A stretch of 64,000 bases of DNA from sequence record NC_052663.1; one strand, written 5' to 3'. Source of the stretch: Escherichia phage VEcB. Under the pieces are notes generated by a model. That model saw only the letters and a program-made list of their open reading frames with translations. It did not search any database and was not told the origin of the DNA. Position 1 is the stretch's first letter. Each line of letters begins with the position of its first letter. The position numbers and the translations under genes were made by a program. Shown here in pieces: positions 1-64,000 of this stretch.

Positions 1-332
1 CCTGTAAAATCTTCTTCTCCAAAGTGCAAAATATCTACACCTTGATAGATTCGCTTATATTTATAGTCTTGTCGAACTGGGAAAGTATACAATGTAGTAT
101 TTGCAAACACCACACGTCGATTGTTGTTACTACGAATATTAACACCACGTTCTACTGTATAATGTCCATCGGTAGACATACCAAGCATTACTAATGCTGC
201 TCGCAATGTGGTGTTATGATACTCGTGAGGAATTTTTCCTCCGTGCTTTTTAGCCATTTCTTTCCAGATCGGTGTAGCCTTAATGGTAGACATACTTACG
301 GTCGCCCAAATGGTTGTATTAATTAGTGACAT
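1..332 (-). CDS. hypothetical protein, N-terminal part only (gene continues past window start)
   Basis: ATG at 332-330 preceded by AAGGAG RBS on minus strand; frame open to position 1; no recognisable motif. Confidence 0.45.
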   Translation of the reverse strand, partial: MSLINTTIWATVSMSTIKATPIWKEMAKKHGGKIPHEYHNTTLRAALVMLGMSTDGHYTVERGVNIRSNNNRRVVFANTTLYTFPVRQDYKYKRIYQGVDILHFGEEDFT

Positions 333-429
333 AAATTCTCCTTCTCTCTTTTAAGGAGAGCATAGCTCTCCTAACGTTAGCCTATACTACACGAATCTCA
401 ATTAAAAGTCAACTATAATTTTAAGTTGA

Positions 430-1401
430 TCACCATTTTGTATGGTTCGTCAAAAGTTGACGATGTTGAATCCAACCACAGAAGTTTCCACTCCACAAAC
501 GATGTTTACGATCCATATGTGTAATACCTTCTTCCCAAGAGGAAGGGAACGGAGGAATATTAATACCACCTTTCTGTTGTTTTAATCCTGACAAATCCAT
601 TTCTTTCATTGGCGTTGCCTGGTGTTCAAACGGAGATGCATGTACCTTTTGTCCAGACAGCAAACGAGAATAGATATCCAATGCTTTATCTTTAGTATCA
701 TTCAATTTACGATAACTTACCTGAGCGCAACAAGAAGCTGAAATAGCTTTTGCTTCCTCTTCTGTCAACATTTTCTCGTTGGAGAAGGTTTCACCCAAGA
801 AATAACGGATCATACCAGTTTCTGGATCTCGATCACGATTAACGTAAGGTGTATGCCATTCCCCTGGGAAAAGAAGATATGGTTCAGAAGATTCATACAG
901 TTTTTTAATTTCTTTAGCAAGAGCCTCAATAGTAGGATCTGCATCAGCATCTACGCGCAACCACAAGAAGTTTTCTAGCTCTGTAGCGGTTACTACAGTC
1001 TTCATACGCTGGAATGGTTCTAGTAGGCGGTTTGCAACCTGTTTATGATAACCAGCAAGGGCAAACTCTTCTGCAAAACGTGCAGCACTTAGTGCAGCCA
1101 AGTCCCACCATTCTTTTGCAGTGTAACCTGCATCAATCAGGGCATCGTGATCTGTGCCTTTATCTTGCATACCTGGTTGGTTAGCACCAAAACGATAAGG
1201 ACGTGCTGGAGATTGCCGTACCATTTCAATTAGAGTTTTAACAGGGATAGCTCGACTTGATGCGGCATTACGAGAAAACAAACGATGCGTCATCAATTCA
1301 GAGTGAATGATTCGAGGATATTCAAGTTCAAAGGTAACAATATCCTTACCTTCGGATGTTTGAGAGTGTGCAATAATTTTTGCTGAAATAGAATTTGTCA
1401 T
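430..1401 (-). CDS. thyX: flavin-dependent thymidylate synthase (ThyX-like)
   Basis: 323 aa; segment FELEYPRIIHSELMTHRLFSRNAASSRA matches the ThyX RHR-x7-S-x-R signature region with Thr replacing the first Arg; AAGGAGA RBS. Confidence 0.55.
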   Translation of the reverse strand: MTNSISAKIIAHSQTSEGKDIVTFELEYPRIIHSELMTHRLFSRNAASSRAIPVKTLIEMVRQSPARPYRFGANQPGMQDKGTDHDALIDAGYTAKEWWDLAALSAARFAEEFALAGYHKQVANRLLEPFQRMKTVVTATELENFLWLRVDADADPTIEALAKEIKKLYESSEPYLLFPGEWHTPYVNRDRDPETGMIRYFLGETFSNEKMLTEEEAKAISASCCAQVSYRKLNDTKDKALDIYSRLLSGQKVHASPFEHQATPMKEMDLSGLKQQKGGINIPPFPSSWEEGITHMDRKHRLWSGNFCGWIQHRQLLTNHTKW

Positions 1402-1410
1402 TATTTCTCC

Positions 1411-2001
1411 TTAAGGTAGTAAAATACTTTCAATTTCTTCCCACTGATTATCTAAACCAGTGATAATTACATTAGGAAGTTTCTTTAACTCTTCCAAGTA
1501 TGGATCTTCGTAAATAGTGTTGAAATATATTTTCAACGTTTCATCTGGAAATAGGACAAGATTTTCAGCCCTATCGTCAATAGTTACGTCGCAAGGTAAT
1601 AAGTATTTTTCTTTTGTTGCGAAAAAGCCATTACCAGATGTTCTGCTAAAGTCCACTTTATCTAAAGATCGTGTTACGTGTCTATATTTAGAACTAAGGT
1701 GTCCACCCTTAGTGTGGCTTGCTATAGATATATTAGCTCCATTTGCAATTATACGATGAACAACATCTGTACTATTAGGTACTACTCCCATAGTATCATA
1801 TAGATGTTGGTTATCCCAAAAAGAGTAAGGATCTACACCAAATTGCTTTTTAAAATCAGGAAAATATTTCGTAATATCATAATGCACAGTCTTTTGTGTC
1901 TTATCAAACTTGATATTAGATCTACTTACCGCATTTAACCAACTCAACCATTCTATATCGGCAGGAGCTATTACTAAATCCCAATCACATACTAGACGCA
2001 T
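1411..2001 (-). CDS. hypothetical protein (start uncertain; longest ORF reaches 2115 but would overlap tdk by 131 nt)
   Basis: 234 aa ORF in track; internal Met at 2001 reduces the overlap with tdk to 17 nt; no recognisable motif. Confidence 0.4.
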   Translation of the reverse strand: MRLVCDWDLVIAPADIEWLSWLNAVSRSNIKFDKTQKTVHYDITKYFPDFKKQFGVDPYSFWDNQHLYDTMGVVPNSTDVVHRIIANGANISIASHTKGGHLSSKYRHVTRSLDKVDFSRTSGNGFFATKEKYLLPCDVTIDDRAENLVLFPDETLKIYFNTIYEDPYLEELKKLPNVIITGLDNQWEEIESILLP

Positions 2002-2548
2002 TATTTCTCCTGTTATAACATTTTCTACACATTGTTTCGTAAATATCTTCTCCTCCAATAACAATCTGTTCTTTAGAGTCGATAAGTCTAGCATTGAAAA
2101 TAGCTTTTCTTCCACATTTACAAATGCTTTTCAATTCTGTAATTGAATCTGCTATGGCTAATAACCGTTCAGAACCTTCAAACAATTCTGTAGCAAAATC
2201 TGTTTTAAGCCCATAACAGAATACAGGAATATCGTAATTATCTACCACATCTCCAAGAATGTCAACCATATCTTTAGTTAGGAATTGTGATTCGTCCACA
2301 AACACTGCATCTACTGGATTTTCTTTAAGTTGTGTATAAATTTCCAGCATATCTTCTTTTGTTTTTACTGGTTTTGCTTCCTCTTTAATACCTATCCTAG
2401 AAGCAATAGCACAACCAGATCTGGTATCTAAAGCTGAAGTTAAAAGAAGAACTTTCATATTTCTTTCTTTATAGTTCCAAGCTGTTTGTAGCAGATGTGT
2501 GCTTTTACCACTGTTCATCGGACTATATCGGAAATAAAGTTTAGCCAT
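1985..2548 (-). CDS. tdk: thymidine kinase
   Basis: 187 aa; P-loop SPMNSGKST, FVDESQF, C-terminal zinc ribbon CKCGRKA...CRKC typical of type II thymidine kinases. Confidence 0.85.
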   Translation of the reverse strand: MAKLYFRYSPMNSGKSTHLLQTAWNYKERNMKVLLLTSALDTRSGCAIASRIGIKEEAKPVKTKEDMLEIYTQLKENPVDAVFVDESQFLTKDMVDILGDVVDNYDIPVFCYGLKTDFATELFEGSERLLAIADSITELKSICKCGRKAIFNARLIDSKEQIVIGGEDIYETMCRKCYNRRNNASSM

Positions 2549-2593
2549 ATTTTCTCCTCTAACGCTCCCATTTGTGGGAGCGATAATACTTTA

Positions 2594-3169
2594 TTATTTC
2601 TCTTCGTCAAGAAGAATTTTTACTATTTGTTTTCTTCGCTTACTTACTGTACTTTCTGGTGAAATTCCGCGCTTCGTTAGCCAATTTTTATCCTTTTTAG
2701 ACTGGCATAAAGCTATCGCTTCCTTCTCCGCTTTTGCTTCCCTGAATGTCATATCGTGCTTGTCAGCATAAGCCAAGATAGCGTTACACTGCTTACAAAC
2801 TACACGCAGGTCGTCTTCTGTTACGTACAATAGGCGTAAAACAAAACTTGGGATATCTTCATAACAGGTTAATGTACCTGCTGCATTAATATGGTCTACT
2901 TGAAAGTCTTTCATACCTCCTGTATGTCCACACAATTCACACTTACAATTCCAAACCTGTTTCGGTTTGCCTGTTTTCTTATCTAAAACTATATTTCCAT
3001 CTTTATCCAACCTATCCGCTTTAAATCGTACAGATTGGATCTTTTTTATCTTATTCGGGTGTCTCACCCATGCTTTCCTTAAGCAACCCCTTAAATATGT
3101 ATAAAAGGCTGCTTGAGTTTTCCAAGGTGTTCCATCTCCCCAAATAACTTTAGGTTCTTTATTTTCCAA
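2594..3169 (-). CDS. HNH-type endonuclease (possible homing endonuclease)
   Basis: 191 aa; CELCGH...VDHI...CKQCN arrangement resembles HNH Zn-finger nuclease motif. Confidence 0.5.
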   Translation of the reverse strand: MENKEPKVIWGDGTPWKTQAAFYTYLRGCLRKAWVRHPNKIKKIQSVRFKADRLDKDGNIVLDKKTGKPKQVWNCKCELCGHTGGMKDFQVDHINAAGTLTCYEDIPSFVLRLLYVTEDDLRVVCKQCNAILAYADKHDMTFREAKAEKEAIALCQSKKDKNWLTKRGISPESTVSKRRKQIVKILLDEEK

Positions 3170-3353
3170 TAGTGCTCACCTTTTTAGCTACATAATCTCC
3201 TGGTGGAATGTTATATTTAAAGAAAAGCATACGGTCTAAACCAGCCTTACACATGTTTTCTGGGATTGTGATTGTATATAAGAGTTTATCTCCACGTTTA
3301 TTGTATATTTTATATACTTCACCCTCTCCGTATTGTTTACCGTGAGAAGCCAT
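3159..3353 (-). CDS. hypothetical protein
   Basis: 64 aa ORF, 4-nt overlap with downstream gene. Confidence 0.35.
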   Translation of the reverse strand: MASHGKQYGEGEVYKIYNKRGDKLLYTITIPENMCKAGLDRMLFFKYNIPPGDYVAKKVSTIGK

Positions 3354-3738
3354 CTACGCTCTCCTTCAATGTTTCAATAGCATCTGCTGCTTCAATATAC
3401 TTACCTTTGTACATTGCTTTTAAAGCCTTACGAACAAGATCATCATCTGTGTATAAATCAATTAGCTGATTAGCTAACTCAATTTTTACAGGATTTTTTA
3501 AGTTAGGGTAGGCTTCATACAACATATTGTAATACTTATCACTTAATTCTTTTTCAATATGAATAACGTGAATCGCTTTGTTTAGGTTGATCATACGATC
3601 ACCTTTGTTTCGACAAGCATACTTAGCTAACTTAGTGAAACAAGGAGTTGCACCAATTAGATATGCAAGTTCCAAAGGTTGCATACGCATACGTTTGTAG
3701 TGATCACCATCAATTTGAATATCCAGTGCTGTAGTCAT
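3337..3738 (-). CDS. hypothetical protein
   Basis: 133 aa; GGAGGA RBS; preceded on minus strand by terminator hairpin. Confidence 0.5.
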   Translation of the reverse strand: MTTALDIQIDGDHYKRMRMQPLELAYLIGATPCFTKLAKYACRNKGDRMINLNKAIHVIHIEKELSDKYYNMLYEAYPNLKNPVKIELANQLIDLYTDDDLVRKALKAMYKGKYIEAADAIETLKESVDGFSR

Positions 3739-3749
3739 AAATCCTCCAA

Positions 3750-3779
3750 AAATAAAGGGGCTTTCGCCCCTTTTTTATT
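3750..3779 (-). terminator. rho-independent terminator (hairpin GGGGC-N4-GCCCC flanked by T runs on both strands)
   Basis: GGGGCTTTCGCCCC at 3757-3770 followed by T run; lies just downstream of the minus-strand gene ending at 3778. Confidence 0.6.
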
Positions 3780-4740
3780 AAATTCCAATAACAGTGTTTA
3801 CACGCTTCTCTTTGCTACGCAAATTAACACGTCCACGAGACAGGCTATTACATGATGTGCATCTTAGCACTTGGAATGTACTAACCGCTGTTGTGTAAAC
3901 CTTACCAGGAACAACTTCAAGGTGCTCTTTACCGCAACGAGGACAACGAAGTTTTTCATCGTCATAGAATGCAGATACGTTAGGATGTTGTGGAATCCAT
4001 GCACGAAGTTTGATGTAAAGATCTCTAAGAGAAACAACATCACCATCATTGTATGTTTGCATACGGAAGAAGGCATGTCTATCTCCTTCGCAACATGCTT
4101 TCCACAAAGGAAAACCTTCATTATCAAGTTTAAAGTTTTCTGTATCAAAATACAAACACATTTCTTTAAGCGCATTAGAAGGTAGTGCAAACTGCTTCTT
4201 AGCTGCCTTGAGTGTATCAATTACAACATAATGTGATGGTGGCTCCATACCGTGAAAAGCAAAACGTTGGTTAATATAAGCCTTATCAAACTTAATACCA
4301 TTGTGCGCGATCACAATATCTGCATCGTCAAGCAAGTGCCAGAGATCTTGACATAATTCCCAATCATCTGTATGATCTATGTCAAACAAAGGGTAATTGC
4401 TAAGGTTCTTACCTTCTACTTCCCCTGTTTCTAAATCAGCAGATGAATAGGAAAGCAAGTAACCTCGACGAATAACTTGTTCAGGTGCAATAAAGGCTTT
4501 GAAACGTGAGAAGCTATACACAATCTCCGGTGCTGTCTCTACGTCAATAATTTTAATTACTGGCCCACCTTTATCTTGCGGAGCACCTCGATGTGGTGAA
4601 TTTACACGAGCTAAGTAATCATTTACTGTGCTCTTCTTAGTAGAACTTCCCAACACCTCTTGTGCAATCTTACGCGAAGAATAACCTTGTGCTTTCATAG
4701 ATACAATCAAGGCTTTCTGTTCGTCTGTTAATTTACTCAA
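3778..4740 (-). CDS. DnaQ-like (DEDDh) 3'-5' exonuclease with N-terminal HTH and C-terminal zinc ribbon
   Basis: 320 aa; IIDVETAP (Exo I), AHNGIKFDKAYI (Exo III H-x4-D like), CPRCG...CTSCN ribbon, N-terminal HTH-like segment. Confidence 0.5.
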   Translation of the reverse strand: MSKLTDEQKALIVSMKAQGYSSRKIAQEVLGSSTKKSTVNDYLARVNSPHRGAPQDKGGPVIKIIDVETAPEIVYSFSRFKAFIAPEQVIRRGYLLSYSSADLETGEVEGKNLSNYPLFDIDHTDDWELCQDLWHLLDDADIVIAHNGIKFDKAYINQRFAFHGMEPPSHYVVIDTLKAAKKQFALPSNALKEMCLYFDTENFKLDNEGFPLWKACCEGDRHAFFRMQTYNDGDVVSLRDLYIKLRAWIPQHPNVSAFYDDEKLRCPRCGKEHLEVVPGKVYTTAVSTFQVLRCTSCNSLSRGRVNLRSKEKRVNTVIGI

Positions 4741-5771
4741 TGTTCCTCCTGCTCTGAAATATATGCTTGTAGCATACTTTCAAAAGTTGTTTCATCATTC
4801 GCCCAACGTTTCATATATACCAACTGAAAAATTGTCTCTATCCATTCATCAGTTGTCATTTCTACTTCTTCACCATCCCAAGAAGTAAATTTAACGCCAT
4901 CTGGGAACCATTCATAATACTGATCTTTAACTGTCTGAAAAAGTTCAGCCTGTGTTTTACATTTGGAAATAAGATTAAAGCAAGTAATATCTCCAAACTT
5001 AACATCGAAATCTTGGTAAGGTCGAATACTATCTGTCTTATCGCCCATTAGCATTTGATAAGCTAACCAGTAACTACCCCAACCCTTAACTTCTTTTTTC
5101 TTACCTTTTTCTACGATCCAGATATCACCGATAGATTCATCAATCAGAATAACACAAGGATTTTTATAAACACCATCCTCTTTATAAAAGTTAAAGAGTA
5201 AACTTGGTGTGTGTAAGCTATCTTTGTCGATAGATGCTACAATATGAGAAAACTTACCAGTTTCCTTGTAGGCTTTATACCCTGCATATCCATAGATTTC
5301 TAAAGCATCATCTGCCTCAATACCAGTAACAACGTCACCGTTATGTTTTTCAACTAGATAATCTTTAGTATCTGATAATTGGATTGGTCTTAAATCTGAT
5401 CGTTCTGATTTATATTCTTTTGGCATTTTGAAAGAATGCCGGAAGGTTTTTCCTACCCCGATGACACCGCAATACTTTTGAAGTTTTAGGTGATCCACCA
5501 TCTGGGTTATTTTTGTCTTTGCAGCTTGAAACGTAAAAGAAATATTCTCTGGGACTATTTGAACATCTTTTATTTCAAAATCTTCCTTGGAGAACAACTT
5601 CTTACCAGCAGCTTCGCGTTGCGCGTTAAGTGCTCCTAACCATCCTCCAATATTTTTTGAAGATTTACCCCAAAAATCTGTTCTTGTTTCAAACTCTTTT
5701 ACATTACCGGAAGCCTTGTGTACAGCGTGGATTTTTCTTTGTTCTAAAGCTGAAGACGCTTGGAACGCCAC
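4737..5771 (-). CDS. 5'-3' exonuclease / flap endonuclease (RNase H-like, FEN family)
   Basis: 344 aa; GIEADDALEI (G-x-EADD FEN signature) and LMGDKTDSIRP (H3TH-like LxGDxSDNIPG). Confidence 0.55.
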   Translation of the reverse strand: MAFQASSALEQRKIHAVHKASGNVKEFETRTDFWGKSSKNIGGWLGALNAQREAAGKKLFSKEDFEIKDVQIVPENISFTFQAAKTKITQMVDHLKLQKYCGVIGVGKTFRHSFKMPKEYKSERSDLRPIQLSDTKDYLVEKHNGDVVTGIEADDALEIYGYAGYKAYKETGKFSHIVASIDKDSLHTPSLLFNFYKEDGVYKNPCVILIDESIGDIWIVEKGKKKEVKGWGSYWLAYQMLMGDKTDSIRPYQDFDVKFGDITCFNLISKCKTQAELFQTVKDQYYEWFPDGVKFTSWDGEEVEMTTDEWIETIFQLVYMKRWANDETTFESMLQAYISEQEEH

Positions 5772-5863
5772 TTGATCGTAGTCTATTGCAAGAATTGTGT
5801 TCTCGTCAACATATTTGTGCAGGTCTTCCGGTTGGATTAAAATGTAACCGCTAATATTACCTC

Positions 5864-6076
5864 CTATTCATCATCTGAAATCTCTGTTGAGAATGTTCGT
5901 GTGTAGGGACACTGACGACTTGCAGAAACCTCTATAACCTTGTCGTACATACCGTTAGAGTAAAAACAGTATTTTGTACTTCCAGAAACTTGTTCTCCAG
6001 AATTAATTAAAGTTATTTGACCAGCATAAGAATAAGAACTGATTACTAAAAGTAAACCGACAAGAAGTTTTTTCAT
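5864..6076 (-). CDS. small secreted protein
   Basis: 70 aa; N-terminal signal peptide MKKLLVGLLLVISSYSYA; AAGGAGAC RBS. Confidence 0.45.
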   Translation of the reverse strand: MKKLLVGLLLVISSYSYAGQITLINSGEQVSGSTKYCFYSNGMYDKVIEVSASRQCPYTRTFSTEISDDE

Positions 6077-6151
6077 TGGTGTGTCTCCTTAAAAGCCCAC
6101 CTAACTAAGTAGGTAGGCATATTAACACATATTAAATTAGTAAGTCAAGTA

Positions 6152-7036
6152 TTATTTTTGAATAGTTGACTTAATAAGGTCTTGCATAATACCACGGATT
6201 TCATTAAAGCACAGAAGGACAGATGCTTCAAAAGATCCTTCTTCATCGTTAAAGTATTTAGGGAATTTAATACCACTCAACTTAAATTCTTTATCAACAA
6301 TAAAGTTAACGAAACCGTCATATTCCAGGCCAATGGCAACAACGTGCTTACCATCTTCCATAAGTTCTACTGCACGAGATTCATAAAGGGATTCTTTACT
6401 CCATACAACCACACCTTCAGAATCTTCAAGTTTAATATAATTACCAAGGGTCAGTCGTTCAGCCTCATGTTCTTCTAAGATGGTATCAAAACCTTTAATA
6501 ATGGCCTCTTCGTGTACACTAAACGGCAGGACTGGGAAAGTACCCAACACCTCACGAAGAAACACAGCAATATCTTCACTAATTTTCTTAGTACCATTAA
6601 GAACGTAGGTAATACTGTTTTCAGTGTCTACAACAACATAGTTATAGAAATCATCTGCCTCTGTCTCTGGGAGCAGAGAAAACACGATATCAGCCTCAAT
6701 TGCTTTTTTACTTTCTTTGTCCAAGAAGAATTCTTTAGTAGGATTTGCAGCAATAAACTCTTGTTCCATCTCTTGGAGTTTTTCATTAAGAATGCGTTTA
6801 ACTTTTTTCTTGTTAACTTTCTTAACAGATTGCCCTACTTTAATAACCTCTAAACCAGAGAACACTTTTACATAGGAACCATCATCTTCAAAACGAACAA
6901 GACCAATGGTATGTGCTTGTTGACCCTGTGCCATAACAAAATCCAGCGGTTTGTCTGTTACTGTGTTCAGTGCGGAAATAGACAGACCATCACCAGAAAT
7001 CAGGGTTACGCAAGATTTGAAATTTTTAGCAAACAT
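6152..7036 (-). CDS. hypothetical protein
   Basis: 294 aa ORF with RBS; no confident motif. Confidence 0.5.
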   Translation of the reverse strand: MFAKNFKSCVTLISGDGLSISALNTVTDKPLDFVMAQGQQAHTIGLVRFEDDGSYVKVFSGLEVIKVGQSVKKVNKKKVKRILNEKLQEMEQEFIAANPTKEFFLDKESKKAIEADIVFSLLPETEADDFYNYVVVDTENSITYVLNGTKKISEDIAVFLREVLGTFPVLPFSVHEEAIIKGFDTILEEHEAERLTLGNYIKLEDSEGVVVWSKESLYESRAVELMEDGKHVVAIGLEYDGFVNFIVDKEFKLSGIKFPKYFNDEEGSFEASVLLCFNEIRGIMQDLIKSTIQK

Positions 7037-7046
7037 AGTTTTCTCC

Positions 7047-7325
7047 TCAAATAATAACTACAAAATATTTTACACCATCATATTCGACAATATGATCAGG
7101 ATATTTAAATCCTTTATAAGATTTACCAAACAGACTAACAGCCTCATTAGCTTTGTTTTGCGGATTACTCAGCCACTGTTCTTCTGTGTAAAACTTAAAC
7201 TCTGTTCTCTTACCTTCTTTTTCTAAACCAACAATTTCCTGTGTGATATCTTCAATACCTGCATTCTTCAAGGATTTGATTACCTGACGCAAACCGTGTT
7301 TAAAGATATCTTCTGCTGTTAACAT
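7047..7325 (-). CDS. hypothetical protein
   Basis: 92 aa ORF with GGAGG RBS. Confidence 0.45.
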   Translation of the reverse strand: MLTAEDIFKHGLRQVIKSLKNAGIEDITQEIVGLEKEGKRTEFKFYTEEQWLSNPQNKANEAVSLFGKSYKGFKYPDHIVEYDGVKYFVVII

Positions 7326-7361
7326 AATACCTCCAATAAGCCCCCGAATGGGCTTTATTTC

Positions 7362-8084
7362 TTAAGCAATGATTGCTGCGATATTAGGTTTAACAAAGGT
7401 AGATGGTTTCATAATTTTACCTTTGTCATCAAAGAATACGTATACCTTTTGAACTTCGTTATATACAGCATGTACCCCAGTATAAGAACCTTCTGCACGA
7501 TCTTTGCTTCGCATCTCGATAGCATCGCACTCTTTTTCAAGAGCTTCAATAATATCCTTAGTTTCCCAAATAGCCAGGAGTTGCTTCTTGGTAGGATACT
7601 TGGACTCATTGCTATTCAACACTTCACGCATAACCTTCTTCTCGTTATAAACAGAACGCACCAAAGTATCTCGTGCCATACGGGTAAGTGTAAGAGACAT
7701 TAAGGCAAATTGCAAGTCATTTTCTACCATTTTATCAAATTCAATGATAACATCGTAAATGTTCTCTGCCAGAACATCTCCTGTCGGCATTTCCAGAGCT
7801 TTATCAACACCTTCTTTACCAAAGAACATAAATGCCAGATAGGATGCTACCACAAAAATATCTGCTGCTGCATCAAGTAATTCAACGTGATCATTTTCCT
7901 GTGCTGCTGCTTGGAACTCTTTAAGTTCTTCTCGTACAAAAGAAAGTTGAGCTTCAAACATCTCTTGAGTAAACTCTGGAGTTACTCCACCACGTGCCTT
8001 AGCATTCCAAGCAACAATTTGATCGGCAGCTTTGATAAAGAAGCTATTGTCCACTTTTACTTGTTTGAAAAAATTCTCGATCAT
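7362..8084 (-). CDS. hypothetical protein, possibly MazG-like all-alpha NTP pyrophosphohydrolase
   Basis: 240 aa; ELKEFQAA...ELLDAAADIFVV loosely resembles MazG/dUTPase-like EExxE...D motifs. Confidence 0.3.
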   Translation of the reverse strand: MIENFFKQVKVDNSFFIKAADQIVAWNAKARGGVTPEFTQEMFEAQLSFVREELKEFQAAAQENDHVELLDAAADIFVVASYLAFMFFGKEGVDKALEMPTGDVLAENIYDVIIEFDKMVENDLQFALMSLTLTRMARDTLVRSVYNEKKVMREVLNSNESKYPTKKQLLAIWETKDIIEALEKECDAIEMRSKDRAEGSYTGVHAVYNEVQKVYVFFDDKGKIMKPSTFVKPNIAAIIA

Positions 8085-8093
8085 TGTTTCTCC

Positions 8094-8285
8094 TTATTTA
8101 AAATATTGTTTTGTAAATTCCACCAGATATACAACAACTGCACCCATTTGTACACCTGCTGCACCGTAGACAATCATCAGACTAGCCTTCTGCCACCATG
8201 TTGGGTGAGGGAAAGTTGATGCGACAATTATACCACAAGCAACAATAGAAAGCAACACAAGAATCAAAATAACTTCAATGCTCAT
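8094..8285 (-). CDS. small membrane protein (two predicted TM helices)
   Basis: 63 aa, two hydrophobic stretches. Confidence 0.45.
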   Translation of the reverse strand: MSIEVILILVLLSIVACGIIVASTFPHPTWWQKASLMIVYGAAGVQMGAVVVYLVEFTKQYFK

Positions 8286-8296
8286 TGCAACCTCCT

Positions 8297-8926
8297 TTAT
8301 GTTTTAATCTTGCCAAAATACAATACTTCAGCTTCCTGTCTTGCTGATATAGCATCTTCAATATCAATAAATGCTCCAAGACGGATATCTTTTCCTTGAT
8401 AGGATATACGAGCAATCCATCTTTTTTCTTTCTCGCTCCACACAACACCTGTTTTACCAGAAGTGTTATTTTTCTGTTTTCGTGTATTGTATGACTGGAC
8501 AGACCTTGTAGCCCAGCGACAATTTTCTTTACTGTAATCTTTTTCAGAGTCTATTCTGTCAAGAGATAAACCTTTAGGTCTATCTCCCATATCCTCAAAG
8601 AATGCAGAGAATGAATTTCTCCAAGCATCACAAACCTTAATACCACGACCACCGTAGTATTCAAAGTGAGTATTGTTTTTGTTATAGCATCTCCCTAACA
8701 TAGCTTCCCACGATTTGTATGCTCCTGTTTGTGTTGTTTTCGGTCTACACTTGGAACAATAAGAACTTCTATTCTTCCTAAGTGTTTCCATAGTTACCGT
8801 GCAAATATTACCACAATCACAAGAACAAGTAAAACGTCTTTTGCCATGTTTGTCCCTTTCAATCTCTTCTAAGACAGTATAACAACCGCATTTCTTACCT
8901 ACAAGGTCTACTCTCTTGGCTCCCAT
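8297..8926 (-). CDS. HNH homing endonuclease with AP2 DNA-binding domain
   Basis: 209 aa; WEAMLGRCYNKNNTHFEYYGGRGIKVCDAW and GVVWSEKEKRWIARISYQGKDIRLGAF (AP2-like). Confidence 0.6.
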   Translation of the reverse strand: MGAKRVDLVGKKCGCYTVLEEIERDKHGKRRFTCSCDCGNICTVTMETLRKNRSSYCSKCRPKTTQTGAYKSWEAMLGRCYNKNNTHFEYYGGRGIKVCDAWRNSFSAFFEDMGDRPKGLSLDRIDSEKDYSKENCRWATRSVQSYNTRKQKNNTSGKTGVVWSEKEKRWIARISYQGKDIRLGAFIDIEDAISARQEAEVLYFGKIKT

Positions 8927-10023
8927 GTTCCCTCCACCATTTCCCGTAAACGGACACCTGTTGGTTTCGTAGGTATTCCACCATCGGAAAACTCTTCATA
9001 CTCAATCTCAACAAATTTACCAATTAACATTTCGGCATTTTCTGCTTTACGATAGTTAATGGTTTCATCTGAATCCTTACGCATCAGGAATTCGACTACT
9101 TTACCATTTTCCATCTCTCCTGTCAATACCCCGTCACCATTTTTATCACGCTTTGCACTTACCACTTTAACTTCAAGCGTCTGACGTGGTTTACGTTTAA
9201 TAACATCATAAGAACGTTTATCGAATTCGTAAACACCTTTTGCGTTACGATACACTACACCTTCCGCTTTCTCACGTAGAGCTTTTGCATAGAAAGCATC
9301 AAACTGTTCTTGGTTTTCAATGTACTCTGTATGTACTACACAAATAAGTTCATCTAAACCTTTATCTTCAACAACTTCTTTTAGAGCAGCCAAAACTTGA
9401 ACCCTCTTCTCAAATGGTACAGATGCCACAGGAACATCGTATACATAATATTTAAGAAGCGGTGTGTTAGCATTATGCTTTTTCCACGCACTATTAATTT
9501 GTTGAAGGCTAAGGACACCCAAGCCAGCAAAAACTTCACCGTCAAGAGGATGACCAACTACTTCTTTAATGAAGGTTGGAATTTCTTCCCAGTGAGGTGG
9601 AAGTTTATATACCTCCCCAGCTTTAGATAAACATTCACCTTGCATGTTAATCATTGAACGTAGACCATTCAATTTATATTGTGCATAACCTGGGAACAAA
9701 ACACGGTCAGCATAATCTTTATAATCCTGACATTTCATGGGTGTGGAAGGAACATGGTTTTCAGCTTCCTCTTTTGTTTTATAATACCCATTCTTAAGTT
9801 GCTTTGTCCACTTGGCAAGAGCTTCTATTTCAGCTTGTTCTTCTGCTGTTGTTTCATTTGAGCGACCAATATTTTTAGGTTCTGCCGTATAAGATTTGCT
9901 AGTAATCTTTCCACCTAATTGACCATGAGCAACAGTTACAACACTACCTTCGGTATAGACTGACCACTGTTTAATTTTACCTGTAGAAGTTTTACCATAT
10001 AACGTAGGATTAGTTTGTTTCAT
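8908..10023 (-). CDS. ATP-dependent polynucleotide ligase (nucleotidyltransferase superfamily; DNA or RNA ligase)
   Basis: motif I YKLNGLR, motif III LDGEV, motif IV EGVVYR, motif V KRK; start placed at Met17 (GGAGG RBS) rather than track start 10071. Confidence 0.6.
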   Translation of the reverse strand: MKQTNPTLYGKTSTGKIKQWSVYTEGSVVTVAHGQLGGKITSKSYTAEPKNIGRSNETTAEEQAEIEALAKWTKQLKNGYYKTKEEAENHVPSTPMKCQDYKDYADRVLFPGYAQYKLNGLRSMINMQGECLSKAGEVYKLPPHWEEIPTFIKEVVGHPLDGEVFAGLGVLSLQQINSAWKKHNANTPLLKYYVYDVPVASVPFEKRVQVLAALKEVVEDKGLDELICVVHTEYIENQEQFDAFYAKALREKAEGVVYRNAKGVYEFDKRSYDVIKRKPRQTLEVKVVSAKRDKNGDGVLTGEMENGKVVEFLMRKDSDETINYRKAENAEMLIGKFVEIEYEEFSDGGIPTKPTGVRLREMVEGTWEPRE

Positions 10024-10213
10024 CTTTAACCTCCAGTTGCGAAAGAACCCATTTAGCCATTTCAATTTCACCGTGCAGTCTGCCTAGTTCATAGGCATCA
10101 TCAATATTACCACCAGTGTAATCATCCACCATAAAGTAAGGATCTTCGCTACTGTTAGGTGCGTTTGCAATTCTCGTTAGTTCTTCAATAAATGTCATAG
10201 TTACCCTTACCAA
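10010..10213 (-). CDS. hypothetical protein
   Basis: 67 aa ORF. Confidence 0.4.
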   Translation of the reverse strand: MVRVTMTFIEELTRIANAPNSSEDPYFMVDDYTGGNIDDAYELGRLHGEIEMAKWVLSQLEVKDETN

Positions 10214-10431
10214 TTATACACAAGAGTTTGAATCTCTTCCATCAAGTCTTCAAGATCTGTATCAACATATTCAGAAGATGTTGCCATAAAGTATGTAATC
10301 ATTGTGAACCCTTCCGAAGAAAGGGCATCAAGGATATCATTAAACATATCTTCCATTTCAGTATTCTCACCAAATGAGAATAACATTTGTTGATCTTCGC
10401 TTACACCTTTAACATAGATAGCTGTACTCAT
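10207..10431 (-). CDS. hypothetical acidic protein
   Basis: 74 aa ORF, Asp/Glu-rich. Confidence 0.4.
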   Translation of the reverse strand: MSTAIYVKGVSEDQQMLFSFGENTEMEDMFNDILDALSSEGFTMITYFMATSSEYVDTDLEDLMEEIQTLVYNW

Positions 10432-10434
10432 ATA

Positions 10435-10755
10435 TTAATCCTTAAGACGTTCATTTAAATCTGCAATAACATCACCTAAATCTTCACATTCCAGTGTTAA
10501 CTCTGAAACTTGTCCACTCAAATAACAAACCTCTTCATTTAGATCTGAAATAATGTTTTCTAATGAATCTACTTGGTCATCATACGAACGTTTTGTTTCT
10601 TCAAGTTCTTCCGTAAGATCATTAATCAAACTGAGCAAAGATAAGATATAGCCGTCTCCTGTCTCGTTCCTCCACTCACTTCCGTAGCGATAAATAATAA
10701 TTTCACCATTATCGACTACTGTAAAATACTTACCTTCACCAGAATAAATTTCCAT
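10435..10755 (-). CDS. hypothetical protein
   Basis: 106 aa ORF. Confidence 0.4.
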   Translation of the reverse strand: MEIYSGEGKYFTVVDNGEIIIYRYGSEWRNETGDGYILSLLSLINDLTEELEETKRSYDDQVDSLENIISDLNEEVCYLSGQVSELTLECEDLGDVIADLNERLKD

Positions 10756-10764
10756 ACGCTCTCC

Positions 10765-11169
10765 TTATTGTAGCTTAAGTGAACTGCGAAGACGTTTCTC
10801 TTGCTGATCACGAATATGTTGTGGAACCTCATGAATTGAGTCGTTACCGTGCCTATTTTCAACAACTAAAGAGATAACTTGATAACCAAACTCTTCGGCA
10901 AGAGTAAAATAAGGTTTAAGTTCTTTCTCTGTGGTTGAAGTGTTAGAGACAATAATCTTTTTAATATTAGATGCCATAGCATCACGAACAATACTCTGAC
11001 ACCATGCGTGTGCTTTACCTACATTTTCTGGCTTCCAATCGTAAGCCCCGTTTTCTGTGTAATGATATTGATCTGCCTCACAGATAGGCCAATAACCTTC
11101 AGAAATAATTTCTGCTACTGTAGATTTACCTGCACCTGAAACACCACGTAAAATGATAAGTTGTTTCAT
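10765..11169 (-). CDS. P-loop kinase (polynucleotide-kinase-like)
   Basis: 134 aa; Walker A GVSGAGKST at N-terminus; adjacent to ligase-like and phosphoesterase genes. Confidence 0.55.
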   Translation of the reverse strand: MKQLIILRGVSGAGKSTVAEIISEGYWPICEADQYHYTENGAYDWKPENVGKAHAWCQSIVRDAMASNIKKIIVSNTSTTEKELKPYFTLAEEFGYQVISLVVENRHGNDSIHEVPQHIRDQQEKRLRSSLKLQ

Positions 11170-12102
11170 TTAGCCTCCAAAGAAGTTTTCTATTTCTTTA
11201 CGTCGCTCTTGTGGGTCTAGAGCAGCCCATTGAACCTTCGTAAAGTTATTTCGAAGCCATTCTAGCAAAGTATAATATTCTTCGTCAACAATTTGTTTAG
11301 CATTTTTTGGGTTGTCCCAAATCATATCCCACTTCTTATTGCCACCACGCATAAGGAACTTCTTAGCAAGATAGTATGGTGACTTAATCTTTAAGAGTAA
11401 GTTAAACGGATAGTTTGTTTCACGAACAACAAAGCCTTCGTGTCTACAATGTTTAGACATTTCAACAACATCTGAAAATTTAATCATCGGATAAACTTCA
11501 GGACGTTTAAATTTTGTAATAGATGCAATCCCATCAAGAACACCTTCAGGTAACATGAAACTTGTCCCATCCAGGTTTTGAATTCTTGCTCCAATTAAGT
11601 ACGCGCCTGGTTCTTCTTCGACAATATGTGGATCAGAAGGATCGCAGATTTCAAAAAGAAAAGTTGCTTTTGCACTTTCTGTCCACTTAATGAAATACTC
11701 TATGTCGTCACACTCGGAAACAATACGGTTCTTTGCCATAATTGCAAAATCTGATTCTAGGCTCCCTGTTGTTGATACAACAAGTTTCCCTTTGTACACA
11801 CCTACAGATGCCATAAAACCGTTTACTTTACGGACAGCATCTACAAGTTGGTCTGCTGGAAGATCTGTACCATTTTCAAAACGATTAAAGATTTTAGTAA
11901 AAGGCCAAATAACAACATTGTCTTCTGAGTCAACAACCAACCCACGACAATCTAGAAGGCGTTTGTCTACGTCCCACAAATTGTCCCAGAATACATTGTT
12001 TTTGTATTTAAGTACAGCAAGACCAGCATACTCTCCAGATTTAACTTCTTTTTTATGCACTAAACCTTTTGCAATCAGGTCATCACAATTGAACTTAGCC
12101 AC
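11170..12102 (-). CDS. RNA-ligase-like nucleotidyltransferase
   Basis: 310 aa; candidate motif I RKVNG, motif IV EGFVVRE, motif V LLLKIKSP. Confidence 0.5.
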   Translation of the reverse strand: MAKFNCDDLIAKGLVHKKEVKSGEYAGLAVLKYKNNVFWDNLWDVDKRLLDCRGLVVDSEDNVVIWPFTKIFNRFENGTDLPADQLVDAVRKVNGFMASVGVYKGKLVVSTTGSLESDFAIMAKNRIVSECDDIEYFIKWTESAKATFLFEICDPSDPHIVEEEPGAYLIGARIQNLDGTSFMLPEGVLDGIASITKFKRPEVYPMIKFSDVVEMSKHCRHEGFVVRETNYPFNLLLKIKSPYYLAKKFLMRGGNKKWDMIWDNPKNAKQIVDEEYYTLLEWLRNNFTKVQWAALDPQERRKEIENFFGG

Positions 12103-12103
12103 C

Positions 12104-12655
12104 TTAATCTCCTTTGATTATCTTATGATGATCTACAACAACAATATCACGCTTATCCATAATAGAGATGATTTCGTCAAAATGCAAGATTTTTCCGTGT
12201 ACGTCCCAACCAACATCCAACATTTTCCCATACAAATGATCAGGGAATGATCCGTGAGAGTGCCCGTGTAGCATGATTGATCCATGCCCTTGTTTATTCC
12301 AGGCAGCCATAGGGTAATGACTTAAGACGAAGAACAGTTTCTGATATTTCACTTCGTCATAATATACCACTTCACCATACTCTGCAAGCACTTTTCTGTG
12401 CTTACTGTAATCATGGTTCCCAACACAGTAAGTAATATCCCCTTGGAGACGGGAAGCAATCTTACGGGTATCTTCTTCAGTCCCGAAACAGAAGTCCCCA
12501 AGATGGTACATTTTTACTCCTGGTGTTGTGGCACATTTGTTCCATGCTTCGATCAGTGCTTCTGTCATATGCTCCATATCTTCCCACGGGCGATATTCAG
12601 GAGCAAACTCTCGAATACGTTTGTGCATAAAATGCAAATCACTTGTAATAAACAT
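12104..12655 (-). CDS. calcineurin-like metallophosphoesterase
   Basis: 183 aa; DLHF, HLGDF, VGNHDY, HGHSHG metallophosphatase motifs. Confidence 0.7.
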   Translation of the reverse strand: MFITSDLHFMHKRIREFAPEYRPWEDMEHMTEALIEAWNKCATTPGVKMYHLGDFCFGTEEDTRKIASRLQGDITYCVGNHDYSKHRKVLAEYGEVVYYDEVKYQKLFFVLSHYPMAAWNKQGHGSIMLHGHSHGSFPDHLYGKMLDVGWDVHGKILHFDEIISIMDKRDIVVVDHHKIIKGD

Positions 12656-13014
12656 TAGTATAATCCCTCGCTGAATAGTTCACTGTCGTGACCATTTCTT
12701 TCATAGTTAATTTGTTTGGCGTTATCTGCAATGATATAAGCATCTTTGCGACTCCACCAATTATAATACTGATCAATAAACCCTTGATTATCAGGTAAGC
12801 AAAACAGTTTATCGATCAATCCTGCATCTTTTAAAACATTAAGTTGTGCAGATAGTACAGGATTTGCATGCCTAACACAAGGAATAATTAACTCTTCGCC
12901 ATTGTTGAGAATATACTTATTCGCAGCGCAGACTATAACACGTTGAGCATAGTGATCCTCACCAATCCAGGTAAGAGGTTGGTAACAAATATCATGTTGA
13001 TTAGTAGCGCACAT
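12655..13014 (-). CDS. hypothetical protein
   Basis: ORF; ATG at 13014 preferred over TTG at 13017. Confidence 0.45.
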   Translation of the reverse strand: MCATNQHDICYQPLTWIGEDHYAQRVIVCAANKYILNNGEELIIPCVRHANPVLSAQLNVLKDAGLIDKLFCLPDNQGFIDQYYNWWSRKDAYIIADNAKQINYERNGHDSELFSEGLY

Positions 13015-13160
13015 CAATTTTCTTCATACTCTTCGTCTGTATATATATCGTAAAAGCAATCTTCAAAAGTTGCAAGTGCTTTTTCTACATCGGGCCAATG
13101 GTTAGTGTGTTTGTATACATAAAACCCATCCCCTTCATCTACCCAAATAACATAAAGCAT
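13014..13160 (-). CDS. small hypothetical protein (48 aa, not in ORF track)
   Basis: ATG with AAGGAGG RBS; stop overlaps next start (ATGA). Confidence 0.3.
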   Translation of the reverse strand: MLYVIWVDEGDGFYVYKHTNHWPDVEKALATFEDCFYDIYTDEEYEEN

Positions 13161-13169
13161 AACACCTCC

Positions 13170-13544
13170 TTAATAGTTAACACGTTTAATTTCAACACCA
13201 TAGGATGAAATAAAATTTTCCTTAGCTAACATATATTTACCAGCAGCAGAAGGATTTGATGTATGAACATAGATAGTTTTAAGAGCATCCCATTCACCTG
13301 CGTACAACATACATTCTACATCTAAGAACGCATGATATCCTTCTTGATCTTCCCCAAGATCATTATCGAAGTGTATTTCTGAGATGTTATTGAAATTATC
13401 TTCATCTGAAACAAAAGATGACCAATCCCCAAAAGATTTTAACCAAATGGCATCCTCATAACCATAATCTTTAGGATCTCTTAAATCGTCTAACCAAAGA
13501 ATTTTAGCCACTATCAACCCCCTTCCTGTTTCTCTTCTTTCCAA
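13170..13544 (-). CDS. hypothetical protein
   Basis: 124 aa ORF. Confidence 0.45.
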   Translation of the reverse strand: MERRETGRGLIVAKILWLDDLRDPKDYGYEDAIWLKSFGDWSSFVSDEDNFNNISEIHFDNDLGEDQEGYHAFLDVECMLYAGEWDALKTIYVHTSNPSAAGKYMLAKENFISSYGVEIKRVNY

Positions 13545-13705
13545 GTTTTACCTTTATCTACCAATTGCTTAGAAACAGCAAATCTTTCTCCATTGACATA
13601 AAACAGATAAAGAATAAAGGATTTTCCTATAGTTACAGTATCTACTACTTCTACACGCTTTACACCTTGCATGTATTTGGCTTTACCTGAATAAATAAGG
13701 AACAT
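13514..13705 (-). CDS. hypothetical protein
   Basis: 63 aa ORF. Confidence 0.35.
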   Translation of the reverse strand: MFLIYSGKAKYMQGVKRVEVVDTVTIGKSFILYLFYVNGERFAVSKQLVDKGKTWKEEKQEGG

Positions 13706-13983
13706 TATTTATTCCTTTTGTTGTTGATCACATCTAAAGCTGTGTAAGGTTTGTTTGTACCGCTGTATTCAAGAATAATTGGTGCATGTTCATAGACAAA
13801 CTCAAAAGTACCATACACAGAATCTGCAACTGAAATAAGCATTTCAGTGCCTTCATCGTTCTTAATTAATGAAAACCTTGCCCCTGGTTTATTGAGCACT
13901 TCATATTTCTTACCTGCTGTCAGCAAACCTGAATACCATTCATTTTGCACAACAGACAAACACTTCAGATAGGTTTTTCTCAT
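13705..13983 (-). CDS. hypothetical protein
   Basis: 92 aa ORF. Confidence 0.4.
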   Translation of the reverse strand: MRKTYLKCLSVVQNEWYSGLLTAGKKYEVLNKPGARFSLIKNDEGTEMLISVADSVYGTFEFVYEHAPIILEYSGTNKPYTALDVINNKRNK

Positions 13984-14321
13984 TTCTTTTTGCTCCTTCT
14001 TTTAGGCTTCTCGTATAAACCTAACACAGCAGACTCTTTTGCACAAATAGGAACTGACTTCATTCCTCGTTTTTTGGCTTCTGGTAGATTCAAAACCCAC
14101 CAGCCAAACCAATACAATTCATCTTCTGTGAAAGGATCTGCCATAGGATCTGCATCACGTTCTTCAAATCTAGCAAGAGCTTCTTCTATCTTCTCTATTG
14201 GAGTATCAAAGACAAAAGCCTCTGTGTCAAATTTTTGTTTCTTAGGAGCGGCCTTTGCCGCCCCATCTTTAGATGCGTGCTTTGTTACGGATCGCTTCTT
14301 CGGTGTTTTCGCCATCAACAA
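13980..14321 (-). CDS. hypothetical protein with basic termini
   Basis: 113 aa ORF. Confidence 0.4.
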   Translation of the reverse strand: MLMAKTPKKRSVTKHASKDGAAKAAPKKQKFDTEAFVFDTPIEKIEEALARFEERDADPMADPFTEDELYWFGWWVLNLPEAKKRGMKSVPICAKESAVLGLYEKPKRRSKKK

Positions 14322-14508
14322 CCTCCATACGGTGTAAGAAATCTTGCTGGAATCGCCAATACTGTTGACCAGTCCTTACATCTTCGTAGATCACAACAGG
14401 ATCAAACACTTTAGATACACCAGCTGGTTTAGGAAAACCAACTACACGATATAAACCACCTTTACTAATACAAGAATATGTTACATCAGTTAAAATTTCT
14501 TTTTTCAT
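14269..14508 (-). CDS. hypothetical protein
   Basis: 79 aa ORF. Confidence 0.35.
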   Translation of the reverse strand: MKKEILTDVTYSCISKGGLYRVVGFPKPAGVSKVFDPVVIYEDVRTGQQYWRFQQDFLHRMEVVDGENTEEAIRNKARI

Positions 14509-14702
14509 TTTTTAATAAACTCCAAAACAGGTACGTGATCAGCAGTCAAAGTTACACAATTGTAACTTACCTTTTCAACTTCAGAGAATGCTTCAACCCA
14601 AAGCAAGAAATTCTCTTTAGCTTCTTCATAATTCAATGTTGACTTAACAACATGGAACTCACCAAGAATTACTCTATAGATTGTTTGCATAGTTTGATTC
14701 AT
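14505..14702 (-). CDS. hypothetical protein
   Basis: 65 aa ORF. Confidence 0.35.
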   Translation of the reverse strand: MNQTMQTIYRVILGEFHVVKSTLNYEEAKENFLLWVEAFSEVEKVSYNCVTLTADHVPVLEFIKK

Positions 14703-14768
14703 TTATTTTTCCTTTGTTTAAAATGTGTTAAACAATCGCAAATGCTTGTGACGCACTTTGTGATCCCA

Positions 14769-15137
14769 CTAATTAACGTCAGCACTATGATTGTTGAGAG
14801 TATAGGATACTCCATCGCCCAAGTCAACATGAATCTCAACTCCTAACTGTCTTTCTAATGGTAAACGTTTTGAGAATTGATAATTACAAAGTTTGCAATC
14901 TAAGTCAAGCAACTCATGTTTGCTTAAGCCTGGGATGATAACTTTGCTTCCTACTGTCCACTCAATACCTTCAAAGTTATCTCTTCTTTTCAAAATGTCA
15001 AGTAAGAAGATGATTTGTTGCCATTCCGTAGACAAGTCTTCTTCATAGAACGCAGAACAAAAAGTTTTATCATCGTAGAAAGCATACATTATGCCTCCAT
15101 CTATTGTTTCACTTCTAACGTACCGTGTGACCCTCAT
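14769..15137 (-). CDS. hypothetical protein
   Basis: 122 aa ORF with GGAGGG RBS. Confidence 0.45.
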   Translation of the reverse strand: MRVTRYVRSETIDGGIMYAFYDDKTFCSAFYEEDLSTEWQQIIFLLDILKRRDNFEGIEWTVGSKVIIPGLSKHELLDLDCKLCNYQFSKRLPLERQLGVEIHVDLGDGVSYTLNNHSADVN

Positions 15138-15479
15138 TATTCCCTCCTATACGGCTCTGTAACGAGCTAATGGCCTTTAAGATATGCAATCACCTTACCT
15201 CACAGTAAAACTCGTTACAATCGTTTTTAGGAGGTTTAGGTTGTACTTAAAAATAATCCAAAAAGGTGTTGACAAACGCAAAAAAGTATGCTACCCTAAC
15301 CCCCGAAAAACGCCGAGCGCAGCGAGGGGGGTGTTATCTAATCTTGTGATACATGATCTAACAGACAACTGAGTAGTCTACATATAGCACTATGTTATGT
15401 CTATAATACTAACATACGTACTCTATACTAACAATAGATTCTTTAATAATTTTATTATTAATTAAATAATAAATATCTA

Positions 15480-15508
15480 TTGACTTTAGATCTATCTGTA
15501 TGTAGAGT
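15480..15508 (+). promoter_or_regulatory. sigma70-like promoter TTGACT-N17-TAGAGT with AT-rich upstream region
   Basis: -35 at 15480-15485, -10 at 15503-15508, about 40 nt upstream of prs start. Confidence 0.45.
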
Positions 15509-15547
15509 AGAGAACATAAAGTCCTAACTCAACTAAGGAGATAAACA

Positions 15548-16441
15548 ATGAAAGTTAGTATTCTACATGGTGTTGACTGTTATGTTACTGATGTAGACGT
15601 TAAAGTCTTTACATTCTCTGGTGGAGAACAACATGTTCAACTAGACACGAATCTATCAGGTTTCAATCATGCTACAGACAGAATCTTACTCTCTTTAGAA
15701 GTAAGATCTGCTAAAGACTTGATGACTTTGGTTATGACTAAGAATGCATTGGACAATATGCTATATCATAAACCATATTGTGTTGATTTGCTCATGTTGT
15801 ATGTGCCATATGCACGACAAGACAGAGTGTGTGAACCTGGGGAAGCATTCGGAGTTAAAGCATTTGCTTCTATAATTAATTCATTAAATTTCTCACGTGT
15901 TATCGTTGCTGATCCACATAGTGATGTTACTCCAGCGGTGTTTGACAGACTCTGTGTAATACCTCAAGAAGAGATTGCTTACGAAACTTTAAAGTGGAAG
16001 TTACGTATGGAGAATTTTGCTCTTGTTAGTCCTGATGGTGGTGCTCTTAAGAAAATATTTAAATTATCTAAGAAAATGTCTTTAGATGTGTTCTGTGCAG
16101 AGAAGGTTAGAGATACTGCAACAGGTGCTATTGTTCGTACAGACATTTCTGTACAGGATTTCAATAAGCGTAACCTGATGATCGTAGATGATATCTGTGA
16201 TGGTGGTAGAACTTTTATCGAATTGGCTAAAGTGCTACGTGCTCGTAACGCAGGTAAGATTGAGTTATATGTTACACACGGTATCTTTTCTAAAGGTCTT
16301 AAAGAGTTAAGTGAGCACTTTGACTGCATTCATTCTCTTAATGTGTGGGAAGATAACATCCAAGAAGATTCCGGTGTTCTTGTTAAGAATCAGTCAGATT
16401 TGCAACAACAAATTGTATCTCCATACGTGTGGAATTTTTAA
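15548..16441 (+). CDS. prs: ribose-phosphate pyrophosphokinase (PRPP synthetase)
   Basis: 297 aa; PRPP-binding motif LMIVDDICDGGRTF; AAGGAG RBS. Confidence 0.8.
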   Translation: MKVSILHGVDCYVTDVDVKVFTFSGGEQHVQLDTNLSGFNHATDRILLSLEVRSAKDLMTLVMTKNALDNMLYHKPYCVDLLMLYVPYARQDRVCEPGEAFGVKAFASIINSLNFSRVIVADPHSDVTPAVFDRLCVIPQEEIAYETLKWKLRMENFALVSPDGGALKKIFKLSKKMSLDVFCAEKVRDTATGAIVRTDISVQDFNKRNLMIVDDICDGGRTFIELAKVLRARNAGKIELYVTHGIFSKGLKELSEHFDCIHSLNVWEDNIQEDSGVLVKNQSDLQQQIVSPYVWNF

Positions 16442-16451
16442 ATAATAAATG

Positions 16452-16480
16452 TTGACAATAGGGAGTATGCTTAGTAAGAT
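16452..16480 (+). promoter_or_regulatory. sigma70-like promoter TTGACA-N17-TAAGAT overlapping an 8-bp inverted repeat
   Basis: -35 at 16452-16457, -10 at 16475-16480; GGGAGTAT...ATACTCCC palindrome spans spacer and -10. Confidence 0.45.
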
Positions 16481-16512
16481 ACTCCCACACTAACAAACAA
16501 GGAGACATAACT

Positions 16513-18246
16513 ATGAATATTTTTGCACCTTTTGCTACTGATTGGTATAAGCCTGGTCACAAGCAGATGTACAACCAAAATACAAAACTCATTTTCTCTA
16601 ATTTAACTCCTCGTAATGATAAAAACTTTGCACACTATGCAGATCGTGAAGCACGTGGTGTCATTGTTTTAGGTATTCGTCGAGCAGTAACCGATGCTCT
16701 TGTAACTATGTGGGACGGCTTCTTTAAAATGTCTCGTAGTGCAGCAGTAAATAAATTTTATCGTATGTCTAAAAATGCATTAGGTGCTTCTGCTCCTTCT
16801 GCTGAATGTTGGGGAGAATTGCACGATTTAGGTTATCTTCCGCTAGAAGTTCGATCTCTGCCAGAAGGTGTTTTGTGTCCTATTGGTGTTCCTGTGTTTA
16901 CTGTGCATAACACTTTAGAAAAATTCTTTTGGTTAACTAACTATGTGGAAACACTATTGTCAGATGAAACTTGGAAGACAATGACTAACGCCACAGCAGC
17001 TTTTCAGTATAAGCGTATCGCTATGGCGTATGCGATGGCAACGTGTGATAACATTGATCACGTTAATTTCCAGTGTCATGACTTTAGTCTACGTGGCTTA
17101 AGCAATATCGAAGATGGTTATAAGAGTGGTATCGCTCATTTGGCATCTTTCACAGGAACAGATAATATTCTGGCTATTGAGACTGTGCATGATTATTATG
17201 GTATTGATTATGATCAGTTTGTTGCAGGTTCTATTCCGGCAACAGAACATTCAGTAGCAACGACTAACATTGGAGCTATTGTTGAAGATCTGAAGAAACA
17301 TTTCCCACATCTTAAAGATGATGTTGATGGGCTTCGTTATGTAGCAGAGAAAGAGTTTCTTCGCCGCTATATCGAAGAAATTGTTCCAGAAGGTTTTTGT
17401 TCATATGTAGCAGATTCTTATGACTACTGGGCTGTCTTGACTCGCATTCTGGTAGAATTGAAAGAATCCATTATGTCACGAAATGGTCGTCTTGTTATTC
17501 GTCCAGATTCAGGAGATCCGGTTAAAGTTGTTGCAGGATACAATGTTGAATCTTTTGATAACTATGAAGACCTTTTAAATAATGGTATTGCTCCAGCCAC
17601 TGAAGTAGTTCATTTGGCTGATGTTAATAAGTATTACAATGTTCTTCAGGATTGCAGTGTTGCTGATTGTATTGATGAAACTTATGAGATTCCTTATTGT
17701 GAAGCAGTAGGTTCTATTCAAATCCTTTGGGAAGTGTTTGGTGGTACTATCAACCGAAAAGGCTACAAGGTTCTTGATCAGCACATCGGTATGATTTATG
17801 GTGATTCTATTACTGTTGAACGAGAACACGAAATCTTACGCCGACTGAAGAAGAAAGGTTTTGCAGCTTCCAATATTGTATTTGGTGTTGGTAGTTATAC
17901 TTATCAGTTCAATACACGAGATACTTTTGGTTTTGCTGTTAAAGCAACAGGTAGTATCATCGGTGAACACGAAATTTTGGTAAGTAAGGAGCCTAAAACT
18001 GATCCTGGTAAACGTTCTGCAAAAGGTTTTATTAAGGTTGTTAAGGATACAAACGGTAAACTTTCTCTCGTGGATAATCTTTCTTTTAAAGATATTCAAG
18101 ATGAAGACAATGAGTTAAAAGTTATCTTCAGGGATGGTACGGTTATTACACCACAAGTAGAAGGACGTGATGAAACATTTACGGATATCCGCAATCGTGT
18201 TGATGTAGAGGTTCTTCGTACTATGGGAACCATCCAGGTTGACTAA
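16513..18246 (+). CDS. nadV: nicotinamide phosphoribosyltransferase (NAMPT/NadV)
   Basis: 577 aa; N-terminal FATDWYKPGHKQMY resembles the conserved NAMPT TDSYK-x-THYKQY region; size typical of NadV. Confidence 0.8.
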   Translation: MNIFAPFATDWYKPGHKQMYNQNTKLIFSNLTPRNDKNFAHYADREARGVIVLGIRRAVTDALVTMWDGFFKMSRSAAVNKFYRMSKNALGASAPSAECWGELHDLGYLPLEVRSLPEGVLCPIGVPVFTVHNTLEKFFWLTNYVETLLSDETWKTMTNATAAFQYKRIAMAYAMATCDNIDHVNFQCHDFSLRGLSNIEDGYKSGIAHLASFTGTDNILAIETVHDYYGIDYDQFVAGSIPATEHSVATTNIGAIVEDLKKHFPHLKDDVDGLRYVAEKEFLRRYIEEIVPEGFCSYVADSYDYWAVLTRILVELKESIMSRNGRLVIRPDSGDPVKVVAGYNVESFDNYEDLLNNGIAPATEVVHLADVNKYYNVLQDCSVADCIDETYEIPYCEAVGSIQILWEVFGGTINRKGYKVLDQHIGMIYGDSITVEREHEILRRLKKKGFAASNIVFGVGSYTYQFNTRDTFGFAVKATGSIIGEHEILVSKEPKTDPGKRSAKGFIKVVKDTNGKLSLVDNLSFKDIQDEDNELKVIFRDGTVITPQVEGRDETFTDIRNRVDVEVLRTMGTIQVD

Positions 18247-18317
18247 ATAAAAACTTCGTGATAAGATTAAGGTAAGGAGAGCCTGCAACTGCCCTGGATG
18301 GGCTTCACGAAGGATTT

Positions 18318-18539
18318 ATGAAACAACATAATTTTTATTTTCGTTGCCGAGCCTGTAACAGACACTTGACTAATCATTCCCGTAGAGACAGGAATGGTAA
18401 TATTCAAGAGTCGGATCTATGCTCGATTTGTACAAGTTTGGCATTCGACGACAGTCCCGAAAGGGTTTATCAACATCAAAGTGTAACTGATCTTCTTCTA
18501 AATTACACAGCACCAGAGGAGGAATTAGATTTCACATAA
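18318..18539 (+). CDS. hypothetical small Cys-rich (zinc-finger-like) protein
   Basis: 73 aa; CRAC...CSIC. Confidence 0.4.
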   Translation: MKQHNFYFRCRACNRHLTNHSRRDRNGNIQESDLCSICTSLAFDDSPERVYQHQSVTDLLLNYTAPEEELDFT

Positions 18540-18551
18540 TTAAGGAAACAG

Positions 18552-18662
18552 TATGTCTACAGAAATTATTTTTGGCTTATCTGTTTTTATTGCTCTTGTA
18601 TCTTTTGTATGCGGTTATACACTAGGTTACAGATCAAGAAAAAATATTGTAAAAACTAGTTG
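18552..18662 (+). CDS. possible small hydrophobic peptide (36 aa, not in ORF track)
   Basis: ATG preceded by AAGGAAAC; single hydrophobic helix FGLSVFIALVSFVCGY. Confidence 0.25.
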
Positions 18663-18688
18663 ACAACATAGCTAGTTATTTGCTAAGA
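18659..18688 (+). promoter_or_regulatory. sigma70-like promoter TTGACA-N18-TAAGAT
   Basis: consensus -35 and near-consensus -10 upstream of ORF 18720. Confidence 0.4.
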
Positions 18689-18719
18689 TAAGCCCAAGTT
18701 AAACAAAAAGGAGAAAACT

Positions 18720-18986
18720 ATGACAGAACGTACTTATGGTAAAGAATTGATTGAGAAGCACGTATTGATTGATAATAAAGGTGGAGCAATCTTTATTTTT
18801 GAACCTGAATCAGTTCTTACTGAAAACGAAAATGGTAGCGTTAGCCTTAAAACAGAAAGTTTGGTAATTGACTTCCTTGCTCTTCTGGATGAAATGGGGC
18901 TTCCTCACGAAGAAGAAGCAGCTATTGCTTTGATTGCAGTTCTTCTGGAGAAACGCGAAGCTGGTGAAATGACCCAGTATGCTTAA
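18720..18986 (+). CDS. hypothetical protein
   Basis: 88 aa; AAAGGAG RBS. Confidence 0.45.
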   Translation: MTERTYGKELIEKHVLIDNKGGAIFIFEPESVLTENENGSVSLKTESLVIDFLALLDEMGLPHEEEAAIALIAVLLEKREAGEMTQYA

Positions 18987-18993
18987 TATTCAA

Positions 18994-19069
18994 GGTTCCA
19001 TAGCTCACTGACGAGAGCGCACACCTCATAAGTGTCGAGGGCAGGGATTGTAACCCTGGGGAACCACCA
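18994..19069 (+). tRNA. tRNA with anticodon CAT (Met or Ile2), atypical T-loop
   Basis: hand fold: acceptor GGTTCCA/GGGAACC, D-stem GCTC/GAGC, anticodon loop CTCATAA, T-loop ATTGTAA, encoded CCA. Confidence 0.5.
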
Positions 19070-19100
19070 TTTAAAAGGAGGTGCTATGCATCTCCTATAT

Positions 19101-19186
19101 GCAAGTGTGGTGGAATTGGTGATACACATTGTGCTTAAAACGCAACGCTTAAATGATTGAGGGTTCGAATCCCTCCACTTGCACCA
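19101..19186 (+). tRNA. tRNA-Leu (anticodon TAA), type II
   Basis: acceptor GCAAGTG/CACTTGC, anticodon loop CTTAAAA, long variable arm, T-arm GAGGGTTCGAATCCCTC, CCA. Confidence 0.75.
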
Positions 19187-19188
19187 AC

Positions 19189-19297
19189 GCCTAGTAGGGT
19201 ATTTGGTAATTCCGAGGCCATCAAAGCCTGAAAAATATGTTAGACCGTTTTGTCTAACTAAATACGAAATATGGTTCGATTCCATAACTAGGCTCCC
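19189..19297 (+). tRNA. atypical tRNA-like element; anticodon-like loop CATCAAA (TCA) with about 40-nt variable region; possibly pseudogene
   Basis: perfect 7-bp acceptor GCCTAGT/ACTAGGC and T-arm TATGGTTCGATTCCATA, but 4-bp anticodon stem, A at position 33, internal 7-bp hairpin GTTAGAC/GTCTAAC, no CCA. Confidence 0.35.
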
Positions 19298-19329
19298 GAT
19301 TTAAATAGTAATTTTTTAATAAAAATATC

Positions 19330-19358
19330 TTGACATTTACTTAGTTTTTTGTTATAGT
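19330..19358 (+). promoter_or_regulatory. sigma70-like promoter TTGACA-N17-TATAGT
   Basis: -35 at 19330-19335, -10 at 19353-19358, immediately upstream of a tRNA-like element. Confidence 0.5.
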
Positions 19359-19369
19359 TACTATGAAAA

Positions 19370-19451
19370 CGGGGTGTATCTCACCTGACTTCTAATCAGG
19401 CGTTAACCGAGTAATTGGAGTATGCAGGTTCGAATCCTGTCACCCCGGCCA
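19370..19451 (+). tRNA. atypical tRNA-like element (canonical acceptor, T-arm and CCA; anticodon-like loop CTTCTAA; no recognisable D-arm)
   Basis: acceptor CGGGGTG/CACCCCG, T-arm GCAGGTTCGAATCCTGT, hairpin CCTGA-CTTCTAA-TCAGG, GNRA hairpin CCGA-GTAA-TTGG; D region only 7 nt. Confidence 0.35.
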
Positions 19452-19469
19452 AAAAGTTTTAAAAACTAC

Positions 19470-19499
19470 TTGACAAGCAAGATAGTTTTATGTTAGATT
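19470..19499 (+). promoter_or_regulatory. sigma70-like promoter TTGACA-N18-TAGATT
   Basis: -35 at 19470-19475 upstream of tRNA-Ser. Confidence 0.4.
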
Positions 19500-19514
19500 T
19501 AAAGTATGGTAACA

Positions 19515-19604
19515 GGAAGGTAGGGCGCAGCGGTGCGCAACCAGGTTTGAACCCTGGCCCATTGTAGCGATACGGTGATGGTTCGACTCCATTATCTTCC
19601 TCCA
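19515..19604 (+). tRNA. tRNA-Ser (anticodon TGA), type II
   Basis: acceptor GGAAGGT/ATCTTCC, anticodon arm CCAGG-TTTGAAC-CCTGG, long variable arm, T-loop TTCGACT, CCA. Confidence 0.7.
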
Positions 19605-19610
19605 AATTCA

Positions 19611-19775
19611 ATGAGTGATTTTATGAATTATAAAACTATTGGACAGGTTGTTACCGGAGTTAAGATTGTAAATAATAAAGTTGTTTATGAGTATTCTAAT
19701 CTTCAACAATCTGAAGATGGTAAGAATATTCGTATGGTAAAAGCAGAACAAAAAGATTCCGGTTGTTTTGAATAA
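19611..19775 (+). CDS. small hypothetical protein inside tRNA island (start uncertain)
   Basis: track ORF 19575-19775 begins inside tRNA-Ser; first ATG outside the tRNA is at 19611; no clear RBS. Confidence 0.25.
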   Translation: MSDFMNYKTIGQVVTGVKIVNNKVVYEYSNLQQSEDGKNIRMVKAEQKDSGCFE

Positions 19776-19783
19776 TTAAAAAC

Positions 19784-19869
19784 GGTAGATTGGTGAAATG
19801 GTAGCCACAACAGTTTGCTAAACTGTCGTCGGAAACGGCGTGTAGGTTCAAGTCCTACATCTACCGCCA
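19784..19869 (+). tRNA. tRNA-Ser (anticodon GCT), type II
   Basis: acceptor GGTAGAT/ATCTACC, 3-bp D-stem, anticodon loop TTGCTAA, long variable arm, T-arm GTAGGTTCAAGTCCTAC, G73, CCA. Confidence 0.7.
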
Positions 19870-19997
19870 AGTTATCTTTAATGTAGCGTTGAGGCTACTT
19901 ACTTTAGCAGAGTAAACTTTCGGCAGATGGTGGCAGCCATTTTACCGATACCTCATAGTCAGTGCCGCAAACACTGGCTATTTTAAAGATAATTTAT
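19870..19997 (+). ncRNA. structured non-coding region without tRNA T-arm (possible small stable RNA)
   Basis: hairpins GTAGC-N6-GCTAC and CAGTG-CCGCAAA-CACTG; no ORF; lies between tRNA genes. Confidence 0.25.
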
Positions 19998-20072
19998 ACA
20001 TCGTTAGCTTAGTTGGTAGAGCAAGGGCTTTTAACTCCAAGGTCGAAGGTTCGAATCCTTCACGATGTACCA
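19998..20072 (+). tRNA. tRNA-Lys (anticodon TTT), weak anticodon stem
   Basis: acceptor ACATCGT/ACGATGT, D-arm GCTTAGTTGGTAGAGC, loop CTTTTAA, T-arm GAAGGTTCGAATCCTTC, CCA; anticodon stem has two mismatches. Confidence 0.6.
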
Positions 20073-20077
20073 AACAC

Positions 20078-20164
20078 GTAGGTATCGCATAGCGGCAATT
20101 GCTGGAGACTGTAAATCTCCTGCCCTTCGGGGCTTCGTTGGTTCGAGTCCAACTACCTGCACCA
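20078..20164 (+). tRNA. tRNA-Tyr (anticodon GTA), type II
   Basis: acceptor GTAGGTA/TACCTGC, anticodon arm GGAGA-CTGTAAA-TCTCC, variable hairpin GCCC-TTCG-GGGC, T-loop TTCGAGT, A73, CCA. Confidence 0.75.
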
Positions 20165-20171
20165 AATTAAA

Positions 20172-20256
20172 GATGGATTGGCCTAGTGGTTGGGCGACGG
20201 ACTGTTAATCCGTGAACGAAAGTTCTAGCAAGGTTCAAATCCTTGATCCATCGCCA
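20172..20256 (+). tRNA. type II (long variable arm) tRNA carrying Asn anticodon GTT
   Basis: acceptor GATGGAT/ATCCATC, D-stem GCC/GGC, anticodon arm ACGGA-CTGTTAA-TCCGT, 15-nt variable arm with GAAC-GAAA-GTTC hairpin, T-arm CAAGGTTCAAATCCTTG, G73, CCA. Confidence 0.6.
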
Positions 20257-20260
20257 AATA

Positions 20261-20328
20261 GTGCTTGTAGAGTTAATAGAAACCTCTAGAATTTTCTAGA
20301 ATTGTAGGTATCAAATCCTACCAAGCAA
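20261..20328 (+). pseudogene. degenerate tRNA-like remnant
   Basis: acceptor-like GTGCTTG...CAAGCA, T-arm-like GTAGG-TATCAAAT-CCTAC (8-nt loop), palindrome TCTAGA-ATTT-TCTAGA in place of anticodon arm. Confidence 0.3.
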
Positions 20329-20335
20329 ATATTTT

Positions 20336-20410
20336 GCTCCTATCGTATAACGGCTATTACGGTTGCCTTGTAAGCAACTTATCAGGGTTCGAGTCCTTGT
20401 GGGAGCACCA
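20336..20410 (+). tRNA. tRNA-Thr (anticodon TGT)
   Basis: acceptor GCTCCTA/TGGGAGC, anticodon arm GTTGC-CTTGTAA-GCAAC, T-loop TTCGAGT, CCA. Confidence 0.75.
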
Positions 20411-20427
20411 ATTTTAACTCTAAAGGA

Positions 20428-20757
20428 GTGTATGTGACAGAAAAAGAGTTAGAGAAATATTTTAATATCAATGTTTTCGATGGTTTTGATGATATTGAAG
20501 ATGTTGAAAGATATTATGAAGTAGAGTTAGATAGGGATAACATTGTAATTCTTTCTGCCACTTATGATTGTGCATATTATGAAGGCGAATCTCACGTTTA
20601 TTTTTATGATATGAAAACATCTTTGTTTTATGAAGTACACGCATATCATTGTTCTTGTTATGGCTTAGAAGGTCAGTGGGAACCTGAAGAAATAGGTGAT
20701 TTGGACTTTACTATTGCATATCTAAACAGACGTGGTTCATCTACTATTTTAAAATAA
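20428..20757 (+). CDS. hypothetical protein (GTG start at 20428 or 20434)
   Basis: 109 aa ORF directly after tRNA-Thr; AAAGGAG RBS abuts the GTG. Confidence 0.4.
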   Translation: MYVTEKELEKYFNINVFDGFDDIEDVERYYEVELDRDNIVILSATYDCAYYEGESHVYFYDMKTSLFYEVHAYHCSCYGLEGQWEPEEIGDLDFTIAYLNRRGSSTILK

Positions 20758-20771
20758 ATATCAAAAGCCTC

Positions 20772-20801
20772 TTGACAAAGGGGCTAATAATATGTTAGAG
20801 T
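20772..20801 (+). promoter_or_regulatory. sigma70-like promoter TTGACA-N18-TAGAGT
   Basis: -35 at 20772-20777 upstream of tRNA-Gly. Confidence 0.4.
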
Positions 20802-20812
20802 AATATTGTTAA

Positions 20813-20887
20813 GCGGGTATAGTGTTAATGGTAGCATATGAGGTTTCCACCCTCCAGGTGCAGGTTCAAGTCCTGTTACTCGCTCCA
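20813..20887 (+). tRNA. tRNA-Gly (anticodon TCC)
   Basis: acceptor GCGGGTA/TACTCGC, anticodon loop TTTCCAC, T-arm GCAGGTTCAAGTCCTGT, CCA. Confidence 0.6.
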
Positions 20888-20901
20888 AGATTATTTAAAT
20901 G

Positions 20902-20967
20902 GAATCGCTAGAGAAAATTTCTCTTTTTGCTCATGGTTTTCTCCTTCAAACTCTAGCGGTTCTTTTT
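20902..20967 (+). other. long imperfect hairpin (12-bp stem, about 37-nt loop) followed by T run
   Basis: GAATCGCTAGAG at 20902-20913 pairs with CTCTAGCGGTTC at 20951-20962 (11 of 12), then TCTTTTT. Confidence 0.3.
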
Positions 20968-20986
20968 AAGTGATTTTTTAGTTTAT

Positions 20987-21061
20987 TGGAGATTAGCCTA
21001 GTGGGAAGGCAACGGCCTTTGAAGTCGTGATGACTAGGTTCGATTCCTAGATCTCCAGCCA
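20987..21061 (+). tRNA. tRNA-Gln (anticodon TTG)
   Basis: acceptor TGGAGAT/ATCTCCA (U1-A72), anticodon arm ACGGC-CTTTGAA-GTCGT, T-arm CTAGGTTCGATTCCTAG, CCA. Confidence 0.7.
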
Positions 21062-21103
21062 ATTAATTGCATAGCATGAGTATTTCTCATTGGTTAAAAG
21101 GAG

Positions 21104-21469
21104 ATGCAAGTGAATTGTGAACATTGTGGTAGTGAGTTTACTTTGATAAAAGGTCATGGTGGACAAAACAGATTATACTGTTACACTTGTATTCCAGAAG
21201 GTTTAGATAAACAAGTACACACAAGATTACATCAAGAGCTTAGAAGAGAGCGATCTCATAGGATGAAACTTGATTTAGGTTGCAAAGTGTGTGGTTATGC
21301 TAAATGTGCAGTAGCACTAGAATGGCATCACCCAGAGGACGATAAGAAACACAATCCATCAAATGCAATCAAAAGATCTTGGTCTGCTTACTTAGAAGAG
21401 ACTGAAAAGTGTATCTTACTATGTGCCAATTGTCATAGAGAAGTACATGCTGGTCTTATACAGGTTTAA
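21104..21469 (+). CDS. HNH endonuclease (small, inside tRNA island)
   Basis: 121 aa; Cys pairs CEHCG and CYTC, C-terminal LLCANCHREVH HNH motif. Confidence 0.55.
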   Translation: MQVNCEHCGSEFTLIKGHGGQNRLYCYTCIPEGLDKQVHTRLHQELRRERSHRMKLDLGCKVCGYAKCAVALEWHHPEDDKKHNPSNAIKRSWSAYLEETEKCILLCANCHREVHAGLIQV

Positions 21470-21470
21470 T

Positions 21471-21546
21471 CAGTGCGTAGCGCAGTTGGTAGCGTGGGAG
21501 CCTTGGACGCTTCAGGTCGCAGGTTCGAGTCCTGCCGCACTGACCA
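21471..21546 (+). tRNA. tRNA-Pro (anticodon TGG)
   Basis: acceptor CAGTGCG/CGCACTG, D-arm GCGCAGTTGGTAGCGT, anticodon loop CTTGGAC, T-loop TTCGAGT, CCA. Confidence 0.7.
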
Positions 21547-21551
21547 AATTT

Positions 21552-21626
21552 GCAGAGATAGCTGAGACGGATTAGTGCTACCCTGAAAAGGTAGAAAGGA
21601 TGGATCGTTACCATCTCTCTGCACCA
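21552..21626 (+). tRNA. tRNA-Phe (anticodon GAA), atypical T-loop
   Basis: acceptor GCAGAGA/TCTCTGC, anticodon arm CTACC-CTGAAAA-GGTAG, T-arm GATGG-ATCGTTA-CCATC, CCA. Confidence 0.6.
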
Positions 21627-21703
21627 AATAACACCATCCAAGGAGTAGACTTGGTTAACTGTCAATAGCACATTGAGGCTTCTTACAGTGGTGTACTTAT
21701 TAT

Positions 21704-21788
21704 GGCTAAGTGGTGGAATGGTATACACGATACGCTTAGAACGTATTGCCCCAAGGGATTGTGAGTTCGAGTCTCACCTTAGCTACCA
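21704..21788 (+). tRNA. tRNA-Leu (anticodon TAG), type II
   Basis: acceptor GGCTAAG/CTTAGCT, anticodon arm ATACG-CTTAGAA-CGTAT, long variable arm, T-arm GTGAGTTCGAGTCTCAC, CCA. Confidence 0.7.
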
Positions 21789-21803
21789 AATTATTACAGA
21801 TTG

Positions 21804-21881
21804 TGCGGGATAGAGGAGTCTGGTCGTCCTCGCCAGTTTCATATGCTGGAGATCATCGGTTCGAATCCGATTCCCGCCTCC
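21804..21881 (+). tRNA. tRNA-Met (anticodon CAT)
   Basis: acceptor TGCGGGA/TCCCGCC with mismatched 1:72 pair, anticodon arm CCAGT-TTCATAT-GCTGG, T-arm ATCGGTTCGAATCCGAT, CCA. Confidence 0.65.
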
Positions 21882-21940
21882 AATAAATACCTCCCTTCTG
21901 GTGTAATGATTAAGTTACATTGACACTTCAAGGAAATCAT

Positions 21941-22023
21941 AGCCGGGTAGATTTAAAAGAGTATGGTACTCAATATGGCTCCAAACCATAGATCAAGGGG
22001 TTCGATTCCTCACCTTGCTGCCA
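21941..22023 (+). tRNA. tRNA-Trp-like (anticodon CCA); 5' boundary uncertain
   Basis: anticodon arm TATGG-CTCCAAA-CCATA, T-arm AGGGGTTCGATTCCTCA, acceptor 3' CCTTGCT-G-CCA; 5' acceptor AGCCGGG pairs 6 of 7; extra 9-11 nt before D-stem. Confidence 0.4.
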
Positions 22024-22028
22024 ATTAT

Positions 22029-22104
22029 TGTGGTATCGTACAGATGGTTAGTACACTCGACCGATAATCGAGAAACAACGGTTCGACTCCGTTTACCACG
22101 ACCA
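22029..22104 (+). tRNA. tRNA-Ile (anticodon GAT)
   Basis: acceptor TGTGGTA/TACCACG, D-stem GTAC/GTAC, anticodon arm CTCGA-CCGATAA-TCGAG, T-arm AACGGTTCGACTCCGTT, CCA. Confidence 0.7.
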
Positions 22105-22215
22105 AACTCCGTGCCAGCGGTGTCTTCGAAGAACAAGCCTAGTTCCTTCTGAGATGGAGGGGTGCGACTCCTTAACGCACAACATACTACTACTAAATAC
22201 TTATCAGGAGATATC

Positions 22216-22485
22216 ATGTATACTTTAAAAGTAATTCGCAAGTTTCCTCAAGAAGAGGAAGTAAGAATTTATAACACTGTACCATTCGTAGTAAATGAAG
22301 AAGAATTCTTTTATTGCTTAGAAGATGAAGTAATTATTCAATATCATTGGGAAGGTTACGACAGACAAGATGGTGTTGTAGCTTCTGTGCTTGCTGGTGA
22401 TAGAGTGTTATTCATTCACAAGACTGAATCAGCATATTTAATGAATGATAAAGGACAAACTGTTAAAGTAATTAACAGACCATAA
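22216..22485 (+). CDS. hypothetical protein
   Basis: ATG at 22216 with CAGGAG RBS preferred over track GTG at 22162, which would run through tRNA-like sequence. Confidence 0.45.
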   Translation: MYTLKVIRKFPQEEEVRIYNTVPFVVNEEEFFYCLEDEVIIQYHWEGYDRQDGVVASVLAGDRVLFIHKTESAYLMNDKGQTVKVINRP

Positions 22486-22498
22486 AGAATTTTATAAA

Positions 22499-22523
22499 AG
22501 CCTCCTCTTTGGAGGTTTTTTAT
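22499..22523 (+). terminator. rho-independent terminator
   Basis: CCTCC-TCTTT-GGAGG followed by TTTTTT. Confidence 0.6.
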
Positions 22524-22591
22524 TATCTATAAAATAAAGATCTTTACAAAACGTATAAAATATGTTATCCTTAAGTAAGGAGGTGCATATT

Positions 22592-22882
22592 ATGCCTAAA
22601 TTGAAAAGAGGTCGAGGTAGACCTACAGCCGAAATGCAACAGATTTATGCTATGGATGCTGCACAGGCGCAAGTAAAAGAAATTTTTGCTGGTCGTTATT
22701 TAGATGCTATGCGTTACATTGCAGATCTTGTTGTAGATGAAAAGGCTTCTGCTAATATTAAGTTGACTGCTTCTAAGATCATCAAAGAACAAGTAGAAGA
22801 ATGGCTGGAAGAACATTATGAATCTATGGAAGAAGAAGATATTCTTCCAGAAAATTCTCCCCCTCAAAAAATCGTTATCTAA
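22592..22882 (+). CDS. hypothetical protein (basic N-terminus KRGRGRPT)
   Basis: ATG at 22592 with AAGGAGG RBS; followed by two hairpins. Confidence 0.45.
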   Translation: MPKLKRGRGRPTAEMQQIYAMDAAQAQVKEIFAGRYLDAMRYIADLVVDEKASANIKLTASKIIKEQVEEWLEEHYESMEEEDILPENSPPQKIVI

Positions 22883-22928
22883 TTCTCCTCTCTTGGGAAC
22901 TTTGTTCCCCCCCTCTCCTTGTTAATTA

Positions 22929-22962
22929 ACACCCCTTTCCGAAAGGTTAGGGGGTTTTTTAT
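22929..22962 (+). terminator. rho-independent terminator
   Basis: ACCCCT...AGGGGG hairpin followed by TTTTTTATTT. Confidence 0.5.
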
Positions 22963-23230
22963 TTATACCTATTGCTTTTATATATGTTTTTATGATATGA
23001 TTAATACAGGAGGACTATAAAATGAGAAACTATGTAGCTAAACACGATTTTAATAGAGCCTCTTATCACAGAGATAAGAAGAACAGTTATTCGCGTAAAT
23101 GGGATCTGGAGGAAGAGTTAGACTATGATTACAGAAGAACAATGGAAGGAGATTTTGGAGAATGCACAACCGATGGTAGTGAAGAAGATAGTTAATAATT
23201 CACCAAATCTGCCTAAAGTAAAATTTAAAG

Positions 23231-23662
23231 ATGATGATACTGACTATGTTAATAAACCTACTGAAGAATAAATGGGTTAGGTATTTTGTTCTTATTATAG
23301 CACTGTTTGGTGGTTTGTATGTTGGTTTAAACAAATTACACGATGACGTGTATGCACAAGGCTATAATGCAGGTGTTGCTAAACAAGAACAAATATTACA
23401 ACAAAACCAAATTAAAGCAAAACAGCAATTCGATATCTTACAAGCAAAAGCAGATTCAGAAAGATCTAAATTGAATGAAAAAATTCATTCGTTAACGAAA
23501 GAAAGAAATGATCTTCTTACACAACTGGATAAGAAGAGTAATAACATAACACAAGAGAGAATAGATTATGCGAAAACATCTTCTGGCGCTATGTCTTGTT
23601 TTAGCCCTAATGATGACGGGTTGCGCATCATCAACAACAGCTTCCCAGCCTCTACTGATTGA
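23231..23662 (+). CDS. putative i-spanin (Rz-like): N-terminal TM helix plus coiled coil
   Basis: 143 aa; TM segment FVLIIALFGGLYVGL then Gln/Lys-rich helical region. Confidence 0.4.
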   Translation: MMILTMLINLLKNKWVRYFVLIIALFGGLYVGLNKLHDDVYAQGYNAGVAKQEQILQQNQIKAKQQFDILQAKADSERSKLNEKIHSLTKERNDLLTQLDKKSNNITQERIDYAKTSSGAMSCFSPNDDGLRIINNSFPASTD

Positions 23663-23897
23663 GCAGTGTAAAGCTGTAGCAACACAACAAATAAAAGCCC
23701 CTGATTCTGTCAGTATGGAAAAACCATCTACCCCTGTTTTATATACCCCTAATCAAATAAAGAAAGGAGTTACAAGATCAGAGGTAGTTGATAATCAAAC
23801 TTTAAACAACGCTTTGTGGGAAAAAGATAGGATAAAACTTATCAGTTTACAAAACTATATTAAAACATTACAAAGCGAAGGAATAATTTCTAATTAG
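23568..23897 (+). CDS. putative o-spanin (Rz1-like outer-membrane lipoprotein), overlapping the 3' end of upstream gene in another frame
   Basis: 109 aa; lipoprotein signal MRKHLLALCLVLALMMTGC. Confidence 0.45.
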   Translation: MRKHLLALCLVLALMMTGCASSTTASQPLLIEQCKAVATQQIKAPDSVSMEKPSTPVLYTPNQIKKGVTRSEVVDNQTLNNALWEKDRIKLISLQNYIKTLQSEGIISN

Positions 23898-23905
23898 GAG
23901 GAGAT

Positions 23906-33398: not shown

Positions 33399-34805
33399 AT
33401 GGCAACTTTTCGTGATAAGGTAGTTTCCGTAACCCTTACCTACGGTGCTACTTCAATTAGTGAAACACAGTTTGATATCCCTCTAATTCTTACAGGGCAT
33501 AACGTTACTGGAAATCTTGTAGATTATTTCACTTCTTCAGACGCACTTCTGCAAGCAGGTTTTGGCACTGCCGATCCAGCTTATAAAATGGCAAAACTAC
33601 TATTTGACGGTCTGTTCGCACCAGAACAAGTTATCGTCGGTAAGCGTGATGTTTCTAAAACAACTCTAACTCCAGTAGTTGAAGATAGTGCAACTTACGT
33701 TATCACTATTAAAGCAAATTCAAAAAGCAAGGACTTCAAGTTTGTTGCCGATGATACTGCAACTGCTCAAGAGATTGTTGTTGGTTTAACAGAAATGATC
33801 AACGCAGACGCAGTGTATAAAGAATTTTTCACTGTGTCAAACGATGGTAGTGTTATCACTGTAACCCCAGTTGCAGGTAAATACGCTACTATGGATAGTT
33901 CAGGATTCACAACTAAAGTAGAATATGCAAATGATATCTTAGAAGATATTGCTAAAATTGCAGACTATGAAAACAGTTGGTTCTGGTTACTATCTGACTC
34001 TCACGCAGAACAAGATATTATCGATCTAGCAGGTTATGTAGAAGAGCATGATAAAGTGTATTTCTTCTCTACCTCGCAACCAGGTGTTCTAACTAAAGAA
34101 GAAGATAACATTCTAGAACGCTTAGGTGATATGGGCTACAATAACACTTGTATGGCATTGTGGATGACTAACGCTGATACAGTGTTCCCAGAGGCTGCTG
34201 TAGTTGGTTCTATCTGCTCTGCAACACCAGGTACTACTACCCTGCATGGTAAAACCCTTGTTGGTATCGAGATTGAAAAACTTGGTCAGACAGCAGAAAA
34301 CTTTATCGTTCAACAGAATGGTAATATTTACCGTAAAGAACACGGTGTTCTGTTCTACCGTGATGGTTTCATGGTTAGTGGTTTCTATGTTGACTATGTG
34401 GTACACGCTCTGTGGTTCAAAGCTCGCGTAGAAGAATCTCTGTTCGCTCTATTCAAACAGCAATCTATGCTTGGTAGTGGTGTTAGAGCAACTTCTGCTG
34501 GTCTTGCGTTGATTCGTCAGGCTGTTACTGCAAACCCAATCCAAGTAGGTATTAACAATGGTTCTATTGCCAATGAGGTAGTAACTTCAGAGGAAACAGG
34601 ACTTCTGGTAAGCCTTAAACCTACTATCTATATCCCATCTCGTGCAGATATGACTGATGCTCAAATCAATGCACGTTTGGTTGATGGTATGGTTATTGAA
34701 TACGTATATGCTGGATTCTTCCACTATGTTAAAGTGCAGGTAAACGTTCTGACGAACCGCACTGCAAATAGCCAGAATTCCAATAGCTCTACTGTATCTT
34801 CATAA
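33399..34805 (+). CDS. tail sheath protein (putative)
   Basis: 468 aa directly upstream of a 159-aa tube-sized gene, chaperone and tape measure; by synteny. Confidence 0.5.
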   Translation: MATFRDKVVSVTLTYGATSISETQFDIPLILTGHNVTGNLVDYFTSSDALLQAGFGTADPAYKMAKLLFDGLFAPEQVIVGKRDVSKTTLTPVVEDSATYVITIKANSKSKDFKFVADDTATAQEIVVGLTEMINADAVYKEFFTVSNDGSVITVTPVAGKYATMDSSGFTTKVEYANDILEDIAKIADYENSWFWLLSDSHAEQDIIDLAGYVEEHDKVYFFSTSQPGVLTKEEDNILERLGDMGYNNTCMALWMTNADTVFPEAAVVGSICSATPGTTTLHGKTLVGIEIEKLGQTAENFIVQQNGNIYRKEHGVLFYRDGFMVSGFYVDYVVHALWFKARVEESLFALFKQQSMLGSGVRATSAGLALIRQAVTANPIQVGINNGSIANEVVTSEETGLLVSLKPTIYIPSRADMTDAQINARLVDGMVIEYVYAGFFHYVKVQVNVLTNRTANSQNSNSSTVSS

Positions 34806-34809
34806 TTAA

Positions 34810-34836
34810 AAGCAGCGGGGGAAACCCCCGCTTATA
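34810..34836 (+). terminator. terminator-like hairpin (weak U tract)
   Basis: AGCGGGGG-AAA-CCCCCGCT followed by TATATG. Confidence 0.35.
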
Positions 34837-34864
34837 TGAAAAGTAGTATAAAAGGAGATCCACT

Positions 34865-35344
34865 TTGGATAAAATGCTTACTGGCGTAATGGCCTATGAT
34901 CCTTCTCAAGTAATCCTGTCTTTGGGTGGTTGGGAACCTTGGGGTTTCGCCGCAGATACCAAAATTGTTATTAACAAAACTAACGATATCATCAACCCAT
35001 ATTCAGGTACTGATGGTGACGTTTCCTTGGCTCTTAGTCGTAACCGTTTAGGTACGCTAACAATGTCACTGCAACGTACTTCCCCAGCAAACGAAGTTCT
35101 TGCTGCTTATGCACAAACGATGTATTCTACTCGTCAAGTAGCATTTAGCGTATATCTAGAAGACCCTCGCGGATATTATATCAGCACAATTGGTTGGATT
35201 CAAAGTCAACCGGACGACACTATTGGTGAAACTATTCAAGAAAACCAATGGGTAATTGGTCTTAAAGATGCAAGCCTACTTCGTTCTACTGTAGGTGTTG
35301 GTGTTAACGCACTTAACTCTATTAGTGCTCTAACTATTCAGTAA
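34865..35344 (+). CDS. tail tube protein (putative)
   Basis: 159 aa; track TTG start at 34865, alternative ATG at 34874. Confidence 0.45.
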   Translation: MDKMLTGVMAYDPSQVILSLGGWEPWGFAADTKIVINKTNDIINPYSGTDGDVSLALSRNRLGTLTMSLQRTSPANEVLAAYAQTMYSTRQVAFSVYLEDPRGYYISTIGWIQSQPDDTIGETIQENQWVIGLKDASLLRSTVGVGVNALNSISALTIQ

Positions 35345-35348
35345 CAAA

Positions 35349-35374
35349 AAGGGCAGAAATGCCCTTTATTTTTA
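35349..35374 (+). terminator. rho-independent terminator
   Basis: GGGCA-GAAAT-GCCC followed by TTTATTTTT. Confidence 0.55.
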
Positions 35375-35387
35375 AAGAGAGGAAATA

Positions 35388-35870
35388 ATGGAACAACAAA
35401 AAGATAATACTATTGCAAAATTTGCTCGTCCAGAAGTAATGGTTGAAATTGATCTGGATGAAGGACGCAGTGTAAAATTTAGAGTTCTCAAGTGGAGTCC
35501 AACTAAAGTTTTTGAAAGGATTCCAGAACTAGGTAGTGTACTAGCTGTTCCTATGACAATGTATAATACTGCTCTTATGTCAGCAGACGAAGATCTAGAA
35601 GCTCGTATTGCTATGGCACTGATCCAATTATTCAGTGGTCTGGAAGAAAAAAACTTAGCCGCATTCTTACGTAAAATTTTAGATGAAGTTTACACAGAAG
35701 CAGGTCATAGTGTTTCCGATAATTTTGATGAATTGTTTTTTGCTCACCCAGAATTAGTTGTTGACTTAGCTGCAAAAGTTCTTGAGGTGAACTATGCCCC
35801 TTTTTTCAAACGAGGTTTCGGAAAACTGTTGACCCAATTTCAAGGAATAGAGACTCTAGCGAAGAGTTAA
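35388..35870 (+). CDS. tail assembly chaperone (G-like)
   Basis: 160 aa, immediately upstream of tape measure; contains slippery heptamer near 3' end. Confidence 0.5.
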   Translation: MEQQKDNTIAKFARPEVMVEIDLDEGRSVKFRVLKWSPTKVFERIPELGSVLAVPMTMYNTALMSADEDLEARIAMALIQLFSGLEEKNLAAFLRKILDEVYTEAGHSVSDNFDELFFAHPELVVDLAAKVLEVNYAPFFKRGFGKLLTQFQGIETLAKS

Positions 35871-36145
35871 GTCCGGCAATTAAATCAGCAATTGAAATTG
35901 CCTCACAAACCCTTAGCTTGACATGGTATGAAGTAATTCTTTGTAAGGTAATTAAGAATACCTCCGAAACCTTGTCCTCGTTAGATAATTACGGTGTAGA
36001 TTATCTACTTAAAATTTATGAATATTTAACATTTGAAGACTATGTACAAGATCTTCACGTTAAAGATGCGGATATTAAACGTGGTCAACAGAGAACAATA
36101 AGAGAACTGGATACGGCTATGAAAAAATTAATTCCAGATTCATAA
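35388..36145 (+). CDS. predicted frameshifted chaperone fusion product (GT-like)
   Basis: -1 frame after slip at 35801-35807 reads FFQTRFRKTVDP... with no stop until 36145. Confidence 0.4.
35801..35807 (+). other. candidate -1 programmed ribosomal frameshift site (T_TTT_TTC)
   Basis: X_XXY_YYZ heptamer in zero frame of chaperone gene; the -1 frame is open from here to 36145. Confidence 0.45.
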
Positions 36146-36164
36146 GTAATACGGAGGATTACCC

Positions 36165-38144
36165 TTGTTAGAAATTAACACTTCCAAGATTAAGAATACA
36201 GTAACGTTTACTGTAGATAAAGACAGTTTAAAAAATACTAAAGACGCAATTAAAAACCTTAAAACTTTTACAGAATCTATTGAACCATCTTTAAATATGA
36301 CTAAAATGCGTCGTCAGTTTAAAAGTATGGAAGAGTATGCTAAAAGAATAAGGCAGCAAATGTCAGGTCTTGGCGGCGGTAATCCTCCACCAATCCCACC
36401 AACCGGAGGTTCAAGTGGTGGTGGAAAAGGAGGAAGTGGTAGAGGTGGTTCTGGATCTTCTGGAGGACGTAAGACACCAGAGGAAAGAGCCGCAGAAGCC
36501 GCCGCTAAACGTGCAGCACTTGCTAATATGAAGCAAGACGATTTTAGTTTTAAAGCTATGCCTTTTACAAAAGCAGACAGCAGAATTCTAGAAAAATCTA
36601 AAAAGATTGTAGAAGAAACTGTTGAACTTTATCGTAAAGGTGTAATCACTAGCCAACAAATGAATAATACTTTGGCTAGACAGTTAGAAGAACTACGCAG
36701 ATCTCATAAAGAGAAGAATGCACAACTTCTTGATGAAGAGAGAGCTAGACGTAGAATTGCCCGTCTGCAAGAAGCAGAAGATAAAAGAAGACAGCGTGTT
36801 CGAGAAAGAGAAAGAAAGGAGTTCGAACGTCAGCAAAGGAGAGAAAAAGAAGCAAGACAGCGAGATAGACAACGTAAGCTATCTGGTGTAGGTAATGCTG
36901 CTATTGCTCTTAACCCTGCTATGTTTGGTGCTGCTCTTTTAGGTGCTGGTTTATATCAAGGTATAAGCAAAATAGCTGAAAGTATCACAACTGCGGCAGA
37001 ACGTATTAATATGGTTAGTAAAGGTGGTCAGAACGTACAGGTAAACCCTAATGCAATTTTAACAATGCGTACTTGGGGTGAGATGAACGGTGTAGACTCT
37101 GCCAGCATTATTAAAGCCATTGACAATATTAAAGACGTTCGTGAACGTTTAGGTAATACTGTACTCCACTCTGAATTTGATGAAAAATCAGGTAAATGGA
37201 AAGGTGGAGATAGTGGTATTAATGAAATCATGAACCAATTTGGTTGGTCGAAAGAAGATGTTGCTAAATTCCAGAACAGACCTTTAGACTTTGTTCAAGC
37301 ACTTGTTAATGAAGGTCAAAAAAGAGGAATGAACTCCGCGCAAATTGGTCGTTTGATGGAAAACCTTGGTGATGACTTAATGCACTACCAACGTATGTTT
37401 TTGGATAACGGTAAAGAGTACATGAAAGTCTTGGATATGTTAAAAAATTCAGGAGCAACTCTTAACGATGAAAACATCAAAGCAGCACAAGATTTTGTTA
37501 AGCTAAGAGCACAAATTAGTGCAGCAGGAGAAGGTTTTACCAATAACTTACTTATAGGATTTATGGATGGTTTAAAATCTGCACCAGATTTTGCAGAGAA
37601 TATGAAAACTTTCCAAGAAGCTGCTCGTGGTCTTGGTGAAATGTCTGGTAGTATTGTAAGTAGCCTTGCAAAAATTGCGAAATATTTCCTTGATTTTTCA
37701 AATAAGGTTGGGCCAAAAAACAATACTAAAGAAGCTGTAAGAGATTATTATAATGGTACGCAGTATGGGTACGATGCACAGGTTGGTGGTAATCCTTGGG
37801 CTTATTGGCCTATTGGAAGAGATCAACATAAACCTGAAAATCAACCTTTAGGTGACTTTGATAGTAGTTTCTTAACTAGTGCCTTAAACCCAAGTGCTTC
37901 TAGTATCGGTTACAATAGACCTGATTTAACAGCATCTATGCTAACACCACGCCAAGGTGTTCCAGTACCATTAAGTGTAGAGAATACGGTTGTTATCCCA
38001 GACAACGCATTCCAGATTAATGTTATTCCAGATGGCTATGGTTTTAGTAATTATCTAGATGCGACAATGAATACCAGTTTTAGTAACTTCTCACAAGGTT
38101 TAACTCTTCAGTTAAGCAGTGGACAATCTTCTACTGGTGGTTAA
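36165..38144 (+). CDS. tail tape measure protein
   Basis: 659 aa; Gly-rich and Arg/Glu-rich coiled-coil segments; TTG start with GGAGGA RBS; follows chaperone pair. Confidence 0.7.
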   Translation: MLEINTSKIKNTVTFTVDKDSLKNTKDAIKNLKTFTESIEPSLNMTKMRRQFKSMEEYAKRIRQQMSGLGGGNPPPIPPTGGSSGGGKGGSGRGGSGSSGGRKTPEERAAEAAAKRAALANMKQDDFSFKAMPFTKADSRILEKSKKIVEETVELYRKGVITSQQMNNTLARQLEELRRSHKEKNAQLLDEERARRRIARLQEAEDKRRQRVRERERKEFERQQRREKEARQRDRQRKLSGVGNAAIALNPAMFGAALLGAGLYQGISKIAESITTAAERINMVSKGGQNVQVNPNAILTMRTWGEMNGVDSASIIKAIDNIKDVRERLGNTVLHSEFDEKSGKWKGGDSGINEIMNQFGWSKEDVAKFQNRPLDFVQALVNEGQKRGMNSAQIGRLMENLGDDLMHYQRMFLDNGKEYMKVLDMLKNSGATLNDENIKAAQDFVKLRAQISAAGEGFTNNLLIGFMDGLKSAPDFAENMKTFQEAARGLGEMSGSIVSSLAKIAKYFLDFSNKVGPKNNTKEAVRDYYNGTQYGYDAQVGGNPWAYWPIGRDQHKPENQPLGDFDSSFLTSALNPSASSIGYNRPDLTASMLTPRQGVPVPLSVENTVVIPDNAFQINVIPDGYGFSNYLDATMNTSFSNFSQGLTLQLSSGQSSTGG

Positions 38145-38152
38145 TGCATAAA

Positions 38153-38178
38153 GCCTCGCTTCGGCGGGGCTTTTTATT
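38153..38178 (+). terminator. rho-independent terminator
   Basis: GCCTCGC-TTCG-GCGGGGC followed by TTTTT. Confidence 0.65.
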
Positions 38179-38182
38179 TGTC

Positions 38183-38211
38183 TTGACAAAGAGTTGTTTT
38201 TCGTGATAAAA
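38183..38211 (+). promoter_or_regulatory. sigma70-like promoter TTGACA-N17-ATAAAA
   Basis: -35 at 38183-38188 immediately after terminator. Confidence 0.4.
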
Positions 38212-38259
38212 TGAGTGATAAGGGAGAATGTTTCTTATCACATTAAGAGGTAAAATTAT

Positions 38260-38970
38260 ATGGCAGCAAACACTCCAGAACAACACGTTCAAGCGGTTTA
38301 TAAAGCGGAACAAGATATAAATTCTACAAAAAACACAAATAACTCTGCCTCTACTGTGAAAGGGGAGAATGGTTTTTGTATTTTAGCAAGTGTTTACAAT
38401 AGTGCAAGTGATCAATATATTCAAAACTACCAAGCTATAGTTTTTGATGCTGTTCCAAATATCGGTGTAAAACGTCAAGCAGATGTAACTAGTTATCCTG
38501 TAGAAAATGGAGCTAATGTATCGGATCACGTTCAAGTTAAAAATAATACTTTCTCTTTATCAGGAATGATTACAGAGACACCTGTAAGATTAATGCGAGA
38601 TATGCTATATAGTGCTGGTGTTAACGGTACTCGTATCAGTCAAGCAATTACTTACTTAGATAAAATATTTGATGAAAGACAGCCTATCATTTTAATAACA
38701 GAACATAAGGTGTATGAGAATGTTATTTTGAAAGGCATATCATATGAATATCAAACAGAATATGCAATGCAATTTGACTTGGAATTTGAACAAGTAAGAT
38801 TAGTTTCTTACGGGGAAACAAATGCTATTGCACTTAAGACAAAACCAAATAAGAATACAGGTGTTAAAAACAAGAAAGGTACTAGTCCAGATGCTGATTT
38901 GGATGCAAGAACAGGGAAAGCAACTGGTACAGAACATCTTAGTGATCACAGTGCAGATGGTAAAAAATAA
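38260..38970 (+). CDS. putative baseplate or tail structural protein
   Basis: 236 aa ORF in tail module. Confidence 0.4.
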   Translation: MAANTPEQHVQAVYKAEQDINSTKNTNNSASTVKGENGFCILASVYNSASDQYIQNYQAIVFDAVPNIGVKRQADVTSYPVENGANVSDHVQVKNNTFSLSGMITETPVRLMRDMLYSAGVNGTRISQAITYLDKIFDERQPIILITEHKVYENVILKGISYEYQTEYAMQFDLEFEQVRLVSYGETNAIALKTKPNKNTGVKNKKGTSPDADLDARTGKATGTEHLSDHSADGKK

Positions 38971-38981
38971 GGAGAAAATTT

Positions 38982-39401
38982 TTGGCTATTTCATCTTATT
39001 CAAAGATCAGTAGAAGCACATCTAATAGTGGCTACAATGCAGTATTTATTGATCGAAATTTAGGTTATTATTCTTGGTACTTACCTACAGAACAGTACCC
39101 AGACCAAACATATACAGTAACTCTCGATGGAGTAGATTATGATATACGTTTGAGATGGAATACAAGAGATCAAGCGTGGCAAATGCAATTAGGATTATCA
39201 GGAGACAATCCTAGTGTAACTTTTAAAGTAACCAATGGTTTAGATCTTCTAGAACCATATAAGTATATAGAATCTGTACCGGATGGTCAACTCTATTTGG
39301 TAGATACTGTTAAAATAAACGGTAGACCTAATTACTATGACACAGGTGTAGATAAAAGATTTGCTTTGGTTTATATCGACGCTCTTCCATATCAAGCATG
39401 A
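38982..39401 (+). CDS. putative baseplate or tail structural protein
   Basis: 139 aa ORF. Confidence 0.4.
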   Translation: MAISSYSKISRSTSNSGYNAVFIDRNLGYYSWYLPTEQYPDQTYTVTLDGVDYDIRLRWNTRDQAWQMQLGLSGDNPSVTFKVTNGLDLLEPYKYIESVPDGQLYLVDTVKINGRPNYYDTGVDKRFALVYIDALPYQA

Positions 39402-39416
39402 TAAAAGGAGTTTTAA

Positions 39417-40427
39417 ATGGCAGAAAAAAGAGATTATACAAAAGCTCCTGCACCCAATCTAAACAGAGCATACAAACTGTTAATAGGTACAGCTACTAAT
39501 ACTAAAGAAAAAAGGACAAAAAATTCCTCTTTCAAATCTACAGTAGACTTAGATACTAAACTAGGGGATGCTAAAAAATCAACCCCTAATTTGTATGTTA
39601 TTACGGAGCACCAAATATCTTTCACAATAAGAAAAGATAATAATAAAGATCCTAATCAAGCCGAGATAACTATTTATAACCTAAGTGATGATACTGTTAA
39701 TTATATTAACAAAGGTATTCGTAACAACTTGGCTGTTGCTTTAGCGGTAGGTTATGAAGGTCAAGAGTTAATTATGATCTTTAAGGGAACGGTGCAATGG
39801 GTGAGTGATACGTTTAACAATACAGACAGACGTACAGTGTTACATTGCCTGGATGGTGGTATTAACATCTCCGAAGCAAGGACAAGCCGAAGTTATCCGA
39901 AAGGTACAAAAGTAAGTAAAGTTGTTAAAGACCTAGTTAAAGATTTAGGTACTACAGAAGGTAATATTCACGTAGACACAGAGAAAACTTTATCATCTGC
40001 AACAGCTATGTGTGGTAACACATCACATTACTTAGAAAGTATCTGTAAAGGTATTGATCACAATGTGTCGATACAAGATGGATCTGTTTACGTGACACCA
40101 AGATCACAAATGTCTAGTGCAAGATGTGCATATATTAGTGCAGAAACAGGTTTAATTGGTAGTCCAGAACCTTTCCACAATGATATTAAACCGACACAAA
40201 AAGTAACCAAATCTTCTAAGAAAGCTAAAAAGCCTACCGATGGTGTTAAGTTCAGATGTGAAATGAACGGTGCTATCTTACCAGAAAAAACTGTTTGGCT
40301 CAAGAGCCATAACTATGATGGTGGTTTTAAGGTGGTGTCTGTTGTTCATACAGGAGATAGGGAAGGTAAAGACTGGACAACTGAAGTAGAGTCTGTATCT
40401 GTATCTGCAATTATTAAGAAGGGCTAG
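39417..40427 (+). CDS. putative baseplate protein
   Basis: 336 aa ORF. Confidence 0.4.
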   Translation: MAEKRDYTKAPAPNLNRAYKLLIGTATNTKEKRTKNSSFKSTVDLDTKLGDAKKSTPNLYVITEHQISFTIRKDNNKDPNQAEITIYNLSDDTVNYINKGIRNNLAVALAVGYEGQELIMIFKGTVQWVSDTFNNTDRRTVLHCLDGGINISEARTSRSYPKGTKVSKVVKDLVKDLGTTEGNIHVDTEKTLSSATAMCGNTSHYLESICKGIDHNVSIQDGSVYVTPRSQMSSARCAYISAETGLIGSPEPFHNDIKPTQKVTKSSKKAKKPTDGVKFRCEMNGAILPEKTVWLKSHNYDGGFKVVSVVHTGDREGKDWTTEVESVSVSAIIKKG

Positions 40428-40429
40428 AA

Positions 40430-41167
40430 ATGGATGCTTTAAATTTTGTAACAGCAATCCGTGGATTAATCAACGAGCAAGTTGCGGAAGTACATACATC
40501 TTTACCTGTAAGGGTAATTGGTGTAGATTATGGATCTAAGACAGTAACTTTAGAATCTATTGTAAAAAACACCAGATCTACTGAAGATGAAATAGATTAC
40601 CCAACATTCCACGATGTTCCTTTTATGGTAAATGGTGGTGGTACAGGTAGAATTTCATTTCCAATTAAAGCAGGAGATATTGGTGTTGTTGTCTTTTCGG
40701 AAAGAGATCCGTCGAATGCTTTCCAGACAGATGGAGATACAGCCAGCAGCGGGACGTTAATTCAACCTTGTGGTTTATATCCAGCCTGTTTTATTCCTAA
40801 GATAGCAACAGCTACAGATTCTTCAGAAGAAGTAGATTCTGAAAAAGTTGTTATCTCAAATAATAAGCAAACTTACGCTTCGTTTGATCCTAACGGTAAT
40901 ATATCTGTGTACAACACACAAGGTATGAAAATAGATATGACACCAAACAGTATCGTTCTTACTGATGCAGGAGGAGGAAAACTTACACTGCAAGGTGGGA
41001 CTATGACATATAAAGGTGGCACTGTAAATTTAAACGGTTTAACAATCACACCTGACGGTCGTATGAAAGATAGTGGTGGCATTGGTTTACACACACATAC
41101 ACACCCTGTGCGCGGTGTTGAAACTGGTGGTAGCACTGTTACTTCCGACAAACCAAATGGAGGTTAA
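40430..41167 (+). CDS. putative baseplate central spike protein
   Basis: 245 aa; Gly-rich C-terminal beta-helix-like repeats and HTHTHP histidine cluster resembling metal-binding spike apex. Confidence 0.4.
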   Translation: MDALNFVTAIRGLINEQVAEVHTSLPVRVIGVDYGSKTVTLESIVKNTRSTEDEIDYPTFHDVPFMVNGGGTGRISFPIKAGDIGVVVFSERDPSNAFQTDGDTASSGTLIQPCGLYPACFIPKIATATDSSEEVDSEKVVISNNKQTYASFDPNGNISVYNTQGMKIDMTPNSIVLTDAGGGKLTLQGGTMTYKGGTVNLNGLTITPDGRMKDSGGIGLHTHTHPVRGVETGGSTVTSDKPNGG

Positions 41168-41170
41168 CAG

Positions 41171-41806
41171 ATGGGAATACCATTTGATTTAAAACTTGAT
41201 GGTTCTAACGATTTAATAATGGTGGATGGTGATTTAACACTAACCACAACTAAAAGTGAAATTGCAGCACAGACGCTTGGAATAACACTTAGAACTTTCC
41301 GTGGAGAATGGTTCCTCAATTCTAATTTTGGGGTTCCATATCTACAAGAGATTATTGGTGTTGCCAAGAAGAAAGAGATTGTTGATCGCATTTTCTTATC
41401 AACTATCGCAAGTAATGTTTATATAGATAATATTAATTCATACACGTCCTCTTATGATAGAGATGATAGGTATTACTCAATGAACGTTACTGTTACAGTT
41501 GGTGAACAAGTTGTTAGTGCGCTGTTCAGTACGCAGCCGTCTGAAGAATATATCTATCCAGAAGCTGGTGATGATAATGCAGCAATCACTTGTGAAGCAT
41601 TTGAAATTGTTGAATCTGCAAATAGACTCTATCGCTTTATTAACATTGTTGGTCTTCCTAGAGATACTTATTCTACTTGGTGGAATGAATGGTCTAACGA
41701 GGCATTGATTGAAAAATACCTTGTTAACGAAGCCAATAAAGGTCTTGCAACCAATTACAACTATGCTATAACAGCAACAATGGGAGCTACAAATAATAAT
41801 GGCTGA
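41171..41806 (+). CDS. putative baseplate wedge protein (gp25/GPW-like)
   Basis: 211 aa; FRGEWFLNSNFGVPYL segment loosely resembles gp25/GPW family. Confidence 0.35.
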   Translation: MGIPFDLKLDGSNDLIMVDGDLTLTTTKSEIAAQTLGITLRTFRGEWFLNSNFGVPYLQEIIGVAKKKEIVDRIFLSTIASNVYIDNINSYTSSYDRDDRYYSMNVTVTVGEQVVSALFSTQPSEEYIYPEAGDDNAAITCEAFEIVESANRLYRFINIVGLPRDTYSTWWNEWSNEALIEKYLVNEANKGLATNYNYAITATMGATNNNG

Positions 41807-42272
41807 TTTAACTACAATCAAGGTGTCTGATCTACCTGTAACAACATCTGTTTCAGACACAGATTATTTTGTAACAGATCAATCAGGCATCACTAAGAAA
41901 ACATCATTACGTGTTCTTCTTGCGGGTGCTGGTGTTACACGAAATCGTCTTTCTGCAAGGGGTACTGTCACAAATACCCTAGCTTTAGATATTAGCACGG
42001 CAGAGTATTTCTCTGCCACTTTATCTAGTCCAACTTGCAGTATTTCATTTAGTAATGTTCCAGTTACAACTAACATTGTTCAAAACTTTACTCTATCTCT
42101 ACGTCAAGGTAGTGGAGCAAATAAAGTAACGTGGCCTCAATCTGTTAAATGGAGTTTTGGTCGCGCTCCTGTTTTGAGTTATAAACAGGGAGCTACAGAT
42201 ATTTTTGAATTTGTTAGTTATGATAATGGAGCTACCTGGATAGGTAGTTTAGTGATGGCAGGAGTGATTTAA
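41799..42272 (+). CDS. putative baseplate protein
   Basis: 157 aa ORF. Confidence 0.4.
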   Translation: MADLTTIKVSDLPVTTSVSDTDYFVTDQSGITKKTSLRVLLAGAGVTRNRLSARGTVTNTLALDISTAEYFSATLSSPTCSISFSNVPVTTNIVQNFTLSLRQGSGANKVTWPQSVKWSFGRAPVLSYKQGATDIFEFVSYDNGATWIGSLVMAGVI

Positions 42273-45148
42273 TGTCAAGAATTAAGCACAGAATTGACAA
42301 TGTTTTTCAACTGATCGATGGACATATTCAGTTCTTAGATCGTAATACAGGTTTAACTGTAGATCCTACAGTGCAACACTATGTATTAAACCCACAAAAC
42401 GTTCTAGCTAATAACAGACACTTTATAAACTGGACTGCTCAAGAAGGGCAACCAAACGGGGATGCTACAACAGAAGGTCAATCCGTGCTTATTCTTGGTT
42501 GCGCTTATGCATATCTAGCTTCCGGCGATACAAAGTATTTAGACTCTGCTAAAAAATATTGGCAAGCCTATATAGATTACTTCTTTGGTGGTCAACCTAT
42601 CCCAGATCCGCCAGCAAAGTATCGCCCTAACTGGATTATTAACGGTAAAGAACCACGTCTTGCACACTATCCTCTTACAGATGATGGCTACCCTACACAC
42701 GGAGGTTTTAAGGGTAGCTTAATGACGTGGACTAACGGTAGAACAGTTATTCCTCATGGTGCTCCACATTGGGGAGAATACCTTGACAAAGCATGGTTTG
42801 CTTTTAATGGTAATCTAGGATGGAACTCTGTAAACGCTACAGTATATGCTGTTAATGCAGATGGAACAACAGATTGGTCTAAGAATGGAGATCAATGGGA
42901 CGTTGATTGGATCATTGATCGTCTAGGACGTAAAGTTGATTGGGATGGAAATATCTTAGAAGAAGGTTTTCCAACATCTCAATACGGAACAGTTCAACTA
43001 AAAAATACTTCTGTAAACGGTACATATAAATTTAACTACGCGACTTGTAACCCTGTTGAACACGGTGGTTATTTAATGGAGCGTAACACTATGTGGCATA
43101 ACAGACCAGTTAACGTTCCGGTAGAAATGGGCTTTCAGGATAATGCGTCAGATGCCGAAACTTGGTGGTGTGATGCTAATTACCTGATGTACCAAATTAC
43201 AGGAGAAAGAAAATATTGGCTATGCTGGCAGTCTTCACTGTTAGTGTGTCAAGATTACTCAAACATTGATATGTTTGATAAATTTTTCCGTAAGTCTACA
43301 TATGCAACTATTCCGTTTACAGATGGCATCTCTTACGATTATTCATATCCATCTACAGCAATACCTAAATATTCAAGAGATACTTTAGGCTATATTGTTA
43401 TTAGACAAGATGTTGCTGCTCAAACAACATTAGAACAGCAAGCCATTTGGTTTAAAGTTGATCAGAACTCTAAGTTACGAGTCCAGTTTCAAGGTGTAGA
43501 TGACGCAGGACATGGTATTCTTTTCCGTCCAGAGTTGGAATTAAGTAAGACCAAAGATGAAAATAACACAGTAACTTACCGCTGTGGCTTACCACTAGGT
43601 ACAGCTAATATGACAAGCATGGATATTCCACTATCCAGCTTTATGAGAAGTACCCCTCCTAGTGGTGGAACATATATTATCGCAGATCCGCGAATTATTG
43701 TTGACTGGGGTGACAATACTGTGGTACAATATAAGTATGTAACAGGTATTGCTGGAACTAATAATGACCAGATTGTTACTGCATCAATGGATACGGATGG
43801 TGGTGTTACTGTTGGTTTTTGGTTAACTCCTACATCAAAAGCTAATGTTAAGTCTATTACATATAGAACATATGAAGATGACTTTAACATGACTATCACG
43901 GATGCTCAAGGTTGGAGATGGTGGGCTATGCTGCCTAAAACGCAAGGGGCATGGAGTACGAAGACTTTATCAGCCTCTGCTTTTAAGTTAAGTGCTTACC
44001 AGCCTAATCATCCAGAAACAGATCCTAAACCTTCAGCAATAAATCTTACTGCTGTAGATCAGGTAAATTTAGTTCTTGATACGGCTCCTGTCAATGGTTT
44101 AACAGGAACAATAGATTTCTATTGTATTAACGATGTACCTGAAAGATATTCGTCATCTTCTGGTGATGATTATACCATGTACTTCCGTATTACTGTACAG
44201 GCTTCAAGTCCTCATACTGCTAAGTTAGGTGATTGTACTATTATTGACTATAAGTTAAATAGTCTTAATTACACACCAGGAATAATTCCATTCTCTAATA
44301 TCAGTGACCCAAACACTGCATTATACGATGGATGGCGTGGTATTCCATACCCAGGATACCAGTATCCTTCCTTATACTGTTTCGCAGGTAGGGATATTGA
44401 TTGGACACGTTTAAACAACAGTATTGATTTCTTGTATGATGCTCAAATGTGGTTTTATAACACGTTTGATCCTGTGATGCCTGGGCCTATGGCACAAGCA
44501 TATGTGTGGGATCGTTGGGATGCAAGAAAATACGGTGAACCTAATACGTTTACAATGAAACACTGGAATGAAAAAGCGTGGGATGGTTATGAAGCTCGTG
44601 CATTCTACTGTGCTTGTCATGCTGTATACGAACTTGTACAAAGAGGAGAAACACCTCCTGAAAAACTAGTAACTGTTTGTAAAAATTGGATCAACTACCT
44701 TAAATGGTTCCAAGACAATAATGATGGAAGAACACCAACTATCTTTAATCCAGATGGTACAGTTCTTGCACCTATAGATGACTTTACTAGTCATATGTCT
44801 GCACTGTTTATGGCGGGTTGTTCAATCATGGGCTTGGCAGGTTATGATTCACAAATTCCAAACATTGGTATTGTAGCAGACAGATGTTTTGATCTGATTC
44901 AGCAAAACTATATTGTGCTTTCCCCTAACCATCCGATGAATGGTTCCTGGAGTGTTGCACCACGCCCAGATTCAGATAACGGAATGTTCTTTGGTTTCCA
45001 TGCTGGAGAACTATTACGTGGTTTTGGTTTATATGCCTTGTATCGTAAACTAAACCCTCAAAACGCTTTACCAATTTTGGATAATAGTAACATACCAACA
45101 CTAACTGTTCTAACTATGAATGATATTAGTGTTGATGTAACCAAATAA
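42272..45148 (+). CDS. large tail or baseplate structural protein
   Basis: 958 aa ORF. Confidence 0.5.
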   Translation: MSRIKHRIDNVFQLIDGHIQFLDRNTGLTVDPTVQHYVLNPQNVLANNRHFINWTAQEGQPNGDATTEGQSVLILGCAYAYLASGDTKYLDSAKKYWQAYIDYFFGGQPIPDPPAKYRPNWIINGKEPRLAHYPLTDDGYPTHGGFKGSLMTWTNGRTVIPHGAPHWGEYLDKAWFAFNGNLGWNSVNATVYAVNADGTTDWSKNGDQWDVDWIIDRLGRKVDWDGNILEEGFPTSQYGTVQLKNTSVNGTYKFNYATCNPVEHGGYLMERNTMWHNRPVNVPVEMGFQDNASDAETWWCDANYLMYQITGERKYWLCWQSSLLVCQDYSNIDMFDKFFRKSTYATIPFTDGISYDYSYPSTAIPKYSRDTLGYIVIRQDVAAQTTLEQQAIWFKVDQNSKLRVQFQGVDDAGHGILFRPELELSKTKDENNTVTYRCGLPLGTANMTSMDIPLSSFMRSTPPSGGTYIIADPRIIVDWGDNTVVQYKYVTGIAGTNNDQIVTASMDTDGGVTVGFWLTPTSKANVKSITYRTYEDDFNMTITDAQGWRWWAMLPKTQGAWSTKTLSASAFKLSAYQPNHPETDPKPSAINLTAVDQVNLVLDTAPVNGLTGTIDFYCINDVPERYSSSSGDDYTMYFRITVQASSPHTAKLGDCTIIDYKLNSLNYTPGIIPFSNISDPNTALYDGWRGIPYPGYQYPSLYCFAGRDIDWTRLNNSIDFLYDAQMWFYNTFDPVMPGPMAQAYVWDRWDARKYGEPNTFTMKHWNEKAWDGYEARAFYCACHAVYELVQRGETPPEKLVTVCKNWINYLKWFQDNNDGRTPTIFNPDGTVLAPIDDFTSHMSALFMAGCSIMGLAGYDSQIPNIGIVADRCFDLIQQNYIVLSPNHPMNGSWSVAPRPDSDNGMFFGFHAGELLRGFGLYALYRKLNPQNALPILDNSNIPTLTVLTMNDISVDVTK

Positions 45149-45156
45149 GGAAAATA

Positions 45157-47316
45157 ATGAAACAGGCTATTTTTACTGTAACTCGAAATACGAGAGTAAA
45201 TGCCAGTTCATTCAGCTATAAGACCGTCGATGGAACGGCGGTCGCTGGTAGAGATTATGTAGCTAAACAGGGAACAGTAACGTTCCCTTCTGATGCAGAT
45301 TCTGCTACTGTGGTGGTTGATGTATATGAACGTCCGGCAAACTCTTTAGATCTTTATTTTACTCTTGAGATTACTAGCATAAGTCAAAATAACATGATGA
45401 TCAATGAAGAAATTCGTTGTGTTATTACGACTAATCAATCGAATACAACCCCGCTAACTTGGCCTGTTGTGAAGTCTAGAATGTTTGATCCTAAGTTTTG
45501 GACAATAGATTCTCAATCAACAGAAAGTTGTTCTATTATCTCTAATGGTGATTCTTTCACGGCAAGAATGGTTAATAGGACAGTGGCTGGTCTTGCTGGG
45601 ATTATTTGGTCAACTTACGATAAATATGATCACAAAGGATTAGGCTACCAAGAACATTCTGATTTAAGTAAAGAAAAACTTTGGTTTAAAATGGAACTTA
45701 GTCAAGGTGTTCCTGGGTTAAAAGAAGAAAAATTAATGCCATCCTTAACAGTGACACTGAAGGATGAAACAGTTCATTATGTATCTCTAAACTTTTATGC
45801 AGAAGAAGTTTCAGAGGACGGTAAAACAGCAATAATCAAATTAGATTTCTCAAATTTAAAATCTGGGCCAGAAAATGATATTGTTGTTGACACTACACAG
45901 ATAGATAACATGTTCTTCTCCTTGATCTCCGCAAGGTATCAAGAAATTGAAGATGTTATACCTGTAGACAATATGGATCTTTCCTTTAAGTTTACCATAC
46001 TAGAGCCTGATACTGGTTACAGTATGATGAATATGGGTAATTTAAATGTTCCGGCGCACACCATAAGAATGTGTACATCTTATGATGATATGTATAACCT
46101 AACCCCAGAGCGAGTTATTTCTAACACCTATAGATTAGGTTATAGAGATATGATTAACCATTATAATGGTATGTCACACTATTATCAATTTAGTTGGGAT
46201 GCTGGATCTAATAAATGGGCTTTGAATAGAACAGAATATTTAAACCCAGCAACAGAAGCCTGGTTTGATAATTTCCACGCTAATGCAAAAGCTATGGGCT
46301 ACACAGTAATGAACTCCTTAAGTTTTGAACTTATGAGTACAGTGTGTCCTGTAGAATGGGTACAACATACTTGGAATGATGATCTGGCTGCTACAGGTTA
46401 TGAGCCACCAAGTTATGTTTTATCTCCTTCAATTGATGAAGGGATGAATTATTTACAAGGTGTAATAAATAAGATAGCTTCTATATCCGCTACCAATGAT
46501 CTTCCTGTTATTATTCAGGTTGGTGAACCGTGGTGGTGGTATAACACAGCTACCAATCTCCCGTGTATTTATGATTATGCAACCAAAGTTGCATTTAATA
46601 ATGAAACTGGATTATATGCACAAGATGTTGGTACAGTTAAGAATTATAAAACTGGTACACCATATGATGAATATTATGCATTCCTATCTAAAACATTAGG
46701 ACTGCGTGTTGCTAAATTTGCAACAGATACTAGATTAGCATATCCTGGAGCAAAAGTTACATTGTTACCATTTGTGCCATCCATTTTGGGTAATGGTATG
46801 ATGGAGTTTGTTAACTTCCCTAAAGATTATTATATCCCAGAAAACTTTGACTTTTATTGTTCAGAATGTTATGATTGGTTGTTGGAAGGTAAGATGGAAA
46901 GATCTTTCGACGCTATCACAATACCTAATGAGCAACTAGGTTTTAGTTACAATAAGATACATTATCTTGCAGGGTTTGTTCCAGATGCAACTCTAGCACC
47001 ATTATATGGCTTTGATCCTGAATCAAACTATAGAACATATTTGTGGAAAATGATTATAGGTAATATTGTATTGAATGATCAGAAGTTTGTTGGTTTATAT
47101 CAATACATATGGGCTTATCCACAAATAATGCATGATTCAATAACTGTTCTTAATTCAAAATCCCAAGTTTTTTATATGGGTAATGTGCCTTTGAATTGCT
47201 ATTTGCAAGATATCACTCTTAAACAGGTAAATGTTACGATTGCTACTATAAGCGGAATTACATTAGCCACTAAATCTGGAGAAGATTTAGTAACAACACA
47301 AAAATTTTATATATAG
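45157..47316 (+). CDS. large tail structural protein
   Basis: 719 aa ORF. Confidence 0.5.
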   Translation: MKQAIFTVTRNTRVNASSFSYKTVDGTAVAGRDYVAKQGTVTFPSDADSATVVVDVYERPANSLDLYFTLEITSISQNNMMINEEIRCVITTNQSNTTPLTWPVVKSRMFDPKFWTIDSQSTESCSIISNGDSFTARMVNRTVAGLAGIIWSTYDKYDHKGLGYQEHSDLSKEKLWFKMELSQGVPGLKEEKLMPSLTVTLKDETVHYVSLNFYAEEVSEDGKTAIIKLDFSNLKSGPENDIVVDTTQIDNMFFSLISARYQEIEDVIPVDNMDLSFKFTILEPDTGYSMMNMGNLNVPAHTIRMCTSYDDMYNLTPERVISNTYRLGYRDMINHYNGMSHYYQFSWDAGSNKWALNRTEYLNPATEAWFDNFHANAKAMGYTVMNSLSFELMSTVCPVEWVQHTWNDDLAATGYEPPSYVLSPSIDEGMNYLQGVINKIASISATNDLPVIIQVGEPWWWYNTATNLPCIYDYATKVAFNNETGLYAQDVGTVKNYKTGTPYDEYYAFLSKTLGLRVAKFATDTRLAYPGAKVTLLPFVPSILGNGMMEFVNFPKDYYIPENFDFYCSECYDWLLEGKMERSFDAITIPNEQLGFSYNKIHYLAGFVPDATLAPLYGFDPESNYRTYLWKMIIGNIVLNDQKFVGLYQYIWAYPQIMHDSITVLNSKSQVFYMGNVPLNCYLQDITLKQVNVTIATISGITLATKSGEDLVTTQKFYI

Positions 47317-47324
47317 GAGTAAAA

Positions 47325-49574
47325 ATGTCAACTACAATTACTAATTTACCCGAAACATCAAAAGTTAATGGTTCTGATTACCTGGTTTTAGACCAACCTG
47401 ATAAGACTGTTAAAAGCACAGTTTCCAACTTTCTTACTGACACTGGGGTGGTTTTAGCCACCCAGCTAAAAGATGTTTCTGGAGCTACCAAGTATCCAGA
47501 ACTTCAGATTGCACGCTGGCGAGACGAGGGAGATATCAGAGGGTGGGGCACGGAAACGAACGGTGATGTTACCGAAGCAATCATTAAGGCGGTAGCGGCG
47601 ACAAGCGGCACTATCATTGTGCCTCCAGGCAATTATACGGCCACGCCAACCTTGGAGCAGGTTCCTTCTGTACTGAAATTGCTTTCACAAGCAGAGTTTC
47701 GAGGATCATTAGATATCAATCTCCCTGCGGGAACAGTTAACCTTTCTGAAAAAACGGTAATACGTTCGCAAAATGTCCATAACCTGTCTATCTCTGGGGT
47801 TAAATACTCGACATCCCTAACCGGTCTGGTAAGTGTTAGTGGCAGTCCAAAGGCATATCTGGTAACTATCTCTCTGGCAGATGCATCGAATGTTTCTGTC
47901 GGCGACGTGGTGATGATTCGCCACGACATCTCAGGAACTGGAGGGTATCACATTCACTGTGGTGGATGGGTTGTGGATGCGGTATCTGGTAATAATGTCA
48001 CCGTAAAAAATACCTGCCACCTTTCTGCATTCCCGACATCAACGATTACTAGTGGGTCGGTAGTCATTCTTAAAAGCATTCTGAAATACACTGGCTGTGA
48101 TGGTATTGTGGCAGCAGGCTCGGGATGCATTAAGACGATAAATGGTGTCGCTATTGTCGGTGATTATGATCTGGCAACAGGCTCTGGAACTATCGGGGCA
48201 CACGGCTTCTCCCTTACCACTCCAGACATAACCGTTGCTAGTCCAGACCCATCCAATGAAGTTTTTGATGCATCAGGCTGCATAGCTATTGGCCCTGATT
48301 TGGCGATTGTTGGGTTCGGTGAGCAGGGGTTTGTAGCGTCAGAGAGATCTGGTGTGGTTTCAAACTTTATATCTTCATGCTCTAACCGCAAGCGCGGTGT
48401 ATATTCTGAAGGCGCTCATATACGCGGTAAATTTATGCTTTGCTCAGGGAATGGTGAGGATGGGATTATTTCAGACATTGGTGGCGCAATTCAGGCTAAC
48501 GGTTCAGTTTGCTCAGGAAATGGACTTAACGGTTTTTGGTCATTCAACCACAGTCTCTTGAGTGCTCCTGGCGGGATTTCGTGTGGTAACTTCACGAATG
48601 GTGCGGAAGCGCGCGGACCAGGTGCATTAAATCTGCAAAATGGGAAGAGCTATTTAAACAGGCTAATTGGTGCAACCGCGTCAAATGGTGGGACGGTTAT
48701 TTTTACTGGCTCAACATCAACGCAGAATGGCACGGATGGACTGGTTGCAGTTTATGATGGTTTGATCTCTGCCGCCAATGCCAGCTCAGTGGGCAACGGA
48801 CGCTATGGGGTTGCCGTAACTCACGCAAAAATTGTGCTTACAGGCTCAGGAAGCGTAAGCGGAAATTCAACTGTAGATTTCATCGATCGCGGCGAGGGTA
48901 CTATAATTAAGCCGGATGGAACGATGCTGCCAAGAAAGGCTGCCCCGCAAAGCATCCTTTCTATTCGTAACGCCAATCTTTCCGGTGCTGATGTTACGGC
49001 ATCATCAATTGGTGATATTACCGTCTCGCAAAGAAACACATCCTCGGGTGCATTAACCCCCCTGTATGTATTCAAATCTGACGGAACCCAGCTTCCAGTC
49101 AATGACGCCACGCAGAACCTTGGCAGGGCAAGCAATCGCTACAATGTTGGTTTCTTCGCTGGCGGAACACAGTCAACTTCAGATGCCACACTTAAAGACC
49201 CTATCCGAGAGTTCAATCAGGCCGAACTCAATGCAGCAATGCGCATCTCGAAAATGTTTGGATTCTGGACGTGGCTTGATGATGACAATAAGCGTTTGCA
49301 TGCAGGGACTACGGTTCAAGCAGTGTTAGCTGTTCTGGAAGAGGAAGGTCTAGACTGGCGTAGCTATGGATTTATCTGTTTTGATGAGTGGGATGATGAA
49401 TATACCCCGGTAACCATTGAGGTAGATGGCGAAGTCGTTGAAACAGGGGAAATGAAATTAGTGCGTGAGGCTGGTTCTGTCTGGCAACTGCGCGATCAGG
49501 AATTTGACCGTTTCGTTATGCGTGGACTTTCTGAAAGGCTGAGTATTATAGAAAGTAAGCTGGATTTACTGTAA
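47325..49574 (+). CDS. tail fibre or tailspike with GC-rich central domain and C-terminal chaperone-like domain
   Basis: 749 aa; central region about 47500-49300 markedly GC-rich and Gly/Ser/Ala-rich; STSDATLKDPIREF near C-terminus. Confidence 0.55.
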   Translation: MSTTITNLPETSKVNGSDYLVLDQPDKTVKSTVSNFLTDTGVVLATQLKDVSGATKYPELQIARWRDEGDIRGWGTETNGDVTEAIIKAVAATSGTIIVPPGNYTATPTLEQVPSVLKLLSQAEFRGSLDINLPAGTVNLSEKTVIRSQNVHNLSISGVKYSTSLTGLVSVSGSPKAYLVTISLADASNVSVGDVVMIRHDISGTGGYHIHCGGWVVDAVSGNNVTVKNTCHLSAFPTSTITSGSVVILKSILKYTGCDGIVAAGSGCIKTINGVAIVGDYDLATGSGTIGAHGFSLTTPDITVASPDPSNEVFDASGCIAIGPDLAIVGFGEQGFVASERSGVVSNFISSCSNRKRGVYSEGAHIRGKFMLCSGNGEDGIISDIGGAIQANGSVCSGNGLNGFWSFNHSLLSAPGGISCGNFTNGAEARGPGALNLQNGKSYLNRLIGATASNGGTVIFTGSTSTQNGTDGLVAVYDGLISAANASSVGNGRYGVAVTHAKIVLTGSGSVSGNSTVDFIDRGEGTIIKPDGTMLPRKAAPQSILSIRNANLSGADVTASSIGDITVSQRNTSSGALTPLYVFKSDGTQLPVNDATQNLGRASNRYNVGFFAGGTQSTSDATLKDPIREFNQAELNAAMRISKMFGFWTWLDDDNKRLHAGTTVQAVLAVLEEEGLDWRSYGFICFDEWDDEYTPVTIEVDGEVVETGEMKLVREAGSVWQLRDQEFDRFVMRGLSERLSIIESKLDLL

Positions 49575-49639
49575 TTAAGAGCCGCTATCTCCTACTATGA
49601 TGGCGGCAACCTTAAAATATTTAAGTGGGGAGCCACCTA

Positions 49640-49885
49640 ATGAGAAAATTTTTAATAGGTATGTTTTGTACATATCCTGATAATAAAGTCAGTTCTACTA
49701 AAGTTTGGAATGCTATTGGTATGATTGTTATGTCCAGTATGTTTATTTATTTGGGAATTGATAAAGAAATTCCTGAATGGATGGGCTGGGCTTTTGTTTT
49801 TATGATCACGCCATCCAGACTAATGAAGAATTTAATAGATTTACGTTGGGGCAGATCACCTGCCCCTGATAAGGAGGATAACTAA
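49640..49885 (+). CDS. small membrane protein (two TM helices; holin-like topology)
   Basis: ATG at 49640 preferred over GTG 49625. Confidence 0.35.
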   Translation: MRKFLIGMFCTYPDNKVSSTKVWNAIGMIVMSSMFIYLGIDKEIPEWMGWAFVFMITPSRLMKNLIDLRWGRSPAPDKEDN

Positions 49886-51372
49886 TGGCAGATTATGGTT
49901 TAACAGATGCTGGTTTTGTCATTCCAACGTTTGATGATATTCTAAATAATTATATGACAGCATTGAAAAACACTTTCGGTGCAGATACAGCTACATCTGA
50001 AGATACAGTCTTTGGTCAACTGTTTCGTATTATTGCATATACAGATTACACCCTTTGGGAAGGTATGCAAGGTGTTTACAATACCCAAACCTTAGATGGT
50101 GCAGAAGGTATTTACCTTGATGAAATTTTCTCTAAAAGGGGTTTTTATCGTAAAGCTGCTTCTGCTGGTAGTGGTTATGCTTATGTTAAATCTAACAATA
50201 AGGCAGCTTGGACTTATGAACTAAGCACAGATGTTTATTTTAATGCCGATAACGATTTAACATATTATGTCAGTGCACCGACAATGTTGAATGCTAAGAT
50301 TGGAGCATATACCATTTCTAAAGCAAACGCAACAGCTTCTGGTGAAACTTCTATTACTTTCTACATTCAAAGTGCTATTGATGGTGGTCTTAACAGTAAA
50401 ACACTAAGTCCTAGCAATACAAACTTTATTGTAGATCTCACGAATTTCATTAAAGCTAACGTATCAACAACAGATCGTGCTTTAGTATGGAATGATGCCA
50501 GTAATGTTTACATGGGTTATAATCCAGAAGATAATGTTAACCCAGTAGGTCTAGTAACACCAGTGAAATTTTACGCATCTATTGCAATAGGTACAAAATG
50601 GAGTGAAATTCCAGTTACGTGCTCAGACGTTGGTTATAATCCAGTAGGCACAGAAAGTATCACAGGTATTTCTTCAACGTTTACAGGCTTTTTAGATACA
50701 GGTAACTTCTATCCATTCTCTCCAGGTACAGATGTTGAAACAGATGCAGAATTCCGTTCTCGTTTCAATGATAATATGGATGAAGCTAATGCTGCTACTC
50801 GTGCTGCTATTGTTAAAGCTCTACTACTGACAGATGGTGTGACAAAGGTTAAGATTTATGATAACCCTACATTACACGATCAGGAACATGCTCCAGCTAT
50901 GACATTCCAGACTATTGTGTATGGTGGTACAGCAGAAGAAGTTGCACAGGTTATTTATAATACTAAGCCTATTAACACCTTAACCTATGGTACAACAGCA
51001 ATTACTATCGTAACAGAAGATGGCGGTCAAGAAGTAATTCGTTTTTCTCCTGGTGACAATGCTGAATATTCACTTAAACTAGTATATCAAACTGGCAATG
51101 GTAGTGTGTTAAGTACAACAGAAAGAGAAAATATTGTTTCTGCTCTTTCAAATCTACAGGCTTATTTTGAGCTAGGGTCAACAGTAACTAACGATCAGAT
51201 AAAAGGTGTAATTTATTCTGCACTTGCGTTCGGACGCTTGACTTCTCTCCGTGTTTATGTTAAACTTAATACTGAGGATGACAGTAAATATAATGAGGGA
51301 GATATCACTCCAGCGTACAATGTTGTACCATCCTTTGACCTTGATAATATTTCCTACGAGTACGGAGTCTAA
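49885..51372 (+). CDS. putative baseplate J-like protein
   Basis: 495 aa; weak resemblance only. Confidence 0.3.
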   Translation: MADYGLTDAGFVIPTFDDILNNYMTALKNTFGADTATSEDTVFGQLFRIIAYTDYTLWEGMQGVYNTQTLDGAEGIYLDEIFSKRGFYRKAASAGSGYAYVKSNNKAAWTYELSTDVYFNADNDLTYYVSAPTMLNAKIGAYTISKANATASGETSITFYIQSAIDGGLNSKTLSPSNTNFIVDLTNFIKANVSTTDRALVWNDASNVYMGYNPEDNVNPVGLVTPVKFYASIAIGTKWSEIPVTCSDVGYNPVGTESITGISSTFTGFLDTGNFYPFSPGTDVETDAEFRSRFNDNMDEANAATRAAIVKALLLTDGVTKVKIYDNPTLHDQEHAPAMTFQTIVYGGTAEEVAQVIYNTKPINTLTYGTTAITIVTEDGGQEVIRFSPGDNAEYSLKLVYQTGNGSVLSTTERENIVSALSNLQAYFELGSTVTNDQIKGVIYSALAFGRLTSLRVYVKLNTEDDSKYNEGDITPAYNVVPSFDLDNISYEYGV

Positions 51373-51374
51373 AA

Positions 51375-52004
51375 ATGGCAGTGAGTGTTGACCATGTGAC
51401 AACGTGGGATAGTATCAATGAAGATGTTAAAGACCTACTGATTGAAGATTTTAAATCTTCTCCGAACATTGTCAAACTACTCTATATCATTTCTAGCGAA
51501 AAACAAAAGATAGATCAGGCAATGATCTATCTTGCCAAACACCGCTTAATCTCTACTGCAACTGGTAAGTATTTAGATCTTATTGGTGAAGAGATGGGGA
51601 TGGAAAGAAATGGTGCTACAGATGAAGAGTATCGTACAATATTAAAAATCAGGGCTTATCGTGTTGCGTCTTCTGGTACGCGAGATGATATCATTGATAT
51701 GTTCGCTCGTTTTACAGGAACAGAAAAAGAAACGATTAATACATACGTTGGATTAAATAAAACATTCGACGTATTCTTTTATAATTTGTGTCTACAATCC
51801 GATCAGGCAGTAGCACAGTTACTTAACGTTTTCCCGATCCTAAGTAGTTATCGCTTAGGTGCGAAAGCGGGTGCAGCCTTTGGTTTCACTTCCTATTATG
51901 CCACAACTCCACCTCATGGTATAGGTGGTTTAGGTTCTCTTTACACAGAGGCTGAAGGAGATGATACAGGGCGAATGACTATGCTGATAGCTCAAATAGA
52001 ATAA
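51375..52004 (+). CDS. putative tail or baseplate protein
   Basis: 209 aa ORF. Confidence 0.4.
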   Translation: MAVSVDHVTTWDSINEDVKDLLIEDFKSSPNIVKLLYIISSEKQKIDQAMIYLAKHRLISTATGKYLDLIGEEMGMERNGATDEEYRTILKIRAYRVASSGTRDDIIDMFARFTGTEKETINTYVGLNKTFDVFFYNLCLQSDQAVAQLLNVFPILSSYRLGAKAGAAFGFTSYYATTPPHGIGGLGSLYTEAEGDDTGRMTMLIAQIE

Positions 52005-52017
52005 GGAGTTACTCTTA

Positions 52018-53001
52018 ATGGCAAAGCCACAATACTACCCTGACTGGGCGACACAAACAGTAACCCTCCCAGGAACGGGAAACACAAACAAGATTAGACC
52101 AAAAGAAACCATCCGTAATGTTGGTATGGACTTTGGTCAGATTATGACTTGTGAAGAAATGAACTGGATCTTAAACAATATTGGGTCTTGGATTCGCTAT
52201 ATGCAAGATGAATTCTTCCCAACATTGCCTACTACATATCTTCCTATAGTCGGTACTAAAATTACAATGGCAGGTGATGCTACAGGTGAAGTTACATGGA
52301 ATGGTAATGCTGCTGTAACATTATCTATTCAAGTCGTAGATAACAGCCATAATCACTTATCAGCTAACATTACAGACGCAACATCAAACCAAGTTGTAGG
52401 GAACGTCCTTGTTAAGCGTGATAATGGTGGTGCTATCTATGCAGGTGATATTTACACTTGTGGTACAGGTGCTACAGATCCTGCAACATTATTCTTTAGA
52501 AACTACAACGGACAAACAGTAGGTAATATGTCCTCTGAACCAGGTGCAGGTGGTCAACTCTATATTTATAGAATGAATCCATCAACTGGGGGAACATCTT
52601 GTGCAGTCCGTTTATATGATGCAGGTTATGTTTTAATAGACAATCCTCGTTCTAATTCTGGTCAAGATACTGGTAATGGTAATGCTCTTGTAAGATTAGA
52701 CTATCTTAACTCCAGACTAAACTCATTGCAAAGCACACTGCAAAATAATATTAACAACGTTAATAGTAACTTGCAAGGCCAAATTAATAGCATTAACAAT
52801 AGAGTTTCTTCTGTTGTGTCTGCTATCCGTCTTGGAACACGTATCCAAGCTGGTGTGTCTGAGTCTCGTTTCTATGCTGGTCACGTGATCACAGGTTGGG
52901 GTTTTGGTGACAAGAAAGAACTTCGTGGTGCTTGGTATTGGTCAGCCCCGCTACAATATTATATTAATGGTAGCTGGATAACAGTAACCAACGTTTCGTA
53001 A
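52018..53001 (+). CDS. putative tail fibre protein
   Basis: 327 aa; Asn-rich heptad-like repeats NNINNVNSNLQGQINSINN. Confidence 0.4.
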   Translation: MAKPQYYPDWATQTVTLPGTGNTNKIRPKETIRNVGMDFGQIMTCEEMNWILNNIGSWIRYMQDEFFPTLPTTYLPIVGTKITMAGDATGEVTWNGNAAVTLSIQVVDNSHNHLSANITDATSNQVVGNVLVKRDNGGAIYAGDIYTCGTGATDPATLFFRNYNGQTVGNMSSEPGAGGQLYIYRMNPSTGGTSCAVRLYDAGYVLIDNPRSNSGQDTGNGNALVRLDYLNSRLNSLQSTLQNNINNVNSNLQGQINSINNRVSSVVSAIRLGTRIQAGVSESRFYAGHVITGWGFGDKKELRGAWYWSAPLQYYINGSWITVTNVS

Positions 53002-53010
53002 GGAGAGTCT

Positions 53011-53562
53011 ATGAAAAAAGATGTTATTTTTACAGGTTTTGAATTGTATGAACCAGAATTAACAGAAGAAAATATTCTTTATCTTTCTGTTGGTGGTGGT
53101 TTTTTGCAAGACAAAGATGGTAACGACTGGTATCAGCTTCAAAAAACTTTGATGGTAGAATATCCCGACGCTTATTTTATTACCTTAGATGATAATAATA
53201 TTGTACGTGGTGCTACTAAAGATGTTACTACCTATTTCCCTGCCGGACAATCTATTTTAGTTACATATAATGTACCAGATAAAATAGAAGATGAAAGTAA
53301 CATTGGCTCTTGGCAATATGTTGAAGGTAAGTTTGTTCCTCACAATAATCTTGCTATTGAAGATGCTACTCTTAAGTTAGAAAAGGAGCTAACTTGGGCT
53401 ACGAATCAAGTGTCTGCGATTCAAGATTTAGAGGAATTACAAGGTTTATCTGAAGAACAAAAAGATTGGTTAGGAAAAGTTAAACTCTATCGTGCAACAT
53501 TAATTCAAATTAACGTTGAAGATGCACCTAATATAACTTGGCCTACAAGACCTAAGAAATAG
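53011..53562 (+). CDS. hypothetical protein (possible tail fibre assembly protein)
   Basis: 183 aa ORF. Confidence 0.35.
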   Translation: MKKDVIFTGFELYEPELTEENILYLSVGGGFLQDKDGNDWYQLQKTLMVEYPDAYFITLDDNNIVRGATKDVTTYFPAGQSILVTYNVPDKIEDESNIGSWQYVEGKFVPHNNLAIEDATLKLEKELTWATNQVSAIQDLEELQGLSEEQKDWLGKVKLYRATLIQINVEDAPNITWPTRPKK

Positions 53563-53571
53563 GGGCAATGT

Positions 53572-53913
53572 ATGGAGCTAACAGAAGTATGGGATATCGC
53601 TAAAGAGGCGATTATCCCTCTTATTGGCGTAATCTGGGTGGTCTTCAAACAGAAGATAGATGATATGGCAAGTGATTTGGATAAAATGGAAGACAAATAC
53701 CGCGAACTAGAAAAGAAGTTGGTGTTTGTTGAATCCACTTATGCTACCAAAGCAGAACTTGCTCAAATGCTTAACCAGATCAACTCTACATTAATGGCAA
53801 ATAATACTGCCTTAGAACAGAAGATTGAAAAAATAATGGATTTAAAAAATGCTCCTGTTCAATTAATGCTAGAGGAGATTACAAAGCGCACACAAAGTAA
53901 GGACAAAAATTAA
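53572..53913 (+). CDS. hypothetical coiled-coil protein
   Basis: 113 aa ORF. Confidence 0.4.
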   Translation: MELTEVWDIAKEAIIPLIGVIWVVFKQKIDDMASDLDKMEDKYRELEKKLVFVESTYATKAELAQMLNQINSTLMANNTALEQKIEKIMDLKNAPVQLMLEEITKRTQSKDKN

Positions 53914-56327
53914 TGGCGAATTTTCCAACATATCCTGCTACGACACTAGAACAAGGTGTTGATCTGGTTATATTCTCGTCTAACCAGATGCATGATGTTA
54001 TTAATGGAGATGCTACAGCAACTGTAGAAACCGAAACAGGTTTAATACCTACACTGCGTAAAGCACTTGTTGATAACTTCTTCTTTAAGAGTCCTGTTGC
54101 TTGGTCAGCAGGATCAACTGAAACTGTATTTAACCAGTTACGTTATTTTGAAAACGGTATCTTGAGTGGGTACTATTATGCCCCATCTGCCACTACTGCG
54201 AACCCTGTACCTATGCAGGGCACACCTGTAGGAGACAGTAACTGGACTCTGTACGCTCTTAAAACTGAACAGTTAGCTTCAGATGTGTATCCTTGGTATT
54301 TTAAAGGTGCTACAGGATATGAAACAGAAATCAGTCCTCCTTATATCTTTGATAATGCTATTGTCACCATTAACGGTGTAATTCAGATTCAAGGTGAAGC
54401 ATTTACTATCAGAGATAGTAAAATTATTCTGGCAGAACCATTAGGTTTAGATCCGTCTACTGGTCTACCTAACAAATTGTTTGCTTTTATTGGTAAAACA
54501 ACAGCCTCTACTTCTTACGTAGAGAAAAACCTTTTGTCATCTACCACTGGTGCAGCAATGGTTGGTCTTCCATCTGGAGGCAACCTGTTACAAGCTCAAT
54601 ACTTTGTAACGCCTGAGCAGTTTGGTGCAATTGGTGATGGAGTTACCGATGATACTCAAGCAATTTTAAAAACTATTACTTTCGCTAACACGAATAACAT
54701 TCAAGTACGTGCAGATAAGAATTATAGATTCACAAGCTCAATTGCTATGTCTGGTATTCGTTGGTATGGTGGTACATTCACTGGTAACGGTGGAACAATG
54801 ATTTCTACTGTGTCCTGTTGGATGGAAAACGTTCGCTTTGAAAAATGTTATGTTAAGATGTTAGGTGGTGATTGCCGATTCTATCGTAATATCTTCTCCA
54901 ACGCAACATCTACAGCAGCATTCTTAATGCAAGCAATGACAAGTGAAGGTACGTTGGACTTCAGTTACAACGAAATGTATGGTTGTAAATATGCGATCCT
55001 GCAACAAGGTACTGGAGAAGTAATGACCTATGGGCGTTACTCTAACAACTATATTCACGATATCAAAGGTGATGCTATTGAACTTAACGTAGTTCAAAAA
55101 CACTACACTGAAGGTTTGATTATCGAGAATAACCACATTGCTAACGTAGATGCTTCTGGACAAGGGGCAAACTGGGGTATTGGTATTGGTGTAGCAGGTA
55201 GTGGCCCATATGGTGTTGATGTTCCTGATTCACAATATGTACGTAATTTCAGTATCGTTGGGAATAGGGTTTACAATTGCCGTCAATGTTTACACGTTGA
55301 AATGGGTAAAAACTTCACAATACGTGATAATGAAGTTTATCCTAACACAGCAGTTTCAACAGGTACAGGTTTAACTACTTGTGGTGTTGCATTATACGGA
55401 TGCCAAGATTTTGAAGTTGATGGTTTAACTGGTTATCTGCTCAATGATCCTTCTGTTTCAACACGTATGGTCTTTATTGACTGGGGTGTTAACAGTGGAA
55501 GATATGCGGGGCCACCAATTAACTTTACAATTAAGAATTTGGATATTCCAGAATCTTCAATTGAGATTGCAACATCTGGATCAGATGCCTGGGAAAACTC
55601 TACAATTGTTAGTAATATCAATTGTAATGTTTTTAAATGGCGTGGGCTACCATCTAGCTCTACCTTTAATAATATTCGTTGCCGTAGTATTGACTTTATT
55701 GGTCAACACGGAAGCGGAGAAGGAAGTGGTGGCGGTTTCTATACTCGCAGCCAATTCACGTATATGAAGTGGGTAGGATGTACAGCACTTAGCGGAGATG
55801 AAACAACAGTTTCTTTTGCTAAAATCTACACTGATCGTTGCGATCAGGTTGGAAATAACTTTGGTGTTCCAACTGCTGTTGATGGTACAGGTCATCGTGG
55901 GCCAGTTTTAACTACTATTTCTGAACAATATTTTACAACTTATGATGAATTCCCAGGTGGGCGTGAATTCCCTACTGGAACAGTTATTCATTGTGCAAGC
56001 GGTAAAAAACATGTTGTTACAGTAGGTGGTGCTTTCTTTAGTGCCAACGAGAAAATAAAAGCAACTGTTACAGGTCAAACCTATCTACAGTCTAATGCTT
56101 TAAACTGGGCTAGTAATGGCTACGCTAAAGCAGCAGGTACTAAAATTGTTATTCCAGGTGCAGGTGCAAATGGCGGCGATCTTGTGACAACTATAGCACG
56201 TGCTACATATGTGACAAATAGTTTGTACACAATAGATATTGCAGATCCAATTGTAACACCTACAGCAGAGAATACACAAATCAAAGCTCTGAACCCTGTT
56301 ACTTTTGTTACTGTCAATAATGCTTAA
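53913..56327 (+). CDS. tailspike-like protein with predicted beta-helix
   Basis: 804 aa; repetitive Gly/Asn-rich segments consistent with pectate-lyase-like fold. Confidence 0.45.
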   Translation: MANFPTYPATTLEQGVDLVIFSSNQMHDVINGDATATVETETGLIPTLRKALVDNFFFKSPVAWSAGSTETVFNQLRYFENGILSGYYYAPSATTANPVPMQGTPVGDSNWTLYALKTEQLASDVYPWYFKGATGYETEISPPYIFDNAIVTINGVIQIQGEAFTIRDSKIILAEPLGLDPSTGLPNKLFAFIGKTTASTSYVEKNLLSSTTGAAMVGLPSGGNLLQAQYFVTPEQFGAIGDGVTDDTQAILKTITFANTNNIQVRADKNYRFTSSIAMSGIRWYGGTFTGNGGTMISTVSCWMENVRFEKCYVKMLGGDCRFYRNIFSNATSTAAFLMQAMTSEGTLDFSYNEMYGCKYAILQQGTGEVMTYGRYSNNYIHDIKGDAIELNVVQKHYTEGLIIENNHIANVDASGQGANWGIGIGVAGSGPYGVDVPDSQYVRNFSIVGNRVYNCRQCLHVEMGKNFTIRDNEVYPNTAVSTGTGLTTCGVALYGCQDFEVDGLTGYLLNDPSVSTRMVFIDWGVNSGRYAGPPINFTIKNLDIPESSIEIATSGSDAWENSTIVSNINCNVFKWRGLPSSSTFNNIRCRSIDFIGQHGSGEGSGGGFYTRSQFTYMKWVGCTALSGDETTVSFAKIYTDRCDQVGNNFGVPTAVDGTGHRGPVLTTISEQYFTTYDEFPGGREFPTGTVIHCASGKKHVVTVGGAFFSANEKIKATVTGQTYLQSNALNWASNGYAKAAGTKIVIPGAGANGGDLVTTIARATYVTNSLYTIDIADPIVTPTAENTQIKALNPVTFVTVNNA

Positions 56328-56332
56328 TTAAA

Positions 56333-56352
56333 AAGGGGCGAAAGCCCCTTTA
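56333..56352 (+). terminator. rho-independent terminator
   Basis: GGGGC-GAAA-GCCCC followed by TTTAT. Confidence 0.55.
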
Positions 56353-56368
56353 TAAAAGGAGTAGTAAA

Positions 56369-58330
56369 GTGATTTTAACACGTCCAAATAGTGCCATTGC
56401 AGACATGGTAGAGTCTCGCTATAGAAAGCGTAGAAGTTTTGCAAGTGGTTTTACCTTAAGAGATGCTCGTGAAGCATTGCTCTTTGAAACTGACGGTAAC
56501 TACTATCAGTGGAAAGGTTCTCTACCTAAAGTTGTACCTGCTAACTCTACTCCTACATCTACTGGAGGGATTTCAGATACAGCTTGGAAAAATGTGGGTA
56601 ATGCAGATGACATTGCTCAAATAGAATCAGAATTAGATGCTATTGAAGCTGAAATTGAAGATCTTAGAGAATCCATTCCAGAAGCTGGTAAATCAGCTTA
56701 CCAGATTGCCGTAGACAATGGTTTCCAAGGTGCTGAGACAGACTGGTTGGCTTCTTTAAAAGGTGATCCAGGTGCTCCATTAAAGCTGCTAGGGACGCTA
56801 TCTAATACCAACCAATTACCTACAACCGGAAACAATGCAGGAGATGCATGGATTGTAGGAGAAAATATGTATGCTTGGGATGGTACTGCTTGGAGAAAAG
56901 TAAACTCACAGGGGCCAGAAGGTAAATCAGCTTATCAAGTTTGGCTTGCAGCAGGAAACCAAGGTACAGAACTAGATTATCTTGCTTCAATTAAAGGTGA
57001 TAAAGGGGAACCTGGCCCAGAGGGGCCACAAGGTGTACCAGGTAACAATGCTAATGGTTTTGATTACCAAGGTGCAGCTAATTCCGTTTCAGATCTTCCT
57101 TCTGCATCTCCTGGAAACACATCTCAAGCATGGAGTATTGGTACATATCTATACGTGTCAAACGGTGTAGAATGGATCAATATGGGCGCTATAGTGGGGC
57201 CAAAAGGAGATAAAGGCGACAAAGGAGATAAGGGTAACACTGGTGATTCAGCTTATCAAGTCTGGTTAAACGCTGGTAACGTTGGTACTATTGACGAATA
57301 TATTGCCTCTCTGAAAGGAGAAAAAGGTGATAAGGGAGACAAGGGTGATCAAGGTGAGCAGGGTATACAAGGCTTGACGGGGCCAACTGGTGCAGGGTTG
57401 ACCATTATTGATATTCTGACTGACACTTCTGAACTACCACAAACTGGAGAAGATGGTGATGGTTATCTGATCAATAATGAACTTTGGGTTTGGTTGCAAG
57501 GAGCCACACAGTGGACAAATGTTGGTCGTTTAGCTGGTACTCCAATCACTGCAAAAGGACACGTTGCGTCTGCAAGTGCACTTCCTCCTACATCCAATTA
57601 CGGTGATGCTTATCTAACGGAAGACACAGGTCATCTTTACATTTACACCTATGATGAACAAACTCAAACTGCTGAATATGTAGATATGGGTAGTTTGAAA
57701 GGTGATAAGGGTGAGAAAGGTGACGCTGGTACTAACGGTACGGATGGTGCAACTTGGATTGTTAAAACAACAGATCCAATCTCTAGTGATGGTAAACAAG
57801 GTGATTATGCCTTTAATATCTCCACTGGCGAGGTGTTCTTAAAAACATCTGCAACTGTCTGGACTTCTCAAGGTACACTACCTAGCATCACAGATGCACC
57901 TAGTGACGGTAAGATCTATGCTCGTAAAGATGGAGCATGGGAAGAACTAACTAGTTCTGTAGATGGTCAAGATATAGTTCCAACAAAAGTAACAGCTAAT
58001 TTTATAGAGGTTACAGCATACACCAACAACTCTGTTATAGGTGACTGGACACCTCCAGGAACACATAACATGAATGTGTTGAATCTTACTGGTAACGCTA
58101 CTATAAAAGCATGGCCTGGTGTCGAAGATAGCACAAAACCTAAACCATTCTCTGCAATAGTTTATCTTATCCAAGATGCCACTGGAGGTCGTACTGTTAC
58201 TTTAGATCCATCTTACAAAGTAATTGGTTCTAGTGATATTAATACAGATCCTAACGGAGTAACAATACTACAACTAACATATTGTGGTGTTGGCAATTAC
58301 GTGGATGCTATTGTTGCTAAACGCACATAA
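56369..58330 (+). CDS. tail fibre protein with collagen-like Gly-X-Y repeats
   Basis: 653 aa; repeats KGDKGEPGPEGPQGVPG and GDKGDKGDKGNTGD; GTG start with AAGGAG RBS. Confidence 0.55.
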   Translation: MILTRPNSAIADMVESRYRKRRSFASGFTLRDAREALLFETDGNYYQWKGSLPKVVPANSTPTSTGGISDTAWKNVGNADDIAQIESELDAIEAEIEDLRESIPEAGKSAYQIAVDNGFQGAETDWLASLKGDPGAPLKLLGTLSNTNQLPTTGNNAGDAWIVGENMYAWDGTAWRKVNSQGPEGKSAYQVWLAAGNQGTELDYLASIKGDKGEPGPEGPQGVPGNNANGFDYQGAANSVSDLPSASPGNTSQAWSIGTYLYVSNGVEWINMGAIVGPKGDKGDKGDKGNTGDSAYQVWLNAGNVGTIDEYIASLKGEKGDKGDKGDQGEQGIQGLTGPTGAGLTIIDILTDTSELPQTGEDGDGYLINNELWVWLQGATQWTNVGRLAGTPITAKGHVASASALPPTSNYGDAYLTEDTGHLYIYTYDEQTQTAEYVDMGSLKGDKGEKGDAGTNGTDGATWIVKTTDPISSDGKQGDYAFNISTGEVFLKTSATVWTSQGTLPSITDAPSDGKIYARKDGAWEELTSSVDGQDIVPTKVTANFIEVTAYTNNSVIGDWTPPGTHNMNVLNLTGNATIKAWPGVEDSTKPKPFSAIVYLIQDATGGRTVTLDPSYKVIGSSDINTDPNGVTILQLTYCGVGNYVDAIVAKRT

Positions 58331-58333
58331 TCA

Positions 58334-58358
58334 AAGCCCCTTCGGGGGCTTATTATTT
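58334..58358 (+). terminator. rho-independent terminator
   Basis: AGCCCC-TTCG-GGGGCT followed by TATTATTT. Confidence 0.55.
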
Positions 58359-58369
58359 AAGGAGATTAA

Positions 58370-60256
58370 ATGTATCCTATTCCTTTATTTATGTCAACAA
58401 CATCAGCTTCAGTAGTAACAGCTACATCTATAACCACTTCCTCTATTGGTATTGCAATAGTTGGTAGTAAAAAGCAACTGACATACACAGTTTCACCGGA
58501 AGATGGTGCGTTATTTGATATAGCTTTTTCATCTTCAGATAATACCAAAATGGTTATAGATAATAGTGGTATGATGGAGTTTGTTGCCGAAGGTGGTTTT
58601 GATGCAATAATGACAGCTAAAAATAATTTAGGTGCTGTCTTAACTGATCAATCTGGTGGTTATGCTTCAGAATTAAGCGTGTACACTGAAAGTCTATCCG
58701 CTATGGATGTAGGCACTACTCAACAGTTGGTTGCTACAATCAGTCCAGAAGGTGCTAAAGACCTTCCAGATATGGTAATTACATACACCACAACAGATCC
58801 AGAAGTAGCTACTGTAAGCCCTACAGGATTAATAACTGCTCTTAAAGATGGCAATTGCCGTATAGGTTGTACTGCAACGTATCAAGGAACAGTTGTGGCC
58901 TCTGATAGTTCTTATTTAGGTGTTAATGCTATTCCTGTTATTTCTAATGTAACAGCCGTGGCAAACAGTTATGGAGACGTTCGTGTTGCTTGGGATGTAA
59001 CTGATCCACTAGACGGTGATACTTATACTGTAGAAGTATTAGATTTAAGTGATAATAGTGTTCAGTGGACTACAACAACCACGAATACTTACGCTTACTT
59101 TGATATCTCTGACTCTATTCCTCTTTATGGGTTTGCTCCAACATACCTTAAAATTAGCGTTAAGAGCACCAAAGCAGCAGCCGTTATCTTTAATAACTCA
59201 ATAGCTACAGATGATTCGTTCATTAAAGAAGTTATTGTCTTTGCTGGACAAGATAACGTAAATGCACACTTTACAGAATTATCTGGTGCAAATAAAGCAG
59301 TAATGAGTAGCACAACAACCCGTAATGCATATGCTACGCAACGTGGTTTAGCAAATGCTGAAGTTCTTCCGTTAAATACAGCTTCTGGATCATCAGCAGC
59401 AGATAAATATGCTGACGATAAAGCTGGAACAGGTACACCAGACAACTACTGGTATGATCTGGATAACACAGCAGATGGGCCATGCTTAACTAACTTTATC
59501 ACTAAAGTCACACCTTATGCAAGTAAGGTTAAAGCAATTATTTGGGGACAAGGTGAAAATGATGCTGTATCAGCATCTTCGACTGTTGCAGGTAGGTACA
59601 GTAACACTACACGTTACCATGATGCTACGATAGCTATCTTTGATAAGATGCGTACAATAGTTCCTGCTTCTCAAGCAAAAATTGTTTGGCAGATCCTAGG
59701 ACGTTCTTATTTATATGGTGTAGAAGTTAATGGTGTGGATTGGCAGAAGTACAGAAATGTACAAAGAACCATCTCTACAGCACGTGATGATGTTATCATT
59801 GGTTCTTGGGTAGATGGTGCTGAACGTTACAGTGGTTATGTTTATGAAGAAGGTATTGATGGTCGTATCCATTATATTTCTTCTGTATATCAAACAGCAG
59901 CTACAAAACTTGCTAAATCAGCAGCAGACGGTACAGATTTAACATCAACACCACCTGTTTGGGTTGATATGTCTGTTCCAACAGGAGGAGCCGCTGTAAG
60001 ACAAGCTAACCAAGATGCAATTATTTCTTGGGAACCAGCAGGATATACCAAACATTACTTCCGAAATGTAAACGTCCTCACAGCAGCAATTCTTACAGAA
60101 CAAACTCTTGATACTAACACTTACACATTTACTTATGCAGATCAGGTTGAACAATACGGGTTTGCAGCAGGTACAGCAGTGTTTGATGTTGCACACTATG
60201 ATGCTGATAATGACGTGTTATCACCTCTTGTCAGATTTACAGTCAATGTTACATAA
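58370..60256 (+). CDS. tail protein with Ig-like domains and C-terminal SGNH/SASA-like carbohydrate esterase domain
   Basis: 628 aa; VIVFAGQDNVNAH (GQSN-like) and AIIWGQGENDA (QGES-D-like) motifs. Confidence 0.5.
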   Translation: MYPIPLFMSTTSASVVTATSITTSSIGIAIVGSKKQLTYTVSPEDGALFDIAFSSSDNTKMVIDNSGMMEFVAEGGFDAIMTAKNNLGAVLTDQSGGYASELSVYTESLSAMDVGTTQQLVATISPEGAKDLPDMVITYTTTDPEVATVSPTGLITALKDGNCRIGCTATYQGTVVASDSSYLGVNAIPVISNVTAVANSYGDVRVAWDVTDPLDGDTYTVEVLDLSDNSVQWTTTTTNTYAYFDISDSIPLYGFAPTYLKISVKSTKAAAVIFNNSIATDDSFIKEVIVFAGQDNVNAHFTELSGANKAVMSSTTTRNAYATQRGLANAEVLPLNTASGSSAADKYADDKAGTGTPDNYWYDLDNTADGPCLTNFITKVTPYASKVKAIIWGQGENDAVSASSTVAGRYSNTTRYHDATIAIFDKMRTIVPASQAKIVWQILGRSYLYGVEVNGVDWQKYRNVQRTISTARDDVIIGSWVDGAERYSGYVYEEGIDGRIHYISSVYQTAATKLAKSAADGTDLTSTPPVWVDMSVPTGGAAVRQANQDAIISWEPAGYTKHYFRNVNVLTAAILTEQTLDTNTYTFTYADQVEQYGFAAGTAVFDVAHYDADNDVLSPLVRFTVNVT

Positions 60257-60290
60257 ACAAAAAGGAGCCAATAGGCTCCTTTTCTTTTAT
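60257..60290. terminator. bidirectional terminator between convergent genes
   Basis: AAAAA-GGAGCC-AATA-GGCTCC-TTTTCTTTT. Confidence 0.65.
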
Positions 60291-60291
60291 C

Positions 60292-60723
60292 TTAATCAGT
60301 GAAAATTACGCTCACATCTTCTTTAGAGAAGAGTTTATGATCTTCACCTTTTGTCTCAAGAGTTTCATACAGGTTAAGAAGTTCTGAAACATCTTTCTCT
60401 ACTAGTTTCTTCAATGTTGCAATTTTCTGTTTGCGATTTTTAATACGTTCAGCTACAACCTTACGTTGGTATCCGGCAGTACGATAACCTGAGAAAGTTA
60501 CACCAGTGAGACTTGCAGTTACAGGATCGTAATGACGTTCAATCTGAAATTTATTAAAAGGTACAGCGTCATCACGAATAATCTTACCGCCATTACTTAC
60601 TTGACGAAGACCAGTAACTTGTTCTAGTCGTGCCATAGAAATCTTTGGAGACAGACCAGAGTCCAGGTTCATACCGTTGTTAATCAGTGCTTTCAGGGTG
60701 ATTTTGCTGTTCAGTGTACTCAT
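60292..60723 (-). CDS. hypothetical protein
   Basis: 143 aa; GGAGGA RBS. Confidence 0.45.
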   Translation of the reverse strand: MSTLNSKITLKALINNGMNLDSGLSPKISMARLEQVTGLRQVSNGGKIIRDDAVPFNKFQIERHYDPVTASLTGVTFSGYRTAGYQRKVVAERIKNRKQKIATLKKLVEKDVSELLNLYETLETKGEDHKLFSKEDVSVIFTD

Positions 60724-61411
60724 TTAGTCGTTCCTCCGCTTGCTTAAAAATATTTACATCGGCTTCACAGCCTAAGTATTCTCTACCTGTTAAAAGTGCC
60801 GCAACTTGTGTTGTTGCACTCCCAGAGAAGAAGTCTAAGACTACATCTCCTTCGTTGGTGTGTATATTAATAAGGTCACAAAACAAAGTCAAGTGTTTTT
60901 GTGTTGGATGAAAACGATCTGCTCCTTGATAGATAGGATACTCAAACACACCCTTATGGTAGGAAGCATTGAAGGTTGGCTTCGAACCTTTAACACAAAC
61001 AATAGCCATCTCTTTAGCGTTACTAAGATAGTTAACACCACTGTTGATGGGTACAGGGTTTGTTTTAATCCATTCGATAGTACGGAACATACGAAAACCA
61101 AGCGGTTCAAGGATTTCACGTAGCTCCTGGATCTTCCAGATATCATACCAAACTATGCAAGTACCACCTTTTCTAAGCACCCTGTAGGCTTCTTTGAATA
61201 CTTCTTTAAAGTAAGGAATATCTACAACATCCCAATCACCAAAGTTGTAAGATACACGGAATCTATCCGTATCTTTTCCAGTAGGCTCTCCAGATTGAAA
61301 ATTTGTGTCACGAGAAATAGCATATGGTGGGTCAGTAAGAATCAAATCTACACTATTGCTTTCGAGGGTTTGCAGGTAGTTTAATGCGGTGTTGTTTACA
61401 AATTCGCTCAT
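60680..61411 (-). CDS. DNA methyltransferase (amino-MTase, N6-adenine or N4-cytosine)
   Basis: 243 aa; catalytic DPPY motif near N-terminus and AdoMet-binding FFSGSATT near C-terminus. Confidence 0.75.
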   Translation of the reverse strand: MSEFVNNTALNYLQTLESNSVDLILTDPPYAISRDTNFQSGEPTGKDTDRFRVSYNFGDWDVVDIPYFKEVFKEAYRVLRKGGTCIVWYDIWKIQELREILEPLGFRMFRTIEWIKTNPVPINSGVNYLSNAKEMAIVCVKGSKPTFNASYHKGVFEYPIYQGADRFHPTQKHLTLFCDLINIHTNEGDVVLDFFSGSATTQVAALLTGREYLGCEADVNIFKQAEERLNEYTEQQNHPESTD

Positions 61412-61420
61412 TATATCTCC

Positions 61421-61448
61421 TTCAAAGAAAAGGAGCCGTTAGGCTCCT
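61421..61448 (-). terminator. terminator hairpin upstream of methyltransferase RBS
   Basis: GGAGCC-GTTA-GGCTCC followed on minus strand by TTTTCTTT; same stem as terminator at 60264-60279. Confidence 0.55.
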
Positions 61449-61471
61449 TATATTCACACAATATTTAACTA

Positions 61472-62419
61472 TTAGAAACAGTGCAGGAAGTTTCGACCAT
61501 ACTGCAAACCAATAGGAGCAAATGGGATATCATCATCGAAATCTTGAACAACAGGTTCTGGTTCTTTCGGTGCTGGCTCTTTCTTCTCTACTTTTTTAGT
61601 TTCTTTCTTAACTTCTTGTACTGGGGTAGACATTCCACGGATAGCAGCAGCTACTTTATCAGACAAAGCAAGAACTTCACGAGCAGCTTCAATAATCTCT
61701 TCTGCCGTTACAGTTTTACCTGTATGATCACGACAAGCGTTAAGAATTGCGTGTCCAACTGAAGCACCAAGATCATAGTCAGTCACATCAACGCCACGAT
61801 CTTTAGCAATTTCTGCTTTCAGAGTAACAGTTGCAGATTGTACCACACCAGCCAAGTCGAAAGCATCACCTTTCACACCAGCACGTAGAAGCTCCAGAGC
61901 GCCATTTACAGCGTGTCCTGTTTCAATCCCTACAGTATCACGTTTTTTGTAGTTAGGTTTGCTACCTTCGTTATTAGATGGCTTATTTCCACCTTTTGAA
62001 GAAGATTGTGCTTGCTGAACACCTTCTGTTGAAAGAACAGTGATTTTACCTTTAGAGGAGTTGTAGTATGTTTTGCCATTCCATTCGGAAGGTTTAACAT
62101 CCATAGTTACTTCTACACCTTTTTCGATAGTAATCCACTTATCACCATCTTTAACTTGCAGGTTTTCATGTTCTGGGTGCAGTTTAACTTCACCTAGGCT
62201 AACCCAAACACCTTTATCATCAGCACCAGCACCTTTCTCTTTAATAAGCAGAGATGCTTTGTGAGTTGATTCAATTTTCTTATCTGGCTGACCTGCAACC
62301 TTAATATAAGAGACTTTCATTTCATCAAACTTATCCAGTTTGACATATTCAACGATACCTTCAGCCCAGAATGCTTCTTTTTTAGTACGACGGTCGATTT
62401 CAGAATTAATTACTGGCAT
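61472..62419 (-). CDS. putative ssDNA-binding protein with SSB-like acidic DFDDDIPF motif
   Basis: 315 aa; DFDDDIPF located 15 residues before the C-terminus. Confidence 0.4.
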   Translation of the reverse strand: MPVINSEIDRRTKKEAFWAEGIVEYVKLDKFDEMKVSYIKVAGQPDKKIESTHKASLLIKEKGAGADDKGVWVSLGEVKLHPEHENLQVKDGDKWITIEKGVEVTMDVKPSEWNGKTYYNSSKGKITVLSTEGVQQAQSSSKGGNKPSNNEGSKPNYKKRDTVGIETGHAVNGALELLRAGVKGDAFDLAGVVQSATVTLKAEIAKDRGVDVTDYDLGASVGHAILNACRDHTGKTVTAEEIIEAAREVLALSDKVAAAIRGMSTPVQEVKKETKKVEKKEPAPKEPEPVVQDFDDDIPFAPIGLQYGRNFLHCF

Positions 62420-62435
62420 AAATTCTCCTCTATAA

Positions 62436-62834
62436 TTACATTACTTTAACACAAAACTCTCGTAAAAGAGTAGCGTCAGTTTCTTCCAACAGGTATTTAC
62501 CAAGACCAATACCAAATCCTATTTCACCACTTTCGAAATGGAGGATTTGTATCTTTTCTCCACCAAGGTTAATTACTTTTGCTTTTCCAGGATTATCCAA
62601 AACATCTCGTATTGTATCCTGTAGTAACATAAGTTCACGTTTTGTGATAGTGGTTTCAGATATCTCTTTGTTTTCTACTCTCACTGTTAAACGATTGTAT
62701 CCACCAAAGAGACATAGTATTTGAATAAAAAAGGTATTATCTTGAGGTTCAACATCTTTTTTAGTTAGCTCAAGACGATTAGTTTCTCTACTATAGAACG
62801 TCTCGACTAAGATTTTAGAACGATTATCTGTCAT
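62436..62834 (-). CDS. hypothetical protein
   Basis: 132 aa; GAGGA RBS. Confidence 0.4.
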   Translation of the reverse strand: MTDNRSKILVETFYSRETNRLELTKKDVEPQDNTFFIQILCLFGGYNRLTVRVENKEISETTITKRELMLLQDTIRDVLDNPGKAKVINLGGEKIQILHFESGEIGFGIGLGKYLLEETDATLLREFCVKVM

Positions 62835-62877
62835 TCAAGTCCTCATAATAACACATAATTATAATGTTTGTCAACAC

Positions 62878-63471
62878 TTAAATTTTAAATTCTTCGTTGT
62901 TAAATGAATCCAGTGTACGTACTTCTGGTTCTTTGGGAATGAAAACGTCTTTTACAAAGCGGAACATAGGGAAACGTTCTGCCATTTTACGGACGTGTGC
63001 TTCTTTACCTGTGTATCGGTGATTAATAGTACAAATATTAGTTTTCAGTGCAAATTCAAAATCTGGATGATATACATAATTTTGACCATCCCAGTAACAC
63101 AAGCAAATAGCTACATCAAAGTTCCATACGATTTCACTGCGTACACCTTCTTCCATGATCATAAAGTTAAACTTAAGATCTTTATAGTATGCTTCAAATA
63201 CCCATTTCAAATGTGGTAGTTCGGCATAAGTGTGTTCTGTTTGCTTAGTAATTTGTTTAACATTACGTGCACCAACACCCAACATCAAAAATTTCTCTAC
63301 TAATACAAGTGTATTGTGGTTAGGCATACGCAAGTAAATGTCAATATCTTGCGCAGGTTTCTCTAATCGCCAGTCACGTACAGCGCCGCCAGCTACAATT
63401 GCAAACGGATCTACCAGTTGGCACATACGTAATACTTCTAAAGCTCGTACTTTTTGATCTTCAATATTCAT
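62878..63471 (-). CDS. minimal nucleotidyltransferase with CCA-adding-enzyme head-domain signature
   Basis: GGAVRDWRLEKPAQDIDIY matches GGxVRD...DxD; ATG at 63471 with AGGAG RBS preferred over GTG 63492. Confidence 0.5.
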   Translation of the reverse strand: MNIEDQKVRALEVLRMCQLVDPFAIVAGGAVRDWRLEKPAQDIDIYLRMPNHNTLVLVEKFLMLGVGARNVKQITKQTEHTYAELPHLKWVFEAYYKDLKFNFMIMEEGVRSEIVWNFDVAICLCYWDGQNYVYHPDFEFALKTNICTINHRYTGKEAHVRKMAERFPMFRFVKDVFIPKEPEVRTLDSFNNEEFKI

Positions 63472-63479
63472 ATTTTCTC

Positions 63480-63992
63480 CTATCGTGTCCACTCTTTGTG
63501 TTGTTCTACATGCTCAAGCATTTCATTATATAGTGCTTTAAGATGTGGAACAACTCTTTCATCTTCAGTTTCAAAGAATTTTGTAAGCTGTTCTGCCTTA
63601 GCCTTCAACCAACAAAGATGCGCTTCAATTTCAGTATTAAAACGTCCCAGTGTTATAACACGTCCATCACGTTGAATATGGGCTTTATACTTTTTACGAT
63701 CTTTTTCGTAACTACATCCTACCATAGTCCCATGAGATCTTTTACTTACTCTATAAGCTAAGAACTTGTTAAGATCTCCTGTTACTAAAAGACAGGTATC
63801 GGGAGAGTAAACTCTCCCTCCTATAATATCTTTATCAAGTTCTAAGTTTTCCCAGTTATCCCAAGTTTGCAACCAAGAGTAGAAATTGGAGAACAGTTTC
63901 CATTCTTCACAAACCGTCACCCCATTATAACAAGGATCACGTTCTTGTTGACAAGGGGAGTAACACCTCCCCAACATAGCCATCCATTTCAT
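63480..63992 (-). CDS. HNH-AP2 family homing endonuclease
   Basis: 170 aa; WMAMLGRCYSP and AP2-like GCSYEKDRKKYKAHIQRDGRVITLGRF; paralogous to 8297-8926. Confidence 0.55.
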   Translation of the reverse strand: MKWMAMLGRCYSPCQQERDPCYNGVTVCEEWKLFSNFYSWLQTWDNWENLELDKDIIGGRVYSPDTCLLVTGDLNKFLAYRVSKRSHGTMVGCSYEKDRKKYKAHIQRDGRVITLGRFNTEIEAHLCWLKAKAEQLTKFFETEDERVVPHLKALYNEMLEHVEQHKEWTR

Positions 63993-64000
63993 ATAATGCG

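Follow-up and report, generated by a model that had tools for sequence, protein, structure and literature searches.

[quoted passage not shown] The initial annotation read this protein primarily as a possible repair enzyme for tRNA 3' ends. The question raised by the locus is whether a head domain of this kind, encoded by a lytic-type phage, is a CCA-adding enzyme or a nucleotidyltransferase with some other role. The features discussed below are the following.

63477..63481, minus strand: ribosome-binding site AGGAG, read as the reverse complement of ctcct, 5 nt 5' of the ATG.
62878..63471, minus strand: coding sequence of a 197-aa stand-alone nucleotidyltransferase, identical to Escherichia phage VEcB YP_009987363.1 and an orthologue of phi92 gp158.
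63334..63390, minus strand: motif A, GGAVRDWRLEKPAQDIDIY, residues 28-46, with the glycine pair opening helix 2 and the putative metal-binding residues D42 and D44 on strand 2.
63103..63126, minus strand: counterpart of motif B, WNFDVAIC, residues 116-123, placed by greedy hhalign against E. coli Cca/PcnB with low confidence here.
62971..63015, minus strand: C-terminal helix, YTGKEAHVRKMAERF, residues 153-167, delimited from the model helix (158-166), column statistics and a low-confidence hhalign to Cca 128-141.

The reading frame extends on the minus strand from the ATG at 63471 to the stop codon at 62878-62880, and the protein of roughly 200 residues with a GGxVRD signature claimed for this position was confirmed. 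The program-made list of open reading frames started the gene at GTG 63492 (204 aa); the ATG was preferred because homologue alignments and RefSeq both back it. The HNH gene upstream ends in a TAG stop that overlaps the ribosome-binding site, and the gene order at the locus is primase-helicase, DNA polymerase A, HNH and the nucleotidyltransferase gene. The protein has already been deposited under the name "nucleotidyltransferase". It is mildly acidic (pI 6.3), which gives no positive pointer to an acceptor.

Structure was predicted with AlphaFold using an alignment of 33 diverse homologues (pLDDT 86.4, pTM 0.82), an earlier model from a 3-sequence alignment (pLDDT 62) having been discarded as too poor. 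The model has the head-domain fold, and its ordered part stops at about residue 175. The comparison with CCA-adding head domains that the initial annotation had proposed came out clearly: all 41 Foldseek matches in the PDB with E<=1e-3 were class II enzymes. The protein is a nucleotidyltransferase of the Pol-beta superfamily, and the claimed tie to class II heads stands for motif A and for the fold. Pfam PolyA_pol (PF01743) matched at E=5.5e-4 with 20.7 bits, below its gathering score of 23 bits, and only over profile positions 3-67 of 126, about half of the head profile; 16 of the 106 family members matched it at E<=0.01. The 106-sequence family profile reached CCA-adding enzymes in the PDB at E=0.002 through motif A only, and its hhalign comparison with E. 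coli Cca and PcnB gave 74%, E=2.8e-5 over 52 columns. With the single sequence, phmmer found nothing significant among PDB sequences, NCBIfam gave only 14.9 bits to the CCA enzyme model (cut-off 290), and PADLOC returned only LmuC at E=0.043, which was taken as noise. The class II resemblance exceeds chance. At 197 aa, compared with the 412 aa of E. coli Cca, the protein is about half the class II length, as had been noted, and the neck, body and tail used for tRNA binding, which bring class II enzymes to a total of about 370-470 aa, are absent from its sequence and model. The model is best explained as a class II head with one short neck-like helical hairpin.

Motif A is the best preserved part of the protein. 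GGAVRD (residues 28-33) is followed by DID (residues 42-44), and in alignments the stretch is matched by GGAVRDLLLGK..D.D in CCA-adding enzymes and by AGGAITSLF..NDVDIY in Gad2, an anti-Gabija protein. G28, G29, W34, D42 and D44 are invariant in all 106 family members, R32 is kept in 104 and D33 in 97. The columns for motifs B and D come from hhalign in local greedy mode, with E. coli Cca/PcnB as the target of the family profile, and are of low confidence. In this alignment E. coli Cca has KRRDLTIN; N117 and F118 stand where its two arginines are, and D119 is kept. In the family as a whole F or M occupies position 118 (106/106), D occupies position 119 in only 22/106 and C or S position 123 in 103/106. 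The corresponding Gad2 block is FDFTVC. Regular-expression searches of the whole 197-aa protein found neither RRD (motif B) nor ED..R (motif D), and the motif D positions correspond, again with low confidence, to G155-K156-x-x-H159. In class II enzymes RRD senses the ribose 2'-OH, and EDxxR serves as an amino-acid template by which CTP and ATP are chosen and C-C-A is spelled; both motifs appear from the sequence to have been lost. The D and R of EDxxR were irreplaceable in selection experiments with the human enzyme (PMC11784652). Conserved positions in the C-terminal helix region are Y153, H/Y159, K162, K/R166 and F167, and residues 153-167 likely correspond to the first neck helix in class II enzymes, without its EDxxR template. 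Because RRD, EDxxR and the body and tail appear lost, the protein would not be a CCA-adding enzyme in the strict sense, and no templated order of addition would be expected. A third catalytic carboxylate is not a family-wide property: 25/106 members have no acidic residue at 93, 119 or 121, and the strand 5 position at which it might be expected is Q or N in 102/106. The VEcB protein has both E93 and D119.

A word-index search with the single protein returned only 2 proteins, and the family was recovered by an exhaustive HMMER search, which gave 995 clusters at 50% identity. Nearly all of the best 150 matches are stand-alone proteins of 175-220 aa, and the 10 longer members screened for domain fusions carried no additional Pfam domains. 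Identity among the 106 family sequences is as low as 21-30%. In 185,579 species genomes 12 loci were found, all in metagenome bins, and those examined sit on phage-like contigs; the family was found only in phages and on phage-like contigs. The VEcB protein is an ordinary member of this known phage family, matching phrog_1614 ('nucleotidyltransferase') at E=2.3e-34 over residues 7-193 and, as second match, phrog_10174 at E=2e-26.

The best profile relative of the family is Gad2. Phage SPbetaL7 needs Gad2 to resist Gabija, and Gad2 is a predicted nucleotidyltransferase (bioRxiv 10.1101/2023.05.01.538930) whose mode of action was still unexplained by February 2026 (PMC12904381). The family profile aligned to 15 Gad2 homologues by hhalign with 96.7% probability and E=3.8e-10, and to the two experimentally used proteins, from SPbetaL7 and B. 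laterosporus, with 94% and E=1.3e-7 over 152 columns; the match to E. coli Cca and PcnB was weaker than that to Gad2. A newer Pfam release lists a precomputed match of PF26128 ('Gad2') on the exact VEcB protein, unmarked and hence at E<=1e-5, and on about half of the diverse homologues as well. The local Pfam copy gave no PF26128 match even at E<=10, so that the model is probably missing from it. Direct comparison shows how distant the relation is: BLASTP aligned no more than 25 residues of the VEcB protein with Gad2, NCBIfam gave it no Gad2-type match, and the RDW motif (GGA[PVA]RDW) occurs in none of the sequences given as text in the published Gad2 homologue tables. A tblastn search with the Gad2 N-terminal domain found other loci, not the VEcB gene, among the best 40 of 202 records. 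The family appears to be a remote homologue of Gad2's N-terminal nucleotidyltransferase domain. Short proteins consisting of that N-terminal domain only exist elsewhere, for example in Aeromonas phage PhAER-3. This phage has one gene of each family, a short RDW-type and a Gad2-type, which suggests that the two have non-redundant functions.

Gene context was sampled at 83 loci, which were reduced to 45 groups at <60% identity, and RNA-repair genes were sought within 10 kb on either side. A primase-helicase gene is nearby in 31/45 groups, at a median of 1.8 kb upstream on the same strand. DNA polymerase A is nearby in 22/45, and another polymerase-sized protein, with only a weak exonuclease-domain Pfam match, in 10/45. 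HNH genes lie near the homologues in 19/45 groups, a 5'-3' exonuclease in 15/45, ThyX in 8/45 and DNA ligase in 6/45. The placement beside primase-helicase or polymerase is kept despite a protein identity of only 25-35% between groups. Homologues of the Rnl1-type ligase and of the kinase were each found within 10 kb in 0/45 groups. The initial annotation had placed the gene alongside ligase, kinase and phosphatase genes. These do occur in the same window, at 10765-12655 (Rnl1-type ligase, AAA_33 kinase, metallophosphoesterase), but the distance is about 50 kb, and the tRNA array and the entire structural module lie between. The nucleotidyltransferase gene sits in the replication module, not in an RNA-repair cassette. 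Its flanking 132-aa and 315-aa genes have no Pfam match and were rejected as obligate partners, as they co-occur with it only in Stephanstirmvirinae-like phages (4/45 groups). In those phages the by-organism record counts of the nucleotidyltransferase gene equal those of its neighbour (105 Escherichia, 8 Klebsiella), which suggests a lineage core gene rather than an anti-defence gene of fast turnover. Positional orthology with the Gad2-like genes of Vequintavirinae was considered and rejected; those genes follow the tRNA array and precede Rz and the terminase.

Taken together, the VEcB protein is probably a Gad2-related, head-only nucleotidyltransferase and not a CCA-adding enzyme. We infer that it is catalytically competent and non-templated. 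The gene would be co-transcribed with the primase-helicase, DNA polymerase A and HNH genes of the replication module. In the proposed mechanism NTP and Mg2+ would be bound by the GG turn that opens helix 2 together with D42 and D44 of DxD, E93, N102 and D119 on neighbouring elements would assist catalysis, and the nucleotidyl group would be passed to what is presumably a hydroxyl acceptor. By analogy with Gad2, the protein would most likely serve the phage in an accessory or counter-defence capacity, either transferring nucleotidyl groups to a target other than tRNA or producing a small nucleotide; counter-defence itself is put forward tentatively. The fallback offered by the initial annotation, some other minimal nucleotidyltransferase with a signalling or toxin-related role, came closer to the evidence than its primary reading, in that the Gad2 domain is the best profile relative and related small phage enzymes are toxic when over-expressed. 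[quoted passage not shown] Several points weigh against the Gad2-related reading. The sequence link to Gad2 is remote by BLASTP, NCBIfam and the RDW motif, the C-terminal part of Gad2 is missing, the gene contexts differ, PhAER-3 carries both families, the record counts are those of a core gene, and the third carboxylate varies within the family.

The reading first favoured, repair or tailing of the 3' ends of tRNA or other RNA, is now unlikely. Such an enzyme would add A, CA, CCA or untemplated tails, counter toxins that act on acceptor ends, and complement the phage RNA ligase, kinase, phosphoesterase and 15 tRNAs, all of which the same genome encodes. It is consistent with a motif A of the GGxVRD type, and the nearest solved structures are all tRNA nucleotidyltransferases or poly(A) polymerase. 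A distant homologue, L007, has an RNA ligase, an RlaP nucleotidyltransferase and a kinase at distances of about 3-6 kb, and class II enzymes truncated at the C-terminus keep some catalytic activity in vitro. The VEcB protein, however, has no RRD, no EDxxR and no neck, body or tail, and it is slightly acidic; CCA is encoded in 15/15 of the phage tRNA genes, the host possesses its own Cca, and the repair cassette is 50 kb off, with no homologue of its Rnl1-type ligase or its kinase within 10 kb in any of the 45 groups. Also unlikely, if a little less so, is a replication-associated enzyme that would work with the primase-helicase and DNA polymerase A and extend the 3' ends of DNA or primers without a template, much as a terminal transferase does, so as to protect genome ends, aid priming or process replication intermediates. 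The conserved placement at 25-35% identity (31/45 and 22/45 groups), the same order around the small nucleotidyltransferases of T7-like phages (PMC7693777) and the record counts equal to the neighbour gene's across Stephanstirmvirinae-like phages argue for it, and loss of RRD could, we infer, relax discrimination between NTP and dNTP. Against this, the model has no evident DNA-binding thumb or 8-kDa-type domain, and the gene is missing from most phages that have primases and polymerases of these types; it was reported in about 100 of >540 Autographiviridae (PMC7693777). Synteny alone is weak evidence here because the interval between primase and polymerase is a known site of accessory and homing-endonuclease genes (HNH in 19/45 groups).

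Less probable again is a synthase of small nucleotides, whose product, an oligonucleotide (cyclic or linear) or a metabolite carrying a nucleotidyl group, would serve as decoy or competitor in host immune signalling, no polynucleotide acceptor being involved. The cyclic dinucleotides of MNT-like phage enzymes offer a precedent (bioRxiv 10.1101/2022.06.09.495361), and the VEcB protein is small, acidic and without an obvious nucleic-acid-binding module; but the GS-x-AY[GAN]T-x4-SDxD signature of those enzymes is absent, and the structure is far closer to class II heads than to CD-NTases or RelA/SpoT. That the protein is a catalytically dead binding protein, a pseudo-enzyme or sponge keeping the fold, is very improbable. 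The third carboxylate missing in 25/106 members and the Q/N on strand 5 in 102/106 would fit it, but GG and DxD invariant in 106/106 sequences with identities as low as 21-30% are hard to explain without catalysis, and the VEcB protein retains E93 and D119. A bolder reading, which we consider doubtful, is that the short RDW-type enzymes form a distinct phage-restricted class that has stood between primase-helicase and DNA polymerase since deep phage evolution and performs a reaction undescribed for class II-type heads. It might, for example, add untemplated nucleotides to DNA or primer ends and so blind end-sensing defences (Gabija, RecBCD-linked), or make a nucleotide product that inhibits such defences; if this were true, the working of the family would also reveal how Gad2 acts.

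For the preferred reading, a Gad2-related head-only enzyme, the consequences concern annotation as well as function. Few enzymes are annotated more often in virulent phage genomes than small nucleotidyltransferases resembling CCA enzymes; the VEcB family alone has about a thousand 50%-identity clusters, and there are sister families in T7-like phages. The routine label 'tRNA nucleotidyltransferase' is unsafe for proteins of the VEcB type, and 'Gad2-like / class II-type nucleotidyltransferase head domain protein, function unknown' is advised in place of 'CCA-adding enzyme'. Should the protein have anti-Gabija activity, Gad2-type counter-defence would extend to Gram-negative lytic phages and a minimal enzyme would be at hand for the Gad2 mechanism; should it have none, a conserved, unexplained member of the replication module would remain.

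Among known systems, the class II enzymes and poly(A) polymerase I (3aql, 1miv, 3h37, 4wby, 1ou5) are twice as long as the VEcB protein and have the body and tail that it lacks. It also differs from them in having N-F-D in place of the RRD of motif B, in the absence of EDxxR and in a gene unlinked to RNA-repair genes. The Streptococcus pneumoniae protein NP_344798.1 (PDB 2LA3), labelled by its depositors 'a CCA-adding enzyme head domain', is of similar size (191 aa), but it is a cellular, bacterial protein with 9% identity to the VEcB protein, and the family sequence profile misses it. Two toxin-related groups and RlaP were also compared. No Pfam match to RlaP (PF10127) was found for the VEcB protein, which also lacks the adjacency to an RNA ligase, and neither a profile nor a close structural match with a paired antitoxin was found for the MenT and AbiEii (DUF1814) toxins.

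MNT-like phage nucleotidyltransferases, which make 3'3'-cGAMP and c-di-AMP that inhibit TIR-STING, are defined by the signature GS-x-AY[GAN]T-x4-SDxD, and the same paper reported Atd1 from phi92-like phages (bioRxiv 10.1101/2022.06.09.495361). Membership of the VEcB protein in this group was rejected, the signature being absent from it by regular expression, and a relaxed form was absent from all six frames of the window. CD-NTases and RelA/SpoT resemble the VEcB model far less than class II heads do.

Closer in form are the small enzymes of T7-like and KP34-like podophages (Klebsiella fHe-Kpn01 Gp22, Pectobacterium PP47 gp28, Pseudomonas Emajogi gp22, LKD16 and phiNV3), which at 167-187 aa share the CCA-enzyme-like head fold. 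In T7-like phages their genes are placed between those for primase-helicase and DNA polymerase, beside an anti-toxin-antitoxin gene (PMC7693777), and Foldseek matched the VEcB model to their predicted structures at E about 1e-7 to 3.5e-6. They are nevertheless only 14-19% identical to the VEcB protein, form separate sequence families and are not among the top matches of the family profile. Other authors have labelled some of them 'Gad2 family' (10.64898/2026.09.15.751885). Over-expression proved toxic for fHe-Kpn01 Gp22 (PMC7291057) and Emajogi gp22 (10.64898/2026.09.15.751885), a result that concerns these two proteins, not the VEcB protein.

Gad2 itself, from Bacillus phage SPbetaL7 and a Brevibacillus laterosporus prophage, is 394-400 aa long; only its residues ~16-172 have a VEcB counterpart, and its C-terminal ~230 residues have none. 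It has ITS where the VEcB family has the class II-like RDW. Active-site mutants of Gad2 reportedly lost function in the published study. Its genes form a dedicated anti-Gabija locus in temperate SPbeta-like phages and its homologues were found in prophages, whereas the VEcB gene lies in a replication module and its family was found only on lytic-phage-like contigs. Both proteins are phage-encoded, and they share AGGA, D-[IV]-D-[IV]-Y, the Q/N on strand 5, F-D-x-[TA]-[VI]-C and H-x-D-F.

The nucleotidyltransferase gene of Escherichia phage VEcB lies in a region that is 97–99% identical over 2 kb to phi92-like E. coli phages (Justusliebigvirus, Stephanstirmvirinae). The following features were identified in and around it.

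Features of the nucleotidyltransferase locus
63480-64000, minus strand: HNH homing-endonuclease gene, running past the window end (phrog_953, E=1.4e-66)
63477-63481, minus strand: AGGAG preceding the nucleotidyltransferase ATG and overlapping the TAG stop of the HNH gene
62878-63471, minus strand: nucleotidyltransferase ORF, 197 aa (ATG at 63471, stop at 62878-62880)
63334-63390: GGAVRDWRLEKPAQDIDIY, residues 28-46 of the nucleotidyltransferase
62845-62874, minus strand: near-consensus sigma-70-type promoter (TTGACA, 18 nt, TATTAT, extended-10 TG)
62436-62834, minus strand: 132-aa ORF immediately downstream (phrog_16560)
61472-62419, minus strand: 315-aa ORF, named single-stranded DNA-binding protein in phage ESCO9
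61430-61449 and 60259-60284: terminator-like hairpins downstream of the promoter

The ORF encodes the peptide quoted in the initial annotation, and the nucleotidyltransferase feature recognized there is real. As the exact protein was already public (YP_009987363.1, ‘nucleotidyltransferase’, Escherichia phage VEcB), the observation was confirmed and coincides with an existing database annotation. The phi92 orthologue, gp158, and about 90 near-identical records carry varying names (‘hypothetical protein’, ‘nucleotidyltransferase’, ‘putative tRNA nucleotidyl transferase/poly(A) polymerase’). Under the name ‘Campylobacter phage’, four or five records (MG065645.1 and relatives; stated host C. jejuni) are 98–100% identical to E. 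coli Justusliebigvirus genes and are probably contaminant or mislabelled deposits.

The protein was assigned to phrog_1614 (‘nucleotidyltransferase’, E=2.3e-34). In an exhaustive HMMER search covering 1.84 billion cluster representatives, 995 relatives passed E≤1e-3, 278 of them also E≤1e-10; among the best 150 of the 995, nearly all were 175–220 aa long and matched end to end, so that they constitute a stand-alone protein family, referred to here as the RDW family after its motif GGA[PVA]RDW. Resemblance to CCA-adding enzymes was weak in sequence comparisons and limited to motif A. The Pfam PolyA_pol head was matched at E=5.5e-4 over profile positions 3-67 of 126 only, with 20.7 bits, short of the gathering score of 23 bits. 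A 106-member family profile matched PDB entries for CCA-adding enzymes across some 40 residues (E=0.002), and E. coli Cca and PcnB by hhalign with 74% probability (E=2.8e-5, 52 columns). An AlphaFold2 model built from a 33-sequence alignment (pLDDT 86.4, pTM 0.82; disorder only in the last ~17 residues) was compared with known structures, and here the resemblance of the predicted fold is clear. All 41 Foldseek matches in the PDB with E≤1e-3 were class II enzymes, the structural relatives that the initial annotation had correctly named, and structure comparison gave A-, CC- and CCA-adding enzymes in the order 4wby (11.4), 3h37 (10.9), 1miv (10.8), 3wfo (10.1), 9kma (9.7) and 1ou5 (9.5). The model firmly predicts a head-only nucleotidyltransferase fold of class II type.

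What defines a class II enzyme is a set of motifs, A to E, in its N-terminal catalytic core; among these, motif D (EDxxR) selects CTP and ATP as an amino-acid template, the D and R of this motif being irreplaceable in selection experiments (PMC11784652). Across the aligned family the GG...DxD catalytic signature is firmly invariant: G28, G29, W34, D42 and D44 were found in 106/106 members, with R32, D33, A27, A30, Y82 and K162 nearly invariant and position 102 being Q or N in 102. String searches of the 197-aa protein for RRD and ED..R returned nothing. When the family profile was aligned greedily with E. coli Cca by hhalign, the alignment extended over 152 columns and, in columns of low confidence, placed N117-F118-D119 opposite R90-R91-D92 (motif B) and G155-K156-x-x-H159 opposite E130-D131-x-x-R134 (motif D); family members have F or M at position 118 without exception, D at 119 in only 22 of 106, and H or Y at 159. 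The VEcB protein has both E93 and D119; an acidic residue at 93, 119 or 121 is missing in 25 of the 106 members, and a canonical third carboxylate is not conserved family-wide. Whereas E. coli Cca has 412 aa, the phage protein ends after one helical hairpin past the head, and so is without the neck, body and tail that hold tRNA. That the protein lacks the motifs and domains by which CCA-adding enzymes gain their specificity for tRNA and for C-C-A is firmly established.

Neighbourhoods were sampled from 80 IMG/VR loci fetched by the family motif and five more. ORFs were called and clustered, giving 83 gene-bearing loci in 45 groups at <60% nucleotidyltransferase identity; the commonest neighbour clusters were annotated with Pfam and counted within ±10 kb. 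A T7 gp4-like primase-helicase was present on the same strand in 31 of the 45 groups, at a median distance of 1.8 kb upstream, DNA polymerase A in 22, a 5'-3' exonuclease in 15, a second polymerase-sized protein with only a weak exonuclease-domain match in Pfam in 10, ThyX and an SSB-like protein in 8 each, and an ATP-dependent DNA ligase in 6. Conserved placement of the family in the replication module is firmly shown. HNH-AP2 endonucleases were counted in 19 groups, and HNH or HNH-AP2 genes in 12–19, making the interval a frequent landing site. Related small nucleotidyltransferases of T7-like phages likewise lie between primase-helicase and DNA polymerase, beside a toxin-antitoxin-system inhibitor and with a patchy distribution (PMC7693777). 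Only 12 family loci, all in metagenome bins, were found on scanning one prokaryotic genome per species (n=185,579); those examined were on phage-like contigs, so the family looks confined to virulent phages.

In VEcB the order is primase-helicase, 131-aa ORF, DNA polymerase A, HNH gene, nucleotidyltransferase, 132-aa ORF, 315-aa SSB-like ORF, N6/N4 DNA methyltransferase and 143-aa ORF, followed by tail-fibre genes on the opposite strand. The HNH gene thus separates the polymerase from the nucleotidyltransferase, whose ribosome-binding site its stop overlaps. The promoter occupies the 43 nt that separate the nucleotidyltransferase stop from the 132-aa gene, so the 132-aa and 315-aa genes may have their own predicted promoter. 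Neither of the two ORFs had a Pfam match. The 132-aa gene has 132 records among Stephanstirmvirinae-like phages, with by-organism counts equal to those of the nucleotidyltransferase (105 Escherichia, 8 Klebsiella), which suggests that the latter is a stable gene of this lineage; present in only 4 of the 45 wider groups, the 132-aa gene could encode a lineage-specific partner. The 315-aa ORF contains DFDDDIPF 18 residues short of its C-terminus, not at the very end, a string identical to the protein-recruiting C-terminal tip of E. coli SSB. The upstream DNA polymerase A is 1182 aa in one contig (L127, 2827-6375) and 859 aa in another, otherwise collinear one (L128, 3789-6368), a difference pointing to an inserted sequence (intein or fused mobile element) in part of the isolates.

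Genes for RNA repair, tRNAs and nucleotide metabolism elsewhere in the window were as follows.

RNA-repair, tRNA and nucleotide-metabolism genes
7362-8084, minus strand: MazG-like nucleotide pyrophosphohydrolase (annotation of phage alia; PMC11724313)
10765-11169, minus strand: AAA_33 P-loop kinase, 134 aa
11170-12102, minus strand: Rnl1-type RNA ligase, 310 aa (PF09511)
12104-12655, minus strand: calcineurin-like metallophosphoesterase, 183 aa
15548-18246, plus strand: putative NAD-salvage pair (annotation of phage alia; PMC11724313)
18994-22104, plus strand: 15 tRNA genes (Met x2, Leu x2, Ser x2, Lys, Tyr, Asn, Thr, Gly, Gln, Pro, Phe, Ile)

A compact cassette (10765-12655, minus strand) holds the ligase, kinase and phosphatase cited in the initial annotation; it lies 50 kb from the nucleotidyltransferase and functionally resembles the T4 Pnkp and Rnl1 pair, but split over three genes. 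Homologues of the phage's own ligase and kinase were found within ±10 kb in none of the 45 groups; by Pfam annotation, one metagenomic phage-like contig is an exception, where a ligase from another family lies ~3–6 kb upstream together with an RlaP nucleotidyltransferase and a kinase. All 15 phage tRNA genes encode the 3' CCA. The NAD-salvage pair just upstream of the array, annotated as ribose-phosphate pyrophosphokinase and nicotinamide phosphoribosyltransferase after phage alia, resembles the NARP2 counter-defence pathway, and for Justusliebigvirus AntiDefenseFinder lists Atd1, a MazG-like anti-TIR protein (PMC11724313).

Precomputed Pfam annotation (E≤1e-5 where unmarked) lists PF26128 ‘Gad2’ for the exact protein and about half of its diverse relatives; a local Pfam copy, from which the model is probably absent, gave no PF26128 match even at E≤10. 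[quoted passage not shown] Using Gad2 sequences from the supplement of that paper, BLASTP aligned only the 25-residue motif A, and the family profile matched two experimentally used Gad2 proteins by hhalign at 94% (E=1.3e-7, 152 columns, Gad2 residues 16-172) and 15 Gad2 homologues at 96.7% (E=3.8e-10). By profile the family is thus closer to the catalytic domain of Gad2 than to the CCA/PAP enzymes of cells, and membership of the VEcB protein in a big phage family related to that domain is firmly shown.

The protein is inferred to be a nucleotidyltransferase that is catalytically competent and non-templated, with an acceptor not set by its known features. An accessory or counter-defence role is tentatively favoured, because the one relative studied by experiment acts against a defence system and because the primase-polymerase interval is a known accessory slot. 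Over-expression of related small nucleotidyltransferases (PMC7291057; 10.64898/2026.09.15.751885) and of SPbetaL7 Gad2 (bioRxiv 10.1101/2023.05.01.538930) is toxic, suggesting action on host targets and likewise favouring counter-defence. Against this role, the gene appears to be lineage core, its genomic context is unlike that of Gad2, and the mechanism of Gad2 itself was given as unknown in February 2026 (PMC12904381).

DNA or primer end modification during replication, for a gene lodged in the replication module, is considered unlikely. The initial annotation had proposed tRNA 3'-end repair, and the class II fold is shared with enzymes of that activity; neither motif content, with RRD and ED..R absent, nor synteny, with the cassette 50 kb away, lends it support, and RNA or tRNA 3'-end tailing or repair is distinctly unlikely. 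Synthesis of a small nucleotide product is improbable, and a pseudo-enzyme, set against the invariant catalytic signature, highly improbable.

A tblastn search with the Gad2 N-terminal domain matched 202 phage records; the matches listed, 40 of the 202, lay at other loci than this gene.

Gad2-related genes in other phages
L110, 4929-5456: Aeromonas phage PhAER-3, short 175-aa Gad2-N-terminal-like protein
L111, 4998-5615: PhAER-3, RDW-family member, adjoining nrdB
L113, 6001-7458: Klebsiella phage KpS8 (Vequintavirinae), Gad2-like
L114, 5974-7329: Escherichia phage Av-05 (Vequintavirinae), Gad2-like

The long (451–485 aa) Vequintavirinae proteins are encoded directly after the tRNA array, before the Rz/terminase genes; their two-piece tblastn match suggests an insertion within the putative nucleotidyltransferase domain. 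PhAER-3 has both types, one gene of either, which shows the Gad2-like and RDW families to be paralogous, probably without redundancy. The RDW family is a separate clade: GGA[PVA]RDW was found in none of the published Gad2 homologues (supplement text). The VEcB gene belongs to an already catalogued, biochemically uncharacterised family; its value lies in a mis-annotation that can be corrected and in the minimal model, from a phage of Gram-negative bacteria, that it offers for the unsolved Gad2-type enzymes. Past motif A, both families have [LV]-Q/N-[LFM]-[IM] (strand 5), F-D-x-[TA]-[VI]-C and H-x-D-F in common; the C-terminal ~230 residues of Gad2 are absent from the RDW family, in which the class II-like RDW is retained at the place of ITS in Gad2.
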